Below the pieces are notes generated by a model. That model ran no database searches, was not told the DNA's origin, and saw only the letters and a program-made list of their open reading frames with translations. A stretch of DNA of 64,000 nucleotides from an uncultured Lachnospiraceae bacterium (GTDB lineage: Bacteria > Bacillota > Clostridia > Oscillospirales > CAG-272), in contig CAZMZJ010000002.1 of assembly GCA_964570825.1 (NCBI GenBank), forward strand, positions 17,070 through 81,069. Reading direction: 5' to 3'. This document shows, piece after piece, positions 1 through 64,000 of this stretch (positions are counted from its first letter, which is position 1; each line of letters starts with the position of its first letter). The position numbers and the translations under genes were made by a program.

Positions 1-1
1 G

Positions 2-574
2 GTGGATCAGGAGCTTTTTGATCTTGCCATCGAGTATAAATATGACAGCTCCGCTCCGTCGGGAACAGTCATAGCTCAGTATCCGCAGGCCGGCGCCCGC
101 CGGATGATAAAAAAAGGAGAACGTCTCTGCAGGCTGACGCTTACCCTCAGCCGCGGAGCCGAAACTGTTATCCTTCCGGATTGCACCGGAATCAGCGCAA
201 ATCAGGCTGAACTCGAACTCAAATCTCTCGGCTTTTCAGTAGCAGTCGAAAAAAAGTACAGCAGCACAACAAAAGCCGGAACCGTAATCTCCACATCCCC
301 CACGGCCTATTCCGATGTTCCCTCAGGCAGCACAGTCACTATATATGTCAGTCTCGGGCCGGAACACAGCATGGTCGTCGTTCCGGCTCTGACCGGACTC
401 GGCGAAACTGCCGCGATAACAAAAATACTATCGCTCGGGCTTCTTGTCGGCCGGACCGAGTATGTCAGATCCTCAAAGCCGGCCGGCACAGTTATCGCGC
501 AGAGCGCGCCATTCGGAAGCACTGTCAGCGAAGGCACAAAAATATACCTGACCGTCAGCCTCGGCGGCGGATAG
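2..574 (+). CDS. prkC: C-terminal part of a PASTA-repeat Ser/Thr protein kinase (PrkC-like); 5' end lies outside the window
   Basis: Three tandem PASTA-like repeats (pattern GTVI.Q.P..G..v..G..i.L.vS.G). Immediately followed by rsgA, as in Firmicute prkC-rsgA operons. Confidence 0.7.
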   Translation: MDQELFDLAIEYKYDSSAPSGTVIAQYPQAGARRMIKKGERLCRLTLTLSRGAETVILPDCTGISANQAELELKSLGFSVAVEKKYSSTTKAGTVISTSPTAYSDVPSGSTVTIYVSLGPEHSMVVVPALTGLGETAAITKILSLGLLVGRTEYVRSSKPAGTVIAQSAPFGSTVSEGTKIYLTVSLGGG

Positions 575-688
575 GATACCGCAAGGCTAAGGGGGGCTTT
601 TGGCAGCTTTTTTGAATCCATAGGCCTCCCTTAACTATCGGATAATCGGATTTTGAATGAATTCTAAAGCAACACGGAGCAAAAAACA

Positions 689-1642
689 ATGACAGAATAT
701 ACCGGAAAAATAATCGGCAGCGTCGGCGGGCTTTACACTGTCGTCACCGACATGTCCACCCCCGCGGGGCGGCAGATAAAATGCCGCGCGAGGGGTGTTT
801 TCCGTCATAATAACGAGAAGCCTCTTGTCGGCGACCATGTTGCGGTCGGGTTCGAGTGCGAAGGGGACGCCGGCAACCAATACGAAGGCGCAGTGATAAA
901 AAAAATCCTTGAGCGCCGCAATTCTCTGATCCGCCCGCCTGTCGCCAACCTTGACTACATATATGTCACTCTGGCTTCAGCGTCGCCCGAGCCTGACACC
1001 GAAACGGTCGACCGGCTTGTTTCTATCGCCGAGTTCAACCGCATCACTCCGGTGATTGTAATAGGCAAAAGCGAGCTGAACCCCTTGCGCTCCGCTGAAA
1101 TTGAACACATCTACCGCCTTGCAGGGTATGATGTTTTCAAAATAAGCTGCCATACCGGCGAGGGAATCGGGAAAATTAAAAATTTTATTGAGGAAACATT
1201 GCCGGGACACACCGCGGCCTTCGCCGGCGCATCCGGCGTAGGAAAGTCTTCTCTTCTCAACCTTCTTTTCCCCGATCTTAGACTTATGACCTCGGACGTC
1301 AGCCGCAAAACCGAACGCGGACGCCACACCACACGCTGCGTGACGCTCTATCCCGTGCTAACTGAGACCGGCACACCCGGTTATCTGGCAGACACGCCAG
1401 GGTTTTCGCTGCTTGATTTCGAGCATTTCGACTTTTTTACAATTGAAGATCTGCCCGGCACTTTCCGCGAATTTTCAGACTATATAGGTCATTGCCGCTA
1501 TACGAAGTGCGGACACACAAAAGAGGAGGGCTGTGCCGTTATTCAGGCAGTGCGGGAAGGAAAAATCGCAGCCAGCCGGCATCAAAGCTACATCAACCTT
1601 TTCAATATACTGAAGACAAAGCATACATGGGACAGCAGGTGA
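689..1642 (+). CDS. rsgA: Ribosome small-subunit-dependent GTPase A
   Basis: P-loop GASGVGKSSLLN, DTPGF motif, C-terminal zinc knuckle CRYTKCGHTKEEGC. Synteny after prkC. Confidence 0.9.
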   Translation: MTEYTGKIIGSVGGLYTVVTDMSTPAGRQIKCRARGVFRHNNEKPLVGDHVAVGFECEGDAGNQYEGAVIKKILERRNSLIRPPVANLDYIYVTLASASPEPDTETVDRLVSIAEFNRITPVIVIGKSELNPLRSAEIEHIYRLAGYDVFKISCHTGEGIGKIKNFIEETLPGHTAAFAGASGVGKSSLLNLLFPDLRLMTSDVSRKTERGRHTTRCVTLYPVLTETGTPGYLADTPGFSLLDFEHFDFFTIEDLPGTFREFSDYIGHCRYTKCGHTKEEGCAVIQAVREGKIAASRHQSYINLFNILKTKHTWDSR

Positions 1643-1661
1643 CGAAAGGAACCGGATTCAT

Positions 1662-2294
1662 ATGAAAGCTTTCATTTATCTCGGAGGATGCGTCGATCCC
1701 CGCAACATAACCGAACACCCGAAGCCCGGCGACCTTGCCATTGCCGCCGACTCCGGCTTCCATAACGCGCTTCATCTGGGGGATCGCGTCGACATACTTG
1801 TGGGCGACATGGACTCTATCGGCGATTATGAGCATGAAGCTTTGAAAAACACCGAAATACTTAATTTCCCGCCGGAAAAAGACCTTACCGACGCGCAGCT
1901 TGCAGTCGAAGCCGCCATAATAAGGGGAGCCGACGACATTGTGATAGTCGGGGGACTTGACGGGCGGCTCGACCATACCCTCTCCGTTCTCGGAATCCTT
2001 GAAGACCTTTATGCCCGCGGAGTACATGCAATTGCGCTTAACGGCATGAACCGCGTCCGTTATATAAAAAGCACAAGCGTACTTATCCCGCGCAGCGGCT
2101 ATGAATACATTTCGCTCATCGCCGCGGATAACTCGGTCAAGGGCGTTACGATAGAAGGCTGCAAATATCCGCTGAAAAATGCCCACCTGACGCGGCGGCT
2201 TCAATATGCCGTGTCAAATGAAATCGACGGCAACTGTGCTCTTGTTTCGGTCCGCCGCGGCGGAATTTTCGTAATTGAAAGCAAGGACAAATAA
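1662..2294 (+). CDS. thiN: Thiamine diphosphokinase
   Basis: About 210 aa with GDMDS and DGRLDHTL motifs typical of TPK. Sits downstream of rsgA as in Bacillus (rpe is absent here). Confidence 0.8.
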   Translation: MKAFIYLGGCVDPRNITEHPKPGDLAIAADSGFHNALHLGDRVDILVGDMDSIGDYEHEALKNTEILNFPPEKDLTDAQLAVEAAIIRGADDIVIVGGLDGRLDHTLSVLGILEDLYARGVHAIALNGMNRVRYIKSTSVLIPRSGYEYISLIAADNSVKGVTIEGCKYPLKNAHLTRRLQYAVSNEIDGNCALVSVRRGGIFVIESKDK

Positions 2295-2492
2295 TGCGCC
2301 GCATCATCACTATTTTTTGAATATTGCTTTACAATTTATAATCATCATAAGAACCGGACGCATATACTTACACCAGAGATTGTGGGCCGTGCGGCAAAAG
2401 CATCGGGAAATCACAGGCAGCAGGTTCGGTTTATTTTACATACCCACTCCGCGGCGCCGGGCCTGAATTTGCAGAAAGGGCATGGTGAAATT

Positions 2493-2579
2493 ATGAAAAT
2501 TGTGGTATTCCGCTCACCTGCGTTTTTAGCGCCGTTCCTGCGGAGATTCTTCGGAATCAGGAAAAATAAAAAGAAATGA
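2493..2579 (+). CDS. spoVM: Stage V sporulation protein M-like 28-aa peptide
   Basis: Internal ATG of track ORF 2382..2579, with GGTGA 4 nt upstream. Peptide MKIVVFRSPAFLAPFLRRFFGIRKNKKK aligns with B. subtilis SpoVM (MKFYTIKLPKFLGGIVRAMLGSFRKD, recalled) at M1 K2 P9 F11 L12 R17 G21. Same position after thiN as in B. subtilis. A GC hairpin plus T8 terminator follows directly. Confidence 0.7.
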   Translation: MKIVVFRSPAFLAPFLRRFFGIRKNKKK

Positions 2580-2583
2580 AAAA

Positions 2584-2616
2584 CCGGGGGCCGCGGCTCC
2601 CGGCCCGTTTTTTTTG
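2584..2616 (+). terminator. Terminator after spoVM
   Basis: GGGCCG - 7 nt - CGGCCC, followed by GTTTTTTTT. Confidence 0.75.
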
Positions 2617-2623
2617 CTGGCGG

Positions 2624-2652
2624 TTGATTTAAGGGCGGCATCATGTTATAAT
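2624..2652 (+). promoter_or_regulatory. Promoter for ygiQ
   Basis: TTGATT - 17 nt - TATAAT with TGT (extended -10) directly upstream. Confidence 0.5.
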
Positions 2653-2699
2653 ACTAAGAAGAACCGCACACTTTCGCGGTTCATACTAAGGAGTGCTCA

Positions 2700-4769
2700 A
2701 TGAACGATAATAAAAAATTTCTGCCGGTAAGCCGGTCGGAAATGGACGAGCTCGGCTGGCCGGCACCCGATTTCGTATATGTCTCCGGCGACGCATATGT
2801 CGACCATCCTTCCTTCGGTGCCGCGATAATATCGCGGGTTCTTGAGGCTGCAGGATACCGCGTGGCTATCCTTGCTCAGCCTGATTTCCGCAGCGCGGAC
2901 GCCTTCCGTGAATTCGGCCGCCCGACGCTTGGTTTTCTTGTTTCAGCCGGAAATATCGACTCAATGGTGGCTCACTACACAGTCGCCAAAAACCGCCGCG
3001 AATACGATTATTACTCGCCCGGCGGCAAAACCGGCCTGCGCCCGGACCGCGCAACGATAGTGTATACAAACCGTATAAGAGAAGCTTACGGCGATGTGCC
3101 GGTCATCCTCGGAGGACTTGAGGCTTCCCTGCGCCGCTTTTCGCATTATGACTACTGGGACAACAGAATCCGCCGCTCGGTTCTGCTCGATTCCGGCGCC
3201 GATATACTGACATACGGAATGGGCGAAAATATTATACTCCGCATTGCCGAGCTGCTTGCAAAAGGCGTTCCGGTAAAAAAAATACGCGATGTCCGCGGCA
3301 CTGTGTGGGTCGGAAAGGCCGGCGATAAAGTGAGTTTCCCGGTCGCCGCCGAATTTGATTTCGACGAGCTTGCTTCGGACAAGCAGAAATTCGCCCAGGC
3401 ATTCGGCATACAGTATAAAAACCAGGATTCGGTGAACGGTCAGGCCATAATAGAGCATTACGGCGGCACGCTGCTCGTTCAGAACCCGCCGATGCCGCCT
3501 CTTGAGCGGGAAGAACTCGACCGTGTTTATTCCCTGCCGTTTGTGCGCGATTACCATCCTATGTATAAAAAATTCGGAGGTGTCCCGGCGATTGAAGAGG
3601 TCAAATTTTCCATCACCCACAACCGCGGCTGCTTCGGTGCCTGTAACTTCTGCGCGCTCTCCTTCCATCAGGGGCGGTCGGTACGCTCGAGAAGTATAGA
3701 GAGCGTGGTCGAGGAAGCAAAAAAAATCACCGAACTTGAAGATTTCAAGGGATATATCCATGATATCGGAGGCCCGACAGCAAATTTCCGTTATCCGTCG
3801 TGCGACAAACAGCTGAAGGACGGTGTCTGCCCCGGGCGCAAATGCTTAGCTCCGTCTCCATGCCCTCATCTTAAGGTTGACCACTCGGAATATATGAAGC
3901 TTATCGAGGAGGTCGAAGCTCTTCCGAAAGTAAAAAAAGTCTTTATACGCTCGGGTATCCGCTTTGATTATCTGATGCTTGATAAAGACGACTCTTTTTT
4001 CCGCAGGCTTGTGAAAAACAACGTCAGCGGACAGCTCAAGGTTGCGCCCGAGCACTGCTCACCCGGCGTTCTTAGCTGCATGGGCAAACCCAGCTTCTCT
4101 GTTTACAGCAAATTCCGCGACAAGTATTTCGAGCTTTGCGGCGAGTGCGGAAAAGAGCAGTATCTTGTTCCCTATCTTATGTCAAGCCACCCCGGCTCGA
4201 CGCTCAAGGACGCTATCGAACTGGCACTTCAGTTAAAGCGGGATCATGTAAATCCCGAGCAGGTACAGGACTTCTACCCCACCCCCGGAACCGCATCAAC
4301 AGTGATGTACTACACCGGAATAGACCCGATGACAGGAAAATCGGTTTATATTCCGGATGAAAACGAAAAACGCCTGCAGCGCGCCCTGCTCCAGCCGATG
4401 CGGCCCCAGAACGCAAATCTTGTGCGCGCGGCGCTCCGCAAAGCCGGACGCGAGGATCTGATAGGTTACGGGAAAGAGTGCCTTATACGTCCGGCGCCGG
4501 GTGATAAAATGCCGGTGCGAAAAGGCAGCGGCAGAAACGCCGGAAACGACGATGCGCCCGCCAAAGGCGGCCGTCCGCCTCAAGGACAAGGATACGGAAA
4601 CGTAAAGAAAACAAACAGGTATGAACCCAAAGGAAGCCATGAAGACAGAAAACCGCACGGCAGCGGCAGATCAAAGCCAGACCCTCGTCAGAAATCTGTC
4701 AAATCTGCAAAAAAGCCGCCGGCACATCTTCAGCAGCGCGCAGGTTCTCAGAATCGAAAGAAAAAATAG
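2700..4769 (+). CDS. ygiQ: YgiQ-family radical SAM protein (UPF0313)
   Basis: Radical-SAM cluster motif CFGACNFC, long YgiQ-type N- and C-terminal domains, basic low-complexity tail. AAGGAG RBS. Confidence 0.85.
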   Translation: MNDNKKFLPVSRSEMDELGWPAPDFVYVSGDAYVDHPSFGAAIISRVLEAAGYRVAILAQPDFRSADAFREFGRPTLGFLVSAGNIDSMVAHYTVAKNRREYDYYSPGGKTGLRPDRATIVYTNRIREAYGDVPVILGGLEASLRRFSHYDYWDNRIRRSVLLDSGADILTYGMGENIILRIAELLAKGVPVKKIRDVRGTVWVGKAGDKVSFPVAAEFDFDELASDKQKFAQAFGIQYKNQDSVNGQAIIEHYGGTLLVQNPPMPPLEREELDRVYSLPFVRDYHPMYKKFGGVPAIEEVKFSITHNRGCFGACNFCALSFHQGRSVRSRSIESVVEEAKKITELEDFKGYIHDIGGPTANFRYPSCDKQLKDGVCPGRKCLAPSPCPHLKVDHSEYMKLIEEVEALPKVKKVFIRSGIRFDYLMLDKDDSFFRRLVKNNVSGQLKVAPEHCSPGVLSCMGKPSFSVYSKFRDKYFELCGECGKEQYLVPYLMSSHPGSTLKDAIELALQLKRDHVNPEQVQDFYPTPGTASTVMYYTGIDPMTGKSVYIPDENEKRLQRALLQPMRPQNANLVRAALRKAGREDLIGYGKECLIRPAPGDKMPVRKGSGRNAGNDDAPAKGGRPPQGQGYGNVKKTNRYEPKGSHEDRKPHGSGRSKPDPRQKSVKSAKKPPAHLQQRAGSQNRKKK

Positions 4770-4800
4770 GAGATGCCGCATTTCTGCGGCATCTCTTTTT
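4770..4800 (+). terminator. ygiQ terminator
   Basis: GAGATGCCGCA - TTTC - TGCGGCATCTC, followed by TTTTT. Confidence 0.8.
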
Positions 4801-4920
4801 GACCGGGTTAAATTACTTCTAAAGTTGAAAAATTCAATCTACCGGTAATATTTTATTATTCGGATTCCTGAGGCGGGACTGCCGTTGTTATTTTTATTAT
4901 CAACAAATCAGCCTGTCAGA

Positions 4921-6588
4921 TTAAACTTTTCGTTTTTTGCCTATTACAACAGCACCGCCAAGAATTGCGACAATGGCTACGCCGGATACGAATACAGATC
5001 CGCAGCCGCCTTTCTTGGCCGTTGTCGTGTCGGAAGTAGTAACGGCGGCAGTGGTGTCAGCCGGCTTTGACGAAGTTTCGACCGGAACGGTTGTTTCAAT
5101 CGGCTTTGACGTCGTTACCTTCGCGGTAGTTGTGGTTTCAACCGGCTTTGATGTGGTGGTTTCTGCCGTTGTTTCAGCGTCAAGAACGTCGGCAGCCTCG
5201 CGCTGTGCACGCAGAGTCAGGTCTATTGTGGGATAAGGATCGGTTCCTATCTTTTGCGAGAATACAGGTGTCTCCGCAGCGGCGTTGAGTTTTTCAAGGA
5301 TTGTGCCGTTCTGGAGCTCTGTGAGAGTGCAGTAGGTAAACTTGCCGGTGCTTATGGCGTCAGCAATCGGAATGCGCTGAGCTGCATTGGAGTCAGAAGT
5401 AGCGTATGTATACCATTCGATTGTGTTGTTGTCGTAAATATAGTTGTTTGTATGCTGCTCGTCGGCAGTTTTTGCGGATGAGCAACCGTGGATGCAGCGG
5501 AAAGGAGCCACATAATTATCGCCTGTCAGTGCCCCGAGCTCGCCAACGGCAAGGCAATCTTCAATTTTATTATATACCGAGTTTGTGTAACCTATAAGGA
5601 GTGACGCAAACGCATACTGCGCACTGCCGGCCAGGTTTGTAGCCGGTTGTCCGGCCTTCACATTGGCTATGCTCACACATGAGGTGATCTCGATATACAT
5701 AGTCATACTTGCTGCGCTCGCATAGCAGTACCCAACCAGACCGCCGACCATGTATCCGCCGGAGATGGCGCCGGTATTAACACAGTATTTTAATGTGTAG
5801 GGTACATAGGTGCTGTTGCTTGCGACGCCGATGGTTCCCGCCATACCGCCTGCATGGTAACCGCCATAGATTTCAGCGGTATTTGTGCAGTCAATTATGT
5901 TGCAATTGCAGAGTGTGGCCATGAAAACGGCAAAGCCGACTATACCGCCCGCTCTTCCGGAGTTGCTCGGAGCGGAAATCATGCCGTTGTTCACGCAGTA
6001 CTTCGCCTCAAAGCCGTCGACGCATCCCGCAAGTCCGCCGGCGTGGGTTTCATACTGAGTTCCTTTTGTCGTGTCAGTGACATCGACTGTCTGCACGGTG
6101 ATATTGCCGTTGTTGATGCAGCTTCTGAAAACGCATGTGGCTGCCGCATCGCCCTTGGCAAGAATTCCGCCGGCGTTGAGGCCGGATGTTTTGTCCGAAC
6201 TCAGACCGGTAACAGTGACGTCAACATTGTTTACGACATTGATAGCTGTCATTCCGTCATATGAGAAAATTGCGAAAGGAGCAAGATCCTGATTGCCTTT
6301 GAGCTCAGTCCCGTTGATTGTAAGATTCTTAACCGTCCCGTTGAACTCGGCAAACATCGGAACCGATACGGTGACAGTGTGGCCGTTGCCGTCGAATACT
6401 CCTTTGAACGGGGTAACATATGTAGTATCAATTTTAATGTCTGCGTTCAGGTAATACTTCCCGTCAGCCGCCATTGAGGCGAAGTCTGCCGCTGAGTTAA
6501 TTGCAGTGCCTTGTACAGCCGAGGTTCCGACCGAAAACAATGGAACGATCATCATAAGACAAATTAAAACTGCAGCAATTTTACGCAT
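4921..6588 (-). CDS. Secreted GLUG-motif beta-helix repeat surface protein with Thr-rich stalk and C-terminal GCGS/TM/KKRK anchor
   Basis: Signal peptide MRKIAAVLICLMMIVPLFSVGTSA. Repeated GG[LIM][AV]G (GLUG-like) motifs. TTTSKP.ETT linker. Tail KKGGCGS + 20 hydrophobic residues + KKRKV. Confidence 0.7.
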   Translation of the reverse strand: MRKIAAVLICLMMIVPLFSVGTSAVQGTAINSAADFASMAADGKYYLNADIKIDTTYVTPFKGVFDGNGHTVTVSVPMFAEFNGTVKNLTINGTELKGNQDLAPFAIFSYDGMTAINVVNNVDVTVTGLSSDKTSGLNAGGILAKGDAAATCVFRSCINNGNITVQTVDVTDTTKGTQYETHAGGLAGCVDGFEAKYCVNNGMISAPSNSGRAGGIVGFAVFMATLCNCNIIDCTNTAEIYGGYHAGGMAGTIGVASNSTYVPYTLKYCVNTGAISGGYMVGGLVGYCYASAASMTMYIEITSCVSIANVKAGQPATNLAGSAQYAFASLLIGYTNSVYNKIEDCLAVGELGALTGDNYVAPFRCIHGCSSAKTADEQHTNNYIYDNNTIEWYTYATSDSNAAQRIPIADAISTGKFTYCTLTELQNGTILEKLNAAAETPVFSQKIGTDPYPTIDLTLRAQREAADVLDAETTAETTTSKPVETTTTAKVTTSKPIETTVPVETSSKPADTTAAVTTSDTTTAKKGGCGSVFVSGVAIVAILGGAVVIGKKRKV

Positions 6589-6672
6589 GAATAATGCCTC
6601 CTATAAAATAAAAATATAATTTCCTGCCATAATAAGGACTATCAGGTTATCGGCATGAAATTTACTATTTTA

Positions 6673-6701
6673 ATATTATCATATGCAACTATCTTTGTCA
6701 A
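6673..6701 (-). promoter_or_regulatory. Promoter of the GLUG surface protein gene
   Basis: TTGACA - 17 nt - TAATAT. The spacer contains TAGTTGCATATGATA, shared with the 8007..8035 promoter. Confidence 0.55.
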
Positions 6702-6800
6702 TATATTTTAATTTAATAAACAATTATATTAAATTTTTGTATATTGCGTATAAATATTAAAAACTGTTTTTGTATATTGTGATATTATCCTGATTTATAG

Positions 6801-6834
6801 AAATAAAAAAGACGCCACAGTACTGTGGCGTCTT
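6801..6834 (-). terminator. Terminator of the LamG-like lipoprotein gene
   Basis: GACGCCACAG / CTGTGGCGTC palindrome, followed by TTTTTTATTT on the minus strand. Confidence 0.7.
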
Positions 6835-6843
6835 TCCGATTTT

Positions 6844-7941
6844 TTAGTTGGCTTTGGAAACCTCTGCAAGATAGCCTGCGATGGCGTTCTTGTAAGCTGT
6901 TGTGGTATGGTCGGAGGGCATTTCGCCAAGTCCGGTCCAGATAGCGACATTGTCAAGATATCCGTCGATTGTTGTACCGAGCTTAAGAGCTACGGCATAG
7001 CTTTCTATCATATTCCAGTAAAGAGCTCCGGTTCCTGCCGCGTCGGGTTTGGAAACGCAGATAAACTGAGCGTTTGCCTGGCTGTTGTCACGGATGTAGA
7101 CTGTCGGGCCTTCATTATAATTTGCCTGATACCTTATTGTAAGCCACTTGTCCTTGAGCGCGTATACACTGGCATCATATGCCTGCCCTGTAAGCTTCAT
7201 AAGAACGGTGGATCCTGCGTCGGCATCGTTTGTATCGGCGGCGTAAAAATCACCTGCGACATCATATGTATACCAGCTGCCGATGAAACGGATCTGGTTG
7301 TTTGCGGATCCCGCTATGCGGAGATGGAATGAGTTATAGCTGTTGCAGCCGTCATAGTTTAGAAGTATTACACAGTATCTGTTCTTGTCCCCTGCGTCAG
7401 TGTACTTGACGTCATATTGCAGAGTGTAGTTGCCACGGCAGCATGCTATCATGTATTCATCGGTCAAAATCTTGGTATATGAGTCCTTGCCGGCTATATT
7501 CCCGCCGTCATAGTTGAGAAACCTGAGAGTACCGTTCTCAATGAAATATTTGCCTGTGTTGTCGGTGAGAGCGCCGTCCGCTGTATTTCGGATCTGCCAG
7601 CCGAGAGCTGCCATTGTGGCTTCATTGGTAGTTGTATTTGAGTAACTGTCAAAGTCTTCGAAGTACACCATCACGCCTTCCGGAACCACAGGAATTTCAA
7701 TCTTCGGAGCCGCTGTTGTTTCAGGAGCCGCGGTGGTCACCTTTGCCGTTGTCGCCGCCTTCGTGGTTTCAACCGCTTTTGTCGTAACAGCGGAAGACGC
7801 CGTCGTTACTGCACCCGTAGGAACCGACGTCGTTGTTTTATCCGCTGCTGTTGTTTCACCCGGAACGTTCCCGCCGACACAGGCCGGAAGACAAACAAGC
7901 ACCATAACAAGCGAAAGAATAAAAATTACCAATCTTTTCAT
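6844..7941 (-). CDS. Lipoprotein with Thr/Ala-rich linker and concanavalin/LamG-like domain, function unknown
   Basis: Lipobox LPAC after a hydrophobic N-terminus. About 60-aa T/A-rich linker. FEDFD...YLDNVAIW pattern as in LamG/DUF1080-type lectin folds. Rho-independent terminator downstream. Confidence 0.6.
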   Translation of the reverse strand: MKRLVIFILSLVMVLVCLPACVGGNVPGETTAADKTTTSVPTGAVTTASSAVTTKAVETTKAATTAKVTTAAPETTAAPKIEIPVVPEGVMVYFEDFDSYSNTTTNEATMAALGWQIRNTADGALTDNTGKYFIENGTLRFLNYDGGNIAGKDSYTKILTDEYMIACCRGNYTLQYDVKYTDAGDKNRYCVILLNYDGCNSYNSFHLRIAGSANNQIRFIGSWYTYDVAGDFYAADTNDADAGSTVLMKLTGQAYDASVYALKDKWLTIRYQANYNEGPTVYIRDNSQANAQFICVSKPDAAGTGALYWNMIESYAVALKLGTTIDGYLDNVAIWTGLGEMPSDHTTTAYKNAIAGYLAEVSKAN

Positions 7942-8006
7942 TGAAATGATCCTTTCTTAGCCGTATGCAATGTTTTGAAAACGCTAACAGCATTTTTCTG
8001 AAAATA

Positions 8007-8035
8007 ATTATATCATATGCAACTAATCTTGTCAA
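8007..8035 (-). promoter_or_regulatory. Promoter of the LamG-like lipoprotein gene
   Basis: TTGACA - 17 nt - TATAAT. The spacer contains TAGTTGCATATGATA. Confidence 0.55.
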
Positions 8036-8422
8036 CAAATTTTAAAACAAATACTTGAGTTTTATATCAATTGATCATTTTTCAGAACATTTTTTGTACA
8101 CTATGTTTCATTTATAAAAATATCATAATTATCTATATGCTACATATTAAATATTATTTAGTAGCCGAGTATTATATTTACAATGTTATGCCGTTATATA
8201 ATTACCGTTGCTTTTCGTTTGCCCGGATGTTTTTCACGCTGTTTTATGTTTGATACTATTGTACCGTTTTCCGCGTCACAATGTTTAGTTTTATTCTTAC
8301 ATGGCGGCAGCGGCGCAAGCGGCGCTCATATAAGTTCTGTTCCATGTCACAAAAGCCTATTTACATGTCGTTGGGTTTAATATATAATTTATATATAAAT
8401 ATTTTTTAAGAGGTAACCGAAC

Positions 8423-10120
8423 ATGAATATACCGCGTTCTGAGTATCCGAGACCGCAGTTCCGCCGCGGAAACTGGATAAACCTTAATGGAGAATGGGAA
8501 TACGAAACCGACAGAGCGGCGTCAGGCCGTGAAAGAGGCTTGCCAAAGGCCGGGTCGCTGCCGGAGAAAATAATCGTTCCGTTCTGCCGCGAAAGCGTGC
8601 TTTCGGGCATCGGCGACAAGGACTTCTGCGAGTGCGTCTGGTACCGCAGGACAGTGAATCTGCCCGAAGAGTGGCTTTCCGCGGGACGCCGAGTAATACT
8701 TCACATCGGCGCGTGCGACTGGAGAACCGAGGTCTGGGTTAACGGAGAATCTGCGGGGACGCATATCGGCGGATATGTTTCATTCTCGTTCGATATCACC
8801 GAAAAAATAAAAGGCGCCGAGAACGTCATAACAATCTGCGCCGAGGATAAACTGCGCTCAGGCACGCAGCCCGGAGGCAAGCAGTCGCAGAGATACGCCT
8901 CATACGGCTGCTCGTACACGCGCACCACCGGCATTTGGCAAACGGTGTGGCTCGAGGCCGTTCCGTCGGGATATATTAAATGTGCGAAATACTACCCTGA
9001 TATAATAAATAAAAAGCTTATAATAGAAGCTTTTTGCGAAGGGTGCGACGGACAGGCTCTGGTCGCCGAAGCGTCGTATGAAGGCAGGCCGGCAGGCGCA
9101 GCGGGTGCGGTTGTTTCCGGCGGCCGCGTCATGATAGAGCTTAAGCTGTTCGATATCTATCTCTGGGAAATCGGAAACGGCCGGCTTTACGATCTTAAGC
9201 TGACTGTCGGCGCCGACAGCGTCGACAGCTATTTCGGAATGCGCAGCATAACGGCCGACAAAGGCGTGCTTGTACTGAACGGCAAGAAGGTTTTTCAGCG
9301 CCTTGTCCTTGATCAGGGCTTTTATCCCGACGGAATTTATACCGCGCGCGAGGAGAGCGAGCTGATTGCGGATATTCAACGCTCGCTCGACTGCGGGTTC
9401 AACGGTGCAAGACTTCACCAGAAGGTATTCGAGCCGAGATTCCTGTATCACTGCGACAGGATGGGCTATATAGTCTGGGGAGAACACGCCAACTGGGGGC
9501 TTGACATTTCAAAGCCCGAAGCATGGCAGGGATTTCTGCCCGAGTGGCTTGAGGTGGTCGAACGTGATTTCAATCATCCGGCGATAATCGGATGGTGCCC
9601 TCTCAATGAAACACAGCCGGATCAGAACACCGAATTTGTAAAAATGCTCGGCATGATGACAAAGGCGCTCGATCCGGCAAGGCTGTATATCGACTCGTCC
9701 GGATGGACGCATGTGCCCGGCGTTGCCGATATAACGGATTGCCATGACTACGACCAGAACCCCGAAACCTTCAGGGCGCGCTATATGGCCGTCGCTGCCG
9801 GCGAGCCTGTCAAAACAAAGCGGAATCCGTACCCGATTTTCCCGACCTTCGTAAGCGAGTACGGCGGAATACGCTGGGCTCCCGAAAACGCCGGCTGGGG
9901 ATACGGCGAGGCGCCGAAGACAGGCGATGAGTTCATCGAACGCTTCAGAGGCCTTACCGAGGCGATTATGCAGAACCCTGTGATGGGAGGGCTTTGCTAC
10001 ACCCAGCTGACCGACGTCGAGCAGGAGGTAAACGGCCTTTACACATATGACCGCAAGCCAAAATTCGATCCGGCCGTGTTCAGGGAGGTTTTGTCGAAGA
10101 AAGCCGCAGCCGAAGACTGA
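8423..10120 (+). CDS. Glycoside hydrolase family 2 (beta-galactosidase/beta-glucuronidase-like)
   Basis: GH2 sugar-binding domain hallmark VWVNGESAGTHIGGYVSFSFDIT. Acid/base region NHPAIIGWCPLNE and nucleophile region FVSEYGG. AAGAGG RBS. Confidence 0.85.
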   Translation: MNIPRSEYPRPQFRRGNWINLNGEWEYETDRAASGRERGLPKAGSLPEKIIVPFCRESVLSGIGDKDFCECVWYRRTVNLPEEWLSAGRRVILHIGACDWRTEVWVNGESAGTHIGGYVSFSFDITEKIKGAENVITICAEDKLRSGTQPGGKQSQRYASYGCSYTRTTGIWQTVWLEAVPSGYIKCAKYYPDIINKKLIIEAFCEGCDGQALVAEASYEGRPAGAAGAVVSGGRVMIELKLFDIYLWEIGNGRLYDLKLTVGADSVDSYFGMRSITADKGVLVLNGKKVFQRLVLDQGFYPDGIYTAREESELIADIQRSLDCGFNGARLHQKVFEPRFLYHCDRMGYIVWGEHANWGLDISKPEAWQGFLPEWLEVVERDFNHPAIIGWCPLNETQPDQNTEFVKMLGMMTKALDPARLYIDSSGWTHVPGVADITDCHDYDQNPETFRARYMAVAAGEPVKTKRNPYPIFPTFVSEYGGIRWAPENAGWGYGEAPKTGDEFIERFRGLTEAIMQNPVMGGLCYTQLTDVEQEVNGLYTYDRKPKFDPAVFREVLSKKAAAED

Positions 10121-10150
10121 TAATAATTTAATAGAGGAGAAAAAGTTGAA

Positions 10151-11158
10151 ATGAAAACAATGAACGCTGCAGTGCTGCACGCGGTCGGTGATTTAAGATA
10201 CGGGACTGTGCCGATGCCCGAAAGGAAGCCGGGCGAGGTGCTTCTGAAAATTATGGCCTGCGGTGTCTGCGGGTCGGACATTCCGCGCGTGTTCGAGAAA
10301 GGCACATACCGCTTCCCCACAATACCCGGCCACGAGTTTGCGGGACTTGTTATTGAAGCGGACGAATGCGACCGCGAGCTTGTGGGAAAGAAAGCGGCGG
10401 TATTTCCGCTTCTGCCATGCAGGAAATGCGCCGCCTGTGAAATAGGCGAGTATGCGAGCTGCTCCGACTATGATTATTACGGCTCCCGCCGCGACGGCGG
10501 ATTCGCCGAGTATATCTCGGTTGACAAGCGGAATCTTGTGATGGTGCCTGACACCCTTTCGTATGCCTGCGCTTCCCTCTGCGAGCCGGGGGCAGTCGCC
10601 CGCGCCGCAGTGCGCCGGATGGATGTTCAGCTCGGAGATACGGCGGTAGTTTACGGCGCTGGGCCTATCGGTCTTATCGCCGCGCAGTGGATACGCGAGG
10701 CGGGAGCCGGATGCGTTCGCGTCGTCGACATAAGCCCGGAGAAGATTGAGTTTGCTGAAAAATTCGGCTTTCTGCCTTATGATGAAAAGCACGACGGGAA
10801 GGCAGACTGCGTGCTGGAGGGAACCGGAGCGTCGCCCGCGCTGAACAACGCTATTCTTTCGCTCAAATCCCACGGGCGTCTTGTGCTGATGGGCAACCCG
10901 GCAAAGGATATGACGATAGCTCAGTCTACCTACTCGCAGATACTCCGCAAGGAAATCAGCCTGCGCGGCACATGGAATTCTTCATACAACCAGTCAGTCA
11001 ACGACTGGGCTGAAACAATCAAGGCCATGTCGTCGGGCAAAATCAAATTCGAGGAGCTGATAACCCACCGCTACCCGCTTGCGAAAACCGCCGAGGCGCT
11101 CGAGATGATGCGCTCCCGTCAGGTGTTTTACACGAAGGTTACAATAATAAATGAATAA
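10151..11158 (+). CDS. Zn-dependent medium-chain dehydrogenase (sorbitol / galactitol-1-phosphate dehydrogenase-like)
   Basis: CGVCGSD and GHEFAG zinc motifs, structural-zinc Cys cluster CRKCAACEIGEYASC, Rossmann VYGAGPIGL. Confidence 0.85.
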   Translation: MKTMNAAVLHAVGDLRYGTVPMPERKPGEVLLKIMACGVCGSDIPRVFEKGTYRFPTIPGHEFAGLVIEADECDRELVGKKAAVFPLLPCRKCAACEIGEYASCSDYDYYGSRRDGGFAEYISVDKRNLVMVPDTLSYACASLCEPGAVARAAVRRMDVQLGDTAVVYGAGPIGLIAAQWIREAGAGCVRVVDISPEKIEFAEKFGFLPYDEKHDGKADCVLEGTGASPALNNAILSLKSHGRLVLMGNPAKDMTIAQSTYSQILRKEISLRGTWNSSYNQSVNDWAETIKAMSSGKIKFEELITHRYPLAKTAEALEMMRSRQVFYTKVTIINE

Positions 11159-11168
11159 AGGAGCTGAT

Positions 11169-13034
11169 ATGACAATCAAAACAAACGGGCTAAGACAGGT
11201 CGAACATAACGTCGATTTTTGCGTTGTCGGAGGCGGTCTTGCCGGAATGTTCGCAGCGATATCGGCGGCAAGAGAGGGCGCGAAGGTTGTTCTGATGCAG
11301 GACCGCCCGGTGCTCGGCGGAAACGCGTCGAGCGAAATACGCATGTGGGTGCGCGGCGCGGCGGGCTCCAAGGATATTAAAATCAACAATTACAACCGCG
11401 AAACCGGACTTATCGCCGAACTCGAAGAGGAGAACATCTACATCAACCCCACTTTGAACTACTCAATCTGGGACAGCGTGCTCTGGAATATGGTGAAGTC
11501 GGAGAAAAACATCACTCTGCTTCTCAACTGCTCCTGCGCCGACGCCGATATGGACGGGAGCAGGATAAAATGCGTCAAGGGCTGGCAGCTGACCACATAT
11601 ACATGGCACACTGTTTATGCGAAGTATTTTGCCGACTGCTCGGGCGACTCGATTCTGGCTCCCGTCACCGGAGCCCTGTACCGGATCGGCAGAGAGGGAA
11701 ACAGCGAGTACAACGAAACCATCGGGCCCGCCGTCGGCGACAGGAGGACTATGGGAATGTCCTGCCTTATAGAAGCCCGTGAGACCGACCATCCGGTGGA
11801 ATTCAAGGCTCCCGAATGGGCGCATGTATACATTAATGATTCGGATTTTGATTTCGTCAATGATACGAATGCTTCCGATTTTCCGCACTGCTCGGCTGAG
11901 GCGAGGGAAAAAGCCCGCCGGATAAGCCGTACGCACACGCTCGGAACAAACGGAACAAACTTCTGGTGGATAGAGCTGGGCGGAGAAAACGACAGCATTC
12001 ACGACACCGAGGAGCTGCGCGACGAGCTGCTGAAAATCGCCTTCGGCATTTGGGACCACATCAAAAACCGCGGAGACCACGGCGCCGAGAACTGGGAGCT
12101 TGAGTGGGTGGGGTTCCTTCCCGGCAAGCGCGAGAGCCGCAGGTACATAGGCCCTTACATACTTACCCAGAACGATATCGAATCCGGGGGACATTTTGAC
12201 GATATTGTAGCGTACGGCGGCTGGCCGATGGATGACCACAACCCCGGTGGATTCTACGCAAAGCATTCAGAGCCCGCCTCGCTTCTGCACCCCACGCCGT
12301 CGCCCTACGGTATACCCTACCGCGTTCTTTACTCGAAAAATATCGAAAACCTTTTCTTTGCCGGACGCAATATCAGCGCGACGCACGCCGCCATGTCGTC
12401 CACCAGAGTAATGGGCACCTGCGCAGTGCTCGGTCAGGCTATGGGAACCGCCGCCGGAATGTGCGCTGCAAGAGGCATCACTCCGAACTGCATTTATGAA
12501 TCTTATATAGGCGAGCTTCAGGCAAAGCTTCAGGAAGCAGGCTGCTGGCTGCCCTGGAAGGTCAGAAAAATACCCGAACTTTCTCTTTCGGCGAAGCTGA
12601 ATTTATCCGATGCGGAACGTGCCGTATTGTTCAACGGAATTGAAAGGCCGACCGGCGATGGCAAAAACAACTATATAACCCTTCCGCTCGGCGGCGAAAT
12701 CAGGTTCAGCTTTGACAAGCCCGAGAAAGTGGAGGAGCTACGGATTGCTGCCGATCCGGATTTTTCGAGAGAATCGGTTTCGGTCAATAAAAAAATGCGC
12801 GTTTTCGCGCAAAAGGCTTCGACCGGACTTGATTTCAAACCGATGAAGGTCGCCGCTACACTGGTAAAGGCTTTTGAGGTTTATGCCGACGGAAAACTTT
12901 TATACTCAACCGACAGGTGTCATCATTCTCTTGTTAAAATACCGGTCGGACGCTATGTTGAAGAACTTTGCGTCAGATTCCTTGAGACCTGGGGTGCTGA
13001 TGAAGTTCATATTTTCTCATGTGACATTAAATAA
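11169..13034 (+). CDS. FAD-dependent oxidoreductase (FAD_oxidored/PF12831-like) with C-terminal beta-rich domain
   Basis: Dinucleotide-binding motif DFCVVGGGLAGMFAAISAAREG. Start moved to the ATG at 11169, which has AAAGGAG 5 nt upstream. The track ORF start at 11151 overlaps the upstream stop. Confidence 0.7.
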   Translation: MTIKTNGLRQVEHNVDFCVVGGGLAGMFAAISAAREGAKVVLMQDRPVLGGNASSEIRMWVRGAAGSKDIKINNYNRETGLIAELEEENIYINPTLNYSIWDSVLWNMVKSEKNITLLLNCSCADADMDGSRIKCVKGWQLTTYTWHTVYAKYFADCSGDSILAPVTGALYRIGREGNSEYNETIGPAVGDRRTMGMSCLIEARETDHPVEFKAPEWAHVYINDSDFDFVNDTNASDFPHCSAEAREKARRISRTHTLGTNGTNFWWIELGGENDSIHDTEELRDELLKIAFGIWDHIKNRGDHGAENWELEWVGFLPGKRESRRYIGPYILTQNDIESGGHFDDIVAYGGWPMDDHNPGGFYAKHSEPASLLHPTPSPYGIPYRVLYSKNIENLFFAGRNISATHAAMSSTRVMGTCAVLGQAMGTAAGMCAARGITPNCIYESYIGELQAKLQEAGCWLPWKVRKIPELSLSAKLNLSDAERAVLFNGIERPTGDGKNNYITLPLGGEIRFSFDKPEKVEELRIAADPDFSRESVSVNKKMRVFAQKASTGLDFKPMKVAATLVKAFEVYADGKLLYSTDRCHHSLVKIPVGRYVEELCVRFLETWGADEVHIFSCDIK

Positions 13035-13058
13035 ATTAACGAAAGGCAGGAAATAAAA

Positions 13059-13937
13059 ATGCGTTTGTCGGCCATGTCAAACCTTTTCTATGAGAACAGG
13101 GAGGACCAGAAGAATTACCTTAATTCGGTAAGAAAAACACACGAAGCCGGTTTTAAGGTAATGGACTTCAATATGTGTCCTTTCCAGCGCCACGAAACCG
13201 AGTTGCTCGGGGACGACTGGGAAGAGCGCGTCTATGAAATTGCGAACGAAGCCGCAAAGCTCGGAATTGAGTTTTCGCAGTCGCATCCGCCTTATCCGAA
13301 GCCCGCGGCAAGGCGCAAATCCCCCCTTGACGAGGGCTGCGAGCTGAATGAGTTTATTATCCGGGCGACAGAGCGCTCCATCCGCATCAGCGCGATGCTC
13401 GGCGTAAAATGGGCCGTAATGCATCCGGTTCAGGATTTTGAGAACGGAGAGCTTGACCTTGAAAATGATCTTGCCTACAACCATAGAATTTACGACAGGT
13501 ATTTTGAGCTCGCCTCCTCTCTCGGCGTCGGAATCGCGTTTGAGAATATGGCCGACATTGACGGCAAACGCCGTTTCGGCTCCACTCCGGACGAGCTGAA
13601 CGCCCTTGTGGATTCATACAATTCCAGGTATGTAGGCGCGTGCTGGGACTTCGGGCACGGCAACCGTATGTTCGCCGACCAGTCAAAAGCGCTTGCAAGA
13701 CTCGGAAGCCGTCTTAAAGCAACGCATCTTGACGACAACGTCGGGAAGGACGATCTGCACACGCTGCCGTTTTTCGGTAACATCAACTGGCCTGATACGG
13801 TCAAAACCCTCCGCTCGATAAATTATGACGGGGATCTTACATATGAAATCAATGTTTTCAAGAGAATGCCTGCCGAGCTGCTTATGCCTTCGGTGAAGTA
13901 CGCGCGCGAAATAGGTGAATACCTGCTGAAGCTGTGA
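13059..13937 (+). CDS. Sugar phosphate isomerase/epimerase (xylose isomerase-like TIM barrel, AP_endonuc_2 family)
   Basis: Metal-site pattern WAVMHP, AFENM, WDFGHGN, THLDDN, typical of the family. Confidence 0.75.
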   Translation: MRLSAMSNLFYENREDQKNYLNSVRKTHEAGFKVMDFNMCPFQRHETELLGDDWEERVYEIANEAAKLGIEFSQSHPPYPKPAARRKSPLDEGCELNEFIIRATERSIRISAMLGVKWAVMHPVQDFENGELDLENDLAYNHRIYDRYFELASSLGVGIAFENMADIDGKRRFGSTPDELNALVDSYNSRYVGACWDFGHGNRMFADQSKALARLGSRLKATHLDDNVGKDDLHTLPFFGNINWPDTVKTLRSINYDGDLTYEINVFKRMPAELLMPSVKYAREIGEYLLKL

Positions 13938-13950
13938 TTTCAATAAAAAC

Positions 13951-13981
13951 AAAACCGGAACATAAGAATGTTCCGGTTTTT
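13951..13981. terminator. Bidirectional terminator between the isomerase gene and the small membrane protein gene
   Basis: CCGGAACAT - AAGA - ATGTTCCGG, flanked by AAAA and TTTTT. Confidence 0.75.
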
Positions 13982-13996
13982 GAGTTCGCAGCGGTT

Positions 13997-14236
13997 TTAT
14001 TTGGCGGAGGCAATTTCCTCGGCTTTGTCGGCTTCATCCTCGAAGCAAACATCGCAATCGTCACATCCGTCGTCAAGAAAATCTTCGCACTCATCGTCGC
14101 AAAGACTGAAATATTTGTTGAACAACTTATAAATGACAAGCGCGATGGCGCTTGCGGCCGCGATTACCGCTATTGTAATGGCGAAAATCTTAAAATAGTT
14201 CGTTTTCTTAGGTTCTTTTCTCCAATGGCTCATCAT
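13997..14236 (-). CDS. Small single-pass membrane protein with acidic Cys-rich tail, function unknown
   Basis: AGGGAGG RBS 7 nt upstream of the ATG. One TM (FKIFAITIAVIAAASAIALVIY), then CDDECEDFLDDGCDDCDVCFEDE. Shares a bidirectional terminator with the upstream convergent gene. Confidence 0.55.
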   Translation of the reverse strand: MMSHWRKEPKKTNYFKIFAITIAVIAAASAIALVIYKLFNKYFSLCDDECEDFLDDGCDDCDVCFEDEADKAEEIASAK

Positions 14237-14428
14237 AGCGTAACCTCCCTGTGGCTTGTGTTTCGCCCGGATTCCGGCCGGACGCCCGATAAAAATAAAT
14301 ATATTATATCATCAGTTCCAGTATATCATAAATATGGAGAAATGAAATGAATTATTTGTAAATTTATTCTTATCTGTTTGTGAAAGAAATATTCAGGCGA
14401 ATGTATTTTTGCATCTCCCACTTTTTTT

Positions 14429-14486
14429 CGGAGCAATTATCTGCTATAATTATAATTCGGAGCAAATATCTGCTATAATTATAATA
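14429..14486 (+). repeat. Tandem 29-bp duplication carrying TATAATTATAAT
   Basis: CGGAGCAATTATCTGCTATAATTATAATT / CGGAGCAAATATCTGCTATAATTATAATA (2 mismatches), about 30 nt upstream of the prmC start. Confidence 0.85.
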
Positions 14487-14516
14487 ATGAATCGGCGGCG
14501 GAAAGGAACATCCGGC

Positions 14517-15341
14517 ATGACATACGATGAAATCAAAAAACTCCTTTTCAAAGCGGGAATTGAAGATTCGGGATATGAGGCGGCGCTGCTCGTTGAAAAG
14601 TTCTGCGGGATAAGGCAGTCGGACATACCGCTCTTGCGCGGGCGCAGTTTTTCAAATCCCGGCCTTGAGGCAGCGGTAAAGCGCCGGACGGAGCGCTGCC
14701 CGCTGCAGTATATCCTCGGAGAATGGGGGTTCTGCGGTGAAACATATGAAGTTTCCCCGGCGTGCCTCATACCGCGACCGGATACCGAGCTGCTTGTGGA
14801 AACCGCAGCGGAGCTGATACCCGCAAACGGAAATTTCATCGATGCCGGAACAGGCAGCGGATGCGTTTCCATATCCCTCCTTGCGCTAAGGCCGGACCTC
14901 ACCGGAACCGCTTTTGACATTTCGCCCGAAGCGCTCGCCATAGCAGGCAGAAATTCCGCGCGGAACAAGACGGCAGACAGACTGACGCTAAAAAATGGAG
15001 ATATGCTCGACCAGAATTTCTGGAATACCGCCGGAAAGTTTGACGCTGTTGTGTCAAATCCGCCTTATATACCCGGCGATGAAATAGCCGGTCTTGAGCC
15101 TGAACTGTGTCATGAGCCGCTTCTTGCGCTTTTCGGCGGGCCGGACGGTCTTGACTTTTACCGGAGCATTATAAAATACGCCGGCGCGGCGCTGAAAGAT
15201 GGGGGAATCATGCTCCTTGAGGTCGGATTCGGCGAGGCGGACGGCGTCTCGGCGATTGCCAAGGCGGGCGGATATTGTGCTGAAACCCTGAATGACATCG
15301 AAGGGCGGGGACGGGTTGTGGTTCTTCGGAAAAATCGCTGA
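14517..15341 (+). CDS. prmC: Peptide chain release factor N5-glutamine methyltransferase
   Basis: SAM-binding GTGSG and NPPY motif (VVSNPPYI). Start set to the ATG at 14517 (GGAAAGGAAC upstream) rather than the track ORF start at 14409, which runs through promoter-like repeats. Confidence 0.85.
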   Translation: MTYDEIKKLLFKAGIEDSGYEAALLVEKFCGIRQSDIPLLRGRSFSNPGLEAAVKRRTERCPLQYILGEWGFCGETYEVSPACLIPRPDTELLVETAAELIPANGNFIDAGTGSGCVSISLLALRPDLTGTAFDISPEALAIAGRNSARNKTADRLTLKNGDMLDQNFWNTAGKFDAVVSNPPYIPGDEIAGLEPELCHEPLLALFGGPDGLDFYRSIIKYAGAALKDGGIMLLEVGFGEADGVSAIAKAGGYCAETLNDIEGRGRVVVLRKNR

Positions 15342-15451
15342 TATTCTGGCAGATTGACCGTCGGCAAATGCTTGCGGGTAGCAATAATATCGAATCAGGA
15401 AAAGTATAATTTCAGGCGGACAGCCTGAAAATTCAGAATGAAAGGCAGTGT

Positions 15452-16507
15452 TTGAAATTGAATATCGTTGTTCTTGCCGGGGGACTCTCCCCGGAAAGGG
15501 ATGTGTCGCTTGTTTCGGGCGGCCTTATTGCCCGCGCGCTGGCAGAGCGCGGACATAAGGTTTTGATGCTCGACGTTTACGAAGGTATAAAACTTGAAGG
15601 AAAGCCGGTAGCCGGACTTTTCACCGGCAAGCCGGATTGTGATTACAAGGTATCTCAGACGGTTCCCGACCTTGAGGAGATCAAGCGCCGCAACAAAGGA
15701 CGCTGCGAGCTTATCGGAGAGGGCGTCATGGAAGTCTGCCGTGCGGCGGACGTAGTTTTCATAGCTCTGCACGGCGGCATGGGAGAAAACGGTCAGCTTC
15801 AGGCAACCTTCGACAATTTTAACATTAAGTACACTGGTTCAGGTTACATAGGCAGCCTGCTTGCAATGGATAAAGACATCAGCAAGCGTATGCTGAAGCT
15901 CGGCGGAATTCCGACGCCCGGATGGATTTTATATGATGTCAAGAACGACAGGCCCGAAAAAATTATCAACGAAGTCGGGCTTCCGTGCGTCGTCAAGCCG
16001 GATTCATGCGGTTCGAGCGTCGGCGTGTCGATGGTTGAAGAGCGTTCGGAGCTCGACGCGGCGCTGTCGTTTGCCGCAAGGTATGAAAGATATCTGATCG
16101 TCGAGAGAAAGATATCCGGGCGCGAGTTTTCGGTCGGCGTGCTTAACGGCCGGGTTCTGCCGGCTATAGAGATTATACCGAAGAGCGGGTTTTATGATTA
16201 CAAAAACAAGTACCAGAGCGGACTCACCGAGGAAATCTGCCCGGCTCGCCTGACCGAGGCCGAAGTCGGCAAGCTTGAGAGATACACGCTCGGCGTATTC
16301 TCAAATCTGCGGCTTTACGGTTATGCCCGTATTGACTTCATACTCGACCGTGACGGCGAGTTCTGGTGCCTTGAGGCGAACACTCTGCCGGGCATGACAC
16401 CTATGAGCCTGCTTCCGCAGGAGGCCGCTGCGGCGGGAATAAGCTATGGCGAGCTCTGCGAGATGATCGCTCTTCAGGGGCTTGAAAGAAAGAAAAAATC
16501 GGAATAA
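15452..16507 (+). CDS. ddl: D-alanine--D-alanine ligase
   Basis: ATP-grasp enzyme with LHGGMGENGQLQ, CVVKP..GSSVG and EANTLPGMT motifs. TTG start. Confidence 0.9.
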   Translation: MKLNIVVLAGGLSPERDVSLVSGGLIARALAERGHKVLMLDVYEGIKLEGKPVAGLFTGKPDCDYKVSQTVPDLEEIKRRNKGRCELIGEGVMEVCRAADVVFIALHGGMGENGQLQATFDNFNIKYTGSGYIGSLLAMDKDISKRMLKLGGIPTPGWILYDVKNDRPEKIINEVGLPCVVKPDSCGSSVGVSMVEERSELDAALSFAARYERYLIVERKISGREFSVGVLNGRVLPAIEIIPKSGFYDYKNKYQSGLTEEICPARLTEAEVGKLERYTLGVFSNLRLYGYARIDFILDRDGEFWCLEANTLPGMTPMSLLPQEAAAAGISYGELCEMIALQGLERKKKSE

Positions 16508-16581
16508 TCAGGGATCAGCGGTGGGACGGTGTTGTCGCGTTGCAATGTTGCCGTCCCGCCTCCCGCCGCTTTTATAACAAA

Positions 16582-16625
16582 AACAGCCTTCAAACGGTTT
16601 CATACCGCGCAAAGGCTGTTTTTTA
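16582..16625. terminator. Terminator between ddl and the P-type ATPase gene (convergent)
   Basis: AACAGCCTT - 21 nt - AAGGCTGTT, followed by TTTTT. The loop is long, so strength is uncertain. Confidence 0.45.
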
Positions 16626-16654
16626 TTAAAATCTGACAAATGGAAAAGATTGTA

Positions 16655-19303
16655 TTATGCTTTTCTGCTCTTACGCTGTATCAGCTTGACAAGCTCGACA
16701 ATCGGTATCACAAGTATCGCAAGCGCCATCGCTGTTATATATTCGATGAAGCTGATTTCGGTGAATCCGAAAGCGTCGCGCAGGAATGGAATGTAGATCG
16801 CCGCCGCTGTCAGGATCAGCGAGAGCAGCATCGAGCCGAAGAGGAAAATGTTGTGGCTCTTAAGCTTTAATATCGAGCCGAACTGGGAACGCATATTGTA
16901 CGAATGGAAAATTTCCGCCATAGACATCGTAAGGAACGCCATCGTCATTCCGTCGTCGCTGTTTGCGATGCTCCATGCGCCGTTCTGTATTCTTTCGCCG
17001 ATGAAATAAGCGGCAAGAGTAAGGAACGAAACCATAAAACCCTGATAAAAGATGTTAAATCCGACGCCGCCCGAGAATATGCCTTCCTTAACGTCGCGCG
17101 GCTTGCGCTTCATGATATCGGCTTCGCCTTTTTCAAGACCGAGAGCCAAAGCGGGGAGAGAGTCGGTTATGAGGTTGATGAACAGAATATGGGCGGGCTT
17201 GAGAATCGTGAAGCCGATCAGCGTAGCGCAGAAAATGCTGATGACCTCCGAGAGGTTCGAGGAAAGCAGGAATTGTATTGCCTTGCGTATATTGTCATAA
17301 ACCCGGCGGCCTTCCTCGACTGCTGAGACAATTGTTGCGAAGTTGTCGTCTGCGAGTATCATGTCTGCGACGTTCTTTGTTACGTCGGTGCCGGTGATGC
17401 CCATGCCTATTCCGATGTCGGCGTTCTTTATTGACGGGGCGTCGTTGACGCCGTCGCCCGTCATTGCCGTGACAGCGCCGCGGGCGCGCCATGCGTTGAC
17501 AATTCTCACCTTATGCTCCGGCTTGACTCTGGCGTAAACGCCGTAAAGATCGACGTCGCGGATAAAATCCTCTTCGCTTATCTCGTCCAGCATCGCGCCG
17601 GTGATAGCCTGCGAAGGATCGCTTATGATTCCGAGCTGCATAGCAATTGCAGCTGCGGTATCCTTATGGTCTCCCGTTATCATTATCGGGCGGATGCCGG
17701 CGTTCCTGCAGTTCTGAATTGCCGCGGGCACCTCGGCGCGCACAGGGTCTATCATGCCGACAAGACCGAGAAATACAAGATTTTTCTCATCGTCGGGTGT
17801 GATTTTCTCAGGCAGAGCATCGTATTCGCGGCAGCCTGCGGCGAGCACGCGCAGCGCCTTATCCGCAAGACGCTTGTTCTCGGAAATCAAAAACTTTTTC
17901 TTTTCCTCGGTCAAAGGGAGTATTCTGCCGCCGTCAAGGTATCTGTCGCACCTCGAGATTACGACGTCGGGCGCGCCGGTCGTATGCTGTATATAACCGC
18001 CTTCGGGTTTTTTGTGAACTGTCGTCATAAGCTTTCTGACCGAGTCGAAGGGTATCTCGGCGACGCGGGGATATTTTGCGGTCAGTTCAAATTTCGGAAG
18101 ACCTAATTTGTTCGCGTAGTTTACAACGGCCGCCTGAGTCGGGTCGCCGCCCGCCTGGCCGTTATCCTCAAGCTCTGAATCGGAGCATAGAGCGAGTGAC
18201 GAGGCAAGCAGTTTTTCGTCGCCGCCGGAATACTCGACCACAGTCATCTTGTTCTGTGTCAGCGTGCCGGTTTTGTCCGAACAGATTATCTGGGTGCATC
18301 CGAGCGTTTCGACGGCGGTCAGCTTTCTGACAATGGCGTTGCGTTTCGACATTTTTGTGACGCCTATTGAAAGCACTATCGTGACGACCGCGACAAGGCC
18401 CTCGGGTATCGCGGCGACGGCGAGGCTGACCGCAAGCATGAACGAGCTAAGGATTGTGTCGAGCAGTTTCGTATCGGGATCAGGCGAGATAAAATAACGT
18501 ATAAGGCTGACTCCGAACATCAGCACGCAGATGCCGAGCACCAGCACGGTAAGTATGCGGCTGAGCTGCGAAAGCTTCTTCTGAAGTGGAGTTTCTCCTG
18601 TTTCCGCTAAGGTTATCGCCTTTGCGATTTTTCCCATTTCGGTGTTCATGCCAGTAGAGGTTACAACCATTTTGGCGCGTCCGTAGACAGCTGCGCTGCC
18701 CATATATACCATATTGACGCGGTCGCCGAGCGCAATATTGCCTTTTGAAGAATCAATCACTTCACAGGTCTTTTCGACCGGCACCGACTCACCCGTCAGC
18801 GCGGCTTCCTCGACCTTGAGGTTGACGCATTCGATGAGGCGCCCGTCTGCCGGGATTGCGTCGCCCGCCTCGAGCAGCACAACATCGCCGACCACCAGCT
18901 CTTCGCTTTTCAAGTGGATTACCCTGCCGTCGCGCAGCACTTTTGAGGTTGCGGCGGCCATTTCCTTCAAGGCGTCGATGGCTTTTTCAGCCTTGCTCTC
19001 CTGAATTACGCCGAGGACGGTGTTGAGAACGACGACAAAAAGGATAATGAAAACATCCGACATCGGCTCGTCCTGCAATGCGGCGGTAATACCCGAGATA
19101 AGTGCGGCCGCTATCAGCACGATTACCATCGGGTCTGATATCTGAGCCAGGATGCGTCCGAACATTGTTGTTTTCTTGCCTTCTTCAAGGCGGTTTCTGC
19201 CGTTTCTGGCAAGACGCGCTTCCGCTTCGGCGGAAGCAAGACCGGTTTCAGAACTCCCGGTTTCCTTCAAAACGTCTTCAGTTGATTGAAAATGGTGATT
19301 CAA
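16655..19303 (-). CDS. P-type cation-transporting ATPase (Ca2+/Mn2+, PMCA/PMR1-like, P2 type)
   Basis: TGES, DKTGTLT, TGDGVNDAP motifs and about 10 TM segments. Start placed at TTG 19303 (AGGAGA SD 7 nt upstream), because the track ORF start at 19378 lies inside the leader terminator/riboswitch. Confidence 0.9.
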   Translation of the reverse strand: MNHHFQSTEDVLKETGSSETGLASAEAEARLARNGRNRLEEGKKTTMFGRILAQISDPMVIVLIAAALISGITAALQDEPMSDVFIILFVVVLNTVLGVIQESKAEKAIDALKEMAAATSKVLRDGRVIHLKSEELVVGDVVLLEAGDAIPADGRLIECVNLKVEEAALTGESVPVEKTCEVIDSSKGNIALGDRVNMVYMGSAAVYGRAKMVVTSTGMNTEMGKIAKAITLAETGETPLQKKLSQLSRILTVLVLGICVLMFGVSLIRYFISPDPDTKLLDTILSSFMLAVSLAVAAIPEGLVAVVTIVLSIGVTKMSKRNAIVRKLTAVETLGCTQIICSDKTGTLTQNKMTVVEYSGGDEKLLASSLALCSDSELEDNGQAGGDPTQAAVVNYANKLGLPKFELTAKYPRVAEIPFDSVRKLMTTVHKKPEGGYIQHTTGAPDVVISRCDRYLDGGRILPLTEEKKKFLISENKRLADKALRVLAAGCREYDALPEKITPDDEKNLVFLGLVGMIDPVRAEVPAAIQNCRNAGIRPIMITGDHKDTAAAIAMQLGIISDPSQAITGAMLDEISEEDFIRDVDLYGVYARVKPEHKVRIVNAWRARGAVTAMTGDGVNDAPSIKNADIGIGMGITGTDVTKNVADMILADDNFATIVSAVEEGRRVYDNIRKAIQFLLSSNLSEVISIFCATLIGFTILKPAHILFINLITDSLPALALGLEKGEADIMKRKPRDVKEGIFSGGVGFNIFYQGFMVSFLTLAAYFIGERIQNGAWSIANSDDGMTMAFLTMSMAEIFHSYNMRSQFGSILKLKSHNIFLFGSMLLSLILTAAAIYIPFLRDAFGFTEISFIEYITAMALAILVIPIVELVKLIQRKSRKA

Positions 19304-19340
19304 TACTATCTCTCCTTTTTGATTTTCCGAATATCCGCAT

Positions 19341-19384
19341 AAAAATAACGAGACACATGCACGGCAAACCGCGCACAAGTCTCG
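19341..19384 (-). terminator. Leader (riboswitch expression-platform) intrinsic terminator
   Basis: 16-bp stem CGAGACUUGUGCGCGG / CCGUGCAUGUGUCUCG (includes G-U pairs and one U-U mismatch), loop UUUG, then UUAUUUUU. Lies between the promoter and the ATPase RBS. Confidence 0.65.
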
Positions 19385-19537
19385 TTCATCTGCCGCCCGG
19401 GTGATGGCGGTTTAATCCGGGCCAGACAGAACCGGACAGGCGCTGCCATGATGTTGACCCGGAGCGCGTTCAGTACTGATCAGACAGTAAAATTTAATTT
19501 TATTTCCTGATCAATGACGCGAACTACTCCCCTATGC
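19373..19537 (-). promoter_or_regulatory. Candidate yybP-ykoY (Mn2+) riboswitch aptamer in the ATPase leader
   Basis: 5' GCAUA-GGGGAGUAG ... AACGAGAC-U-UGUGC 3'. The conserved GGGGAGUAG and A.C.AGAC blocks are flanked by a closing helix GCAUA/UGUGC. Two internal hairpin arms are visible (CGCGU..UGAUCAG / CUGAUCA..ACGCG and CCGGGU..AUGGC / GCCAU..ACCCGG). The 3' conserved block is shared with the terminator stem. Confidence 0.65.
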
Positions 19538-19544
19538 TGAAGAT

Positions 19545-19573
19545 ATTTTATCATATCTTTTCTTTGTTGTCAA
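19545..19573 (-). promoter_or_regulatory. Sigma-A type promoter for riboswitch and ATPase
   Basis: TTGACA - 17 nt - TAAAAT on the minus strand. Confidence 0.6.
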
Positions 19574-19602
19574 TGCAGGGATTGAATTTTCGTCTGCCGT
19601 AT

Positions 19603-21261
19603 TTATAACCGGAACTGCATAAAAAGCCTGTCGGCTCCGTTCGCCGATATGACCCCGAGCGACATTATTATTGTCCCGATGAAGCAGGCGGCGGCGAATG
19701 CCGAAACCAGCGCCCTTGCCCAGCCGCTCCGGGCCTCTTTTGCTGCTCTCAGAAAAAGCACTGTCCCAAAAGTCGCGGCAAGAGGCAAGAAATCATACAG
19801 ATAGCGCAAATTGACGCCCGCCTTGCAGAAATCGACGAAAATCACAAAACATATCACAGCCGCTCCAGCAATAAAAGTCGAGTACTTTGACCACTCCTTC
19901 GCCTTGAAGCGGCTAAAAAACGGTCCGATGACAAGGCCGAGCGTAGCGGGAAAGAAAAGCAGTCCGGTGCTGTAGTCGAGATACATATAGCGGCCGTAAT
20001 CAAGATTAAGGTACGACGGTTTGACAAACGGGAAAGCCGGCATGAATTTCGGCATCTGGAACACATAATGGAAAAACGCATAAGGAGCGAGCCGCAGCTC
20101 CAGTGTGTTTTTTGAAATATCGCAGACTGTGAGCTGGTAGTTCGCGCCGAAGTCAAACGGCGAGCCGAAACGCAGGAAATTGAAGGTCATGACAACCGCC
20201 GCGCCGGCGCAGGCGACAAGAGCCGCGGGCACGAACAGGACGGCCTTTTGCCCTGCCCCGCGTGTTTTTATGAATATGCGCTCAATAACGGCCGGAGCCG
20301 CTGCTGCGCACATAAGAGAAGCTGTCGGGCGTGACATGACCGACATTACAAACGACAGGGATGCAAGCGCGAAAAGAGCAGACGCCCGCTCTTTTTTTTC
20401 GGTGCGGCAGGCCCTGAATGCAAAGAAGAAAGCCGCGTAATTGAACCCCATCGCCGAAAGGACGGGTATATAATAAATATCCGCATAGCTTTGCGCGGTA
20501 TAAATACCGCTGCCGAAGGCCAGCGAAACAAGAGAAAGCAGCACCAGCCACAGCTTTGGCTTTGCGTCGGCTAAGATAAGAAATTCAATCAGCGAAAGCG
20601 ACAGGGTCAGCACGGTGAACACCGCAAGAATGAAGCATACGGTATCTGACGGCGGCAGGCTGCCGGTGATGGCGTAGTATGGATAGTAAACGCAGAAAAT
20701 CGGCGCCAGCCCGAAATACGAGTAGTATTTCCCGTTATAGAAGGCCCTGTCCCAAAAATACTGCACCTTATAATAATCCCGCGCGTCCCTGTCATACGGA
20801 TTTTCCATTGCGGCAAGTTCGCCGGACACCGGTATATCCAGTTCAATCTGCCCCTTTTGCAGCGCATCGAACTGCTGGACATACGGATCTCCGCCCTCGA
20901 TTTGCGCTTTCGTCATCGGGTAAACTGTACTTTCGCCGAGATTTTTTACCGCGGAAAAGCATATTACAGCACAGAAAAGAGCTGTCAGGCCGAAAAGCAG
21001 CATCTGGCGCCGGTCGCATATGTCGAATTTTCTGACGCCGGCACCCGACGCAAGATTCAGTACTATGAAAATAAGCAGGCCAAGCCCCGCAAAAGCGACA
21101 AACGAAAATTCCGGAGCGCCGATCCCGAGATGCACACGCAGCTTTTCTGCGGCGTATGACACGCACGCCGATAAAACCGCAAGAAGAGAAATTAAAATAT
21201 ATGGTTTAATAATGATCTTTCCGGCTTTTTTAAGCAGTGAAATTTTTTTGTCATTTTTCAT
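19603..21261 (-). CDS. Polytopic (about 13 TM) membrane protein, possibly a GT-C-type glycosyltransferase; function unknown
   Basis: 552 aa, many hydrophobic segments. Large loop after TM3 carries ENPYDRDARDYYKVQYFWDRAFYNGKYYSYFGLAP. The assignment to ArnT/PMT-like enzymes is by general architecture only. Confidence 0.4.
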   Translation of the reverse strand: MKNDKKISLLKKAGKIIIKPYILISLLAVLSACVSYAAEKLRVHLGIGAPEFSFVAFAGLGLLIFIVLNLASGAGVRKFDICDRRQMLLFGLTALFCAVICFSAVKNLGESTVYPMTKAQIEGGDPYVQQFDALQKGQIELDIPVSGELAAMENPYDRDARDYYKVQYFWDRAFYNGKYYSYFGLAPIFCVYYPYYAITGSLPPSDTVCFILAVFTVLTLSLSLIEFLILADAKPKLWLVLLSLVSLAFGSGIYTAQSYADIYYIPVLSAMGFNYAAFFFAFRACRTEKKERASALFALASLSFVMSVMSRPTASLMCAAAAPAVIERIFIKTRGAGQKAVLFVPAALVACAGAAVVMTFNFLRFGSPFDFGANYQLTVCDISKNTLELRLAPYAFFHYVFQMPKFMPAFPFVKPSYLNLDYGRYMYLDYSTGLLFFPATLGLVIGPFFSRFKAKEWSKYSTFIAGAAVICFVIFVDFCKAGVNLRYLYDFLPLAATFGTVLFLRAAKEARSGWARALVSAFAAACFIGTIIMSLGVISANGADRLFMQFRL

Positions 21262-21262
21262 T

Positions 21263-21451
21263 TTATATCACACATTCGGCATCCGCCTTGATAAATAGCC
21301 CTGCTTTCGGCGGCCGGGACGGTTCTGACAATGCGTTAAAAGAAGCCCTGAAAGCATCTGATTTGAATTTTTCTTCATTGAAATGAACGCGGCGAGCTTT
21401 AAGTATTCCGTCATATATTGCGCGGCAATTCAAGAAAAAAACATTTCTCAT
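21263..21451 (-). CDS. Possible 62-codon upstream ORF translationally coupled to the membrane protein gene
   Basis: AAGGA 8 nt upstream of ATG 21451. Its TAA stop lies 1 nt from the downstream ATG. No recognisable domain; could equally be untranslated leader. Confidence 0.25.
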   Translation of the reverse strand: MRNVFFLNCRAIYDGILKARRVHFNEEKFKSDAFRASFNALSEPSRPPKAGLFIKADAECVI

Positions 21452-21482
21452 TCCATAAGTCCTTAAAAATATATTTATATGG

Positions 21483-21511
21483 ATTATACTCCATTTTTTC
21501 ATATGTGTCAA
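21483..21511 (-). promoter_or_regulatory. Consensus sigma-A promoter about 220 nt upstream of the membrane protein gene
   Basis: TTGACA - 17 nt - TATAAT, perfect hexamers. This overlaps the apparent start of track ORF 21263..21511. Confidence 0.6.
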
Positions 21512-21589
21512 GCGCGCCCGGACTGCGCAAAATTTATATGAAGCAATACGCTTAAATTATATAGATAGATAAACCAAGAGGAAAAATAA

Positions 21590-22657
21590 ATGAAAAAAAT
21601 ATTATCGTTTATTATTATTGCACTTTTCTCAGTATTTTTTCTGACAGCCGCCCTTCCGGCGGCCGCCTACAGCATCCCGTGTGAGATTGTCATCACCGAG
21701 TGCTTCAGCAACCCCAACACAGTGCCGTACGAGGGCGGCGCTAACACCAAGGATTTTGTGGAGTATATGGAGATAATGAATATTTCGGCGCATGACGTCG
21801 ACCTCTATGACTATACTTTCTATTATCTCACCGATACCACCGCCGATGCGGTTCAGGCTAAAGCCGATACCGGAGCCGCGGGAAAATCAGAAACCTTCTC
21901 GGATATACAGGGCCAGTATGTGCTAAAACCCGGCCAGACGGCTCTGGTCTGGTTTATAACCTCCGAGGTGTGGCAGTATCAATCCACTCACCTTATGATG
22001 GCGCTCGGCACCGACAATAAGCCCGAGTACTACACCGACAAGTACTGGCAGACATTGCATGACTTTGCCGTCAATACCTGCCAGATGACCGGAATTCCCG
22101 ATACCTTGAACGGAATAATTGTCGTTTATGACCTCTCGAATGAGTACGGCACCGGCGACACGCATTTCAACATGGCAAACCCGTCCGCGACAAAAGCCTG
22201 CGGCTATTATATCTGCGCCCGCGACGCTGCGGTTGAGAGCTATTTCACCGGGGTAATCGTTCCCGCCACAGCAGATTCCGCCGATGTGGGCTTCAGCTAC
22301 GATTTATCGGACGGCAAGGTCCTGTCTCTTGTTGACAGCACGATATATGATGTTACTCCCGGCGCGCTTCATCCGTCGCAGAAAAACCTCGCCGCCGTTC
22401 TCGGAGTGACTTTCGAAACGGCAGCTCAGGAAACCACGACCGGAACACCCTCGACGACGGCAAATCCCGGGACGACATCGCCTTCGGTTACAACCAACGC
22501 CGCGACCACGACAAAAGCGGCAACAACAGCGCCGGCAACAACCGCTCCGATGACAACCTCTCCTTCCGGCAGAAAAGGATGCGGCTCGGCTTTGAACATT
22601 ATGCCTTTGCTGTTTGTACTGGCTGCATCTTTGGTCATTACCAAAAAGAAAAATTAA
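21590..22657 (+). CDS. Secreted lamin-tail-domain (LTD)-like surface protein with Thr-rich stalk and C-terminal GCGS/TM/KKKN anchor
   Basis: Signal peptide ending AAAYS. The segment ITECFSNPN...DFVEYMEIMNISAHDVDLYDY...VLKPGQTALVWF follows the LTD pattern INE..NP...EFIEL.N....vDLsGw....l.pG. TT-rich linker. Tail RKGCGS + hydrophobic helix + KKKN. Confidence 0.6.
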   Translation: MKKILSFIIIALFSVFFLTAALPAAAYSIPCEIVITECFSNPNTVPYEGGANTKDFVEYMEIMNISAHDVDLYDYTFYYLTDTTADAVQAKADTGAAGKSETFSDIQGQYVLKPGQTALVWFITSEVWQYQSTHLMMALGTDNKPEYYTDKYWQTLHDFAVNTCQMTGIPDTLNGIIVVYDLSNEYGTGDTHFNMANPSATKACGYYICARDAAVESYFTGVIVPATADSADVGFSYDLSDGKVLSLVDSTIYDVTPGALHPSQKNLAAVLGVTFETAAQETTTGTPSTTANPGTTSPSVTTNAATTTKAATTAPATTAPMTTSPSGRKGCGSALNIMPLLFVLAASLVITKKKN

Positions 22658-22722
22658 ATCTGCAAAAATCTTTTTCCTTCCGCTGAACCGCTAAAGCCGC
22701 TTCGTCTTTGGCATATACAGCA

Positions 22723-22750
22723 ACTGCCCTCCCGCTTTTGCAGGAGGGCA
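22723..22750. terminator. Bidirectional hairpin between convergent genes
   Basis: CTGCCCTCC - 10 nt loop - GGAGGGCAG. Confidence 0.5.
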
Positions 22751-22768
22751 GAATATTTGAAGATATTA

Positions 22769-23293
22769 TTACTCTTTACAGTCGTCGGCGCAACCGCATC
22801 TTCCGGGAGCCGCGCAGCTTATATGGCTGCAGCCGGTTACGGCTTTTATGCCTATGGTGAACGGAATCTTTATTTTAATGCGCTGCGTTATTACAAGACG
22901 GCAGGTGTTGCCGCAGGGTTCACATTCGCAGGACACGTTAGGCTCGCCGCAGCAGTCGGTTTCAACCTCGCCCACGCATGTGTTTGGCAGTATCTCAAGC
23001 GGCAGACTTACCTCTGCAATTTCGAAGCCGGTTTTGGAGCATTTGTCCGGAGGAAAACAGGGCTTATCAACGCTATCCGGTTTGAAATTCTTATTATCCA
23101 TATCAAAACAAGCGTTTATGTCGCTTCTTCCGACGATCCGGAACAGTGAGCCGAGCCGCCGGAATGCCGGACGCAGCCACCTTGCCGCCGCCCGCCAAAA
23201 CGCTTTCTTGCAGCCGCCGGATTTATCATATGATATATCCGCTTCGCCTTCGCCGTTTTCCCGGCGGTTTTTACCGTTTCGTCCTCGTCTCAT
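22769..23293 (-). CDS. Cys-rich protein with basic N-terminal region, function unknown (spore coat/exosporium-like composition)
   Basis: 16 Cys by eye in the C-terminal roughly 110 aa (DCCGEPNVSCECEPCGNTC ... CSHISCAAPGRCGCADDC). Convergent terminator downstream. Start ambiguous: ATG 23293 is preferred, GTG 23308 abuts the SD, and an internal ATG (MDNKNF) is also possible. Confidence 0.5.
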   Translation of the reverse strand: MRRGRNGKNRRENGEGEADISYDKSGGCKKAFWRAAARWLRPAFRRLGSLFRIVGRSDINACFDMDNKNFKPDSVDKPCFPPDKCSKTGFEIAEVSLPLEILPNTCVGEVETDCCGEPNVSCECEPCGNTCRLVITQRIKIKIPFTIGIKAVTGCSHISCAAPGRCGCADDCKE

Positions 23294-23580
23294 TTCGACA
23301 TAACGCACCCCCTTTCGTATTTCTGCTTATATTATATGCTTAAAAAGTCGTATTTGGCAGAAAAACAAGAGGGGAATTTTTTTAATTTGCTGCACTGTCA
23401 TGTTTTTTCCGACAGATGCCGGATGCGGTCGGATTTTACGCAAATCGGTCAATAAAAAGCTCCGCCTGCAAATCGTGCCATGGCGAAGCTTTTATTATTT
23501 CCCTGCCGGAAAACCCGTTCCGCACAGCCGGAAAACGCGGGGGCGCCGCAGAAACGTCCGGCAAGGCTGTCAGGAGTTCC

Positions 23581-25029
23581 TTATTTCATGTCGGCGAGAA
23601 ATTTTGACAGCGCGCTCTCATGCACCTTCTGAAGCTGTTTTAGCAGCGAGGAGACATTTGTATTGCCGTTTTCAAAATATCCGGAAAGTCCGGTTATGAG
23701 AGTGGTTCCCGAATATTTAAGCAAATATCCGATATTGTCGTGTATTATCTGCAGGCATTCGTATGAGCCCGAGTCGCGCGCGGTCTTGCCCTGAAGCGTT
23801 ATGGTAAAGTAGGACGGCATGAGAGCCGAGCTTGAGTAGTAAGCGCTTGAATAGTACGACATAGCCTCAAGAATGACTCCCGTGCGCTCCGGGTCCGGAT
23901 TTGTAATCGGGATTATGATGCTGTGACCGTTCGGAGAAAGGCACAGATATTTATCCTGTGATTCGTCGTATTTGGGAAGCGGCAGGATTCCGTAGTTCAC
24001 AACTCCGGCGCGGAAAACAGACGCGCCCTGCTTGAGCACGCCCATGTAAAACAGGGCGAGCCCATTTGAGAATGAGGCCACAGCATCGGCGTCAGACTGG
24101 TAGTTTACGCCGTCATTCTTGAACTTTTTCATGATATCGAGGAAGACGCTGATGAAATTATCCTGCTGTTCATAACAGTAAAGATACGGCATCCCTTCGC
24201 TGTCAATCTGCAGCGGCGATATACCGGCCGAAACCATCATCGCCTCGCAGAGCGAAATGGCCCGAACTGAGAAGCCGTATGTATCCTTTGAATTTCTGAT
24301 GCCGTCTCCGTCGTCTCTGTACGCCTGAGAAGCCATCATGTTCATGGTGTCGATGGTCCATCTGCCTTCTCTTACAACCTGATAAAGGTCTCCGAGCTGC
24401 AGCTGTTCGGCATAATCCTGATTGAAGTAGACCGCGCGGGTGTTGTCCATTCCGTAAATCACGGCGTCGCTGAAGGTATAATACAGCTTTCCTTTTATCG
24501 AACAGTCGCGCACGGCGTTCTGGTCCCACCACGGCATGTCAAGATGGATAGAGTTAACCGAATTGAGATCTGTAGCATAGGCGATGACCGACGGGATATT
24601 GTCAAGGTCTATCATTATAATGTCGTAAATCTGTTCTCCGGAATTAAGCAGCGTTTTAATCTGATTTGTGTTAAGCTGAAATTCGGCAATCTTTATGCCG
24701 AATTTTTCAGAAAGCAGCGAATTGCGCGCATAGATGGCGTCGTTTATGGCATCTGCGTTCATTGTATCCGCGGTCATTTTGCTGTTGACATACTTTGTGG
24801 TATTAAGAGCGTCGTTGGCGATGTTCAGCGTGTAATTGTCGTATCTGACATCCGGTACGTCAAGAACATAAGGGTTTTCGGTTTCGGCAATAGTTGTGTC
24901 TGTTTGTGATATAAGGCTGGAATCTGCGGTTGTCGTTACGGGGGCGTCGGTTTCTCCGGCCGTGCAGGAAGCAAGCGGTATAATTAAAACAAGAGCCAGA
25001 GCAAAAGCGATTTTATTCCGGATTTTCAT
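23581..25029 (-). CDS. ABC-transporter extracellular solute-binding lipoprotein (large LplA-like family 1 SBP), orphan
   Basis: Lipobox PLASC. About 480 aa. Motifs INDAIYARNS, DTYGF and GILPLPK are shared with the paralog at 51138..52646. No permease or ATPase genes adjacent. Confidence 0.7.
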   Translation of the reverse strand: MKIRNKIAFALALVLIIPLASCTAGETDAPVTTTADSSLISQTDTTIAETENPYVLDVPDVRYDNYTLNIANDALNTTKYVNSKMTADTMNADAINDAIYARNSLLSEKFGIKIAEFQLNTNQIKTLLNSGEQIYDIIMIDLDNIPSVIAYATDLNSVNSIHLDMPWWDQNAVRDCSIKGKLYYTFSDAVIYGMDNTRAVYFNQDYAEQLQLGDLYQVVREGRWTIDTMNMMASQAYRDDGDGIRNSKDTYGFSVRAISLCEAMMVSAGISPLQIDSEGMPYLYCYEQQDNFISVFLDIMKKFKNDGVNYQSDADAVASFSNGLALFYMGVLKQGASVFRAGVVNYGILPLPKYDESQDKYLCLSPNGHSIIIPITNPDPERTGVILEAMSYYSSAYYSSSALMPSYFTITLQGKTARDSGSYECLQIIHDNIGYLLKYSGTTLITGLSGYFENGNTNVSSLLKQLQKVHESALSKFLADMK

Positions 25030-25120
25030 TTTGTATCCTCCGTCGATTATTTGATTTTGCAGGTATCAAGGCGAAGAACAAGACGGCTACAGACCGCCGA
25101 TTATGTATAACACCTGTTTT

Positions 25121-25149
25121 ATTATAACATCGCCGTTGTCAAATGTCAA
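25121..25149 (-). promoter_or_regulatory. Sigma-A promoter for the SBP gene
   Basis: TTGACA - 17 nt - TATAAT on the minus strand. Confidence 0.55.
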
Positions 25150-25198
25150 TGACATATGTTGCTTTTAGTATTTTTTGATATTTTTCGTCTTCCTAATA

Positions 25199-25227
25199 TT
25201 GACAGCATGCAATTGTTTTGATATAAT
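25199..25227 (+). promoter_or_regulatory. Sigma-A promoter for the SorC regulator gene
   Basis: TTGACA - 17 nt - TATAAT. Confidence 0.55.
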
Positions 25228-25280
25228 ACATACATATGTTAAATGTAAATTAGTGATTTATTTGAGAGGTATTGTACATA

Positions 25281-26222
25281 ATGGAAATAGAAAAACAACG
25301 TCAGCTGATGGCCGAAGTCGCTTTGTATTATTATGAAAAAAAATACACTCAGCAGAAGGTGGCGGATATTCTCGGTCTGTCGAGGCAGACCGTTTCAAAG
25401 CTGCTGATTGAAGCCGAAAACGAAGGCATAGTTGAAATAAAAATCCACAATCCCGAAACAGAGCGCCGGGCTCTTGCCTGTGAAATCTGCCAGAAGTTCG
25501 GGATAAAAGGAGCTTCTGTCTGCGGCATCAGCAGACCGGATGAGGAGATGACGCGTCTTCTTATTGTGCGGCACGCTGCGGAATATCTCCTTCCGATCAT
25601 CGAAAAAGGAGGACTAAATATCGCTTTTTCCTGGGGAAGAACTCTTCTGGCATTTGTAAACGAACTCCCCTCGATCCGAACCTCCGGGAATGTGATTTTC
25701 CCGCTGCTCGGAGCGACAGACTGGGAAGCGGCATATTTCACTCCGAACGAACTGGCGCGCTCGCTTGCCGAAAAAACCGGATCGGCGATAAAATACGCAT
25801 GGTTCCCGTATTATCCCGAGAACAAGCGCGAATGCGAATTTTTCAAAACGACCACATACTATAATAATATGCAGAATCTTTGGAAGAACATCGATCTGGC
25901 AATTGTCGGCATCGGAAACAGCAAGACGGCGGAGAATCTTCTGAGCTCGGCATACCCGCATGAGCTTATCGGCGCCGCAAACTCGGGCGTGGTGGGCGAC
26001 ATAGCGACGCACTTCTATAAAATAAACGGAGAGGTTATCCCCGCAGACGGCGAGACGCTCTGCGCGTCGGCGGAAAACCTAAGGTCTGCAAAGCAGGTGG
26101 TTGCTATAGCGGGCGGACCCGACAAGGTAAAAGCAATAGCCGGCGCCCTGCGCACAGGCATAGTCACTCATCTTATCACCGACGAGATAACGGCGCGCGG
26201 AGTGCTGAAGCTTGCAAAATGA
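25281..26222 (+). CDS. SorC/DeoR-type sugar-binding transcriptional regulator
   Basis: N-terminal HTH (YTQQKVADILGLSRQTVSKLLIEAENEGIV) plus a C-terminal sugar-binding domain with AIVGIGNS. ATG 25281 is preferred over TTG 25272 because of the GAGAGG position. Confidence 0.8.
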   Translation: MEIEKQRQLMAEVALYYYEKKYTQQKVADILGLSRQTVSKLLIEAENEGIVEIKIHNPETERRALACEICQKFGIKGASVCGISRPDEEMTRLLIVRHAAEYLLPIIEKGGLNIAFSWGRTLLAFVNELPSIRTSGNVIFPLLGATDWEAAYFTPNELARSLAEKTGSAIKYAWFPYYPENKRECEFFKTTTYYNNMQNLWKNIDLAIVGIGNSKTAENLLSSAYPHELIGAANSGVVGDIATHFYKINGEVIPADGETLCASAENLRSAKQVVAIAGGPDKVKAIAGALRTGIVTHLITDEITARGVLKLAK

Positions 26223-26255
26223 TGGCATATTTTTATATAAAGTAACGGGCAAATT

Positions 26256-26295
26256 AAAAAAGTCTTGAAAACACCATTGTTTTCAAGACTTTTCC
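26256..26295. terminator. Bidirectional terminator between the SorC regulator and GNAT genes
   Basis: 13-bp perfect stem AGTCTTGAAAACA / TGTTTTCAAGACT, loop CCAT, T/A-rich flanks on both sides. Confidence 0.65.
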
Positions 26296-26375
26296 GCTTT
26301 TATCACTGCCAATGTACGCAAATTTTGATAAAATTCACGAAAGGTTTCGTGAGAGAGTTGCGTTTTGTTTTGTTG

Positions 26376-26906
26376 TTATTGCATAACTTTTTCAAATCTA
26401 AACATTTCGGAAGGCCCTTCTTCCGGCATATCCGTTTCGTGCGGGTCAGGGTTAAACTCCCCGAAAAATTCAACGGCATGGAAACCGCATTTGTTGATGT
26501 AGAAATGAATGTTCCGCTTCTCAAAATACGGCGTGCAGGTTTCCCAAACCTTTGTATCGGGGTATAGGCGTTCAACCTCCTGCCAAGCGGCAAACCCGAT
26601 GCCTTTACTATGGACGTCTGGAGAAACAAACAACAAATCAAGATGATTGTGTTGTGTTTCTTCGTTGATTTGCAGCACAAGACCGCCGACAATTTTGTTG
26701 TCCTCACGGATGCGGTAGGCAACCCCCTCGTCAATGCTTTTTTCGATTGTGCTTTTGGAAATGATTTCGCCGCCCTCTTCAAAATGGTCGTCGCGAAGTC
26801 CGAATTCTTCCATTGCACCGAACTTAAAAGCGTACTGATTATCGAGAATGAATTGCTCTCTGTCATCTGCAGCAAGTGGAGTAAGAGTGATTTTTGGTGT
26901 GTTCAT
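26376..26906 (-). CDS. GNAT-family N-acetyltransferase
   Basis: Acetyl-CoA motif region LLFVSPDVHSKGIGFAAW. About 176 aa. GGAGG 5 nt upstream of ATG 26906. Confidence 0.75.
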   Translation of the reverse strand: MNTPKITLTPLAADDREQFILDNQYAFKFGAMEEFGLRDDHFEEGGEIISKSTIEKSIDEGVAYRIREDNKIVGGLVLQINEETQHNHLDLLFVSPDVHSKGIGFAAWQEVERLYPDTKVWETCTPYFEKRNIHFYINKCGFHAVEFFGEFNPDPHETDMPEEGPSEMFRFEKVMQ

Positions 26907-26917
26907 TAAAACCTCCA

Positions 26918-26965
26918 TAAAAACAACTCGGCAACAAAAAGCATACCTACGCTGATTGTTCCGAG
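26918..26965 (-). terminator. Intrinsic terminator inside the GNAT 5' leader
   Basis: Stem CUCGGAACAA / UUGUU(G)CCGAG with one bulge, 18-nt loop, followed by UUGUUUUUA directly before the RBS. Confidence 0.5.
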
Positions 26966-27069
26966 CTCACTCGACATCTTATCCGACAGGCGGCCTGCAA
27001 AGCAATGCTTTACGATCCCCTACGCTACGGCGTACTGTCCTCCGATGACCGATATTTGATTGTAATAAT

Positions 27070-27098
27070 AGTATAGCACAGTTTTTCACAAAAAGCAA
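27070..27098 (-). promoter_or_regulatory. Promoter of the GNAT leader transcript
   Basis: TTGCTT - 17 nt - TATACT on the minus strand, immediately downstream of three direct repeats. Confidence 0.45.
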
Positions 27099-27105
27099 TA
27101 AATAA

Positions 27106-27164
27106 GTCAATCTTTTCACGATAGGTGCTATCTTTTCACGAAAGGTCAATCTTTTCACGATAGG
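27106..27164 (-). repeat. Three direct repeats, period 19-20 bp, core CCT(A/T)TCGTGAAAAGA (minus-strand reading)
   Basis: The plus strand reads TCTTTTCACGATAGG / TCTTTTCACGAAAGG / TCTTTTCACGATAGG at 27111, 27131 and 27150. Confidence 0.8.
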
Positions 27165-27301
27165 TCGCAACGAAAACAGCTCTGCTACATTTTTGAGAAA
27201 AGCAGTATATATAAAGCTTTCGGTTCAACTGCCGGGCAGATATTCGAGAGTGGCGGAAGAACCCGAAAACAGTAAAGACGCCCTTATTTCAAGGGTATTT
27301 G

Positions 27302-27357
27302 GCATAAAACAAGTACGCAGTCGGTGACAACATTTTATCACTGACTGCGTACTTGTT
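27302..27357 (-). terminator. Terminator downstream of tRNA-Pro
   Basis: 15-bp stem AACAAGTACGCAGTC / GACTGCGTACTTGTT plus an inner GTGA/TCAC helix, followed by a T-run on the minus strand. Confidence 0.7.
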
Positions 27358-27434
27358 TGGTCGGAGTGACAAGATTTGAACTTGCGACCTCTTGGTCCCG
27401 AACCAAGCGCTCTACCAATCTGAGCCACACCCCG
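27358..27434 (-). tRNA. tRNA-Pro (anticodon CGG), CCA encoded
   Basis: Minus strand reads CGGGGTGTGGCTCAGATTGGTAGAGCGCTTGGTTCGGGACCAAGAGGTCGCAAGTTCAAATCTTGTCACTCCGACCA. Cloverleaf checked by hand: 7-bp acceptor, anticodon stem CTTGG/CCAAG, loop TTCGGGA, T-loop TTCAAAT. Confidence 0.95.
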
Positions 27435-27502
27435 TTTGACGGCCTCTTTCAAAAACATCCTGCTGTGATATAATAACAGAAGTCTTTACAGAACGCCTAA
27501 GC

Positions 27503-27531
27503 AGTATATCACAGCCCATGCGTTTTGTCAA
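27503..27531 (-). promoter_or_regulatory. Promoter for tRNA-Pro
   Basis: TTGACA - 17 nt - TATACT, about 60 nt upstream of the mature 5' end. Confidence 0.55.
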
Positions 27532-27620
27532 TACCTTTTATTAAAAAACGTCTTACTTGATATCAGGCCCGGTAAAAAGCACGGGAATTCATGCGCCGGA
27601 CAATATTTTCTTCCGGCGAC

Positions 27621-27649
27621 TTGTAATGGCCGTTTATCTGGTGTATAAT
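27621..27649 (+). promoter_or_regulatory. Candidate promoter for asnS with about 205-nt leader
   Basis: TTGTAA - 17 nt - TATAAT. Confidence 0.4.
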
Positions 27650-27859
27650 AATTCCTGAATTCATACCAAATTTTATTATAGCCCATGTTTCTTTATATGT
27701 TTTTCCGGATAATATATAACGGAAAACGGACACAATTTTCTGCGTTTTTTCAATATAAATTTCTGTTCCCCGCTTCCGCGGCAAAGTATCCTAAGGGCAA
27801 AAGCTGATACGGCAAAATATCCTGAAATAGATTAACTAATCAAATGAACGGAGCAAAAT

Positions 27860-29248
27860 ATGAAACATACCGACATAGCGGCGCTGCTTGGCGCCCCCGA
27901 AAATTTTTACGGCAAGGACGTTACAGTCTGCGGCTGGGTTCGCAGTCTGCGTGATTCAAGCAACATACGCTTTCTTGCTGTAAACGACGGAACATCTCTT
28001 GCGCATATCCAGATTGTCATAGACAAATCAAAGCTATCACCCGCCGAATACGAATCGGTCAACAGCATAGGCTGCTCGCTTAAAGCGGTCGGAAAGGCTG
28101 TAATCCCGGGAGGCGGCAAGGAAAAAATTGAAATAAACGCCGAAAGCATAACCCTGCTCGGCGCTTGTCCGGCCGACGAATACCCGATTCAGCCAAAGCG
28201 CCATACGATGGAATTTCTCCGCACCCTTCCCCACCTGCGCGTTCGCACAAATATATTCAACGCTATGCTGCGGGTACGCTCAGAGCTCGGCGCGGCAATA
28301 CATGAATATTTCCAAAGCCACGGCTATGTTTATGTCAACACTCCGATACTGACCGGCAGCGACTGCGAAGGCGCCGGCGAGGTTTTCCGCGTCACGACAC
28401 AGCCGTGGGACGCAAAATATGAAAGCGCCGCAGATTATTATGCCGACGATTTCTTCGCGCGCAAAGCGGGACTTACCGTATCTGGGCAGCTCGAGGGCGA
28501 GGTTGCCGCGATGGCGATGGGTAAAATCTATACCTTCGGTCCTACCTTCCGCGCCGAGTATTCCTTCACCGCGCGGCATGCCGCCGAGTTCTGGCAGGTC
28601 GAGCCAGAGGTGGCTTTCGCCGAACTTCCCGACATAATCGAAATCGCTGAGGAAATGATAAAATTCATAATCAGCCGGGTGATGGAGAAGTGTCCTGCGG
28701 AGCTTGATTTTTTTGACAAGTATGTGCAGAAGGGCCTTATTGACAAGCTTCGCGGTGTCGTCGAAAACAAATTTGCCGTAATCGATTATACAGACGCCGT
28801 CGAGCTGCTTAAAAAATCCGGCAAGGAATTCAGCTATCCTGTCGAGTGGGGGCTTGACCTGCAGACCGAGCATGAAAGATATATAGCCGAGGTCATCTGC
28901 GGCCGCCCGGTCTTTATCACAAACTACCCGAAGGCAATAAAATCGTTTTACATGAAGCAGAATCCCGACGGAAAGACCGTCGCCGCGACCGACCTGCTCG
29001 TTCCCGGCGTCGGCGAAATCATCGGCTGCAGCGAGCGCGAAGCCGATTACGAGAAGCTACTTGCCGCAATGAACGACCGCCACATGAATATCGACGAATA
29101 CAAGTACTACCTCGACCTGCGCCGCTTCGGCTCGGTGCCTCACAGCGGCTTCGGGCTTGGTCTTGAACGTATTCTCATGTATATCACCGGCATTGACAAC
29201 ATTCGGGACGTGACTCTATATCCGAGAACGGCGAAAGACCTGAAATAA
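27860..29248 (+). CDS. asnS: Asparagine--tRNA ligase
   Basis: Class IIb synthetase with N-terminal OB fold. Motif 3 region GFGLGLERILMYITGIDNIRDVTLYPR. 462 aa. Confidence 0.9.
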   Translation: MKHTDIAALLGAPENFYGKDVTVCGWVRSLRDSSNIRFLAVNDGTSLAHIQIVIDKSKLSPAEYESVNSIGCSLKAVGKAVIPGGGKEKIEINAESITLLGACPADEYPIQPKRHTMEFLRTLPHLRVRTNIFNAMLRVRSELGAAIHEYFQSHGYVYVNTPILTGSDCEGAGEVFRVTTQPWDAKYESAADYYADDFFARKAGLTVSGQLEGEVAAMAMGKIYTFGPTFRAEYSFTARHAAEFWQVEPEVAFAELPDIIEIAEEMIKFIISRVMEKCPAELDFFDKYVQKGLIDKLRGVVENKFAVIDYTDAVELLKKSGKEFSYPVEWGLDLQTEHERYIAEVICGRPVFITNYPKAIKSFYMKQNPDGKTVAATDLLVPGVGEIIGCSEREADYEKLLAAMNDRHMNIDEYKYYLDLRRFGSVPHSGFGLGLERILMYITGIDNIRDVTLYPRTAKDLK

Positions 29249-29262
29249 CCAGATAAAATAAT

Positions 29263-29296
29263 TGCGGGGATTTTCAAAAAAGTCCCCGCAGTTTTT
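29263..29296 (+). terminator. asnS terminator
   Basis: TGCGGGGA - 12 nt loop - TCCCCGCA, followed by GTTTTT. Confidence 0.65.
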
Positions 29297-29559
29297 AATT
29301 TCCGGCTTCCCTCCGGAAAATGCTTGCCGGCGGCTTCGGAAATATATACGCAGACGCATAAGCCGGCAAAATATATATTACTATATTATGAAAACAATTA
29401 TCCAACCGCTATTGACATTCAAGTAGCGCCACAGTAAAATTAAATTATATTTTAACTTACTTTCATATAATAAAAATGCACTTCCGTCAACCTTTTAGCG
29501 CATATTTATTATGACTGCCGCAATATCCATAGCAAATCGCGGGGAGAGAGGAAAGAGGC

Positions 29560-30753
29560 TTGAGAAAAAAGCAGATTAAAAGAAGATACGCTCCGATCCA
29601 CAGCATAGTAATGCCTCTGCTGCGACTGTTTTTGCGTGTCTTCCGCGGCTGCCGCTTCAGGGTCAACCATATTAAAAAGGGTGATAACTGCCTTATTCTT
29701 GCTAACCATGTCAACTCCACCGAACCCGTCATGCTTGAAGCTTCCTTCAACCGCCCGGTCTGTTTTCTGGTTCAGAACAGCCTTCTTGAGGAACCTCTTT
29801 TCCGCATATTGAGCCGCCTGACTCCTTTCATCGGAATAGACAAGGGGGCGTCCGACGCGCCGGCAGTCATGAAATGCCTGCGCTATGTGCGCGAGGGAGG
29901 AATTCTCGCCATTTATCCCGAGGGGAACCTGACATATGACGGCGAGCTCGGCTACATCAATCCGGGAATCATCCGATTGATCCGCATGCTGCGCGTACCG
30001 GTAATTTACTACAATACAAAAGGAGCCTACGGCGTCGATCCGCGGTTCGGAGCCGGATTCCGCCGCGGCAGAATGACAGGCGCGATCTCCGGACGCCGCA
30101 GTCCCGGGGAGATAGCCGCGATGACCGATCCGGAACTCTTAAGCGATATCAAAAGTATGCTCTCGGTAGACGAATTTTCGGAGCCGTGTTCGTACAAGTC
30201 AAATAAAAGCGCAGAGAAGCTTGAGCGCGTCATATACCGCTGCCCCGTATGCGGGAAAAACGGGACGATATGGTCAAAAGGGCGCTATATCCGCTGCTCG
30301 TGCGGACTTGTCGCCGAATACTGCGACAACCTGACCTTCCGCAGCGTCAGCGGAGAGAGCGTTCCGCGCCGCGTGCGCGACTGGATTGCGGAGGAGCTAA
30401 AATGGGTCAAATCCTATATTCCGAAGGGCGGCGATATTATTTTCCGCGACCAAGCCGTCAGAATTGAAAAAAGAAATTCCGACCTCAGCTTCGGCAAGGC
30501 GGAAGCGGGGGAGCTAATTATGACGGGCGATCATATCGCCGCGGGCAGTCAGAGGCTCGGCATCGATGCCATACACAGCATCGTCCTTATAAGGAAGCAG
30601 ATTCTTATGATTATTACCTGCGACATGGAGGTTTACCGCATAACGGCAAAAAAAGGCTTCTGTGGGCTCAAGTACATCCATATGTTCCACCGTCTTAAAA
30701 ATCTGCGCGGCGCCGGGACAGCGCTTGGTGGCGCCGATTACTACGGAATGTAG
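29560..30753 (+). CDS. Lysophospholipid (PlsC/LPLAT-family) acyltransferase with C-terminal zinc-ribbon-containing extension
   Basis: Block I NHVNSTEP (H-x4-E variant), block III YPEGN. CPVCGKNGTIWSKGRYIRCSCG downstream. TTG start with GAGAGAGGAAAGAGG upstream. Confidence 0.6.
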   Translation: MRKKQIKRRYAPIHSIVMPLLRLFLRVFRGCRFRVNHIKKGDNCLILANHVNSTEPVMLEASFNRPVCFLVQNSLLEEPLFRILSRLTPFIGIDKGASDAPAVMKCLRYVREGGILAIYPEGNLTYDGELGYINPGIIRLIRMLRVPVIYYNTKGAYGVDPRFGAGFRRGRMTGAISGRRSPGEIAAMTDPELLSDIKSMLSVDEFSEPCSYKSNKSAEKLERVIYRCPVCGKNGTIWSKGRYIRCSCGLVAEYCDNLTFRSVSGESVPRRVRDWIAEELKWVKSYIPKGGDIIFRDQAVRIEKRNSDLSFGKAEAGELIMTGDHIAAGSQRLGIDAIHSIVLIRKQILMIITCDMEVYRITAKKGFCGLKYIHMFHRLKNLRGAGTALGGADYYGM

Positions 30754-30785
30754 AATAAATATTACAGGAAAGGAATCCGCTGTGT

Positions 30786-32207
30786 ATGAATGTCAATTTT
30801 TACGATCCGGCGGTCTGGTCGGCAATTCTTCTGACGGCGACGCTGCTTGTTTCAATGATTGTCGCCTATATTCTGAAGAAAACAATCCCCGCCATACGCA
30901 AATCCTTGATACCTCCGTCGGTGCTTGGCGGACTTTTCCTGCTTGCCGCATCTACAATCTGCAAGCTGACGTCCGGCGAATACCTTTTCAATATAAGCCT
31001 TTTCTCATCCGGGTTCAAGATCAGCGGGAACTCAGTGCTTGAGCTGATAACCTACCACTGCCTTGCCATAGGTTTTATCTGCATGTCGCTGCGGACCACT
31101 GAAAAAAAGCTCGGCACAAAGCGCGCGTCAGAGGTTTTCAACACAGGTATAACCACCGTTTCGACATATCTGCTTCAGGCGGTGCTGGGACTGATCATAA
31201 CCATCGCGGCATCTGCCGCAGCTTTCGGCCAGGGCGTAATACCTGCGGCGGGAATTCTGCTCGCCTTCGGGTTCGGGCAGGGCACCGGGCAGGCGCTCAA
31301 CTTTGGAAAGGCATACGAATCCGATTACGGCTTTGAGGGAGGTTCAGCCTTCGGGCTGACTGTCGCCGCCATCGGATTTCTCACGGCAACCGTCGTAGGC
31401 GTCGCCTACCTCAATTATCTAAGACGCCGGAACAAGCTGCCGTCAGCTTCGGATTACGGCGGCGATCATGACGACGCCGGTCAAAGCGTTGTGATAGACG
31501 ACGCCATGACCAGCGAGTCTATGGATTCATTTACAATCCAGATCGGACTTATAACACTAATATATACAGTCACCTACGGCCTGATGAGCGCTCTTTCTCT
31601 TGCCGGTATGAAATCCACATTCTTCGGCTTCAATTTTCTTATTGCCGTGCTCGTGACTATTCCCGTGAAGGCAATCATAATGAAGATACAGCGGCGGACT
31701 GAGAAAGCCGGGAAAAAGAAAAAAATAATAAGCAACTACCTGATGAACCGTATAGGCGGCTTTGCATTCGATCTTATGATAGTCGCCGGCATCGCGGCTA
31801 TCCGCATCGACCTTATCGCCGATTACTGGCTCATTCTGCTGATCATGTTCATAGCCGGTGCGTCCTCGACATTCATTTATGTGTATTTCGTCTGCAAAAA
31901 GCTGTTTCCCGCTTATTTATACGAACAGTTTCTGGCGATGTTCGGAATGCTGACCGGCACAGCGTCTACAGGCATAATACTTTTACGTGAAATTGATCGA
32001 AACCTTGACACGCCTGCGTCTGAAAATCTGGTTTACCAGAATATCCCGGCGATAGCCTTCGGTTTTCCTCTCATGCTTTTTGCGGGTTTCGCTCCGAAAG
32101 GCATGACCGAAAGTATAATCACGCTTGGCGCATGCGTTTTGTTTTTCATAGCGATGAACCTAATTCTGTTCAGAAAATCGATATTCGGCAGAAAGAGCAG
32201 TAAATAA
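30786..32207 (+). CDS. Sodium/glutamate symporter (GltS/ESS family)-like transporter
   Basis: N-terminal IPPSVLGGLF (compare GltS IPEPVAGGLL), FGFGQGTGQA and MLTGTASTGI re-entrant-loop-like motifs, about 10-12 TM. Confidence 0.6.
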   Translation: MNVNFYDPAVWSAILLTATLLVSMIVAYILKKTIPAIRKSLIPPSVLGGLFLLAASTICKLTSGEYLFNISLFSSGFKISGNSVLELITYHCLAIGFICMSLRTTEKKLGTKRASEVFNTGITTVSTYLLQAVLGLIITIAASAAAFGQGVIPAAGILLAFGFGQGTGQALNFGKAYESDYGFEGGSAFGLTVAAIGFLTATVVGVAYLNYLRRRNKLPSASDYGGDHDDAGQSVVIDDAMTSESMDSFTIQIGLITLIYTVTYGLMSALSLAGMKSTFFGFNFLIAVLVTIPVKAIIMKIQRRTEKAGKKKKIISNYLMNRIGGFAFDLMIVAGIAAIRIDLIADYWLILLIMFIAGASSTFIYVYFVCKKLFPAYLYEQFLAMFGMLTGTASTGIILLREIDRNLDTPASENLVYQNIPAIAFGFPLMLFAGFAPKGMTESIITLGACVLFFIAMNLILFRKSIFGRKSSK

Positions 32208-32248
32208 AATTACAAAAGCCTGCGCCAAAAATGAAGCGCAGGCTTTAA

Positions 32249-33019
32249 TCAAAATTTAACTCTCCTGACCTCTCTCACCCGTCCCGTGTCAGTATCAAGA
32301 TCGAAAAGAGCTCCGTTAATTGAGATATCACCGCCGGCGAGAGTAAATTTCTGCGGCATTTTAGTCATGAACCGGGCGATTACCGGCTCGGAGGCTGTGC
32401 CGAGAATACCGCCGGCGGGGCCCGACATACCTATATCGGTAATATATCCGGTGCCGCCGGGCAGGATCTGCTCGTCCGCGGTCTGAACGTGCGTATGGGT
32501 GCCGAAAATGATATTTATGCGTCCGTCGAAATAACGCGCGATTGCCAGCTTTTCCGAGGTAGCCTCGGCGTGAATGTCAAGGAGCGAAAAATCATAGTTC
32601 CCCTTTTCGCGCTCAAGTATTCTGTCGATTGTCTCAAACGGCGGAGCGAGCGGATCGAGGAAAACAACGCCCATGATGTTCATGCAGAGCAGCCGCCAGC
32701 CTCCGATCTGTTTAATTACGCTGCCGTATCCGGGGCAGACTGAGGGATAGTTTGCCGGCCGTATTATGCTTTTTGAGTTGTCGAGCAGCTCGCAGATGCT
32801 TTTCCGGCTGAAAACGTGATTGCCGGTGGTGATAAGGTCAATCCCGCAGTCGAGCAAGGCTTCCGCATCTTCGGCGGAAATGCCGTGGATATCGCTCACA
32901 TTTTCACCGTTTGCGACTACAAAATCAGCCGAAAGAGAGCTTCTCTCCTTCCAGAGTGTTTTTTGCAGATATAAAATCGTGACAGCTCCGGTTATATCGC
33001 CGATTGTTAATATTTTCAT
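32249..33019 (-). CDS. ymdB: YmdB-family metallophosphoesterase (2',3'-cyclic-nucleotide phosphodiesterase)
   Basis: MKILTIGDITG...ANGEN...GNHVF...GTHTHVQTAD motif series. 256 aa. Confidence 0.85.
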   Translation of the reverse strand: MKILTIGDITGAVTILYLQKTLWKERSSLSADFVVANGENVSDIHGISAEDAEALLDCGIDLITTGNHVFSRKSICELLDNSKSIIRPANYPSVCPGYGSVIKQIGGWRLLCMNIMGVVFLDPLAPPFETIDRILEREKGNYDFSLLDIHAEATSEKLAIARYFDGRINIIFGTHTHVQTADEQILPGGTGYITDIGMSGPAGGILGTASEPVIARFMTKMPQKFTLAGGDISINGALFDLDTDTGRVREVRRVKF

Positions 33020-33047
33020 CTTTTTTCCGATCTATATATTTTTTATT

Positions 33048-33076
33048 ATTATATCCCATAAACGGCTGCGTGTCAA
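33048..33076 (-). promoter_or_regulatory. Promoter for ymdB
   Basis: TTGACA - 17 nt - TATAAT on the minus strand. Confidence 0.5.
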
Positions 33077-33093
33077 TGAATTGCCCCCATTCA

Positions 33094-33119
33094 GCAAAAA
33101 GCTCCCCGCGACGGGGAGA
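33094..33119 (-). terminator. holA terminator
   Basis: CTCCCCG - loop - CGGGGAG, followed by CTTTTTG on the minus strand. Confidence 0.55.
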
Positions 33120-33122
33120 GCC

Positions 33123-34154
33123 TTAAAGTGAGCAGATTAAAAATTCGATGGCGCCGTACCCGGTCGGAGATAGTTTCAGCGCCGCATCAGCCTCTGCGCA
33201 CAGACCGAGTATGCGGGACAGGGCGGACGTTGTTGCGTTCGAAACCGCGGAAAGATATAATTTCGCGCGGTAATCGTTCATTTTTAGTTTTGCGCTGATG
33301 CCACTTACGTCAAATCCCTCGTCTTTCAGCATGCGCACCGACAGAAGGTCGCCGAAAACCCAGGAAACCTCGCCCATAATGATAACCGGTTCTATGCGCC
33401 TCTGCTTCATGATATCAAGTATTGCCAACGCGCGCGGACGGTTGCAGGACATTAACGCGTTTGCAAATGCGAACGTGTCATAATCGCTTTCCGGAGCTGC
33501 CGCTGTAAGTATGTCTTCTTCTGTTATCTCGCGCCTTCCGTGCGAAAGCGCGTAATAGCTGACCTTGTCTACTTCCCCGGCAAGAATAAACATGCTTCCT
33601 CCGCAGCACTCGATAAGCTTCGAGCATATTTGCGGAGCAGCCTTTACGCCGTTGTGCTCGAAATGCTTGCCAACCCAGTCGCACAAGCGCGCAGTGGCGC
33701 ATTTTTCAAAGCGGACCGGAACAAGATATTCGCAAAGTCTTGTAAAAATCGCAGACGGCTTTGCCGGAAGCTTTCCTTCGTCTATGAGCCCGTGGGCGAC
33801 TGAAACAAGCACTGTGCTGTAATCAAATTTTTCAAGCATGGCAAGAGAATCGCAGAAGGCGTTCAGCTCTTCCGCACGCATGGAACTGAAATCGAATCCC
33901 GTAAGTTCAATAAGCTTTTTTTCTCCGAACATCGGAAGCGATGCGATTGTCTCGGTCAGCTTCTCGGGCGTATAGTCCATGACGCCGAGCTTTATATAAT
34001 TGAAGTCCGAATTTCCTTCCCCGCCGCATACGGCATCGCGCAAAAGCGTTGCGGCATAAGACTTGAGGTAATCCTCCTCGCCGAAAAAAAGATATCCTGA
34101 TGAAACAGATTTCTTTATACGCCTTCGGAACTCGGCATCATTCAGAATCTCCAT
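33123..34154 (-). CDS. holA: DNA polymerase III delta subunit
   Basis: N-terminal YLFFGEEDYL signature. About 340 aa. Confidence 0.8.
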   Translation of the reverse strand: MEILNDAEFRRRIKKSVSSGYLFFGEEDYLKSYAATLLRDAVCGGEGNSDFNYIKLGVMDYTPEKLTETIASLPMFGEKKLIELTGFDFSSMRAEELNAFCDSLAMLEKFDYSTVLVSVAHGLIDEGKLPAKPSAIFTRLCEYLVPVRFEKCATARLCDWVGKHFEHNGVKAAPQICSKLIECCGGSMFILAGEVDKVSYYALSHGRREITEEDILTAAAPESDYDTFAFANALMSCNRPRALAILDIMKQRRIEPVIIMGEVSWVFGDLLSVRMLKDEGFDVSGISAKLKMNDYRAKLYLSAVSNATTSALSRILGLCAEADAALKLSPTGYGAIEFLICSL

Positions 34155-34297
34155 TTATCAGGCTCCTTTCAATCGTATTTTATTTTCAGCGAAAATTTCT
34201 TCCGGCGTAAGAGCACATATACATATAATAGTTTCCGAAAACGGCTTGAGGGAACTCCCGGTCAGGGAGTTCCCCTCGGATTACGGCGCCGCCTGCT

Positions 34298-35026
34298 TTA
34301 GACCTGATCTTCTTCGTCCTCGGCCGGTGTTTCATTTTTCTTTGCCGCAGCCTTTTTGCCGGCTGAAATTCCCTTATCGTCAAGATATAAAACGACCTTG
34401 CGGTTGTTTTCAGACCCTATCGAATTTGTGGAAACGCCCTCGATAAGCTGGACTTCAGAATGGATTATTCTTCTTTCGTAGGGATTCATCGGCTCGAGCA
34501 TGACGCTCTTCTTGTATTTGAGCACTTTTTCAGCCATCCGGCGCGCAAGCGCGCGGAGAGCCTCCTCGCGTTTTGAGCGGTAGCCCTCGGCGTCAAGAGT
34601 AATTTTGACATACTCGCGTTTTTCCCCGTCGACCTTCTTGTTTGCCGCCAGATTTGCAAGATACTGTAGAGAGTCCAGGGTTTCGCCGTGATGCCCGATG
34701 AGAATTCCCGAGCCGTCGCCGTCGATATTGATGAGTTTGTCGTCGTTGCTTCCATCAGTCATTGTGACTCTGGCGTCTATTCCCATATCGGAAATCACTT
34801 TTTTAATGAACTCAAGCGCTGTTTCGGCGCCGCCGGGCTGATATGAAGCGCTGATTTTTGCCGGAACTGCGCCGATGCCGAACAGACCTTTTCTGGGTTC
34901 GTCGATTACAGTGTAACTGATTTTGTCGGCAGCGGGCGCGCCAAGCGCACGTACCGCGGCCTCAACCGCCTCGTCAATGGTTTTTCCGGTTGTGATTACT
35001 TCCTTTTTCACAGAAATATCCTCCAC
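34298..35026 (-). CDS. khpB: Jag/KhpB RNA-binding protein (Jag_N, KH, R3H)
   Basis: R3H region MEPMNPYERRIIH. Position downstream of yidC. Confidence 0.85.
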   Translation of the reverse strand: MEDISVKKEVITTGKTIDEAVEAAVRALGAPAADKISYTVIDEPRKGLFGIGAVPAKISASYQPGGAETALEFIKKVISDMGIDARVTMTDGSNDDKLINIDGDGSGILIGHHGETLDSLQYLANLAANKKVDGEKREYVKITLDAEGYRSKREEALRALARRMAEKVLKYKKSVMLEPMNPYERRIIHSEVQLIEGVSTNSIGSENNRKVVLYLDDKGISAGKKAAAKKNETPAEDEEDQV

Positions 35027-35074
35027 GCCGCGTTTCTGCGGCTTAATCGAATTTATTAAATGTCTGAACCGGTC

Positions 35075-36823
35075 TTACTTTTTTTCATTTTCCTTCTTGT
35101 CGCTATTTGATTTTTTATCTGCGTTCGCGTTTTCGACTGTCTTGCCGCCGCTTTCAACAGAAGCATTCTTCTTTTTGAGCTTTCCGAACATTTCCTTCAG
35201 AGTGAGCATCGGACGGTCTTCTTCGTTTTTAACGCCGCTTGTAGCTTTCTTTTTTTCGGCTTCCTCATCTATTTTGCGCTGCTCTTCCTCAAGCTTTTGC
35301 TTGCGTAAAAGCGCCTTCTCGCGGGTATCTTCGAAATCCTCGTCGTCGATATGGTGTAGCGAGCGCACCGGTTTGCCGGTGACACCCGGTCTTGGCTCTG
35401 CCGAGGCGCTCTTTGAGCTGCCGCTTCTGCCCTTTCTGTACTCTTTTTCAGCCGCTTTATAATCTTCCTCGGTAAAGACCGGAAGAGGCATCAGCTTTGA
35501 AACAATGAAGCGGGACAGCGTGCCGAAAATGCTCTTGACCATCCAGTAAAAGCCGAGAGCCGCCGGCACTAAGAAGCAGAAATATGCGCTCATGACAGGC
35601 ATACCGATATCCATTATATTGTTGGAGCATCCGGCGGCCTGGTCGGTCACAACGGGCTGGTATGTCATTTTTCTCGTCAGCTTCATGCTCGCGAAATATA
35701 CGGCGAAAGTGAGCAGCGGTATGAAGATAAGCCAGTCGAAGGGCTTGAAGCTCAGCGTAGGCACAAGACCAAAATTGAGCCCGAAAAAGCTGAAGTTCGG
35801 AAGAGTTGCCCCCTGAACGGCCGCGGCGACATCGCCGCTGTTTTTAAAATACTGAAAATCCTTCAGTTTTTCAAAAAAATCGGGGTGTTCGCTTATAAGC
35901 GACGCGATTCTTATTGTTCCGCGCATGGTGCCGGCGGCTGTTTCTCCGAGTCCTCCGGCCGCGGCAGACGTGTTGGCAAATGTGATAAGGGCATCCGAAA
36001 TTCCGCTTGAAAGCTTCATAACATAAATTATCGGGTTCACAACCACATTATATAGTATCCATATGACAGGAATCTGTATTAGAAGCGGGAGACAGCCCGA
36101 GAAGGGGCTAAAATTTTCCTTCTGATACATTTCCTGAATTTCGGTAACTATCTTGTTCTTTGTCGCCTGGTCCTCTCGTCCGGCATACTTCTTGCGTATA
36201 GCCATCTCCTTGGGCTTGAGCGAAGCCTGTTTTATTGTATTCTTCTGCTGTTTAATAGTCAGCGGAAGCATGACAATCTCAAGGATAAATCCGAAGATAA
36301 CGATGCCTGCAATATAGTTTCCGCCTCCGAGCGTGTAGGTGAGCCAGCTTAACATGGTTCCGGCGGCAAGCTGAATTGCCGTAAAAAATCCTGTGGGCTT
36401 ATCGAGACTGACCTCTGTCTTCATAGCCTCGATGAGAGCGGCAACATCATCAAGCGTAATACTGTCGTAATCTATTGCCAGGGGTGTTTTCTGAGCATCG
36501 TTAACCCCTTTAATTGCAGCCTTTGCCCCTTCAAGGTCGGATGCAAGGTAAGCGGCGGTAAGCTTATCGCGGGGGGTTCGTTTATCCTCGGCTTTGCTGT
36601 CGCCTTTGGCCTCTGTTATAAGCTTTGAGAGGCTCGCGACTGTTGCGCCGCTTAAAGTGGTGCTTCCGCCCTGTGAAGCATCCGCGGCGGCTGTTGTTGT
36701 TTCAGCAGCGGCGTCTGACGCTGCCGCGGCGGCAGTGCAGAAGGCTCCGCAAAGCAGCACACAGGCTGTCAACACGCATATTAACATATTAATATTGCGT
36801 TTTGATATAATTGTTTTTGGCAT
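35075..36823 (-). CDS. yidC: YidC/Oxa1-family membrane insertase, unusually long (582 aa)
   Basis: Core motif FSGCLPLLIQIPVIWILY and 5-TM core. Roughly 190-aa N-terminal extension and roughly 130-aa Lys/Glu-rich C-terminal tail. Confidence 0.85.
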   Translation of the reverse strand: MPKTIISKRNINMLICVLTACVLLCGAFCTAAAAASDAAAETTTAAADASQGGSTTLSGATVASLSKLITEAKGDSKAEDKRTPRDKLTAAYLASDLEGAKAAIKGVNDAQKTPLAIDYDSITLDDVAALIEAMKTEVSLDKPTGFFTAIQLAAGTMLSWLTYTLGGGNYIAGIVIFGFILEIVMLPLTIKQQKNTIKQASLKPKEMAIRKKYAGREDQATKNKIVTEIQEMYQKENFSPFSGCLPLLIQIPVIWILYNVVVNPIIYVMKLSSGISDALITFANTSAAAGGLGETAAGTMRGTIRIASLISEHPDFFEKLKDFQYFKNSGDVAAAVQGATLPNFSFFGLNFGLVPTLSFKPFDWLIFIPLLTFAVYFASMKLTRKMTYQPVVTDQAAGCSNNIMDIGMPVMSAYFCFLVPAALGFYWMVKSIFGTLSRFIVSKLMPLPVFTEEDYKAAEKEYRKGRSGSSKSASAEPRPGVTGKPVRSLHHIDDEDFEDTREKALLRKQKLEEEQRKIDEEAEKKKATSGVKNEEDRPMLTLKEMFGKLKKKNASVESGGKTVENANADKKSNSDKKENEKK

Positions 36824-36828
36824 TGGTT

Positions 36829-37173
36829 TTACTCCCGTCGGTTGTTTTCTTTTCGGTTAGAGTCTTTAATGCAGTTTTCAGAATTATCTTTTGATATATC
36901 AGGAGCGCTGCCATTGCAAATATCCGTATCCTCAGTTTTCTTATTCCGTTTTCTACGGCGCTTCGGCACCGGATCATATCCGCCGGCGCAAAACGGGTTG
37001 CACCGTAATATTCTCCAGACCGTGAGCCCAAAGCCCGCAAATATGCCCCATTCTGAAAACGCCTCTATGGCGTAGCTTGAACATGTCGGCGTAAACCGGC
37101 ATGTCGGATACCGTTTGAGGGGTGACAGATATTTTTGGTACAGACGTATCAACCATATAAAAAAGTATTTCAT
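36829..37173 (-). CDS. yidD: Membrane protein insertion efficiency factor YidD with basic C-terminal extension
   Basis: [27 protein letters not shown] signature. Confidence 0.85.
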
Positions 37174-37182
37174 GGCGTGTTG

Positions 37183-37572
37183 CTATTCTTGATTTTCGCC
37201 GGCATACATACCGAGCCTTCCGAAGGCAACCTTCAGCTCGCGGTATATATCTGTGCTTTTCATTCCGACAGCGGCGGCTCTTGCGCTAATAATTATAATG
37301 TAGCCTGTTTTAAGAGCGCATTCTCTCTCGAGCGCGCGAAATCCCTCGCGAATTATCCTGCGGACGCGGCTGCGCACCACGGCGCCGCCCAGTTTTTTTG
37401 TAACCGAGATGCCGAGGCGGTTTAGGTATTTTTTTTCCGGATTTGCATTCATAAGGCGTTTTGCCGCCTTGTCGCGCAGGACATAAACCGCGGTGTATCT
37501 GCCTGAAAATTTAAGGCCGCCGGCATAAGCTTTGCTGAAAAGATGGTTTTCTTTGACTGACAAATGTTTCAT
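37183..37572 (-). CDS. rnpA: Ribonuclease P protein component
   Basis: RNR-like motif VTKKLGGAVVRSRVRRIIRE. Position between rpmH and yidD. Confidence 0.85.
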   Translation of the reverse strand: MKHLSVKENHLFSKAYAGGLKFSGRYTAVYVLRDKAAKRLMNANPEKKYLNRLGISVTKKLGGAVVRSRVRRIIREGFRALERECALKTGYIIIISARAAAVGMKSTDIYRELKVAFGRLGMYAGENQE

Positions 37573-37792
37573 TAAAACATCCTTTCATGCATGGAGCAAA
37601 TTTAACAATAATTCCCTGCCTGCTTCCGAATCACGGCAGGAATTTGAAATAAAGCTGCGCGGGAGCGTTTAATCGTACAAGCGTTAAATCCAATACATAT
37701 CAAAAACCCCGATGCCTGATTAAACACAGAAGCGTTTCTCGGCAATCGGTGGTTTTATCTCGATATAATTCATATCGTTTCTGGACGAATTA

Positions 37793-37927
37793 TCAGTAAG
37801 ACAGTCTTTCTCTGCCTTTTGCACGTCTTCTCTTCAGGACTTTTCTGCCGTCAGCCGTCTTCATTCTCTTTCTGAAGCCGTGCTCCTTCTGTCTCTGGCG
37901 CTTTTTAGGCTGGTATGTTCTAAGCAT
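37793..37927 (-). CDS. rpmH: 50S ribosomal protein L34 (not in the ORF track, 44 aa)
   Basis: Hand translation gives [55 protein letters not shown]. Confidence 0.95.
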
Positions 37928-38005
37928 TTGTATGCACCTCCTTCAATTTGGTATCGGAAGCGTAAAATCGGTTGATTTTCACGTCTGGACACAATGACAG
38001 CATAC

Positions 38006-38034
38006 ATTATCTCACAATTAGCACCATTTGTCAA
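38006..38034 (-). promoter_or_regulatory. Promoter for rpmH
   Basis: TTGACA - 17 nt - GATAAT on the minus strand. Confidence 0.5.
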
Positions 38035-38191
38035 GTGATTTAAGAAAATTTCATGCTCCGAGGCCCCGGCGCGGAATGCGTTTAATCCGCATCCCCAATA
38101 AGCATTGAAGATTGTCTGGCCTGTAATCAACTTTTTCCCCAAAATCCCCATTTCTCCTTTACTTCTCCGTCACAAATCCTTCAATAATTGT

Positions 38192-38220
38192 GTTTACAAG
38201 CTCACAAATCTATGGTATAA
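38192..38220 (+). promoter_or_regulatory. Promoter for gdpP
   Basis: TTTACA - 17 nt - TATAAT. Confidence 0.5.
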
Positions 38221-38299
38221 TATTAAAATAGGATATTATTATAGTTATGCTCTCCCTCAAAAATCCGACAACGCCGAATGCCGAATAAGGAGGTCCGCC

Positions 38300-40369
38300 T
38301 TGAAAAAGCTAAAAACAACGCCCGCTTCTGCCGCGGACGTAAGAATTCCGCTTATGATCTGTGTGCTGATCGGGGTATTCTTGCTTGCGGCGTACACAAT
38401 CGCTGTCTCCTTTACAGAGCTACCGCCTGTTATTGTCGGAATTATCCTGACTGTATTGTATGTATATACCGCCATTTTCTTCTTTATAGGCGTGCGCAAC
38501 AAGCTAAAAAAGCTTGCGCTTGAAAAAGCGGAAGCCGACGCGCTCAACACCGAGATATACCAGATGTTCCGCGAAAACATAGACCTCCCGTACGCCATAA
38601 TCTCATCCGACGGAAAAGTAACGATAATAAACCGCTGCCTTCAGGACATCCTCGGCCAGACGATTCCGTTCGGAGGCTTAATAGAGGAATTCTGCTCCGC
38701 GACAGCCGACGAAATCATTAAGGCGAGCGAGCCGGGCGGTCAGATTTCGTTAAACATTCAAAACGGAAAGAGCGAATATTCCAACCCGGGCGACGGGCTT
38801 ACCGTCAGCATACGCCGCCGCCGCTTCAATGCACGCAGCTATCCCATGGCCGTCAACGGCACAAAGTGCTACATGATTATTTTCACCGAAATCACAGCCC
38901 TTGTCGAGCTGCGCGAAAAGATGAAGCGCGAGAACACCGTTATTGCGTTTATTGTGCTCGACAACCTCGAGGAACTGGCGCAGTATGTGCGCGTCAGCTA
39001 CCGTTCGGCCGCAAACGAAATCGAGGCGATACTGAAGAACTGGGCGGCCTCGATGGACGGAATGCTTCGGGAGTACGACCGCGACAGATATCTTCTGATT
39101 ATTTCCCAGGAAAAGCTTGACGAGTGTATCAAAAATAAATTCGATATTCTTGATTCTGTGCGAGATGTGAGGCTCGGCGACGACAGCATGTCGGTAACGG
39201 TTTCGATGGGCATATCGGCAGGCACCGGAACCATGGCGGAACGTGAGAACGAAGCCTCCCTCGCCCTTGATCTTGCGCTTCAGCGCGGCGGCGACCAGGT
39301 CGCTATCCGGCGCGGAAACGAAACGGAATACTACGGCGGTCGTTCGAAGGGAATGCAGAAGCGCACCCGCGTACGTTCGCGCGTCAACGCAACGATGCTT
39401 TGCACAAAAATATCTGAATCCTCGAACGTGCTGGTCATGGGGCATAAAAATCCCGACTTTGACTGCATAGGCGCCTGCATAGGCATCGCCCGTCTTGCAA
39501 TTTTCTGCGGCGTTCCGGTACGCATCATAGCCGACCAGAACAGCGAAAACTTCCGCGTTGTCTGGCAGAAGCTCCAGCGCAACAGCGAGTACTCCGATAT
39601 GTTCACCGACTCCCTCTCGGGACTTGACCTTGTGCGTCCCGACACGCTTCTTGTCATCTGCGACGCAAACAACCTCAATATCATTGAGGCTCCCGACATT
39701 GCCGACAGCGTCGACCGCATTGCCATAATCGACCACCACCGCCAGACTGCGAAGTTTGACTTTGAACCGCTCGTCAGCTATATTGACCCCGCGGCATCCT
39801 CCACCTGCGAGCTGGTTGCCGAAATACTTGAGCAGTCGCTGCCCGCCGGCACCCTATTAAAGGACGAAGCAAACGCCATGCTTGCCGGCATCATGCTTGA
39901 CACAAAGAATTTTGCGAAGGACACAAGCACCCGCACCTTTTCGGCCGCTCTTTATCTGCAGAACGAAGGGGCAAAATCCGAGATTGCGCGTCAGTTTTTC
40001 TCGGAAGATATCGCCGAATATCTTGCGGAAGCCAAGTTCAGCGCCGATGTCGAGCTTTACCGCGGAAATATTGCAATAACCCGCAGCGAAGGCACCGGAA
40101 ATCCCGAATACGACCGCACCGCCGCTTCCAAGGCGGCAGACAAGCTGCTCTCCATCCGCCAGGTGGAGGCCGCGTTTGCACTTGTGAGAGTCAACGATAA
40201 AATACGCATTTCTGCCCGTTCGTCGGGCAAAATCAACGTCCAGCTTATTCTTGAGAAGCTCAAGGGCGGCGGACATTTTGACGCGGCAGCCGCGCAGGTC
40301 GAGGGAACCATGGATTATACCTACAAGCAGCTTACCGCAGCCATAGACGATTATCTTGACAACTTATAA
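38300..40369 (+). CDS. gdpP: Cyclic-di-AMP phosphodiesterase GdpP (2 TM, PAS-like, degenerate GGDEF, DHH/DHHA1)
   Basis: DHH motif IDHH and DHHA1 GGGH. Synteny gdpP-rplI-dnaB. Start set at TTG 38300 (AAGGAGG 6 nt upstream); the track ORF start at 38105 crosses the promoter. Confidence 0.85.
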   Translation: MKKLKTTPASAADVRIPLMICVLIGVFLLAAYTIAVSFTELPPVIVGIILTVLYVYTAIFFFIGVRNKLKKLALEKAEADALNTEIYQMFRENIDLPYAIISSDGKVTIINRCLQDILGQTIPFGGLIEEFCSATADEIIKASEPGGQISLNIQNGKSEYSNPGDGLTVSIRRRRFNARSYPMAVNGTKCYMIIFTEITALVELREKMKRENTVIAFIVLDNLEELAQYVRVSYRSAANEIEAILKNWAASMDGMLREYDRDRYLLIISQEKLDECIKNKFDILDSVRDVRLGDDSMSVTVSMGISAGTGTMAERENEASLALDLALQRGGDQVAIRRGNETEYYGGRSKGMQKRTRVRSRVNATMLCTKISESSNVLVMGHKNPDFDCIGACIGIARLAIFCGVPVRIIADQNSENFRVVWQKLQRNSEYSDMFTDSLSGLDLVRPDTLLVICDANNLNIIEAPDIADSVDRIAIIDHHRQTAKFDFEPLVSYIDPAASSTCELVAEILEQSLPAGTLLKDEANAMLAGIMLDTKNFAKDTSTRTFSAALYLQNEGAKSEIARQFFSEDIAEYLAEAKFSADVELYRGNIAITRSEGTGNPEYDRTAASKAADKLLSIRQVEAAFALVRVNDKIRISARSSGKINVQLILEKLKGGGHFDAAAAQVEGTMDYTYKQLTAAIDDYLDNL

Positions 40370-40455
40370 TAAAGCTCACTACATTCACGATATTTATAAC
40401 GCCAATGACATCCGACAGATAAACAGATGAACAGATAGATGAAAGGAAATCACAT

Positions 40456-40902
40456 ATGCAGGTAATTCTCAAGGCCGACGTCAAGGGACAGGGCAAAAAA
40501 GATCAGGTTATAGAGGTATCTGACGGCTACGCCCGCAACTTTCTCTTCCCGCGCGGGCTGGCGGTTGAAGCCGACAAAAAAGCTCTCAACGATATAAAGA
40601 ACCGCGAGGCGTCTCGTCTGCACAAGATAGAAATCGAGCGTGCGGAAGCTGTGGCGGCGGCTGAAAAAATCTCAAGCGTTCTGGTCAAAATCAGGATGGG
40701 CGCGGGAGCCGACGGCAGGCTTTACGGCTCGGTCACGGCAAAGGACATATCCGAGGCTCTTGAGCGGGACTTCAAAATAATCGTTGACCGCAGGAAAATA
40801 GTCATAAACGAACCTATAAAAGCATACGGCAACTATTCGCTTGAAGTAAAGCTCTATCCTGAGATTTCGGCGAAGGTCAATCTGCTGGTCTGCGAAAAAT
40901 AA
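40456..40902 (+). CDS. rplI: 50S ribosomal protein L9
   Basis: [36 protein letters not shown] signature. Confidence 0.95.
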
Positions 40903-41052
40903 CATTAAAAACACTGATTTTTAAGATTTTAAGGGAGCCGGGCCCGCGGCATTTCAGTCGCGGCGCACTGGAACGCCGAAGCTTAAAACCCGTTTTGAAG
41001 GTTACTTATTGAAGGAGTTCTCACCCTGCCTCAGAAAGGGAAAGCAAAAGCC

Positions 41053-42399
41053 ATGAACGATGAATTAACCCGCAGGCTGCCGTTCTCGCTTATCGCCGAG
41101 CAGTCGCTGCTCGGGGCAATACTTATCGACCCCGAATCGATACGCGAAGTGGCGGACCTTATCACCTCTGACGATTTCTACATCGACGAACACCGTCAGA
41201 TTTATCTTGCCATGCACGAGCTTTTCTTGGCCGACAACGACATCGATATAGTGACGCTCGTGGATATGCTCGTCAAAAAGGGCATATATGACCGCTCTGG
41301 CGGCGAGGATTATATCCACACCATCGGAGAAGTCGTGCCGGGGTCGCAGAACATAAAGGACTATGCGCGCATAGTAAAGGAAAAAAGCGTGCTGCGGCAG
41401 CTCATCGCGGCATGCGGCGAAATTTCCGACGCCGCATATTCCGAGCAGGATTCGGTAACACATATAATTGACAGCGCACAGAATAAGATATTTCAGATTG
41501 CCCAGGGGCGCGACACACGCGGTTTCAGGCATATCCGCGACGTGCTCGGCGAAGTTTACACAAACCTGAATAAGCTTTACGAAGGCGACAAATCGGCTCT
41601 TGGAACACCGACCGGGTTCTCGGGACTTGACGCTGTGCTTGCCGGAATGGGAGAAGGCGACCTGATACTTATCGGAGCGCGTCCGGGCATGGGAAAAACC
41701 AGCTTTGCGCTTAATATTGCGACAAACGTAGCCGAGCAGACCAAAAAAACAGTATGTATTTTTTCGCTGGAAATGTCTGCCGAACAGCTTGTCACCCGCA
41801 TGATTTCAAGCGAAGCGATGGTAGACAGCTATGCTCTCCGCACAGGCAAGCTCACCTCCGAGGAATGGGTAAAGATTGCCGAAGCGGCGGCAAAGCTTGC
41901 CGGAACCGATATTCTTATAGACGACACCGCCGGGATAACTACAACGGCAATGAAGGCAAAGCTACGCAGAGTGCAGAATCTCGGACTTGTTATAATTGAT
42001 TATCTGCAGCTCATGCAAAGCGACAAGCGCATAGACAACAAGGTGCAGGAAGTAGCGGACATCACCCGCAACATGAAGCTTATGGCTAAGGATCTCCGAA
42101 TACCCATCATCTGCTGCGCCCAGCTCTCCCGCGGACCCGAATCAAGAACCGATAAAAAGCCGATGCTTTCCGATCTGCGCGATTCGGGATCCATAGAGCA
42201 GGACGCCGACGCCGTCATTTTCCTGTATCGCGACGAATATTACAATAAAGACAAAGGTCCCGAGGACGGCGGCGGAAGCATAATAGAAGTCATAGTCGCC
42301 AAAAACCGTCACGGCCAGACAAATACGGTCAGGATGGGCTGGATTGGTCAGTACACCAAATTCCGCACCATAGTCGCCGATGACAATATTCCTCACTGA
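41053..42399 (+). CDS. dnaB: Replicative DNA helicase
   Basis: Walker A GARPGMGKTSFALN, IDYLQLM, RecA-like C-terminal domain. No intein. Confidence 0.95.
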   Translation: MNDELTRRLPFSLIAEQSLLGAILIDPESIREVADLITSDDFYIDEHRQIYLAMHELFLADNDIDIVTLVDMLVKKGIYDRSGGEDYIHTIGEVVPGSQNIKDYARIVKEKSVLRQLIAACGEISDAAYSEQDSVTHIIDSAQNKIFQIAQGRDTRGFRHIRDVLGEVYTNLNKLYEGDKSALGTPTGFSGLDAVLAGMGEGDLILIGARPGMGKTSFALNIATNVAEQTKKTVCIFSLEMSAEQLVTRMISSEAMVDSYALRTGKLTSEEWVKIAEAAAKLAGTDILIDDTAGITTTAMKAKLRRVQNLGLVIIDYLQLMQSDKRIDNKVQEVADITRNMKLMAKDLRIPIICCAQLSRGPESRTDKKPMLSDLRDSGSIEQDADAVIFLYRDEYYNKDKGPEDGGGSIIEVIVAKNRHGQTNTVRMGWIGQYTKFRTIVADDNIPH

Positions 42400-42417
42400 T
42401 ATAATAAAGAAAGAAAA

Positions 42418-43800
42418 ATGGATAAAAATAAAATCCGTATATCTCTTAACTTCACACCGCCCCATCTGCTTTCCGGGCTTCCGGAAAACACACCGGTTCT
42501 TCTCGCCTTTTCGGGCGGAGCCGACTCACGGGCGCTTCTGCATCTGCTCGCGGCCTACTGCAGGGAAAACGGCGCGCCTCTTTATGCGGCGCACGTCAAC
42601 CATGGCATCCGCGGCGAAGAAGCGCTGCGCGACCGCGAGTTCTGCAAAAAAACCGCGGCTTCATACGGTATCGAGTGTTTTGTGCTTGACGCCGATGTTC
42701 CGTCGCTTGCGAAGGAGCACGGGGAAAGCCTTGAAACTGAAGCGAGGCGCGTTCGTTACGGTTTTTTTGACAAAATCATGCGTGAAAATTCCATCCCCCT
42801 CCTTGCCACCGCCCATAACTCCGACGACTGCCTTGAAACATTGATTTTCAATATAGCGCGGGGCAGCGGCCTGCGAGGCATCACCTCGATCCCTCAGGTG
42901 CGCGTGTTCGGGACAGGTTTTCTGATCCGGCCGCTGCTCATGTCGCCCAAAAAAGATATAATTGAATTCTGCCGCGAAAACGGACTTGATTTTGTGACTG
43001 ATTCGACCAATTCCGACACCCGGTATTCCCGTAATCTTATCCGCCACAAAATCATACCGGCTCTTGAGAAAATCAATCCGGGCGTCCGGGAAAGTTCCGC
43101 AAGGCTCTCGGCGGCGGCGCGCGAGTGCTGCGAGCTTATCGACAAAGAAGCGGAAAAATTCCTTTCTCAGCGCTCCGGCAAAAGCATATCCGCTTCTGAG
43201 CTCTGCTCCCTGCCCCCGGCAGTTCTTAGCCGGGTGCTCTCAATCCTTTGCGCCGGCGCTTCAGGAAAAATCCCGGAGGAAGTGCACATCGCCGCCCTGT
43301 CGGAGCTCCTGCGCAAGGGCGTTCCGAACTCTGCGCTTTCGATACCCGGAAATGTCCGTGCAAAAATCGAGAGCGGAAATCTTGTCTTCGTCCCCGACCC
43401 CCATAGAGAAGAAGAGCGTCCGCGCTTTCAGCAGGCGCTCGGCAACGGCTTCAACGCGCTGCCCGGCGGAGCAATCATTCTCAAAGGTTCGGATGAATAT
43501 AAAGAATACAAAGAAGAAACAGCTGATATGACTCTCGCAGCCTGCATCCGTCTTAACCCTTCAAGCTTTCCTCTTGCCGCGCGGAGTCTTAGGGAAGGCG
43601 ACGTTATCACAAGAGGCGGCATGACGAAAAAAGTAAGGAAGCTGCTTTCGGAAACAAAGCTGCCGCTTAATGAGAGATATTTGATCCCGATAGTAACGGG
43701 CGGCAGCGGCGAAATCCTCTGGATTCCCGGCATTGCCGAAAAAGACGGAGCCGCGGACAGGCGCGGAATCCGGCTTGAATATTATAAATTAAATTCATAA
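42418..43800 (+). CDS. tilS: tRNA(Ile)-lysidine synthase
   Basis: PP-loop SGGADS. tilS-hpt-ftsH synteny. Confidence 0.9.
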   Translation: MDKNKIRISLNFTPPHLLSGLPENTPVLLAFSGGADSRALLHLLAAYCRENGAPLYAAHVNHGIRGEEALRDREFCKKTAASYGIECFVLDADVPSLAKEHGESLETEARRVRYGFFDKIMRENSIPLLATAHNSDDCLETLIFNIARGSGLRGITSIPQVRVFGTGFLIRPLLMSPKKDIIEFCRENGLDFVTDSTNSDTRYSRNLIRHKIIPALEKINPGVRESSARLSAAARECCELIDKEAEKFLSQRSGKSISASELCSLPPAVLSRVLSILCAGASGKIPEEVHIAALSELLRKGVPNSALSIPGNVRAKIESGNLVFVPDPHREEERPRFQQALGNGFNALPGGAIILKGSDEYKEYKEETADMTLAACIRLNPSSFPLAARSLREGDVITRGGMTKKVRKLLSETKLPLNERYLIPIVTGGSGEILWIPGIAEKDGAADRRGIRLEYYKLNS

Positions 43801-43831
43801 ATCATATCTGTAATATCGGAAAGGCAACCAA

Positions 43832-44428
43832 ATGAACAAAGACATTGAAAGCGTGCTCGTAAGCGAAGAGGAGCTTGACCGCATAATCACGCGGCTTGCA
43901 AGTGAAATAGACCGAGACTACTCCTCGCCCGACAAAAGACTCGTGCTCGTTTCAATCCTCAAGGGTTCGGTAATGTTCACCGGAGCCCTCATGGGAAAGC
44001 TCAAAACAAACGCGGAAATTGAATTCATGAAGGTCTCTTCCTACGGATCCTCGACAAAGAGCACCGGATATATAAGCGTCCTTCTCGACCTCAAGCGTCC
44101 CGACCTGAATGAGCTTGACCTTTTGATTGTCGAGGATATAATCGACAGCGGGCGCACGCTCAATCTGCTGACGCAGCTGCTCCGCGACCGCGGGGCAAAG
44201 AGCGTCAAATCGGTCACGATGCTTGATAAACCCTCGCGGCGTGAGGTGCCGTTTAAGCCGGACTACATAGGCGCCGAAATCCCGGATAAGTTTGTGGTCG
44301 GGTTCGGACTTGACTATGATGAAAAATACCGCAACCTGCCCTATGTCGGAGTGCTGAAGCCGTCGGTTTACGGCAGAATCACCCCGCCGGACAATGCCAA
44401 AAATGAAAGGGAACCCGATAAAAAATGA
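43832..44428 (+). CDS. hpt: Hypoxanthine phosphoribosyltransferase
   Basis: PRPP motif LIVEDIIDSGRTL. ATGA overlap with ftsH. Confidence 0.9.
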   Translation: MNKDIESVLVSEEELDRIITRLASEIDRDYSSPDKRLVLVSILKGSVMFTGALMGKLKTNAEIEFMKVSSYGSSTKSTGYISVLLDLKRPDLNELDLLIVEDIIDSGRTLNLLTQLLRDRGAKSVKSVTMLDKPSRREVPFKPDYIGAEIPDKFVVGFGLDYDEKYRNLPYVGVLKPSVYGRITPPDNAKNEREPDKK

Positions 44429-46494
44429 AAAAGAATTTCAGTGTAATTTTATTTTATATTCTGCTAATCGTCGGAATTTTCTATCTCGGCTCCCAGATAA
44501 TCGGGGCCAGGCAGATAGAGGATGTAGGATACAGTGATATAATCGATTATCTCGACAGCGACCTCGTGCAGGAATTCACCATATCAAATCAGTACTATCT
44601 CACAATGAAGGTTTATGATACCGGCGATGGTGGTAATCTCACATATGACGAATCCGGTAAAATAACAAGCAAAACAAAGTATGTCGGTTATCAGTTTGAC
44701 AGCTCGGACGCGAAGGAAAGGTTCCTTGAAAAGGTTGACACGGATTACTATCACGCCGCCAGCAAGAATCTTGAAAAATACAATATAGAATCGCCCGTAA
44801 TGCTTCCGTGGTGGGTAAGCCTGCTGCCGTATGTGATACTGATAATTTTTATCATTTTTATATACTCCTACGTCCTGAACCAGGCGGCCGGCGGAAAGGG
44901 CAGCAAAATCAATTCATTCGGCAAGGCGAAAGTAAAAATGCCGAGCCAGAATGAAAAAGACAGGAAGACCTTCCGCGATGTCGCCGGATGCGACGAAGAG
45001 AAGGCGGAACTTGAGGAAATCGTCGAGTATCTGAAGGATCCCGCTAAGTTTTCGCGTCTTGGCGCAAAGATCCCGCACGGCGTATTGCTTGTAGGCCCTC
45101 CGGGAACAGGAAAAACCCTGCTTGCAAAGGCTGTCGCGGGGGAGGCGGGCGTTCCGTTCTTCTCGATATCGGGGTCTGACTTTGTCGAGATGTACGTCGG
45201 CGTAGGCGCCTCGCGCGTGCGCGACCTCTTTGACAATGCGCGCAAGGCTCCCGCCTCGATAATATTCATCGATGAAATCGACGCTGTCGGCCGTCACCGC
45301 GGCGCAGGTCTCGGCGGCGGACATGACGAGCGCGAGCAGACGCTGAACCAGCTGCTCGTCGAAATGGACGGGTTTGGCTCTCACGAGGGAATAATCGTCA
45401 TTGCGGCGACAAACCGTCCGGACATTCTTGACCCGGCACTGCTGCGCCCCGGAAGGTTTGACCGTCAGGTGACAGTCAACTATCCGGACATCAAGGGGCG
45501 CGAGGAGATTCTCAAGGTTCACGCGCGCAACAAGCCGCTCGGACCCGACGTTGACCTGACAAAAATAGCCCAGACGACCGCGGGATTCACCGGCGCAGAT
45601 CTTGAAAACCTGCTCAATGAAGCGGCGCTGCTTGCGGCGCGCCGCGGCAAGAGTCTTATCGACAGCAACGATATAGAAGACTCGTTCATAAAAGTGGCTG
45701 TAGGCACAAAGAAAAAGTCAAGACGCATGAAGGACTCGGAGAAGCGCAACACGGCGTATCACGAAGCCGGCCACGCCATTCTTGCGTACCTGCTGCCCCA
45801 TCTTGATCCCGTGCATCAGATTTCGATAATTCCGAGCGGCAGGGCTCTTGGTTATACCTTAACTGTTCCCGAAGATGACAAATACAGTGTTTACCGCGAA
45901 GAATTAAAGGAAAGAATCTGTATGACTCTCGGCGGCAGAGCCGCGGAGGAAATAATATTCGGAGATTTCTCCGGCGGCGCCGCAGCCGACATAGAGCATG
46001 CGACAGGAATCGCGCGCAAGATGGTGACTCAGCTTGGCATGAGCGATCTGATAGGTCCGGTCAACTACTCCAGCGGGCAGGGCGAAGTTTTCCTCGGCAT
46101 GGCTTTCACTGAAACCAAGAATTTTTCAGAAGACATTGCCGCAAAGATTGATTCTGAAGTTCACAGAATAATTTCTGAAGCTCGCGAACGCGCCATTTCC
46201 ATACTGCGCGAAAACATCGACAAGCTTAACTTCATTTCCGAATTTTTGCTCAAGAACGAAACGATGGACGGCGACCAGTTCAAAGCCGCGATGGAAGGCA
46301 AGTCTATTGAAGAGATTGAGGAAATCGCCAACGAGAAGATGAGAAAGAGAAGCGAAGCCGACCGCAAGGAAGCGCAGAAGAACGCTGAAGCAAACGAACG
46401 CAAATCAAAGGGCGGAGAAAAAGACGATAAAGATGATAAAGACAATAAAGAAGGCACCTACACTCCTCCGGATGATGATACGGTAAAGCGCTGA
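44425..46494 (+). CDS. ftsH: ATP-dependent zinc metalloprotease FtsH
   Basis: Two TM, Walker [17 protein letters not shown]. Charged C-terminal tail. Confidence 0.95.
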
Positions 46495-46534
46495 AAGCAC
46501 TGAAAGCACTGAAAACGCTTAAAACGCTGAAAAA
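46490..46534 (+). repeat. Five tandem imperfect 9-bp units starting at the ftsH stop codon
   Basis: CTGAAAGCA CTGAAAGCA CTGAAAACG CTTAAAACG CTGAAAAAT. Confidence 0.8.
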
Positions 46535-46536
46535 TA

Positions 46537-46581
46537 AACCTCCTCTTGTTTCACATGAAACAAGAGGAGGTTTTCGTTTTT
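46537..46581. terminator. Bidirectional terminator between ftsH and ppiB
   Basis: 16-bp perfect stem AACCTCCTCTTGTTTC / GAAACAAGAGGAGGTT, loop ACAT, then TTCGTTTTT. Confidence 0.8.
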
Positions 46582-46590
46582 CCGATTTTA

Positions 46591-47103
46591 TTACCCGACA
46601 ACTTCGATTTTGTCAATTACAACCGGCTCGCGCGGAACGTCCTGCATATATCTGCCGTATGTTCCGGTCTTCACCGACGCAATTTTGTCAATAACCTCAA
46701 GTCCCTCGGTGACCTTACCGAAAGCCGCGTACTGCGCGTCGAGATGCGGCGAGTCCTTGTGCATTATGAAGAACTGCGACGACGCTGAGTCCGGATTGCT
46801 TGTTCTTGCCATCGAGAGGACGCCCCGTGTATGACGGATGTCGTTCTTCATCCAGCCGTTTGCGATAAATTCGCCGAAAATGGCGCCGGCTTTCTTTTCT
46901 CTGAATTCCCCCGACCGTTCTTCATAGCCGCCGCCCTGTATCATAAATCCCTTTATAACGCGGTGGAATACCGTTCCGGAGTAAAACCCGCTGTTTACAA
47001 GCGATAAAAAATTTTCAACAGTTTTCGGGGCCTTGTCCGGGTAAAGCTCCGCCGTCATTTCTCCCATGCCGCGGACTGTAATTTTAATTATCGGATTTTT
47101 CAT
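46591..47103 (-). CDS. ppiB: Cyclophilin-type peptidyl-prolyl cis-trans isomerase
   Basis: FHRVIKGFMIQGG and SMARTSNPDSASSQFF motifs. Confidence 0.9.
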   Translation of the reverse strand: MKNPIIKITVRGMGEMTAELYPDKAPKTVENFLSLVNSGFYSGTVFHRVIKGFMIQGGGYEERSGEFREKKAGAIFGEFIANGWMKNDIRHTRGVLSMARTSNPDSASSQFFIMHKDSPHLDAQYAAFGKVTEGLEVIDKIASVKTGTYGRYMQDVPREPVVIDKIEVVG

Positions 47104-47165
47104 TTATGCAGTATTTAACCATGCCTTTCTGTATGTAGTATCAGCTGTATGCCGTTCAGGATTTT

Positions 47166-47555
47166 TTATATAATAACGTGGTCCTGTCCGCCGTAGCCCG
47201 CTTCAAGCAGCTCGACTATTCTGTCTTTCCTTCCGGAAAGGTACAGCCAGCCGGCAAGCGTTTCCATGCCGGTCGCCGTCCTGTATTCGGCGGCCGTGGC
47301 GTTTTTCGGCAGATTTGAGTGTCCGAGATTGCGCCCGCGCCGGAACATGGCATCCTCGTCCGGCGTGAGCAGCGGCAGAATTTTCTTCATTGCGCCTGCC
47401 TGCGCCGGCGCGGTGACATATTTCATCGCCTCGGCATTGAGCTCGCGTGAACCGGGCAAACCCGACCTCACAAGCCTTTCGCGCACCCAAAGCTCGATGA
47501 CAGAGTCACCGAGATAAGCGAGCGCGGCGGCACCGGGAACATTTGCAGAATCCAT
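47166..47555 (-). CDS. mrnC: Mini-ribonuclease 3 (23S rRNA maturation)
   Basis: AALAYLGDSVIELWVRE RNase III-like signature. Start set at ATG 47555, overlapping the upstream stop (TGATG). The N-terminal extension in the track ORF is out-of-gene read-through. Confidence 0.8.
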   Translation of the reverse strand: MDSANVPGAAALAYLGDSVIELWVRERLVRSGLPGSRELNAEAMKYVTAPAQAGAMKKILPLLTPDEDAMFRRGRNLGHSNLPKNATAAEYRTATGMETLAGWLYLSGRKDRIVELLEAGYGGQDHVII

Positions 47556-48667
47556 CAGTCCCCGCTCCTTTTTCCAGCCGTCGCCCTGAGCGCCCGGCGG
47601 ATTTCGCTCTCGATTCCGTCGGCCATCAGGACAAAACCGAGGTCGTTCGGGTGGACTGCGTCCATTGTGCATTCATTTTCATACTTGCCGAGGAAGAACG
47701 ACTCGCCGTCGATATAGTAGACGTTCCTGTCCCCAAGCGACAGCGCGTGACGGTACGTGTCGATAATTACATCCCGCCGTTCCGCAAATTCGGACGGGTT
47801 TGTCGCAATATTGGGCCTTGAAATCATTATAAACGGCGTGTCCGGCCGGGCGGCGCGGAAAATATCGTAAACCGCCATATGCGTGTTTCTCAGAAACTCA
47901 GCCGACGGAGCGTTGTGGTCGTAATCGCAGACGAAAAGGCACATGGGAAGTCCCGCCATATACCTGACGAGCGCCGGCTCTCCGAGCGCCTTGCCCGAGA
48001 AGCCGAGATTGATATAGTCAAGATTCATGCGCCGCGAGATGATGTTTTCGTATGTCAGTCCGGGGCGCGAGGCGGCGGTGCCATGCACTATTGAGCTTCC
48101 GTAGAATACGACAGGCTCGCTGTTCGCGTATTTTTTACCCGGTTCAAGAGTGGCGTCCTCCTGCAGGCCGATATAAAGATTTCTGACCAGCGCATGAACC
48201 GGGAAATTGATTGTGAAGCTGCGTTTTTTGCGCGAGCCGAGCTTTATTGACTGCACGTAATCGTTTTCAAAGTCATACGGAGGAAGGTATGGCTTGATGA
48301 AACGGCTGTCTGTCGCCGTGTCCTCGTAGAGGTCAAACCCCGCGGAATTGCAGAGTGTCGTATGTGAATTCCGGGCGTAAGGGCCGAGTTCGGCTTTGAT
48401 TGCCACATATGCCGAGTCGGTCGTAAACCTTACTCTGCCTCCCGTCGATTCCCTCGCGAGTCTTGCGACGCCGGGGCTGGTCGCCTCGGCAACATCTTCG
48501 GGCAGGCGGCGGAAGAAAGGCTGGCCGAGCGGGTCATAAAAGCCGTAAAGCTCAAACGGCGGCTTTCTCACATCATAAAACCTGACGTCCGGCTCGCATT
48601 CGGATGCGACTGTCATATTCTTATCAACTTCGACATACGCTTCTTTTTTTATATCTTTTTCGTTCAT
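47555..48667 (-). CDS. GxDLY-domain SGNH/GDSL-type esterase (carbohydrate esterase-like), paralog 1
   Basis: N-terminal domain with AGFDLY. Block I VFYGSSIVHG. Block V DAVHPNDLGF. Confidence 0.75.
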   Translation of the reverse strand: MNEKDIKKEAYVEVDKNMTVASECEPDVRFYDVRKPPFELYGFYDPLGQPFFRRLPEDVAEATSPGVARLARESTGGRVRFTTDSAYVAIKAELGPYARNSHTTLCNSAGFDLYEDTATDSRFIKPYLPPYDFENDYVQSIKLGSRKKRSFTINFPVHALVRNLYIGLQEDATLEPGKKYANSEPVVFYGSSIVHGTAASRPGLTYENIISRRMNLDYINLGFSGKALGEPALVRYMAGLPMCLFVCDYDHNAPSAEFLRNTHMAVYDIFRAARPDTPFIMISRPNIATNPSEFAERRDVIIDTYRHALSLGDRNVYYIDGESFFLGKYENECTMDAVHPNDLGFVLMADGIESEIRRALRATAGKRSGD

Positions 48668-48668
48668 T

Positions 48669-49817
48669 TCACAGCACCTCGCAGTTCCGCAGCGCTCTTT
48701 CCAGAATCCGCCCGACCGAATCAGCCATTTTCAGAAATCCGATATCGGTCGGATGTGAGCCGTCAACGGTGCAGAGATCCTCGTCGGGTCCGCGGAATAT
48801 CCCCTCGCCGTCAATATAATAAACGTTCTTGTCCCCTGCTCCGCGCGCGTATCTATAAGTGTCAATAATCACATCCCGGCGGGCTATGCTTTCGGCGGGG
48901 TCGACATCGTAATCCGGCCGGGACAGCATGATATAAGGTATATCCGGATGTGCCGCGCGTATTGTTTTGTATAGACGGCAGTGCGTCGAGGCAAGATAGG
49001 CCGCGTCGGGCGCGTTGTGGTCATAATCCGACACGAAAGCAAGCATTTTCAGCGACGCCATATAATTGGCAATGATCTCCTCTCCGCGGCCGCTGCCCGA
49101 GAAGCCGAGGTTTATAAAATCGAGATTCAATCTCCGGCTTATGATGCTTTCGTAAGTGTTGCCGGGATGCGAGGCGCAGGCGCCCTGGGTTATCGAGCTG
49201 CCGTAATAGACCACCGGCAGCCGGGATCTGTATTTTTTACCGCCTCCGAGAGCGGAGCCGGCCTGAAGACCGATATAAAGCCTGTCCACAGGATTATAGG
49301 TCGGGAAATTTATCGTGATATACCGCATTTTTCTTTCTGCAAATCTGATTACCGACTCATATCCGTCGGTAATCCCGTACCCCGGGCGGAAAGGCCGGTG
49401 ATAGCGGCTCATTCCGCCTCCGGCCGGTATTTCCCTGCTGTTTGCCGCTCCGCAAAAGCCGCCGGCGTCCCCGCTCTCGCCGTCGATATAGAGATCGAAG
49501 CCGGCATAGTTTGTCAGGGGCATATGATCATATTTTGAGACATAAGGCATAATGCACTTTATGGCGACATATTTTGAGTCGGTGGAAAACCTCACCCGGC
49601 CTCCGGCGGTGCAAAGATAGAGCCTTTTTACCCCGTCGTTTACGTTAAGCCCCACCTCGTCGGGCAGGCGCTTGAAAACCTGTTCGGTTAAAGGATTATA
49701 CAGCCCGTAAATCTCAAACGGTTCTTCGCGCGCGTCTAAAAATCTGATGTCCGGCTCCCTGATACCGGTTTCGACAATCATGCTTTTATCTACTTCAACA
49801 AATTTTCCGGCTGGCAT
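48669..49817 (-). CDS. GxDLY-domain SGNH/GDSL-type esterase, paralog 2
   Basis: AGFDLY, VYYGSSITQG, DGSHPTDIGF. Start set at ATG 49817 (GGAGAAG upstream). The stop is 1 nt from the paralog 1 start. Confidence 0.75.
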   Translation of the reverse strand: MPAGKFVEVDKSMIVETGIREPDIRFLDAREEPFEIYGLYNPLTEQVFKRLPDEVGLNVNDGVKRLYLCTAGGRVRFSTDSKYVAIKCIMPYVSKYDHMPLTNYAGFDLYIDGESGDAGGFCGAANSREIPAGGGMSRYHRPFRPGYGITDGYESVIRFAERKMRYITINFPTYNPVDRLYIGLQAGSALGGGKKYRSRLPVVYYGSSITQGACASHPGNTYESIISRRLNLDFINLGFSGSGRGEEIIANYMASLKMLAFVSDYDHNAPDAAYLASTHCRLYKTIRAAHPDIPYIMLSRPDYDVDPAESIARRDVIIDTYRYARGAGDKNVYYIDGEGIFRGPDEDLCTVDGSHPTDIGFLKMADSVGRILERALRNCEVL

Positions 49818-50168
49818 TTTTCTTCTCCAGATATATAATTTATTTGCAGCTGACCGCTGACCGCTGCCATTGACATGCTGTGCCATTAAAAATAATAACT
49901 GAACATTAAGTTTGTCTTTATTTTGATGTTTTATGATGCCGCTGATGCCTGTGTATCTCTGCAATAGCAATATTTGTCTTTGTTTTTGGCTTTTTTGTCT
50001 TGATATATTCGGAAAAATATTCTATAATAGTCATGTATTTTAATTATATCACCCCCGCGGAGTGCTGTCAACGTAAAACAAAAATGTTCTGACGGCATCA
50101 GCGTCCTGTCAAAGCGTTATTTCCCGGGAAAACTCGGATATTCGAGAGACAAAAAGAGGAACCTTGCG

Positions 50169-51104
50169 ATGAAATACTATATAGGCATAGATGCTGGCGG
50201 TACAAAAACCGATGCCGTCCTCTGCGGAGAAGACGGACGAATAGTCTGCCAAAAGCGTGACTCCGGCTGCAACCCCAACGACATCGGCAAAGATGCGGCC
50301 AAAGAAAAGCTGCTCGGCATCATCCTTGAGCTTATGTCAAAGTCGCCGGAAAAAGTAAGCTCGGTTTTCGCCGGAGTGGCCGGGGTCACGGGGTTCGGGA
50401 ACGATTTTACAGATTATCTGCGAAAAGGCGCCGGCGTTGACCGCCTTTCGGTCGGCACTGACGCGCTGTCCCTTCTCACCGGGGTTCTGCACCGTAATGA
50501 CGGCGCCTGTGTCATCTCCGGTACCGGCTCAGTCTGTTTCGTACGCCGAAAAGGCGTACTTTCAAGGATAGGCGGCTGGGGTTTTATGCTTGACGGCGCC
50601 GGCAGCGGTTATGATCTTGGCCGTGATGCCATCGCAGCCGTTCTGCACGAATACGACGGGCTCGGAGAAAAGACGGTGCTGACAGACATTGTAACGGCAA
50701 AGGCGGGCGCGCACCCGAAGGACATGATTCCAGAAATCTACCGCGGCGGCAGGGCGTATATCGCATCTTTTGCGGATACTGTGTTTGAGGGCTGCCGCAG
50801 AGGCGACGCCATAAGTCTTGACATAATGAAAAGAAACGCCGGATATATCTCATCACTTATAAACACTGCGGGCCGGCTGTTTGACGGAAGCTTTGCCGTA
50901 GCCTTGGGCGGCGGCATTCTTCAGAACTATCCCGAATTTCAAAAAGAGATCCGCTCTCTTGTGCCGGATAGAATCAGCCTTTTGACAGCCGATATGCCGC
51001 CGGTATTCGGCTCGGTGCTTGAAGCGGTTTATTCCGCGGGCGGAGATATTGAATCGGGATTCAAGGTAAATTTCAATGAGTCATATAAAACCTTCGTCTT
51101 ATGA
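50169..51104 (+). CDS. BadF/BadG/BcrA/BcrD-type ATPase (N-acetylglucosamine kinase-like)
   Basis: N-terminal YYIGIDAGGTKT phosphate-1 motif, ISGTGS, GGWGFMLDGAGSG. Confidence 0.75.
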   Translation: MKYYIGIDAGGTKTDAVLCGEDGRIVCQKRDSGCNPNDIGKDAAKEKLLGIILELMSKSPEKVSSVFAGVAGVTGFGNDFTDYLRKGAGVDRLSVGTDALSLLTGVLHRNDGACVISGTGSVCFVRRKGVLSRIGGWGFMLDGAGSGYDLGRDAIAAVLHEYDGLGEKTVLTDIVTAKAGAHPKDMIPEIYRGGRAYIASFADTVFEGCRRGDAISLDIMKRNAGYISSLINTAGRLFDGSFAVALGGGILQNYPEFQKEIRSLVPDRISLLTADMPPVFGSVLEAVYSAGGDIESGFKVNFNESYKTFVL

Positions 51105-51137
51105 TACTTCAAAAAGTATAGATATAAGGAGAAAATT

Positions 51138-52646
51138 ATGAAAAAAGCGCTATCACTCTTCCTTGCGGCGATTATGGTCTCGGCAATTCTTGTGTCCTGC
51201 GCAGACAGCGGCAGCGGGAATAACGCCGAAAGCACGACGCCCCAGCAGTCATCGTCTGAAACTTCAGCACCCGAAGAAACCCAGAGCAAATACAGTATCA
51301 AGGATAATCTCCCGGCTCTTAATTATAACAACGAAACAGTGACTATTCTCTCGCGCGGGCGCACATGGGTAAAGGATGAAATATCGGTCTCCGAGATGAA
51401 CGGCGAAACCATCAACGACGCCATATATGCCCGCAACTCTGCCGTTGAGGAAAGGCTTAAAATCAAAATAAACAATTATATGATAGACGGCACCGACAAC
51501 TATGAAGTCACCACTATAATACGCAATCAGGTTAAAGCGCAGACAAGCGACTACGACATCCTCGCGAACAGCGTATACTCCACCATAATGTATACGGGCG
51601 AGGGGCTTTTCAAAAATTTATATGAATGTGAATATATAGACTTTGACCAGCCGTACTGGTCGCAGGGCTTCAACGAAGTGGCGTCGATCGGGAACGCGCA
51701 GTATTTTGTAACCGGCGCCATCTGCCTGTCCACATACAGATTCATATTCGCCACATTTTTCAACCGAAATATGTTTATATCAAGAGGCATCGATCTTCCC
51801 TATGATACCGTACGCGCGGGAAAATGGACGATAGATTACCAGTACGAGATAAGCAAAAATATATATTACGACACCAACGGAAACGGCATAAAAGACGCGG
51901 AGGACACATACGGGTTTGTCATCAGCAACGAAATCAGCGTCGACAACTACTGGTCGTCGTTCAAAATTCCGATTCTCACAAAGACGAGCGACAACTGGTA
52001 CAGCTATTCACTGGATACCAACCGGCTTTCGGTTGCCGTCGATAAGGTCAACCGCCTTATGTGGAACAGCGAAGGTTCATTTGTAATACCGTACAAGGCG
52101 GATGACGCCGATCAGGATGAGATTGCCGCCAAACTGGCGAACGGAAGCGCCGCGATGGTAACCCTCAGGCTTATAGAAGTCGAAGGAGCCTATCTCCGCA
52201 ATATGACCGACTCCTATGGAATCATACCGATGCCAAAGCTTGACGAAGCGCAGGATGATTATTACAGCTACGCGCACGACCAGATGACGGCGATAGCGAT
52301 ACCCTCAACAGTAACCGACGACGAGCTTCAGATGTATGGCGCAGTGCTTGAAGCGCTTGCGGCGGAGAGCTACCGCAGAGTTACTCCCGCGTATTATGAA
52401 CTGTCGCTGACGACCAAATACGCCAACGATCCGGACTCCGTCGAGATGCTCGATAAAATAGTCAACAATCTGTATATCGACGCCGGCGTTCTTTATACAA
52501 AGCAGCTTAGCTCGATTCATCAGAAGCTCCGCGTATTCATGGGGCAGAACAACAACAGTGTTGCCTCTACGATGAAAACGCTTGAAAAAATGGTGTCATT
52601 GCAGCTTAAATCGCTGACAGATGGCCTCAAAGCAATTCAGAAATAA
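51138..52646 (+). CDS. ABC-transporter extracellular solute-binding lipoprotein (LplA-like), orphan paralog
   Basis: Lipobox LVSC. Shares INDAIYARNS, DTYGF and GIIPMPK with 23581..25029. No permease adjacent. Confidence 0.7.
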   Translation: MKKALSLFLAAIMVSAILVSCADSGSGNNAESTTPQQSSSETSAPEETQSKYSIKDNLPALNYNNETVTILSRGRTWVKDEISVSEMNGETINDAIYARNSAVEERLKIKINNYMIDGTDNYEVTTIIRNQVKAQTSDYDILANSVYSTIMYTGEGLFKNLYECEYIDFDQPYWSQGFNEVASIGNAQYFVTGAICLSTYRFIFATFFNRNMFISRGIDLPYDTVRAGKWTIDYQYEISKNIYYDTNGNGIKDAEDTYGFVISNEISVDNYWSSFKIPILTKTSDNWYSYSLDTNRLSVAVDKVNRLMWNSEGSFVIPYKADDADQDEIAAKLANGSAAMVTLRLIEVEGAYLRNMTDSYGIIPMPKLDEAQDDYYSYAHDQMTAIAIPSTVTDDELQMYGAVLEALAAESYRRVTPAYYELSLTTKYANDPDSVEMLDKIVNNLYIDAGVLYTKQLSSIHQKLRVFMGQNNNSVASTMKTLEKMVSLQLKSLTDGLKAIQK

Positions 52647-52657
52647 AGCAAAGGACA

Positions 52658-52689
52658 AAAGCCCCCTCGTTTGGCGCGAGGGGGCTTTG
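52658..52689 (+). terminator. Terminator after the SBP gene
   Basis: GCCCCCTCG - loop - CGAGGGGGC, followed by TTTG. Confidence 0.6.
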
Positions 52690-52816
52690 CGGTCCGGTCC
52701 GGAAAAAAGAGTATAAAAATATGACAAGCCTTGAAAAAACCCGTCATCCGTGGTATAATTCAATAAACTGAAACAGCCGTTTCACACATGAATTTCATGA
52801 AGGGACATTAAATAAA

Positions 52817-53122
52817 ATGGAGCTTAATTATAATGTGCTATTAAAGGGCTTTCTCGACGGCGAAGGTAAACTCCGCCAGTATCCCTCTAAAATGAAGGCC
52901 AAGGCGCCTGCAATGTATTATATCGCGGCGAAATTTGAGAAAGGCAGACAGTACTCAGAAGCCGAGGTCAACTCGCTTATCAACAGCGCCTGCTCGTTCA
53001 AGGATCCCGCTACAATCCGCCGCGACATGGTTGACAATAAATTTTTTGAAAGAACCGCCGACTGCAGATCCTATAAGCTTGCAGACACATTGCCGGTATT
53101 TCCGGAACTCGGCATATGCTGA
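52817..53122 (+). CDS. DUF2087 domain protein
   Basis: Pattern GKLRQYPSK.K.K..AMYYIAAKFEKGRQYSEAEVNSLI...DPATIRRDMVDNKFFER matches the DUF2087 consensus as I recall it. Confidence 0.65.
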   Translation: MELNYNVLLKGFLDGEGKLRQYPSKMKAKAPAMYYIAAKFEKGRQYSEAEVNSLINSACSFKDPATIRRDMVDNKFFERTADCRSYKLADTLPVFPELGIC

Positions 53123-53136
53123 TGCCGCCGAAACCT

Positions 53137-53162
53137 CTCTCCGGCCGTACCGGAGAGTTTTT
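53137..53162 (+). terminator. Terminator after the DUF2087 gene
   Basis: CTCTCCGG - CCGTA - CCGGAGAG, followed by TTTTT. Confidence 0.65.
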
Positions 53163-53322
53163 CATTTAATATTAAAACACAAAAACTGTTTTATATTACT
53201 TTTTCTCTTCTCTCATCATCCCGGTTTTTCGCCAGACTTTTTCGATTCATTGAGCCCGCGCCTGTCAGGTGATATTACATACTCTTAGGCGATGCTTGAA
53301 ATTCAACTATCGGAGTCGCTAA

Positions 53323-54885
53323 ATGGGCAGCAAAAAAACATCTTTATACCGGTATTTCATCAATATAAAAAGCTTCAAATGGGAAACAGCCGTAAAATCG
53401 CTGCTTGCCGGAGCCGCCGGCGGCATTCTCGCCGTCATGTACCGTCTAATCTGTGAAAAAACGCTGAACCTTTCGGCACATGTATATGGTTATATCAAAT
53501 CCAATCCGTTGTATATTATTCTTTGGGCAGCCGCGGCCGTTCTCGCGGGTCTGATAATTTACCTGCTGATAAAGCTTGAACCTATGGCATCCGGCGGCGG
53601 CGTTCCGCAGGTTGAGGGCGTAATACTTTACGGGCTGAAAATGAAGTGGTATCTTGTCATAGCCATACGATATGCCGCGGGGTTCATAGGCTCTTTATTC
53701 GGAATGTCGTTCGGGCCCGAGGGGCCGTCGATCCAGCTCGGCGCCGCGGCAAGCCAGGGAATCTCGGACGGAATCTGCCGGACGAAAACAGAGCGCGACC
53801 ATCTTGTGACCTCCGGAGCGGCAGCAGGGCTTTCGGCGGCTTTCGGAGCGCCGCTCACCGGCATGATTTTTGCTCTTGAGGAGATACACCGCAACTTTTC
53901 GCCGTCAATTCTTCTTTCTGCGACCATGGCGTCCCTGACGGCGGATTTTACTGCAAAATTCTTCTTCGGCCTGAATCCTGTATTTTCTTTTCCGGAATTG
54001 ACCCCTCTGCCGCTTAAAATGTACTTCCTGCTGCTGCCGTTAGGAATTTTTGCCGGGCTTTTCGGAGCTTTAATGAACCGCGGTCTGCTTTTGTCCCAGA
54101 CAATATACGGCAAGCTTCCGGAAAAAATAAGACCCGTTGTAGGCATTTTGACCTGCCTTCCGTTCGCCGTGCTTCTGCCCGACGTCCTCGGCGGGGGGCA
54201 TGACCTGATTTATATTTTCAAAAAGCCGGAATTTACGCTTCTTATGGCATTCATATTGCTTCTTGCCAAGCTTCTGTTTACCTGCACATGCTTCGGGAGC
54301 GGAACGCCCGGCGGAATATTCATGCCGATTATTTCTGTCGGAGCTCTTTCGGGATGCGTATTCGGCCTTTGCGCGGTCAGGCTCGGCGTCGCTTCCTGTT
54401 ATTTGCCGGCTTTCATCATATGCGCCATGGCAGGCGGACTCTCGGCCTGTGTGAAATCTCCCGTCACCTGCATAATCCTGACCGCCGAGCTTACAGGCTC
54501 GTTTGCCACAATTCTTCCCGTCGCTGTCTGCACCCTTGTCTCGCTCTTCATTTCGGATCTTCTTAAAACATCGCCGGTTTATGAGGCGCTTCTTAAACGT
54601 TATATGGCGAAGCATATGACCTCGCTGGAACTTGACGGCGGGGCCGCAGGCGAGCTTTTTGAAATACCAGTCGAGTGCGGAAGCGAAATTTCGGGGAATA
54701 TGCTGAAGGACGTCGCATGGCCTAAGGAATCGCTTATCATAGGGCTGCGCCGGGGATCCGAGGAGCTGATTCCCAAAGGCAGCACGGTAATCATGCCCGG
54801 CGATTACCTTCTCGCAATAACGCCTCGCCAACAGGAAAATATAATCAGGGAATCGATAGAGAAACTGTGCAAAAAAAGCCAATAA
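53323..54885 (+). CDS. ClC-family chloride channel / H+-Cl- antiporter with C-terminal TrkA-C (RCK_C)-like domain
   Basis: Selectivity-filter motifs GGGVPQ, GPEGPSIQLG, GGIFMP. C-terminal roughly 90 aa with the IIGLRRG...IPKGSTVIMPGDYLL pattern. Confidence 0.85.
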   Translation: MGSKKTSLYRYFINIKSFKWETAVKSLLAGAAGGILAVMYRLICEKTLNLSAHVYGYIKSNPLYIILWAAAAVLAGLIIYLLIKLEPMASGGGVPQVEGVILYGLKMKWYLVIAIRYAAGFIGSLFGMSFGPEGPSIQLGAAASQGISDGICRTKTERDHLVTSGAAAGLSAAFGAPLTGMIFALEEIHRNFSPSILLSATMASLTADFTAKFFFGLNPVFSFPELTPLPLKMYFLLLPLGIFAGLFGALMNRGLLLSQTIYGKLPEKIRPVVGILTCLPFAVLLPDVLGGGHDLIYIFKKPEFTLLMAFILLLAKLLFTCTCFGSGTPGGIFMPIISVGALSGCVFGLCAVRLGVASCYLPAFIICAMAGGLSACVKSPVTCIILTAELTGSFATILPVAVCTLVSLFISDLLKTSPVYEALLKRYMAKHMTSLELDGGAAGELFEIPVECGSEISGNMLKDVAWPKESLIIGLRRGSEELIPKGSTVIMPGDYLLAITPRQQENIIRESIEKLCKKSQ

Positions 54886-54922
54886 AAAACGGAAGGCTGA
54901 CCGCCGTCCGTTTTATTTTTTT
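54884..54922. terminator. Bidirectional terminator between ClC and the V-ATPase operon
   Basis: ACGGA..GGC / GCC..TCCGT hairpin flanked by an A-run and a T-run. Confidence 0.5.
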
Positions 54923-55512
54923 ATAAGCTTAAGGCGCGAGAATTCCTCGCGCTCTTTTTCCTCGAGCGAATTTTCGATAAAACCGATGTTTGCCTCAAGC
55001 CTCGGAATCAGCACGTTTTTAAGGGCGTTTGCCCGGCGCTGTATCTTCTTGACCGCCGTCGCGAGCCTGTAAATGGTGTTCTCGACTTCCGCGAGCCGCA
55101 AGCAGAGGTCTTTGATTTTGAGGAAGTTGATATACGCAGTATCAACGAAGGTGTTGCTTTCCGTAAAACCGTAAGGAATAGTCAAATCCGTCTGGACGCA
55201 GCTGACTATCGGGACTTCTATTCCTATTATGCTTTTGAGTTTTATGGACACCCCGTTGTCAATCGGCACTGAATCGGCTATAGACTGGATGACTCCGTAT
55301 GAAATATTCGCCTTTTCAAGCGACTTATAAGCGTCGGAAAACAGCCCGTCCATCTCGCTCTGGATTTTATTGGCCTTATCGAGCATTAGAAGCATTTCGC
55401 GCATAAGGATATTGCGCTTTTTGTCCATCAGCTCGTAACCTGTTTTTGCGAGCGAAAGCGAACGCTGCAATGACATCAGCTTGCCTTTTGTCACAATCAG
55501 AGCGGTTTCCAT
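54913..55512 (-). CDS. ntpD: V/A-type ATPase subunit D (central stalk)
   Basis: About 200-aa coiled-coil protein, last in the A-B-D order. Confidence 0.85.
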   Translation of the reverse strand: METALIVTKGKLMSLQRSLSLAKTGYELMDKKRNILMREMLLMLDKANKIQSEMDGLFSDAYKSLEKANISYGVIQSIADSVPIDNGVSIKLKSIIGIEVPIVSCVQTDLTIPYGFTESNTFVDTAYINFLKIKDLCLRLAEVENTIYRLATAVKKIQRRANALKNVLIPRLEANIGFIENSLEEKEREEFSRLKLIKK

Positions 55513-55565
55513 AATGATGCTGACGCCGTCTCCTTTCTTTTGGTGTATGAAGCAGAACCTTAATA

Positions 55566-56957
55566 TTATGCGCCGGTCCGGCTGTCGCTGACGCAGTCGT
55601 AATACTTCGCCTTGAGCTTTTCGTCAAGCCGGTCGAGCTCCTCGCGGGGAAGCATTCTGAGGAGCTTCCAGCCGAGGTTGAGCGTATACTCCATTGAGCG
55701 CGACTCTCTCGGCGACTGCGAGAGAAACTTTTTTTCAAACTCATTTCCGAAAGCGAGATATTTTTTATCAAGCTCTGAGATTTCCTCCTCGCCAATGACA
55801 GACGCGAGAGATCTTGCCGTCTGAACTTTGGAGTAGCATGAGAAGAGCTGGTTTGCAAGCATGGCATGGTCCTCTCGTGTATACTGTTTGCCTATTCCGT
55901 CCTTCATAAGGCGCGAAAGCGACGAAAGCACCGAAATGCTCGGGTATATTCCCTTCTGCTCAAGGCCGCGGTCAAGAACAATCTGTCCTTCGGTAATATA
56001 TCCGGTCAGGTTGGGGACGGGGTTTGTGATGTCGTCGTTCGGCATAGTCAGAATAGGTATCTGCGTGACCGAACCGGTGCTTCCTCGAACCATCCCGGCG
56101 CGCTCATAAAGAGAAGCGAAATCGGAATACAGGTAGCCGGGATAACCTTTTCTGCCGGGTATTTCGCCTTTCGAGGATGAAAGCTCGCGCAGCGCCTCGG
56201 CGTATGAGGTCATATCGGTAAGAATGACAAGTATATGCATATTCAGCTCGAACGCAAGATACTCAGCGGCGGTGAGCGCAAGGCGCGGCACCATAATTCT
56301 TTCTGAAATCGGGTCGTTTGAGAGGTTCTGGAACACAACAAGCCTCTGAATGACTCCGGTTTCTGTGAACTCCTTGATGAAGTATTCGGCGACGTCATGT
56401 TTGACGCCCATCGCGGCAAAAACGATGGCGAAGTTTGAGTCTGAGCCTATCTGCGCCTGACGCACGATCTGAGCTGCGAGCTGGTTGTGCGACATGCCGG
56501 AGCCCGAGAAAATCGGAAGCTTCTGACCGCGTATCAGGGTCATGAGCATATCTATGCTTGAGATTCCTGTGTGGATATAGTTTTTGGGATACTGACGGGA
56601 AACCGGGTTGATCGGATACCCGTTGATGTCGATATATTTTTTGACAAAAATGTTTCCCATTCCGTCGATCGGTCTGCCCATGCCGTTGAAGACTCTTCCC
56701 AGCAGTTCGCGCGAAACGCCGAGTTCCATCGGCCTGCCGATGAAGCTTGTTCTGGTGTTGGACAGCGAGAGTCCGGAGGTTCCTTCGAACACCTGCACAA
56801 TCGCCTTGTCGCGGTTAATCTCGATGACGCGTCCGAGTCTTTCCGAGCCGTCGTCAAGCTTAATGGTGCAAAGCTCCTCATAGCCGACGCCGCTGACGCC
56901 CTCGACAACGACGAGAGGTCCGTTTATTCCTTTTAATCCCCTGTAATCGAATTGCAA
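55566..56957 (-). CDS. ntpB: V/A-type ATPase subunit B
   Basis: 463 aa, non-catalytic nucleotide-binding subunit pattern ([27 protein letters not shown]). Confidence 0.95.
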
Positions 56958-56977
56958 GACCCGTTCCTCCTTCCGCG

Positions 56978-58810
56978 TCAGCGCTTGACGGCCGAGACGG
57001 CGTTGACATTTGAATTCACGCTGCCGCTCGCGTTATCATAGTCAAAATTATAATCTTCGTTGATTTTTTTAAGAGCGGCGTCAATTTTTGCCTTAGTTTC
57101 CTCGAAAACGGCATTGTCGTCGCCGGACGTGCTGAAATGGTGCTTCATCTGCATCACGGCTTCAAATATGCCGGTTTTTATCACCACCGACACCGGTATT
57201 GACTTTGCGATAATCCTGCCGGCCTCGCGGTACAGATAAAGGATAATCTCTATGATTTTTGACTGTTTGCCGATAGAGGTATATGTGTCTACCTCGTCCA
57301 TCGCGTTCTGCTGCAGGAAGCCGACGCGTATCACCTTTGCGATTTCCATAACGAGCCGCTGGCTGTCGGGAAGAACGTCGGCTCCTATCAGCTTGACAAT
57401 CTCCATGAGGTTGTCTTCCTCGTTCAGAATGGCGACGATCTGTCTGCGGTTTTCCATGAAATGCGGATCGACATGGGCCTCATACCACGGCTGAAGGTCT
57501 TCGATATATTCCGAATAACTTGTCATCCAGTTAATAGCGGGATAATGGCGTGCGTAAGCCAGCTGCTTGTCGAGCGCCCAGAACCCGCGGACAAAGCGTT
57601 TAGTGTTCTGCGTGACCGGCTCCGAGAAGTCGCCTCCCTGAGGGCTGACGGCACCGATAATAGTGATCGAGCCGTCCTTTCCCGAAAGAGTTTCGACATG
57701 ACCGCCGCGTTCATAGAACTCGGCTATACGGGACGGCAGATATGCGGGATAACCCTCCTCGGCCGGCATTTCCTCAAGTCGCCCGCTTATTTCGCGGAGC
57801 GCCTCGGCCCAGCGTGAGGTCGAATCGGCCATCATTGCGATATTGTACCCCATGTCGCGGTAGTACTCGGCTATCGTAATTCCAGTGTAAATTGAAGCCT
57901 CGCGCGCCGCGACAGGCATATTCGATGTGTTTGCGATAAGAACTGTCTTTTCGGTCAGCGCGCGTTTTGTGCGCGGGTCGATAAGCTCTGAAAATTCCTC
58001 GAGCACCTGAGTCATTTCGTTTCCGCGCTCGCCGCATCCGATGTAAACTATAATATCAGCGTCGGCCCACTTGGCTATCTGGTGCTGGGTCATTGTCTTG
58101 CCGGTTCCGAAGTCTCCCGGAATCGCCGCCGCGCCGCCGCGGGCAATCGGGAAGAGAGTGTCGATAACCCTCTGACCGCATAGCATAGGCATTTCGATCG
58201 GAAGTCTTTTTGCCACGGCGCGCGGTTTGCGTATCGGCCAGAGCTGTGAAAGTTTAAGCTCTTCGGTTCTGCCGCCGGCGGTTTCAACCTCAGCGACTGA
58301 ATCTGTAAGCCTGTACATGCCGCTGGGCTTGACGTTTTTTACCACGCCGTCGACGCCGGACATGAACCGGTGCTCAAGCAGCCGCGTCTCCATGCAGGTG
58401 GCAAAGATCTGCCCCCGGCTCACCGTATCCCCCGCTTTTACAGTTACTTTCACATCCCATTCTTTTTCAAAGTCAAGCGGCGGCACGTCGCTGCCGGTTC
58501 TTATATATGGAAGGGAAAGTTTTTCAAGCAGCTTGAGCGGGCGCTGTATTCCGTCGAAAATATTTCCCAATATTCCGGGACCGAGAGTGACGCAGAGCGG
58601 TTGTCCGGTACGTATTATGTTGTCACCGACTTTAAGTCCGGTTGTTACCTCGTAAACCTGTACGGTGGCGTTGCCATCGTTGTTGGCGATGACCTCGCCG
58701 ATAAGGCGCTTTCCGCCCACATACACCTTTTCGCCGATAGCAAGGTCAAAAGCATCTCTGACCTTGACGACAGGTCCGTTAATCTGATATATTTCAAAAC
58801 TTTTGTTCAT
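56978..58810 (-). CDS. ntpA: V/A-type ATPase catalytic subunit A
   Basis: 610 aa, P-loop GDFGTGKT, non-homologous insert region, GERGNEM. Confidence 0.95.
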
Positions 58811-58838
58811 AATTTACGGCCGTGTCCTTTATCAGTTG

Positions 58839-59423
58839 TCAATTGTCGATAATAAACGCGCTTGTAGTCGTGAAGCGCTCCATCTCGCCTCGCAGCTTCT
58901 TGTCGAACGAGTAATCGGCAATATGCGTTGCGTTTTCGGCGACAAGTCCGCCGAGCATAATATCTTTTGAAGCTTCAACCGTCATGTCCGGAGCGATTTT
59001 CTTCATAAGTTGGACATCCGCGTTTGAAACCCGGACTGTCAGACTTTCACCGAGCGCCGCCTTAGCGTTATCCAGGAGATTTTTCAGATAAATAGCGTAT
59101 TCCTCGCTTTTGGTGAACCTTTTCAGCTTCTCCTCGGCTGAGGCGAATATTTTTTTCATATAGCCGTCGCGCACTGAAAGCAGCGATTTGCGGCTTTCTA
59201 TGCATTCTGCCGTCACTGAATTGATGGTTTCGCTTCTGATTTTTTCGCTTTCCCGCCTTATATATTCGCTGATTTCCGCTTCAAGCATGATTTTTCCGTT
59301 TTCAATCGCTTCGTTTTTACGCCGGATTGCCTCATTTATCATATTCTCCGCGTCGCGCTCTGCTTCATCGAAAACCGCCTTGCTGAGTTTTTCCAGCCTT
59401 GCTTCATCTTCCATAAAATTCAC
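58839..59423 (-). CDS. ntpE: V/A-type ATPase subunit E (peripheral stalk)
   Basis: 194-aa protein with N-terminal coiled coil. Operon position. Confidence 0.8.
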   Translation of the reverse strand: MNFMEDEARLEKLSKAVFDEAERDAENMINEAIRRKNEAIENGKIMLEAEISEYIRRESEKIRSETINSVTAECIESRKSLLSVRDGYMKKIFASAEEKLKRFTKSEEYAIYLKNLLDNAKAALGESLTVRVSNADVQLMKKIAPDMTVEASKDIMLGGLVAENATHIADYSFDKKLRGEMERFTTTSAFIIDN

Positions 59424-59433
59424 CTCAACCCTA

Positions 59434-59742
59434 TCAGAATTTGACGCCGAGAGCTTCGTTTATATAAGCGCTTATGCTGTTGCGTTTATTTCCGCTCGTA
59501 TGCCGGTCCGGGATCTCGATAATAAGCGGAATTTTGTTTTCCGATTTAATTTTGTAAATATAGTCCTTGGCAAGACTGACCAGCTTTTCCGTGACAAGGA
59601 TGATTCCTATTTCGGGATCTCTTGTCGCCTTCTCCATCGCGGCAATCAGTTCATTCTTTTCATGGACAATCACGCCGCCTATACCCGAAAGACGCAGTCC
59701 CATCTGCGTGTCGGTATTGTCGCTTATAACATAGAGGCGCAT
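59434..59742 (-). CDS. V/A-type ATPase subunit F
   Basis: 102 aa, MRLYVISDNTDTQMGLRLSGI pattern typical of subunit F. Confidence 0.8.
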   Translation of the reverse strand: MRLYVISDNTDTQMGLRLSGIGGVIVHEKNELIAAMEKATRDPEIGIILVTEKLVSLAKDYIYKIKSENKIPLIIEIPDRHTSGNKRNSISAYINEALGVKF

Positions 59743-59786
59743 AATTTTCTCCCTTCTGAAAATCGATGCCGCTCAAATTCAAGGTG

Positions 59787-60245
59787 TCAGCCCAAGGCTG
59801 CGATGATCTGGAATGAAATCAGCATTCCGTAAAGAGCGACGCCCTCGGCAAGAGCCACGAACAGCATGCTTTTCGCGAACATTTTCGGGTTTTCGGAGGT
59901 TGCGCCTATCGCCGAGGAAGCGGCTCCGGAAACGGCTATTCCGGCTCCGATGCAGGACATGCCGGTCGCGAGAGCCGCGCCTACGTATCCGAGCCCCTTC
60001 ATAAGTCCGTCTGAGCCGGAAGCCGCGGCGGATGTATCCTCAGCCGAAGCGGCTGCGGCAGCGATATCGTTTTCGGCGGCAGCCAGTCGAGGCATAAACA
60101 CGATTAAGCATATGGTGAGCGCAAAGAAGAGCGCGATATTGGCAACGATAAGCTTTTTATAGCCTTTTTTGTTCTTTGCGCGGAAGAATGCGATTCCGAG
60201 CGGAAGAAGAACGACGGCAATCAGCGCGAAAATCATGTATTCCAT
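59787..60245 (-). CDS. ntpK: V/A-type ATPase proteolipid subunit K (single c-hairpin preceded by two extra TM and an Ala-rich linker)
   Basis: C-terminal 70 aa form a Gly/Ala-rich hairpin with the essential Glu in FVALAEGVALYG. Confidence 0.8.
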   Translation of the reverse strand: MEYMIFALIAVVLLPLGIAFFRAKNKKGYKKLIVANIALFFALTICLIVFMPRLAAAENDIAAAAASAEDTSAAASGSDGLMKGLGYVGAALATGMSCIGAGIAVSGAASSAIGATSENPKMFAKSMLFVALAEGVALYGMLISFQIIAALG

Positions 60246-60272
60246 ATAAAAACCATCCTTATATTTTGATAT

Positions 60273-62234
60273 TTATTTTGAATTATCCACCTGAGCCGGG
60301 ATGAAATCCACGCCGTCTCCGGAATAGAATCTGCTGAACAGCTCGTAGAACTCAAGACGAAGCCCCTGAATTCCCACTACAAGGCCTTCAAGGCCCATGA
60401 TAAGAATATTGCCGAATATCACCACCGCAAGGTTGCCCGAGCCGAAGCCTGCCGTTGCGGTCGTGTTGGCGAGCAGGAAGACCACGAACATCATTCCTGC
60501 ATGGCTGAGCGCGAAGGCGCCGATTCGGACGAAGGACACGGTGTTTGTGATAAAGCTGAGGAGGTCGTCGAACAGCTCAAAAAAGTTTTCGATAATAAAC
60601 TCGCCGATACTAATGCTTTCGGGATAATGCCTTTTTCCTCCCGTGACAAGATACGCGAGCGGCCTGCGGAAGAATATTATGACAAGAGGCACGGCGAAGA
60701 AGCCGACTGTATAGGCTGCCGATACTTTCCCGCCTCCGAGCAGCAGCATCTTTACTGCGAGATAAATCCCGGCTGAATAAAGCACGAGTCCGGCGACGCC
60801 GTTCTGGCTGAACAGAGCTTTTTCGATATTTTTCTGGCGCAGGCCGTTAATGATGTTCAGCAGCATTACCAAAATAATAAACACCACGCCTATCGCGACT
60901 GCGATAAGAAGGGTCTGCATCAGGTTATGGGAGGGGGAATATCCGATTTCAATCTCCTCGTTGCCGAAAATCAGCCTGTTAATAGTTCCCTCATAGCCGA
61001 AAACAGAGTCGTAAACCAATCCGAACATCATTGAGGAAAAGCCGCAGCTCATTAAAATTTTTCCGAAATGAAGCTTTTTGAAGAACCATAAAAAGGCGCC
61101 GACAAGGAGTATGACCGCCCCTTGTCCGAGGTCTCCGAACATAAGACCGAAAAAGAGCAGATAAGATACCGCCACAAGAGGAGTGGGATCCATCTCGTCG
61201 TAGCGCGGCACGCCGTACATTCGGATAAAGCTTTCAAAAGGACGGAGGAGCGCCGGATTTTTCATCTTGGTCGGGACGGCGGTCTTCAACTGGTGCGGGT
61301 TCTCAACGATGTATTTGATATCTCCAATGACGTCTATTGCGCTGACAAACCTGTCGAAATCCTCTCGGGCCACCCAGCCCGACATATAAAAGTTATCCTG
61401 CGAGTGACCGCTTGTCTTTTTCAGCTCGGCCGCCTTGTCCAGCAAGGCTATATCCGAATAAACCGAGTTTATATATTTGATAATTTCGTCAGTGAAAGCT
61501 TTCTTTTCCTTAATTAAGTCCTCAAGTTTTTTTTCGTGCGCTTTAAGTTCGGCTTCGATGTTGTCCTTGACCTCCACCGGCGTGCCGAGCGCTCTGTCGT
61601 TTATGCGTATTCTTTCAAACTGCAGCGAGGCGAACAGGGTATCGACATATTCGATGCTGCTGCCCTGTGCAAAGTACGCGCCCCAGACATAATTGCCCTC
61701 GCTGCCCGTTTCAATGAAAATGAACGGTGGCAGGTCATTACGGTAAGTCATGGAATTGAGATATTTCATGCGCCTGTAAATCGTCTTATCCATTCTTCCG
61801 AAACGGTACTTGAAATACTTCAGCGCGTATATCTCGCGGATATCGACGTTAAGTCCCAACATAAAGTTCATCTGCCGGAGAACAAGGTTGTCGTCCTCGA
61901 TAGTTTTTTTAAGGTCGGCTATTTCGGCGTCGAACTTCTGCATGCGCGAATGCAGCATATCAATTTTATCTGACATCACGTTCAGCGGCTCGTCGAACTT
62001 TTCGCTGATGAATTCCGGCGTTACTCCGGCGCAGCGGGCAAGGTCGAGAATTTTTTTCAGCATTTCCTTATACGGATTCTCCTCCTGGAAAGGAAGGAGC
62101 TTGCTGAATCCGGGAAGCACATTCCGGACATTTTCGGGATGGAAGCAGCCCTGCCTTAATATTTCAACGGCGACAGAATCGAATTTTGACATCGGGCCGG
62201 AAATGTTGACCAGCTTCATTTTAGAAATCGACAA
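60273..62234 (-). CDS. ntpI: V/A-type ATPase subunit I (a)
   Basis: 653 aa, cytoplasmic N-domain plus 7-8 TM. Conserved Arg region FVRIGAFALSHAGM. Confidence 0.9.
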   Translation of the reverse strand: MSISKMKLVNISGPMSKFDSVAVEILRQGCFHPENVRNVLPGFSKLLPFQEENPYKEMLKKILDLARCAGVTPEFISEKFDEPLNVMSDKIDMLHSRMQKFDAEIADLKKTIEDDNLVLRQMNFMLGLNVDIREIYALKYFKYRFGRMDKTIYRRMKYLNSMTYRNDLPPFIFIETGSEGNYVWGAYFAQGSSIEYVDTLFASLQFERIRINDRALGTPVEVKDNIEAELKAHEKKLEDLIKEKKAFTDEIIKYINSVYSDIALLDKAAELKKTSGHSQDNFYMSGWVAREDFDRFVSAIDVIGDIKYIVENPHQLKTAVPTKMKNPALLRPFESFIRMYGVPRYDEMDPTPLVAVSYLLFFGLMFGDLGQGAVILLVGAFLWFFKKLHFGKILMSCGFSSMMFGLVYDSVFGYEGTINRLIFGNEEIEIGYSPSHNLMQTLLIAVAIGVVFIILVMLLNIINGLRQKNIEKALFSQNGVAGLVLYSAGIYLAVKMLLLGGGKVSAAYTVGFFAVPLVIIFFRRPLAYLVTGGKRHYPESISIGEFIIENFFELFDDLLSFITNTVSFVRIGAFALSHAGMMFVVFLLANTTATAGFGSGNLAVVIFGNILIMGLEGLVVGIQGLRLEFYELFSRFYSGDGVDFIPAQVDNSK

Positions 62235-62264
62235 ATATTATCACCCACTTTACTGACAATAGTT

Positions 62265-63302
62265 TTAATCGATATAAATAATTTTTTCACGCGTCTCATC
62301 GGAAAAGACGCCGTAGCGAATGCTTTCGATAATATGGAAAAGGTTTTTAATTTCATTAGACTTGATGCCGAGATATGCGACGGCCGCGGCCGCCTCCGAG
62401 CTGCTTGTGAGAAGAATATTCCTGTCAATACTCAGCTGAATTCTGTCCTTGCTCGAGTCCGAGTTGGTTTCGGAGGCGTTGGCGTAATACTCGCCGTAAA
62501 GAGGCATTATCGCGCCGAAAAAGCCGGCCGGATCAGAAGACGCGGCGGCCTGTTCAAAGTCAGAGGGGCTCAGACGGTAGCCGAAGTCAATAATGTATTT
62601 TTTATACGAAACGCCTGAAAAAGACTTTTTAAGGCGGATCAAACGTCTTATATTTTCGATATCGACCTTCATGCCGAACTGGCGGTGCAGTTCATCGGCT
62701 TCATGGCCTCTGTAGTGCTCTCTGATAAATTTACCGAGCATTCGGTAAAAATGGGTGAAGAGAGCGGTTTCCATCTCGGCCGTATCGGTTTTTTCAAGGT
62801 TGAAGCCGTCCAAAACTCCGGCATACTTGGTCTTTGCCATAAGCTGCGTCAGTTCCGAAAAAGATGCCGCCGAGAGCAGCGACTGCATGTGCTCCGAATA
62901 GCTCATCTCATAGAACTGGGGGATTGTGGCCATGATTTCCGCTTTGTGCAAAAATGAGTTGTTTCTCAGCTGAATAATAATCCTTAGAATAAATTCGATT
63001 TCGCTCCGCAGCGTATAAATTTTAAGGACCTCCTTGTCCGGATCGTACATGAAGTCCGAAAGCTTCTTATAATCCGAGCTGAGGCTCTTTCTTATGAGAG
63101 TTTCAAGGGCGCCCCGCCTTATCATATTTTCGTTGGCGTCTGACATAATTTCCATGTAAAGCGGGTGTTTTTTCAGAAAAGCAACAACGCCGGGTATGCT
63201 GTTCCCTGTGATCAGCTCGTCAAATTCGTTCTTTGTAATGCGCATTCCGTACATTGCTTTTGCTTTGGCGAGAGCCGCGCCGCCTTTAATGTCGGGTCCC
63301 AT
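62265..63302 (-). CDS. ntpC: V/A-type ATPase subunit C (d)
   Basis: 345-aa all-helical protein. Operon position upstream of I. Confidence 0.8.
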   Translation of the reverse strand: MGPDIKGGAALAKAKAMYGMRITKNEFDELITGNSIPGVVAFLKKHPLYMEIMSDANENMIRRGALETLIRKSLSSDYKKLSDFMYDPDKEVLKIYTLRSEIEFILRIIIQLRNNSFLHKAEIMATIPQFYEMSYSEHMQSLLSAASFSELTQLMAKTKYAGVLDGFNLEKTDTAEMETALFTHFYRMLGKFIREHYRGHEADELHRQFGMKVDIENIRRLIRLKKSFSGVSYKKYIIDFGYRLSPSDFEQAAASSDPAGFFGAIMPLYGEYYANASETNSDSSKDRIQLSIDRNILLTSSSEAAAAVAYLGIKSNEIKNLFHIIESIRYGVFSDETREKIIYID

Positions 63303-63366
63303 AAATCATCATCGCCCTTCAAAACAAATTTTACCAATAATAAAGGCCGGTGTGAAAATATCAGCT

Positions 63367-63681
63367 TCATTGCTGTTTCAGAACCGAGCCGACAATATCA
63401 TCCGACCATTTATCGCAATTTGCGTTGAACAGATTTTCAAACTCTTTTAGCTTCCTTGCGTAGTCGGACTTTACCGCTTCGATTTTTTTTGCGTTGTTTT
63501 CCCTTTCGCTCTCGCGAAGGATTGAAAGCTGTCTTTCTGCGTCTTTATACGCCGCGTCCCTTAAGGCTTTGATTTCCTCAGCGGTACTGTTTTCGATTTT
63601 TTGTTTTTCAAGTTCAGCGTTTCTGACAATTTTCTGGGCGTTCTTGTCACACTCCAGTATAGATTCGATCCGACTTTTCAT
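63367..63681 (-). CDS. V/A-type ATPase small coiled-coil stalk subunit (G/H-like)
   Basis: 104-aa charged coiled coil. First gene of the operon. Confidence 0.6.
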   Translation of the reverse strand: MKSRIESILECDKNAQKIVRNAELEKQKIENSTAEEIKALRDAAYKDAERQLSILRESERENNAKKIEAVKSDYARKLKEFENLFNANCDKWSDDIVGSVLKQQ

Positions 63682-64000
63682 TCTGCCGCCGTCCTCCTAT
63701 GTTCAGTCATACGACGAACACAAATTATTTACTAATTTTATACTTATCCTGTTAATAAACAAGCAATAATTATTGCCAATTTGTTAATAATATTTGAACA
63801 AATATATTGCTTTGACGCATAATGATATCAATACGTAAATATGAACAATATTGTATTACAAAATAAAACCGTTTTTACGTCAGAGGCTGATTGCGCGGCA
63901 TTTCTCTTCATTTATATTGATATACCGTTTCCGCGCTTTTATTCTTTATTGCAAAGTTTTGAATTTTCTGTGCATTTTAACCGACGTTAAATTATTTCCG

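Follow-up and report, generated by a model that had tools for sequence, protein, structure and literature searches.

The locus described here raises the question of why two unrelated secreted proteins, encoded in the same 64,000-nucleotide stretch of DNA (the window), end in the same way, with a Gly-Cys-Gly-Ser motif, a hydrophobic helix and a short basic end. Four routes currently account for the display of proteins on Gram-positive surfaces: sortases acting on LPXTG signals, lipoproteins modified at the N-terminus, modules that bind the wall non-covalently, and simple membrane anchors. The answer favored here, with a probability of about 0.55, is that the shared tail constitutes a modular C-terminal sorting or anchoring domain of an uncultured lineage of gut Clostridia, belonging to the Cys-containing tripartite class and processed as proposed below. 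The domain itself exists: it is fixed in position, modular, widespread, invariant in its Cys, and exchangeable with a sortase signal.

The first carrier is a 555-aa protein encoded on the reverse strand (4921..6588), which the ORF, Pfam, AF2 and Foldseek together describe as a secreted β-helix (GLUG-like) surface protein. It begins with a predicted signal peptide, MRKIAAVLICLMMIVPLFSVGTSA (residues 1-24, 6517..6588, reverse strand; cleavage site approximate), in which AF2 places a helix at residues 2-19. A Thr/Pro-rich stalk (residues 472-524, 5017..5175, reverse strand) was recognized from the sequence and is predicted to be disordered, as the pLDDT is <50 from residue 472. The terminal part of the ORF, 4921-5016 on the reverse strand, translates as KKGGCGSVFVSGVAIVAILGGAVVIGKKRKV and includes the stop codon at 4921-4923. 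Here the translation and the family alignment define the signature motif G528-C529-G530-S531 (4996..5007, reverse strand), with the C529 codon at 5002-5004 (GCA on the forward strand, TGC on the coding strand). The motif is followed by the hydrophobic helix VFVSGVAIVAILGGAVVIG (residues 532-550, 4939..4995, reverse strand), modeled as helical by AF2 at residues 538-549, and by the translated basic cluster KKRKV (residues 551-555, 4924..4938, reverse strand), which is presumed to be cytoplasmic.

The second carrier is a 355-aa secreted LTD-like protein encoded on the forward strand (21590..22657) and assigned from its ORF, its homologues and a sub-threshold Pfam LTD match. Its parts follow the same order, all on the forward strand: a signal peptide read from the sequence, MKKILSFIIIALFSVFFLTAALPAAA (residues 1-26, 21590..21667; cleavage site approximate), a Thr/Pro/Ala-rich stalk, also read from the sequence (residues 276-327, 22415..22570), the motif G330-C331-G332-S333 (22577..22588, with the Cys codon TGC at 22580-22582), the hydrophobic helix ALNIMPLLFVLAASLVIT containing one Pro (residues 334-351, 22589..22642), and the presumably cytoplasmic basic cluster KKKN (22643..22654), as translated. 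The terminal part of the ORF, 22571-22657, translates as RKGCGSALNIMPLLFVLAASLVITKKKN and closes with the stop codon at 22655-22657.

Thus, both proteins show the C-terminal G-C-G-S, then a hydrophobic helix of 18-19 residues, and then KKRKV or KKKN, and from the sequence both have an N-terminal signal peptide. The stretch that precedes the tail reads ETTAETTTSKPVETTTTAKVTTSKP...TTSDTTTA in the 555-aa protein and ETAAQETTTGTPSTTANPGTTSP...PMTTSPSG in the 355-aa protein. The preliminary description of this DNA had pointed to just such a shared tail behind a Thr/Pro-rich stalk on two unrelated proteins, and translation confirms it. The passenger names that it used hold weakly at the sequence level, since Pfam GLUG scores 14 bits on the 555-aa protein and Pfam LTD 25.1 bits on the 355-aa protein (residues 32-123; cut-off 34.3), both below the Pfam cut-offs. 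In a six-frame scan of the window, these two were the only single-pass secreted proteins with a C-terminal helix and a basic end.

Conservation of the tail was followed through the homologues of both families. The 555-aa GLUG-like protein has 104 homologues, and in the GLUG-family alignment (26 sequences) C529 is invariant and G528 nearly so; the same type of tail is present on 7/8 full-length homologues of the LTD-like protein. Among the homologues of both families, with identity down to ~30%, every tail of this type (66/66) keeps the Cys, which is preceded by Gly (position -1) in 63 of the 66 and followed by Gly (position +1) in 59. A set of 196 non-redundant tails gave a uniform geometry: Cys is present in all 196, the hydrophobic run begins at +3, 20-24 residues separate the Cys from the basic cluster, and all tails but two have a basic end of 3-6 residues. 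S or G occupies position +2 in 187/196 tails, whereas P never does, and the helix core contains G or P in 178/196, with Pro found in 39 of the helices and a Gly-type helix devoid of Pro in 140. The region upstream of the motif is rich in T (24%), A (17%), P (15%) and E (14.5%) over the same 196 tails. The consensus layout is [E/K]-K-x-G-C-G-[S/G], an 18-20-residue helix with Gly or Pro that follows with no spacer, and a Lys-rich end of 3-6 residues. Tail subtypes cut across the passenger families, as exemplified by ...ACxIPAAVVICKKK, which is common to an LTD protein (P0006), a GLUG protein (P0046), a lipoprotein (P0115), and others.

A profile of the tail, proposed in the preliminary description, was built with 42 positions and searched exhaustively (hmmsearch) against 1.84e9 representatives of protein clusters. 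It matched 773 clusters at E<=1e-3, of which 12 at E<=1e-10, and each of the 150 best matches (150/150) ends within 3 residues of the C-terminus. The Cys is kept in 143/144 newly found proteins among these 150, and the lone exception (P0166, with GGGG) still scores 49 bits, which indicates that the profile tolerates the loss of Cys and that the Cys is not an artifact of the search. The motif is thus not limited to the two window proteins but is carried by hundreds of unrelated secreted ones. These range from 31 to 1499 aa, and 83/136 of the carriers that start with Met have signal-peptide-like N-termini. Their passenger domains include FIVAR, Laminin_G_3, Flg_new, CBM9, M26_N, GDSL, F5/8C, cohesin, LTD and GLUG, which are unrelated to one another and typical of Gram-positive surfaces. 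The hosts of tail homologues are labeled Clostridia or Eubacteriales, and a genome may contain several carriers, with two in the window, three within 20 kb at one locus (L005) and two each at three others (L003, L004 and L007). In other searches, a word-indexed search with the tail profile yielded 4 short proteins only, a metagenome scan with a narrow subtype alignment yielded 8 loci, 7 of them <~4 kb, and tblastn of the consensus tail against a plasmid collection found nothing.

The tail has the generic layout of the tripartite C-terminal sorting signals (the Haft class), and it shares with that class the occurrence on several unrelated secreted proteins per genome that bear N-terminal signal peptides. 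It also has the trait of the Cys-containing tripartite signals, a motif with an unvarying Cys that runs straight into the helix. The suggestion that it may be an uncharacterized signal of this kind is supported by the invariance of the Cys and by the comparison with existing models, for which the NCBIfam 20.0 models were searched with both full-length proteins, 37 family tails and 102 further tails. None of the models in Pfam or NCBIfam 20.0 represents the tail; matches scatter across many sorting-domain models by way of the helix and basic end, and the best coverage by any model is 8/37 or 7/102 tails. Firmicu-CTERM, which had been considered a possible identity, is absent from all match lists for the two full-length proteins and the 139 tails, and is not supported, while neither it nor MYXO-CTERM and CGP-CTERM, the other two models proposed for comparison, gave a match at E<=10 on the 37 tails or at E<=0.01 on the 102.

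The best-scoring known model is Synerg-CTERM (TIGR04564), which recognizes 5/37 tails at E<=10 and 5/102 at E<=0.01. Its cut-off of 22.5 is passed by one of the 37 (P0071, 23.2 bits, model positions 3-27 of 27); LTD-family tails remain under it at 14.7-16.4 bits, and neither window tail matches. Identity with Synerg-CTERM was rejected on score, on the presence of Pro in only 39/196 helices, and on the hosts, which are Clostridia/Eubacteriales. The MXAN_2561 family model matches weakly (4/37 and 4/102 tails). MYXO-CTERM (TIGR03901) was dismissed because of the missing HMM match, the Lys-rich end and the Clostridia hosts, and CGP-CTERM (TIGR04288) and JDVT-CTERM because position +2 is never P, the DP motif is lacking and no HMM match was obtained. 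LPXTG/NPXTG signals (TIGR01167, NF033846) fail likewise, as there is no PxTG and the scores fall under the cut-offs. TIGR01167 reaches 13.1-13.4 bits against a cut-off of 15.9, over the helix and basic part only (model positions 15-32 of 34), in agreement with the earlier statement that the tails carry no LPXTG, and Rumino_NPXTG is sub-threshold on 8/37 tails, with a best E of 0.021. Literature searches turned up no account of such a signal from Firmicutes or Clostridia.

An invariant Cys also marks four known tripartite signals, MYXO-CTERM (with a GCGC motif), Synerg-CTERM, JDVT-CTERM and CGP-CTERM, all of which have been assigned to CPBP proteases (10.1101/2023.06.07.544157). MrtX cuts MYXO-CTERM in a Cys-dependent manner, in E. 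coli too, and Lgt is the leading candidate for its lipidation (PMC11980579). For MYXO-CTERM, therefore, Cys-dependent cleavage by a CPBP protease has experimental support, and lipidation is presumed to occur beforehand. The tail resembles this MrtX substrate in its tripartite plan, its invariant Cys within Gly-Cys-Gly (GCGC there, GCG[S/G] here), and its presence after a disordered linker on many unrelated secreted proteins per genome. It differs in its Lys-rich rather than Arg-rich end, in that a second Cys beside the motif is unusual, in the frequent Pro of the helices, absent from MYXO-CTERM, and in a Clostridia host that appears to have neither an outer membrane nor a type II secretion step.

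With Synerg-CTERM and its protease MrtS the tail shares a Gly/Ser cluster that ends in an invariant Cys abutting the helix and, in one subtype, a helix Pro, but here G-[S/G] stands between the Cys and the helix, and the phylum is another. Synerg-CTERM itself has an invariant Pro in a Leu-rich helix and is confined to Synergistales, where MrtS and a type II secretion system dedicated to it occur as well; no gene for either was seen in the neighborhoods examined here. CGP-CTERM, assigned in Thermococcales to the archaeomyxosortase MrtA, likewise opens its helix with an invariant Cys-Gly, and its 30 upstream residues are Thr/Ser-rich, suggesting O-glycosylation, which recalls the 24% Thr found upstream here. 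Opposite to the tail, it is a 20-residue archaeal signal with an invariant Pro after the Cys-Gly. JDVT-CTERM has a DP motif ahead of a Leu-rich helix, and none occurs here. The four known Cys-type systems are thus those of Myxococcota, Synergistota, the JDVT-CTERM hosts and the Thermococcales archaea, and in the two for which transport data exist the cargo is delivered via a type II secretion system. As the host lineage appears to be single-membrane, the destination of its proteins must differ from that of the Cys systems linked to type II secretion.

A further likeness is found at the other end of the protein, in the lipobox of N-terminal lipoproteins (Lgt/LspA). In both cases a Cys flanked by small residues lies two residues past a helix, on the outer face, with the basic residues in the cytoplasm; read outward from the membrane, the tail is hydrophobic-[S/G]-G-C-G and the lipobox L-[A/S]-[G/A]-C-[G/S], so that the tail looks like a mirrored lipobox. 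Yet the chain runs in the reverse direction and the signal is C-terminal rather than N-terminal, nothing corresponds to positions -3/-2 (Leu, Ala/Ser), and a cut by LspA would fall on the wrong side of the tail Cys. Acceptance of a C-terminal Cys topology by Lgt has been discussed for MYXO-CTERM (PMC11980579).

The tail and LPXTG/NPXTG signals have the same position in the protein, the same kinds of passengers and the same layout of helix and basic end, and both coexist in one genome; they differ in that a Cys replaces the Thr-Gly scissile site and the motif abuts the helix. Distant GLUG homologues have P-x-T-G-D tails in place of the Cys tail, and these pass NF033846 Rumino_NPXTG with 34.8 and 24.7 bits (cut-off 23.5). 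At one locus (L011), one Cys-tail paralogue adjoins four NPXTG paralogues, with a passenger identity of 32-36%. Within the GLUG family, the Cys tail is therefore interchangeable with the NPXTG sortase signal at one position. Three other distant homologues (P0009, P0109 and P0111) end in plain helix anchors that lack the motif.

Candidate processing enzymes were sought around the tail genes. No sortase, exosortase, rhombosortase or CPBP gene had been recognized in the window, and this stood up to Pfam analysis, which found no sortase, exosortase, rhomboid or CPBP (PF02517) domain among 26 window proteins, a set with all the polytopic membrane proteins and all candidates that lack annotation. 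The same families are absent from the 10-kb left flank and the ~3 kb recovered past the right window end, as well as from the annotated neighborhoods L001-L005 and L099-L101. A single CPBP gene (L019:713-1774) turned up in ~1.4 Mb of fetched loci, at a distance of 8 kb from a tail gene; it is generic (MrtJ 34.6 bits, cut-off 75), and a count of one roughly equals the background expectation. Beyond it, nothing recurrent emerged from loci L001, L003-L005 and L099-L101 or from the polytopic proteins of L011, L017, L019 and L065, and no dedicated enzyme gene was found near the ~15 tail-carrying loci inspected.

Overall, the tail has the appearance of a Gram-positive relative, not described so far, of the myxobacterial cysteine-type sorting signals. 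The protein would be exported by Sec through its N-terminal signal peptide, and the tail helix would then keep it in the cytoplasmic membrane, the lysines facing inward and the Cys lying on the outer surface. Lipidation of the Cys followed by intramembrane cleavage is most likely, by analogy with MYXO-CTERM/myxosortase: an Lgt-like acyltransferase would modify the thiol, and an intramembrane protease, whose identity we infer to be most plausibly of the CPBP/Rce1-like "myxosortase" type, would cut just after the Cys. The passenger would then be held at the surface by a C-terminal lipid, on a long Thr/Pro stalk that would cross the wall and is probably O-glycosylated. Weighing against this pathway are the failure to find an enzyme gene at the loci inspected, the Lys-rich rather than Arg-rich end, and an apparently single-membraned lineage, unlike those of the known Cys-type systems.

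Chance likeness of two hydrophobic C-termini might be invoked for a motif this short in compositionally biased surroundings, but conservation of the Cys in 66/66 homologue tails and the 773 matching clusters, with 150/150 best matches C-terminal, refute it and leave it practically no weight. A divergent LPXTG/NPXTG-type signal, joined to peptidoglycan by transpeptidation, would explain the weak TIGR01167 and Rumino_NPXTG matches and passengers of the kind that sortases usually anchor. It is disfavored as very improbable, since P-x-T-G is missing, TIGR01167 aligns with the helix and basic part alone, the motif abuts the helix without a spacer, and the true NPXTG tails of same-genome paralogues are clearly distinct.

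More weight, though still that of an unlikely reading, belongs to a plain uncleaved C-terminal membrane anchor (type I), in which the helix is retained and Gly-Cys-Gly is kept for structure or S-acylation. The tail alone suffices for anchoring, the ~15 loci offer no dedicated enzyme, and P0009, P0109 and P0111 manage with motif-less helices. However, such an anchor needs no invariant Cys with fixed neighbors across 196 tails on unrelated passengers, nor should its position be interchangeable with that of a cleaved sortase signal. Furthermore, the helices of P0009, P0109 and P0111 are longer, with no Pro, few Gly at most and no Cys, whereas those of the Cys tails are shorter and in 178/196 cases carry a core G or P, as is typical of intramembrane-protease substrates. 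An invariant Cys on the outer side of the membrane, with no lipid-transfer enzyme tied to the tail system, would also suit a non-lipid covalent link (thioether, thioester or disulfide), with or without cleavage, the partner being a wall polymer, a component of the S-layer or a second protein. This option, already raised in the preliminary description, is quite improbable: no precedent was found among described C-terminal sorting systems, the neighborhoods contain no partner gene, and the small flanking residues and direct abutment of the helix better fit a membrane-embedded enzyme.

If lipidation and cleavage of the tail do take place, Gram-positive surface display would gain a fifth route in the form of a C-terminal signal that depends on Cys, and the myxosortase-type pathway would reach beyond double-membraned bacteria and archaea. 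A bolder version, which we hold tentatively and at somewhat less than even odds, is that a fifth sorting system of the C-terminal Cys type is at work here, the first of its kind in single-membrane (Gram-positive) bacteria. The mirrored lipobox would make hundreds of surface proteins of uncultured gut Clostridia C-terminally lipid-anchored, beside or in place of sortase, and the enzyme would belong either to a novel clade of CPBP proteases or to a family so far unconnected with protein sorting. The proposed pathway would sharpen the question of which enzyme lipidates Cys-type C-terminal signals, and it would provide a new handle for surface-display engineering in anaerobes. Carriers of the tail number in the hundreds and comprise adhesin-like, carbohydrate-binding and enzymatic surface proteins from ruminant and gut Clostridia that are abundant yet uncultured, and the tail profile would let annotators flag such proteins, now all "hypothetical", in these metagenome-assembled genomes.

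Two observations concern the window itself. The LTD-like gene is adjoined by a gene for a 552-aa polytopic protein (19603-21261) that has no Pfam, NCBIfam or PDB-sequence match; since a search of 1.39 Mb of fetched loci gave no homologue, it does not qualify as a conserved partner. The AF2 model of the 555-aa protein (mean pLDDT 82) predicts a β-helix across residues 28-466, and in Foldseek it matches best the N-terminal regions of IgA1 proteases and a putative protease of this kind (3n6z), so that the modeled fold of this GLUG-like passenger resembles the N-terminal region of IgA1 proteases.

The C-terminus of the GLUG protein is encoded at positions 4921-5016 of the window on the (-) strand, which translates to KKGGCGSVFVSGVAIVAILGGAVVIGKKRKV and a stop codon at the end of a 555-aa ORF; that of the LTD protein lies at 22571-22657 (+), which translates to RKGCGSALNIMPLLFVLAASLVITKKKN and a stop codon at the end of a 355-aa ORF. 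Translation reproduced the coordinates and sequences of both tails reported in the preliminary description. Both proteins possess an N-terminal signal peptide, and the Thr/Pro-rich stalk noticed earlier occupies about 50 residues immediately upstream of each tail. Their passengers, i.e., the parts upstream of the tail, are unrelated, as had been claimed: Pfam matches the 555-aa protein to GLUG and the 355-aa protein to the Lamin Tail Domain, each below threshold. AF2 confidently models residues 28-466 of the 555-aa protein as a beta-helix, with disorder from residue 472 and a terminal helix at the end, and the nearest solved folds are the N-terminal regions of IgA1 proteases. In a six-frame scan, no other single-pass secreted protein of the window combined a C-terminal helix with a basic end.

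Full-length homologue searches gave the LTD protein 10 relatives and the GLUG protein 104, and 66 of these relatives terminate in the same type of tail. The Cys, earlier called invariant, is present in all of them (66/66), preceded by Gly in 63/66 and followed by Gly in 59/66, with Ser or Gly after this second Gly position in 63/66. The motif persists in relatives whose passengers are as little as about 30% identical, whereas the linker upstream of it varies freely, so the motif is under its own selection.

A 42-position profile built from 37 tails (alignment A2) was then used for an exhaustive search of 1.84 billion cluster representatives, in which 773 clusters passed E ≤ 1e-3 for the whole library and 12 of them E ≤ 1e-10. 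Together with the 66 homologue tails, these clusters carry the tail beyond the two window proteins from which it had been described. The search is blind to position within the protein, and the match ends at most 3 residues from the C-terminus in all of the 150 best of the 773 clusters; the matched proteins are 31-1499 aa long. Among the best matches, the Cys is retained in 143 of the 144 new proteins. The sole exception, P0166 (127 aa), has GGGG in place of G-C-G-G and still scores 49 bits, so a Cys is not demanded by the profile and its conservation carries information; the GGGG may stem from sequencing or assembly, or the Cys may have been lost naturally. In the 72 matched proteins with 200 aa or more, Pfam identified FIVAR, Laminin_G_3, Flg_new, CBM9, M26_N, GDSL lipase, F5/8 type C, LTD, cohesin, GLUG and pectate-lyase-like domains as passengers, and no family covering the tail. 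Signal-peptide-like N-termini occur in 83 of the 136 matched proteins that begin with Met, 21 of these 83 with a lipobox. Single genome fragments hold several tails: locus L005 has three, and the window, L003, L004 and L007 have two apiece. The tail is real and not ordinary: a widespread, positionally fixed and modular C-terminal domain with an invariant Cys.

Its anatomy was counted on 196 non-redundant tails. Taking the Cys as position 0 (196/196), Gly stands at -1 in 192/196, Gly at +1 in 178/196 (Lys in 14), and Ser or Gly at +2 in 187/196; the hydrophobic run begins at +3, contains Gly or Pro in its core in 178/196, and is followed by a Lys-rich end of 3-6 residues in all but two tails, 20-24 residues from the Cys (mode 21-22). 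The upstream region is composed of 24% Thr, 17% Ala, 15% Pro and 14.5% Glu. The helix is of a Gly type (...AILG[T/S/G]A...) in 140 tails and of a Pro type (...IPAAVV...) in 39, and these subtypes run across passenger families; for example, ...AC(V/M/I)IPAAVVICKKK is common to an LTD protein (P0006), a GLUG protein (P0046) and a 76-aa lipoprotein (P0115). This is the pattern expected if the tails coevolve with a shared machinery and not with their passengers.

The tail is without a model in current family libraries: scans of 37 and then 102 tails against NCBIfam 20.0 (June 2026) gave matches scattered across many sorting-domain models, via the helix and the basic end, and the most-matching model reached at most 8/37 and 7/102 tails. 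The suggestion that it might correspond to Firmicu-CTERM is not borne out, as this model is absent from both match lists. The same holds for TIGR03901 (MYXO-CTERM), CGP-CTERM and JDVT-CTERM. The nearest known model, Synerg-CTERM (TIGR04564), gave 23.2 bits with one tail, that of P0071 (cutoff 22.5), and 14.7-16.4 bits with LTD-family tails, and matched neither window tail. The four known Cys-containing signals share an invariant Cys, a motif abutting the helix and a Thr/Ser-rich upstream region, and have been assigned to CPBP/Rce1-like proteases (Haft, 10.1101/2023.06.07.544157); because of these features the tail fits their class, and its best placement is as a new type among the tripartite sorting signals that contain a Cys, with processing as the presumed fate. 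Neither "Firmicutes" nor "Clostridi" occurs in the text of Haft.

The rival reading, a plain membrane anchor, can be weighed against the relatives. The C-termini of more remote GLUG homologues consist of P-x-T-G-D-[S/A], a helix and KKK, and two of three such tails tested pass NF033846 (Rumino_NPXTG, a model of a sortase-type anchor) with 34.8 and 24.7 bits (cutoff 23.5). In a cattle-colon Clostridia MAG, five GLUG beta-helix paralogues lie in tandem (L011, 1674-11893), four of them bearing a PPTTGDS (NPXTG-type sortase) tail and one a GGCGS tail, so that both anchoring systems coexist in one genome; the Cys-tail and NPXTG-type passengers are 32-36% identical. A few other distant relatives (P0009, P0109, P0111) lack both motifs and have a plain helix of greater length. 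The Cys tail therefore stands where processed sorting signals stand and differs from a plain anchor.

As for the mechanism, the protein would be exported by Sec via its signal peptide and then held in the membrane by the tail helix, the lysines lying on the cytoplasmic side and the Cys on the outer side. The Cys thiol would be lipidated and an intramembrane protease would cut right after it, so that the passenger would be displayed on a long, probably glycosylated stalk, anchored by a C-terminal lipid. Read outward from the membrane, the tail (hydrophobic-[S/G]-G-C-G) mirrors the lipobox L-[A/S]-[G/A]-C-[G/S], which supports the lipidation step, and the short Gly- or Pro-containing helix is consistent with a substrate of an intramembrane protease. 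Cleavage of MYXO-CTERM by MrtX is Cys-dependent, also in E. coli, and Lgt is the foremost candidate for the lipidation step that comes before it (PMC11980579). Among the 21 matched proteins with a lipobox are tiny ones of 65-140 aa; these tiny proteins, which include P0160 (L086, 206-403), P0121, P0133, P0123, P0115 and others, consist of nothing but a lipobox-containing lipoprotein signal peptide, a Thr/Pro/Glu linker and the Cys tail, so that both of their ends would be tethered or lipidated.

SrtA, MrtX and other sorting enzymes of the housekeeping kind are usually not encoded beside their substrates, so the lack of an enzyme near tail genes is weak negative evidence. In agreement with the earlier remark, Pfam scans of 26 window proteins found no sortase, rhomboid, exosortase or CPBP domain, and none was found in 10 kb beyond its left end and about 3 kb beyond its right end, or in the annotated neighborhoods of seven other tail genes. 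The sole CPBP gene in the fetched loci (L019, 713-1774 (+)) lies 8 kb upstream of the gene for a 1001-aa tail protein and encodes a 353-aa Rce1-like intramembrane protease (PF02517, 70.8 bits). It is generic (best NCBIfam matches ABC_perm_CPBP, MroQ and MrtJ, each far under cutoff), and no counterpart turned up when 1.39 Mb of fetched loci were searched. Transcribed divergently from the LTD gene, a polytopic membrane protein of 552 aa (19603-21261 (-)) has no Pfam, NCBIfam or PDB-sequence match; it was discarded as a conserved partner, having no homologue in the same 1.39 Mb.

All named tail sources are "Clostridia bacterium" or "Eubacteriales bacterium" MAGs, one labeled Lachnospiraceae, from the gut of goat, sheep, cattle and roe deer. 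Of 80 GLUG-related loci taken from representative genomes, 7 Clostridia-class ones carry the tail, and 0/21 labeled Bacteroidales, Treponema, Planctomycetota, Verrucomicrobia or other phyla do. The tail-bearing lineage is most likely single-membraned.

Adjoining the GLUG gene, a 365-aa protein (6844-7941 (-)) has an N-terminal lipoprotein signal (LVCLPAC|VGG), directly followed by a Thr/Ala-rich stalk and then a globular domain, a layout that is the mirror image of the C-terminal stalk-plus-Cys of its neighbor. Directly downstream of the LTD gene lies a 179-aa Cys-rich ORF (22769-23308 (-); …CGEPNVSCECEPCGNTC…CAAPGRCGCADDCKE) without a family match. The window also contains tandem GxDLY/GDSL-type esterase paralogues of 370 and 433 aa (47555-49970 (-)), and its sole Rfam match is one tRNA gene (27361-27434 (-)). 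The left flank (L097) encodes PriA, peptide deformylase, formyltransferase, Zn_peptidase_2, YicC and RemA, a gene content shared with the stretch that precedes the LTD homologue P0008 on its upstream side in locus L001, and the order of genes around the LTD gene is rearranged between these two lineages.

Follow-up and report, generated by a model that had tools for sequence, protein, structure and literature searches.

A conserved leader RNA before acetyltransferase and drug-efflux genes in gut and rumen bacteria: a candidate class of transcriptional ON riboswitch

Introduction

What decides whether transcription enters an acetyltransferase gene that lies behind a structured leader and an intrinsic terminator? 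The question is raised by a stretch of 64,000 nucleotides from an uncultured Lachnospiraceae bacterium (contig CAZMZJ010000002.1; hereafter the window, whose numbering is used for all coordinates), in which a GNAT N-acetyltransferase gene on the minus strand is arranged in this way. The original prediction had described the leader as a candidate riboswitch or attenuator that fits no known class, a description that was borne out in this study by conservation, covariation, a terminator competing with the conserved fold and the lack of any Rfam match. It had also proposed how the switch might be thrown, by a single UACGC choosing between two AGCGUAGG boxes or by translation of a short upstream ORF (uORF), and here our analyses led elsewhere.

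Results

Layout of the locus

All features that had been listed for this leader were present in the window. Read along the minus strand, their order is promoter, leader of about 155 nt, terminator, GGAGG and GNAT gene; further upstream on the same strand lie a tRNA-Pro(CGG) gene (27434-27358), followed by a long hairpin, and three direct repeats of about 20 bp (27165-27106). The -35-like hexamer TTGCTT (27098-27093), read from the sequence, is separated by a spacer of 17 nt from TATACT (27075-27070), which together with TG at 27078-27077 makes up an extended -10 box, TGcTATACT (27078-27070). Because TTGCTT agrees with the -35 consensus at only three of six positions, it was missing from the promoter consensus scan. 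In the relatives, boxes of the TG-n-TATAAT type stand equally far from helix P1 of the leader, some 22-25 nt 5' of it; the -10 box has kept its place. At the other end, the Shine-Dalgarno sequence GGAGG (26916-26912) stands 5 nt before the ATG of the GNAT coding sequence (26906-26376, 176 aa, beginning MNTPK). The encoded protein matched Pfam Acetyltransf_1 (7.2e-11), and the alignment of homologues favoured the start at 26906 over an in-frame ATG at 26918.

Conservation and covariation

We examined 80 loci with GNAT orthologues of 58-86% protein identity from rumen and gut Clostridia MAGs. The leader core (27049-26961) was matched by BLASTN in 48 of these 80 loci at 75-95% identity, and it was up to 95% identical where the GNAT proteins themselves were only 60-75% identical; since the leader is better conserved than the protein, its conservation goes beyond chance. 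The covariance model (CM) R1 placed a single match in every one of 53 of the 80 loci, in each case immediately 5' of the GNAT gene, and a lone copy of the RNA in the 64-kb window when run with filters off.

Covariation among orthologous leaders had been named as a check on the original prediction, and the leader proved to be both conserved and covarying. In alignment A1, which comprised 34 distinct leaders and in which six helices were seen, 97.5% of cells were paired and 14 of 28 pairs showed compensatory changes, a result reached by none of 500 shuffles, while slid controls gave 30-39% pairing. The independent metagenome set A3 behaved similarly, with 95.8% of cells paired and compensatory changes at 21 of 28 pairs (387 cells; 0/500 shuffles). 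Helices P1, P2, P2a and P4 as well as the optional P3 were backed by covariation, and the column pairs with the highest mutual information were exactly the annotated helices. The leader is thus almost certainly a conserved, structured cis-regulatory RNA. A scan of the alignment for pseudoknot or tertiary covariation returned helix pairs only; in the same scan, position 3 of the P2a loop correlated with position 3 of the P4 loop, which is confounded by lineage.

Anatomy of the conserved domain

The conserved, aptamer-like domain as a whole spans about 87 nt (27047-26961, minus strand, as are all its parts) and scored 109.5 bits with CM R1 (E = 1.6e-23). Its first helix, P1, is formed by a 5' strand CAUC (27047-27044) and a 3' strand GAUG (26978-26975), the AUG of which is the start of the uORF; CAUC/GAUG is replaced by CACC/GGUG in 13 of 34 sequences of A1 and in 30 of 82 of the metagenome set. 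Between P1 and P2 lie two unpaired blocks. J1/2, GGAG (27043-27040), is near-invariant and was found in 47 of 48 protein-found leaders, a set that is unbiased for the RNA, and J2/1, GGAUAA in the window (26984-26979), reads (G/A)GAU(A/U)A in nearly all of the protein-found leaders. In the metagenome set both blocks formed part of the search pattern, which accounts for some of their conservation there, so that the protein-derived set alone is unbiased in this respect. P2 pairs GACAG (27039-27035) with CUGUC (26989-26985) and is supported by covariation, with compensatory changes at four of five pairs in the metagenome set.

Within P2 stands the hairpin P2a, UACGC-CGUA-GCGUA (27034-27021), which includes the first AGCGUAGG box. 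This hairpin had been proposed from the window and is real: all five of its pairs show compensatory changes, they are the top mutual-information pairs of the alignment, and the loop is kept as CGYA. The first AGCGUAGG box corresponds to the P2a 3' arm plus the junction GG. The P3 arm with its junction blocks GGGGAUC...AGGCCGC (27020-26990) is specific to a subtype and dispensable; its stem covaries, and the entire arm is missing in 'mini' and Bacteroidota variants. Finally, hairpin P4, CGAG-UGAG-CUCG (26973-26962), was paired in 100% of cases, with changes from A:U to G:C and from G:C to A:U and a loop of the form UGMG, and its 3' arm is at the same time the 5' arm of the terminator.

The minimum free energy structure predicted for the window domain as a single sequence was the covariation-supported structure. 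By single-sequence folding, the aptamer domain was no stabler than its shuffles (z = -0.46), and the fold of the whole leader was mildly better than shuffles (z = -2.1). By inspection, the internal loop did not fit the standard consensus of a K-turn or a loop-E.

Terminator and competing folds

The intrinsic terminator (26967-26919, minus strand) has a stem from 26967 to 26925 and a U-run extending to 26919. Its arms are GCUCGGAACAA and UUGUUG-CCGAG, followed by UUGUUUUU, and its predicted energy is -20 kcal/mol (z = -3.66); its apical hairpin, AGCGU-AGGU-AUGCU, is variable and carries the second AGCGUAGG box. Since P4 amounts to only -3.9 kcal/mol against the -20 kcal/mol of the terminator in the window, read-through would need some added stabilisation of the conserved fold.

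Overlap between the terminator hairpin and the conserved fold was found in 132 of 154 unique copies, when the hairpin was required to end at most 3 nt before the U-run. In 103 of the 154 the terminator takes up the P4 3' arm. In another 29, mostly of the Bacteroidota type, it takes up the P2 3' strand, J2/1 and the P1 3' strand, with P4 as its apical hairpin, and 20 copies had no clear overlapping terminator by these simple criteria. The competitors of the terminator are therefore P4 (CGAG-UGAG-CUCG) or, in other members, the J2/1-P1 strand, and the two wirings follow one logic, in which the conserved fold excludes the terminator. As folding of the domain excludes termination, an ON switch is predicted, and the element very probably acts through this competition.

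Distribution and downstream genes

A gene-blind scan of metagenome contigs with the degenerate pattern CGGAGG...GATWAGRTG...RRGTGMGCYYG yielded at least 120 loci, and 120 of the 120 listed were confirmed by CM R1. Of two matches on viral contigs, one (L202) was genuine and the other (L201) a chance match. The element always lies directly 5' of a gene, on the same strand. Among 172 instances, the downstream gene belongs to the window's GNAT family in 84, a count inflated by the choice of the first 80 loci, to the MatE efflux pumps in 52 and to ABC exporters in 6; about 40% of the gene-blind matches sit before MatE pumps. The element is thus not specific to GNAT genes. Further downstream genes encode an Acetyltransf_3 GNAT and another Acetyltransf_1 GNAT, so that GNATs of three unrelated families follow the element, as well as CitMHS, CmpB-like, MscS and Cytidylate_kin2 proteins. 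These genes are non-homologous yet functionally coherent, and by inspection no conserved partner or regulator gene near the element was evident among them.

The element measures 65-95 nt and occurs in several forms: the three-way junction of the window type, forms with a different P3, the 'mini' form that lacks P3 and the junction blocks, and a further variant before MatE genes that is accompanied by Bacteroidota-type TAnnTTTG promoter boxes and has no Shine-Dalgarno sequence. In the Clostridia, members have -10 boxes of the sigma-70 type together with Shine-Dalgarno sequences. Altogether, 86 of 149 copies have a promoter-like -10 or TAnnTTTG box just upstream. In look-ups of exact-sequence clusters, the MatE proteins of the Bacteroidota type were named Bacteroides sp. 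CAG:927, Muribaculaceae and Bacteroidaceae, and one regulated Firmicutes MatE cluster, of 5215 members, was named Ruminococcus. The RNA class is therefore one of gut and rumen Clostridia and Bacteroidota, where it precedes acetyltransferase and drug-efflux genes.

Comparison with known RNA classes

A search of Rfam 15, which the original prediction had also called for, returned no match for the leader even at E<=10, either in a 2-kb region or with the 176 nt alone, and ten other members of the class had none at E<=5. At the Rfam 15 gathering thresholds the whole window contained only the tRNA-Pro and an unrelated ZTP riboswitch. In the open-access literature no description of the motif was found under GNAT and MATE riboswitch motifs, sequence strings or the Weinberg and Eckert screens. 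Judged by the open-access literature and Rfam 15, the class is probably undescribed so far.

Several candidates were tried and rejected. The spermidine riboswitch, a SAM-I variant, has a different architecture, and there was no SAM-I match; the family covariance models of the T-box and the other Rfam riboswitch classes remained unmatched. ANTAR and RAT antitermination was set aside by inspection, as the loops are the tetraloops CGYA and UGMG and no regulator gene is conserved. Leader-peptide attenuation was rejected because no short ORF has a conserved frame and peptide. Membership in guanidine-IV or Gd4v was rejected as well, given the lack of a model or profile match, of the kissing loops and of the corresponding gene associations.

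Downstream GNAT proteins

The annotation of the window GNAT in Pfam and NCBIfam is generic only, and PDB sequence searches with this protein and two other associated GNATs returned only uncharacterised or weakly related enzymes. Its AF2 model had a pLDDT of 67.8, with the C-terminal third unreliable, and in Foldseek this model matched many GNATs with similar scores (TM 0.40-0.54). The first of them was 8osp, a guanidine-IV-controlled GNAT of L. curiae, which at TM 0.54 was not distinct from the others, and aminoglycoside and spermidine acetyltransferases came next. As a hint to the substrate, this ranking of a predicted structure is suggestive at most.

Discussion

Our analyses suggest that the leader belongs to an uncatalogued class of cis-regulatory RNA that works as a transcriptional ON riboswitch, with a rough probability of 0.7; the polarity is deduced from the architecture, and the binding of a ligand is presumed. 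The element joins a covarying domain, a sense position in the 5' UTR, a mutually exclusive platform and non-homologous genes of one theme, features by which riboswitches are recognised. That it is a true small-molecule riboswitch of ON polarity therefore seems likely, although both binding and polarity are what we infer from such features.

The proposed mechanism would run as follows. Transcription would start a few nucleotides past the TGcTATACT box, and the first 90 nt or so would fold into the conserved domain, in which P1 leads through the asymmetric internal loop (GGAG / GGAUAA) to P2, which would open into a junction with the CGUA-capped P2a and the optional arm P3. The small hairpin P4 would form immediately 3' of P1, and its 3' arm, GCUCGG, would double as the 5' arm of the far stronger terminator. 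By default the terminator would displace P4, and transcription would end before the GNAT gene. In the ligand-bound domain, the P1-P4 stack would be locked, the terminator could not nucleate, and RNA polymerase would reach the ribosome-binding site and the GNAT gene. Induction of a modifying enzyme or an exporter fits this ON polarity.

A known switch with a comparable platform is the pbuE adenine riboswitch, a member of the purine class that switches on an efflux pump. Its aptamer is a three-way junction, the P1 3' strand is common to aptamer and terminator, and binding of the ligand prevents termination. This arrangement would correspond to the platform of the second, Bacteroidota type of the new class; the two are similar neither in sequence nor by Rfam, and in the new class P3 is dispensable and an extra hairpin, P4, belongs to the domain. 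The leader-peptide attenuators of inducible resistance genes likewise place a 5' leader and a terminator before a drug-modifying or export gene, but the new class has no conserved leader peptide, and its conservation and covariation lie at the RNA level.

Functionally, the new class comes closest to the guanidine-IV (mepA) riboswitch and to Gd4v, an orphan variant of it described by Lenkeit et al. (2022); both control GNAT and MATE genes (PMC9788692). Gd4v is enriched in gut metagenomes, occurs in several phyla and is a predicted ON switch, more than half of whose copies precede a transaminase gene (PMC9788692). In both, a hairpin loop of the CGCCGGA type kisses a terminator loop, UUAGGCC or CGUAGGUA (PMC9788692). 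The new class resembles guanidine-IV in its transcriptional ON logic, in the competition of a conserved RNA with a terminator, in its MATE and GNAT genes and in its occurrence in Firmicutes; with Gd4v it shares the state of a gut-enriched orphan in several phyla, the GNAT and MATE genes and the predicted ON polarity. It is very improbable, all the same, that the leader is a divergent member of one of these known classes or of the SAM-I/spermidine variants. This explanation would account for the GNAT and MATE genes, the gut habitat and an ON logic by antitermination like that of Gd4v (PMC9788692), but it is opposed by the lack of a match to any Rfam 15 family, guanidine-I to -IV and the SAM classes included, in the searches with the leader and the ten further members. 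In place of a kissing loop with the terminator loop, the new class has variable terminator loops, and the published blocks CGCCGGA, UUAGGCC and CGUAGGUA are absent. Its own conserved parts, the internal loop GGAG/GGAUWA, the CGYA-capped hairpin and the UGMG-capped hairpin, are not those of guanidine-IV, and it differs from the published Gd4v constructs in sequence and architecture. A nhmmer profile of the class alignment, which detects divergent members of the class, found nothing at E<=100 when run against five published sequences of Gd4v and guanidine-IV. In addition, among 172 instances no gene for SugE, as expected for guanidine-IV, or for the PRK07324 transaminase linked to Gd4v was found.

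The mode of control proposed at the outset, a choice between the two AGCGUAGG boxes and/or ribosome-mediated attenuation through translation of the 23-codon uORF, hardly deserves more credit. The window itself invites it: the octamer AGCGTAGG does occur twice (27026-27019 and 26953-26946), and the ORF beginning with the ATG at 26977 is present, with a stop that overlaps the GNAT start (TAATG). Among the relatives, however, the second box is absent and thus specific to the window, which leaves a single UACGC nothing to choose between; an aptamer 8-mer of any sequence recurred downstream in 9 of 150 unique copies, about as often as expected by chance (an estimate of roughly 0.07 per leader). The ORF, too, is unconserved. 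The start codon is part of the P1 3' strand and covaries with the P1 partner, being ATG in 92 copies and GTG in 58; the ORF can be as short as 3 codons or as long as 50 or more; and in 'mini' variants a 1-nt insertion within a conserved block (GUCCGAG) shifts its frame. Similarity of the peptide is limited to the first six residues or so, which are similar because the P4 nucleotides dictate them. As frame, length and start all vary, what is conserved is the RNA. Furthermore, the uORF has no Shine-Dalgarno sequence at a usable distance, and the Bacteroidota members have no comparable ORF.

Two further explanations accept the competition with the terminator and differ from ours in what drives it or in which direction. 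According to one of them, which we consider unlikely, what the element binds is a macromolecule, be it a protein such as an antiterminator, a tRNA or a component of the ribosome, by which P4 or P1 is stabilised in its competition with the terminator. Protein-dependent antitermination, too, is typically marked by conserved hairpins whose sequence overlaps a terminator, and no tertiary covariation was detected. Against this, the element is spread over two phyla and precedes many unrelated genes, with no regulator gene recurring in its neighbourhood, and the conserved tetraloops contrast with the hexaloops of ANTAR targets. Features of the T-box and of RAT are absent, Rfam gave no match, and an element of 65-95 nt with near-invariant nucleotides in an internal loop resembles a typical aptamer. 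The other, less likely still, is an OFF riboswitch, in which the bound ligand would weaken P4 or promote the terminator, with expression of the genes in its absence. In the Firmicutes type P1 and P4 do not overlap, so the formation of P1 alone does not fix the fate of P4, and this would leave room for such a design. In the 29 copies of the second type, however, the terminator directly consumes the P2 3' strand, J2/1 and the P1 3' strand, so that a folded aptamer must prevent termination; P4 belongs to the conserved domain and has an invariant loop, and a regulon of exporters and modifying enzymes suits induction by a substrate.

Taking the ON riboswitch as the preferred reading, its regulon of acetyltransferases and exporters indicates that the ligand is probably toxic and is dealt with by acetylation or export. 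Our leading guess is a compound from the gut or rumen that is cationic or an amine, for example a polyamine or biogenic amine; a ligand of this kind is put forward tentatively. It is quite possible that this new two-phylum class senses a toxic metabolite or xenobiotic of the gut and rumen and induces both its acetylation, through GNATs, and its export, through MATE and ABC proteins. If so, the RNA would offer a handle on the compound and, for thousands of GNAT and MATE genes that are still unannotated, on their substrates; both classic routes of detoxification, modification and efflux, would be under the element in dominant anaerobes of gut and rumen. Orphan riboswitch classes, which can point to unknown biochemistry, are rare, and this one is abundant (at least 120 loci). 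The identity of the ligand would assign substrates to the large 'GNAT family N-acetyltransferase' and 'MATE efflux' families, of which the window's GNAT family alone comprises at least 7987 clusters at 90% identity; it could expose a stress compound of relevance to the gut, and it would add a new aptamer fold. The P4-arm and P1-strand platforms, moreover, couple one aptamer to termination in two ways, which makes them a natural experiment on such wiring. Carriers of the class include Ruminococcus bromii-like and Muribaculaceae genomes.

Distribution and Copy Number of the Motif

In several genomes the conserved RNA motif was found more than once. Two tandem pairs of MatE genes, which encode efflux pumps, were identified in which each gene is preceded by its own motif copy, one on the metagenomic locus L153 (7597-7676 and 11112-11191) and the other on L188 (6205-6284 and 9722-9801). 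Similarly, two MAGs, RGIG7980 (L024 and L039) and RGIG2681 (L019 and L062), each carry two motif-GNAT paralogues. These tandem MatE genes and GNAT paralogues therefore point to small regulons within single genomes. The motif also extends to a 13-kb IMG/VR contig classed as viral (L202), on which a genuine copy at 1158-1249 scored 84.9 bits and precedes a MatE-like ORF; the match on the other viral contig, L201, was rejected as a chance pattern match. In addition, the short contig L128 carries a ZTP riboswitch (55.7 bits) at 455-537, which precedes the contig's motif copy by approximately 500 nt.

Absent and truncated leaders were observed as well. The GNAT orthologue of L001 (UBA1734), 86% identical and among the closest recovered from reference genomes, has no leader; acquisition or loss of the switch is thus not tied to the enzyme. 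This orthologue lies about 80 nt downstream of a gene that, judging from the translation of its 3' end, looks like an acetyltransferase-type gene. Two further loci, L031 (2867-2952) and L041 (97-182), carry truncated leaders that retain only J2/1, the 3' strand of P1, P4 and the terminator, the 5' half having been swapped for unrelated sequence; such leaders should be constitutively terminating or decaying.

Correlation Between the P2a and P4 Loops

In A3, the alignment of metagenome copies, position 3 of the P2a loop (CGUA or CGCA) correlated with position 3 of the P4 loop (UGAG or UGCG). The base combinations at column 28 (window 27027) and column 128 (window 26967) were U/A in 38, C/C in 28 and U/C in 12 copies. 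This correlation could reflect a tertiary contact between the two loops, or it could be a lineage effect only, since a position in P2 correlates too.

Flanks of the GNAT Gene

Directly upstream of the GNAT promoter, a tRNA-Pro(CGG) gene is followed by a hairpin with 24-bp arms (window 27307-27434). Inspection by eye revealed a tRNA-like sequence and hairpin at the equivalent place upstream of the leader in three relatives (L002, L007 and L019), suggesting that tRNA genes tend to precede the leader-GNAT unit. Three tandem direct repeats of about 20 bp, spaced 19-20 bp apart in the order ACCTATCGTGAAAAGATTGAC, ACCTTTCGTGAAAAGATAGCA, ACCTATCGTGAAAAGATTGAC (window 27106-27165), end 8 bp before the -35 element. 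The exact 12-mer TCGTGAAAAGAT has no further occurrence in the 64 kb outside this array, and 10 relatives lack the direct repeats ahead of their leaders. A half copy of the repeat is located within the palindrome TCACGAAACCTTTCGTGA (window 26335-26352), just past the GNAT stop codon. The array looks like a set of putative transcription-factor binding sites, which would add an extra layer of control over the RNA switch.

At window 26904-26918, the mechanical ORF call placed the GNAT start at ATG 26918 (MEVLMNTPK), overlapping the RBS; homologue alignment and GGAGG spacing disfavour this codon and favour ATG 26906 (MNTPK). Beyond the gene, a perfect inverted repeat with 16-bp arms, AAAAGTCTTGAAAACA and TGTTTTCAAGACTTTT (window 26258-26293), is probably a bidirectional terminator; it separates GNAT from the convergent ORF 25272-26222, which, judged by eye from its sequence, we take to be SorC-like.
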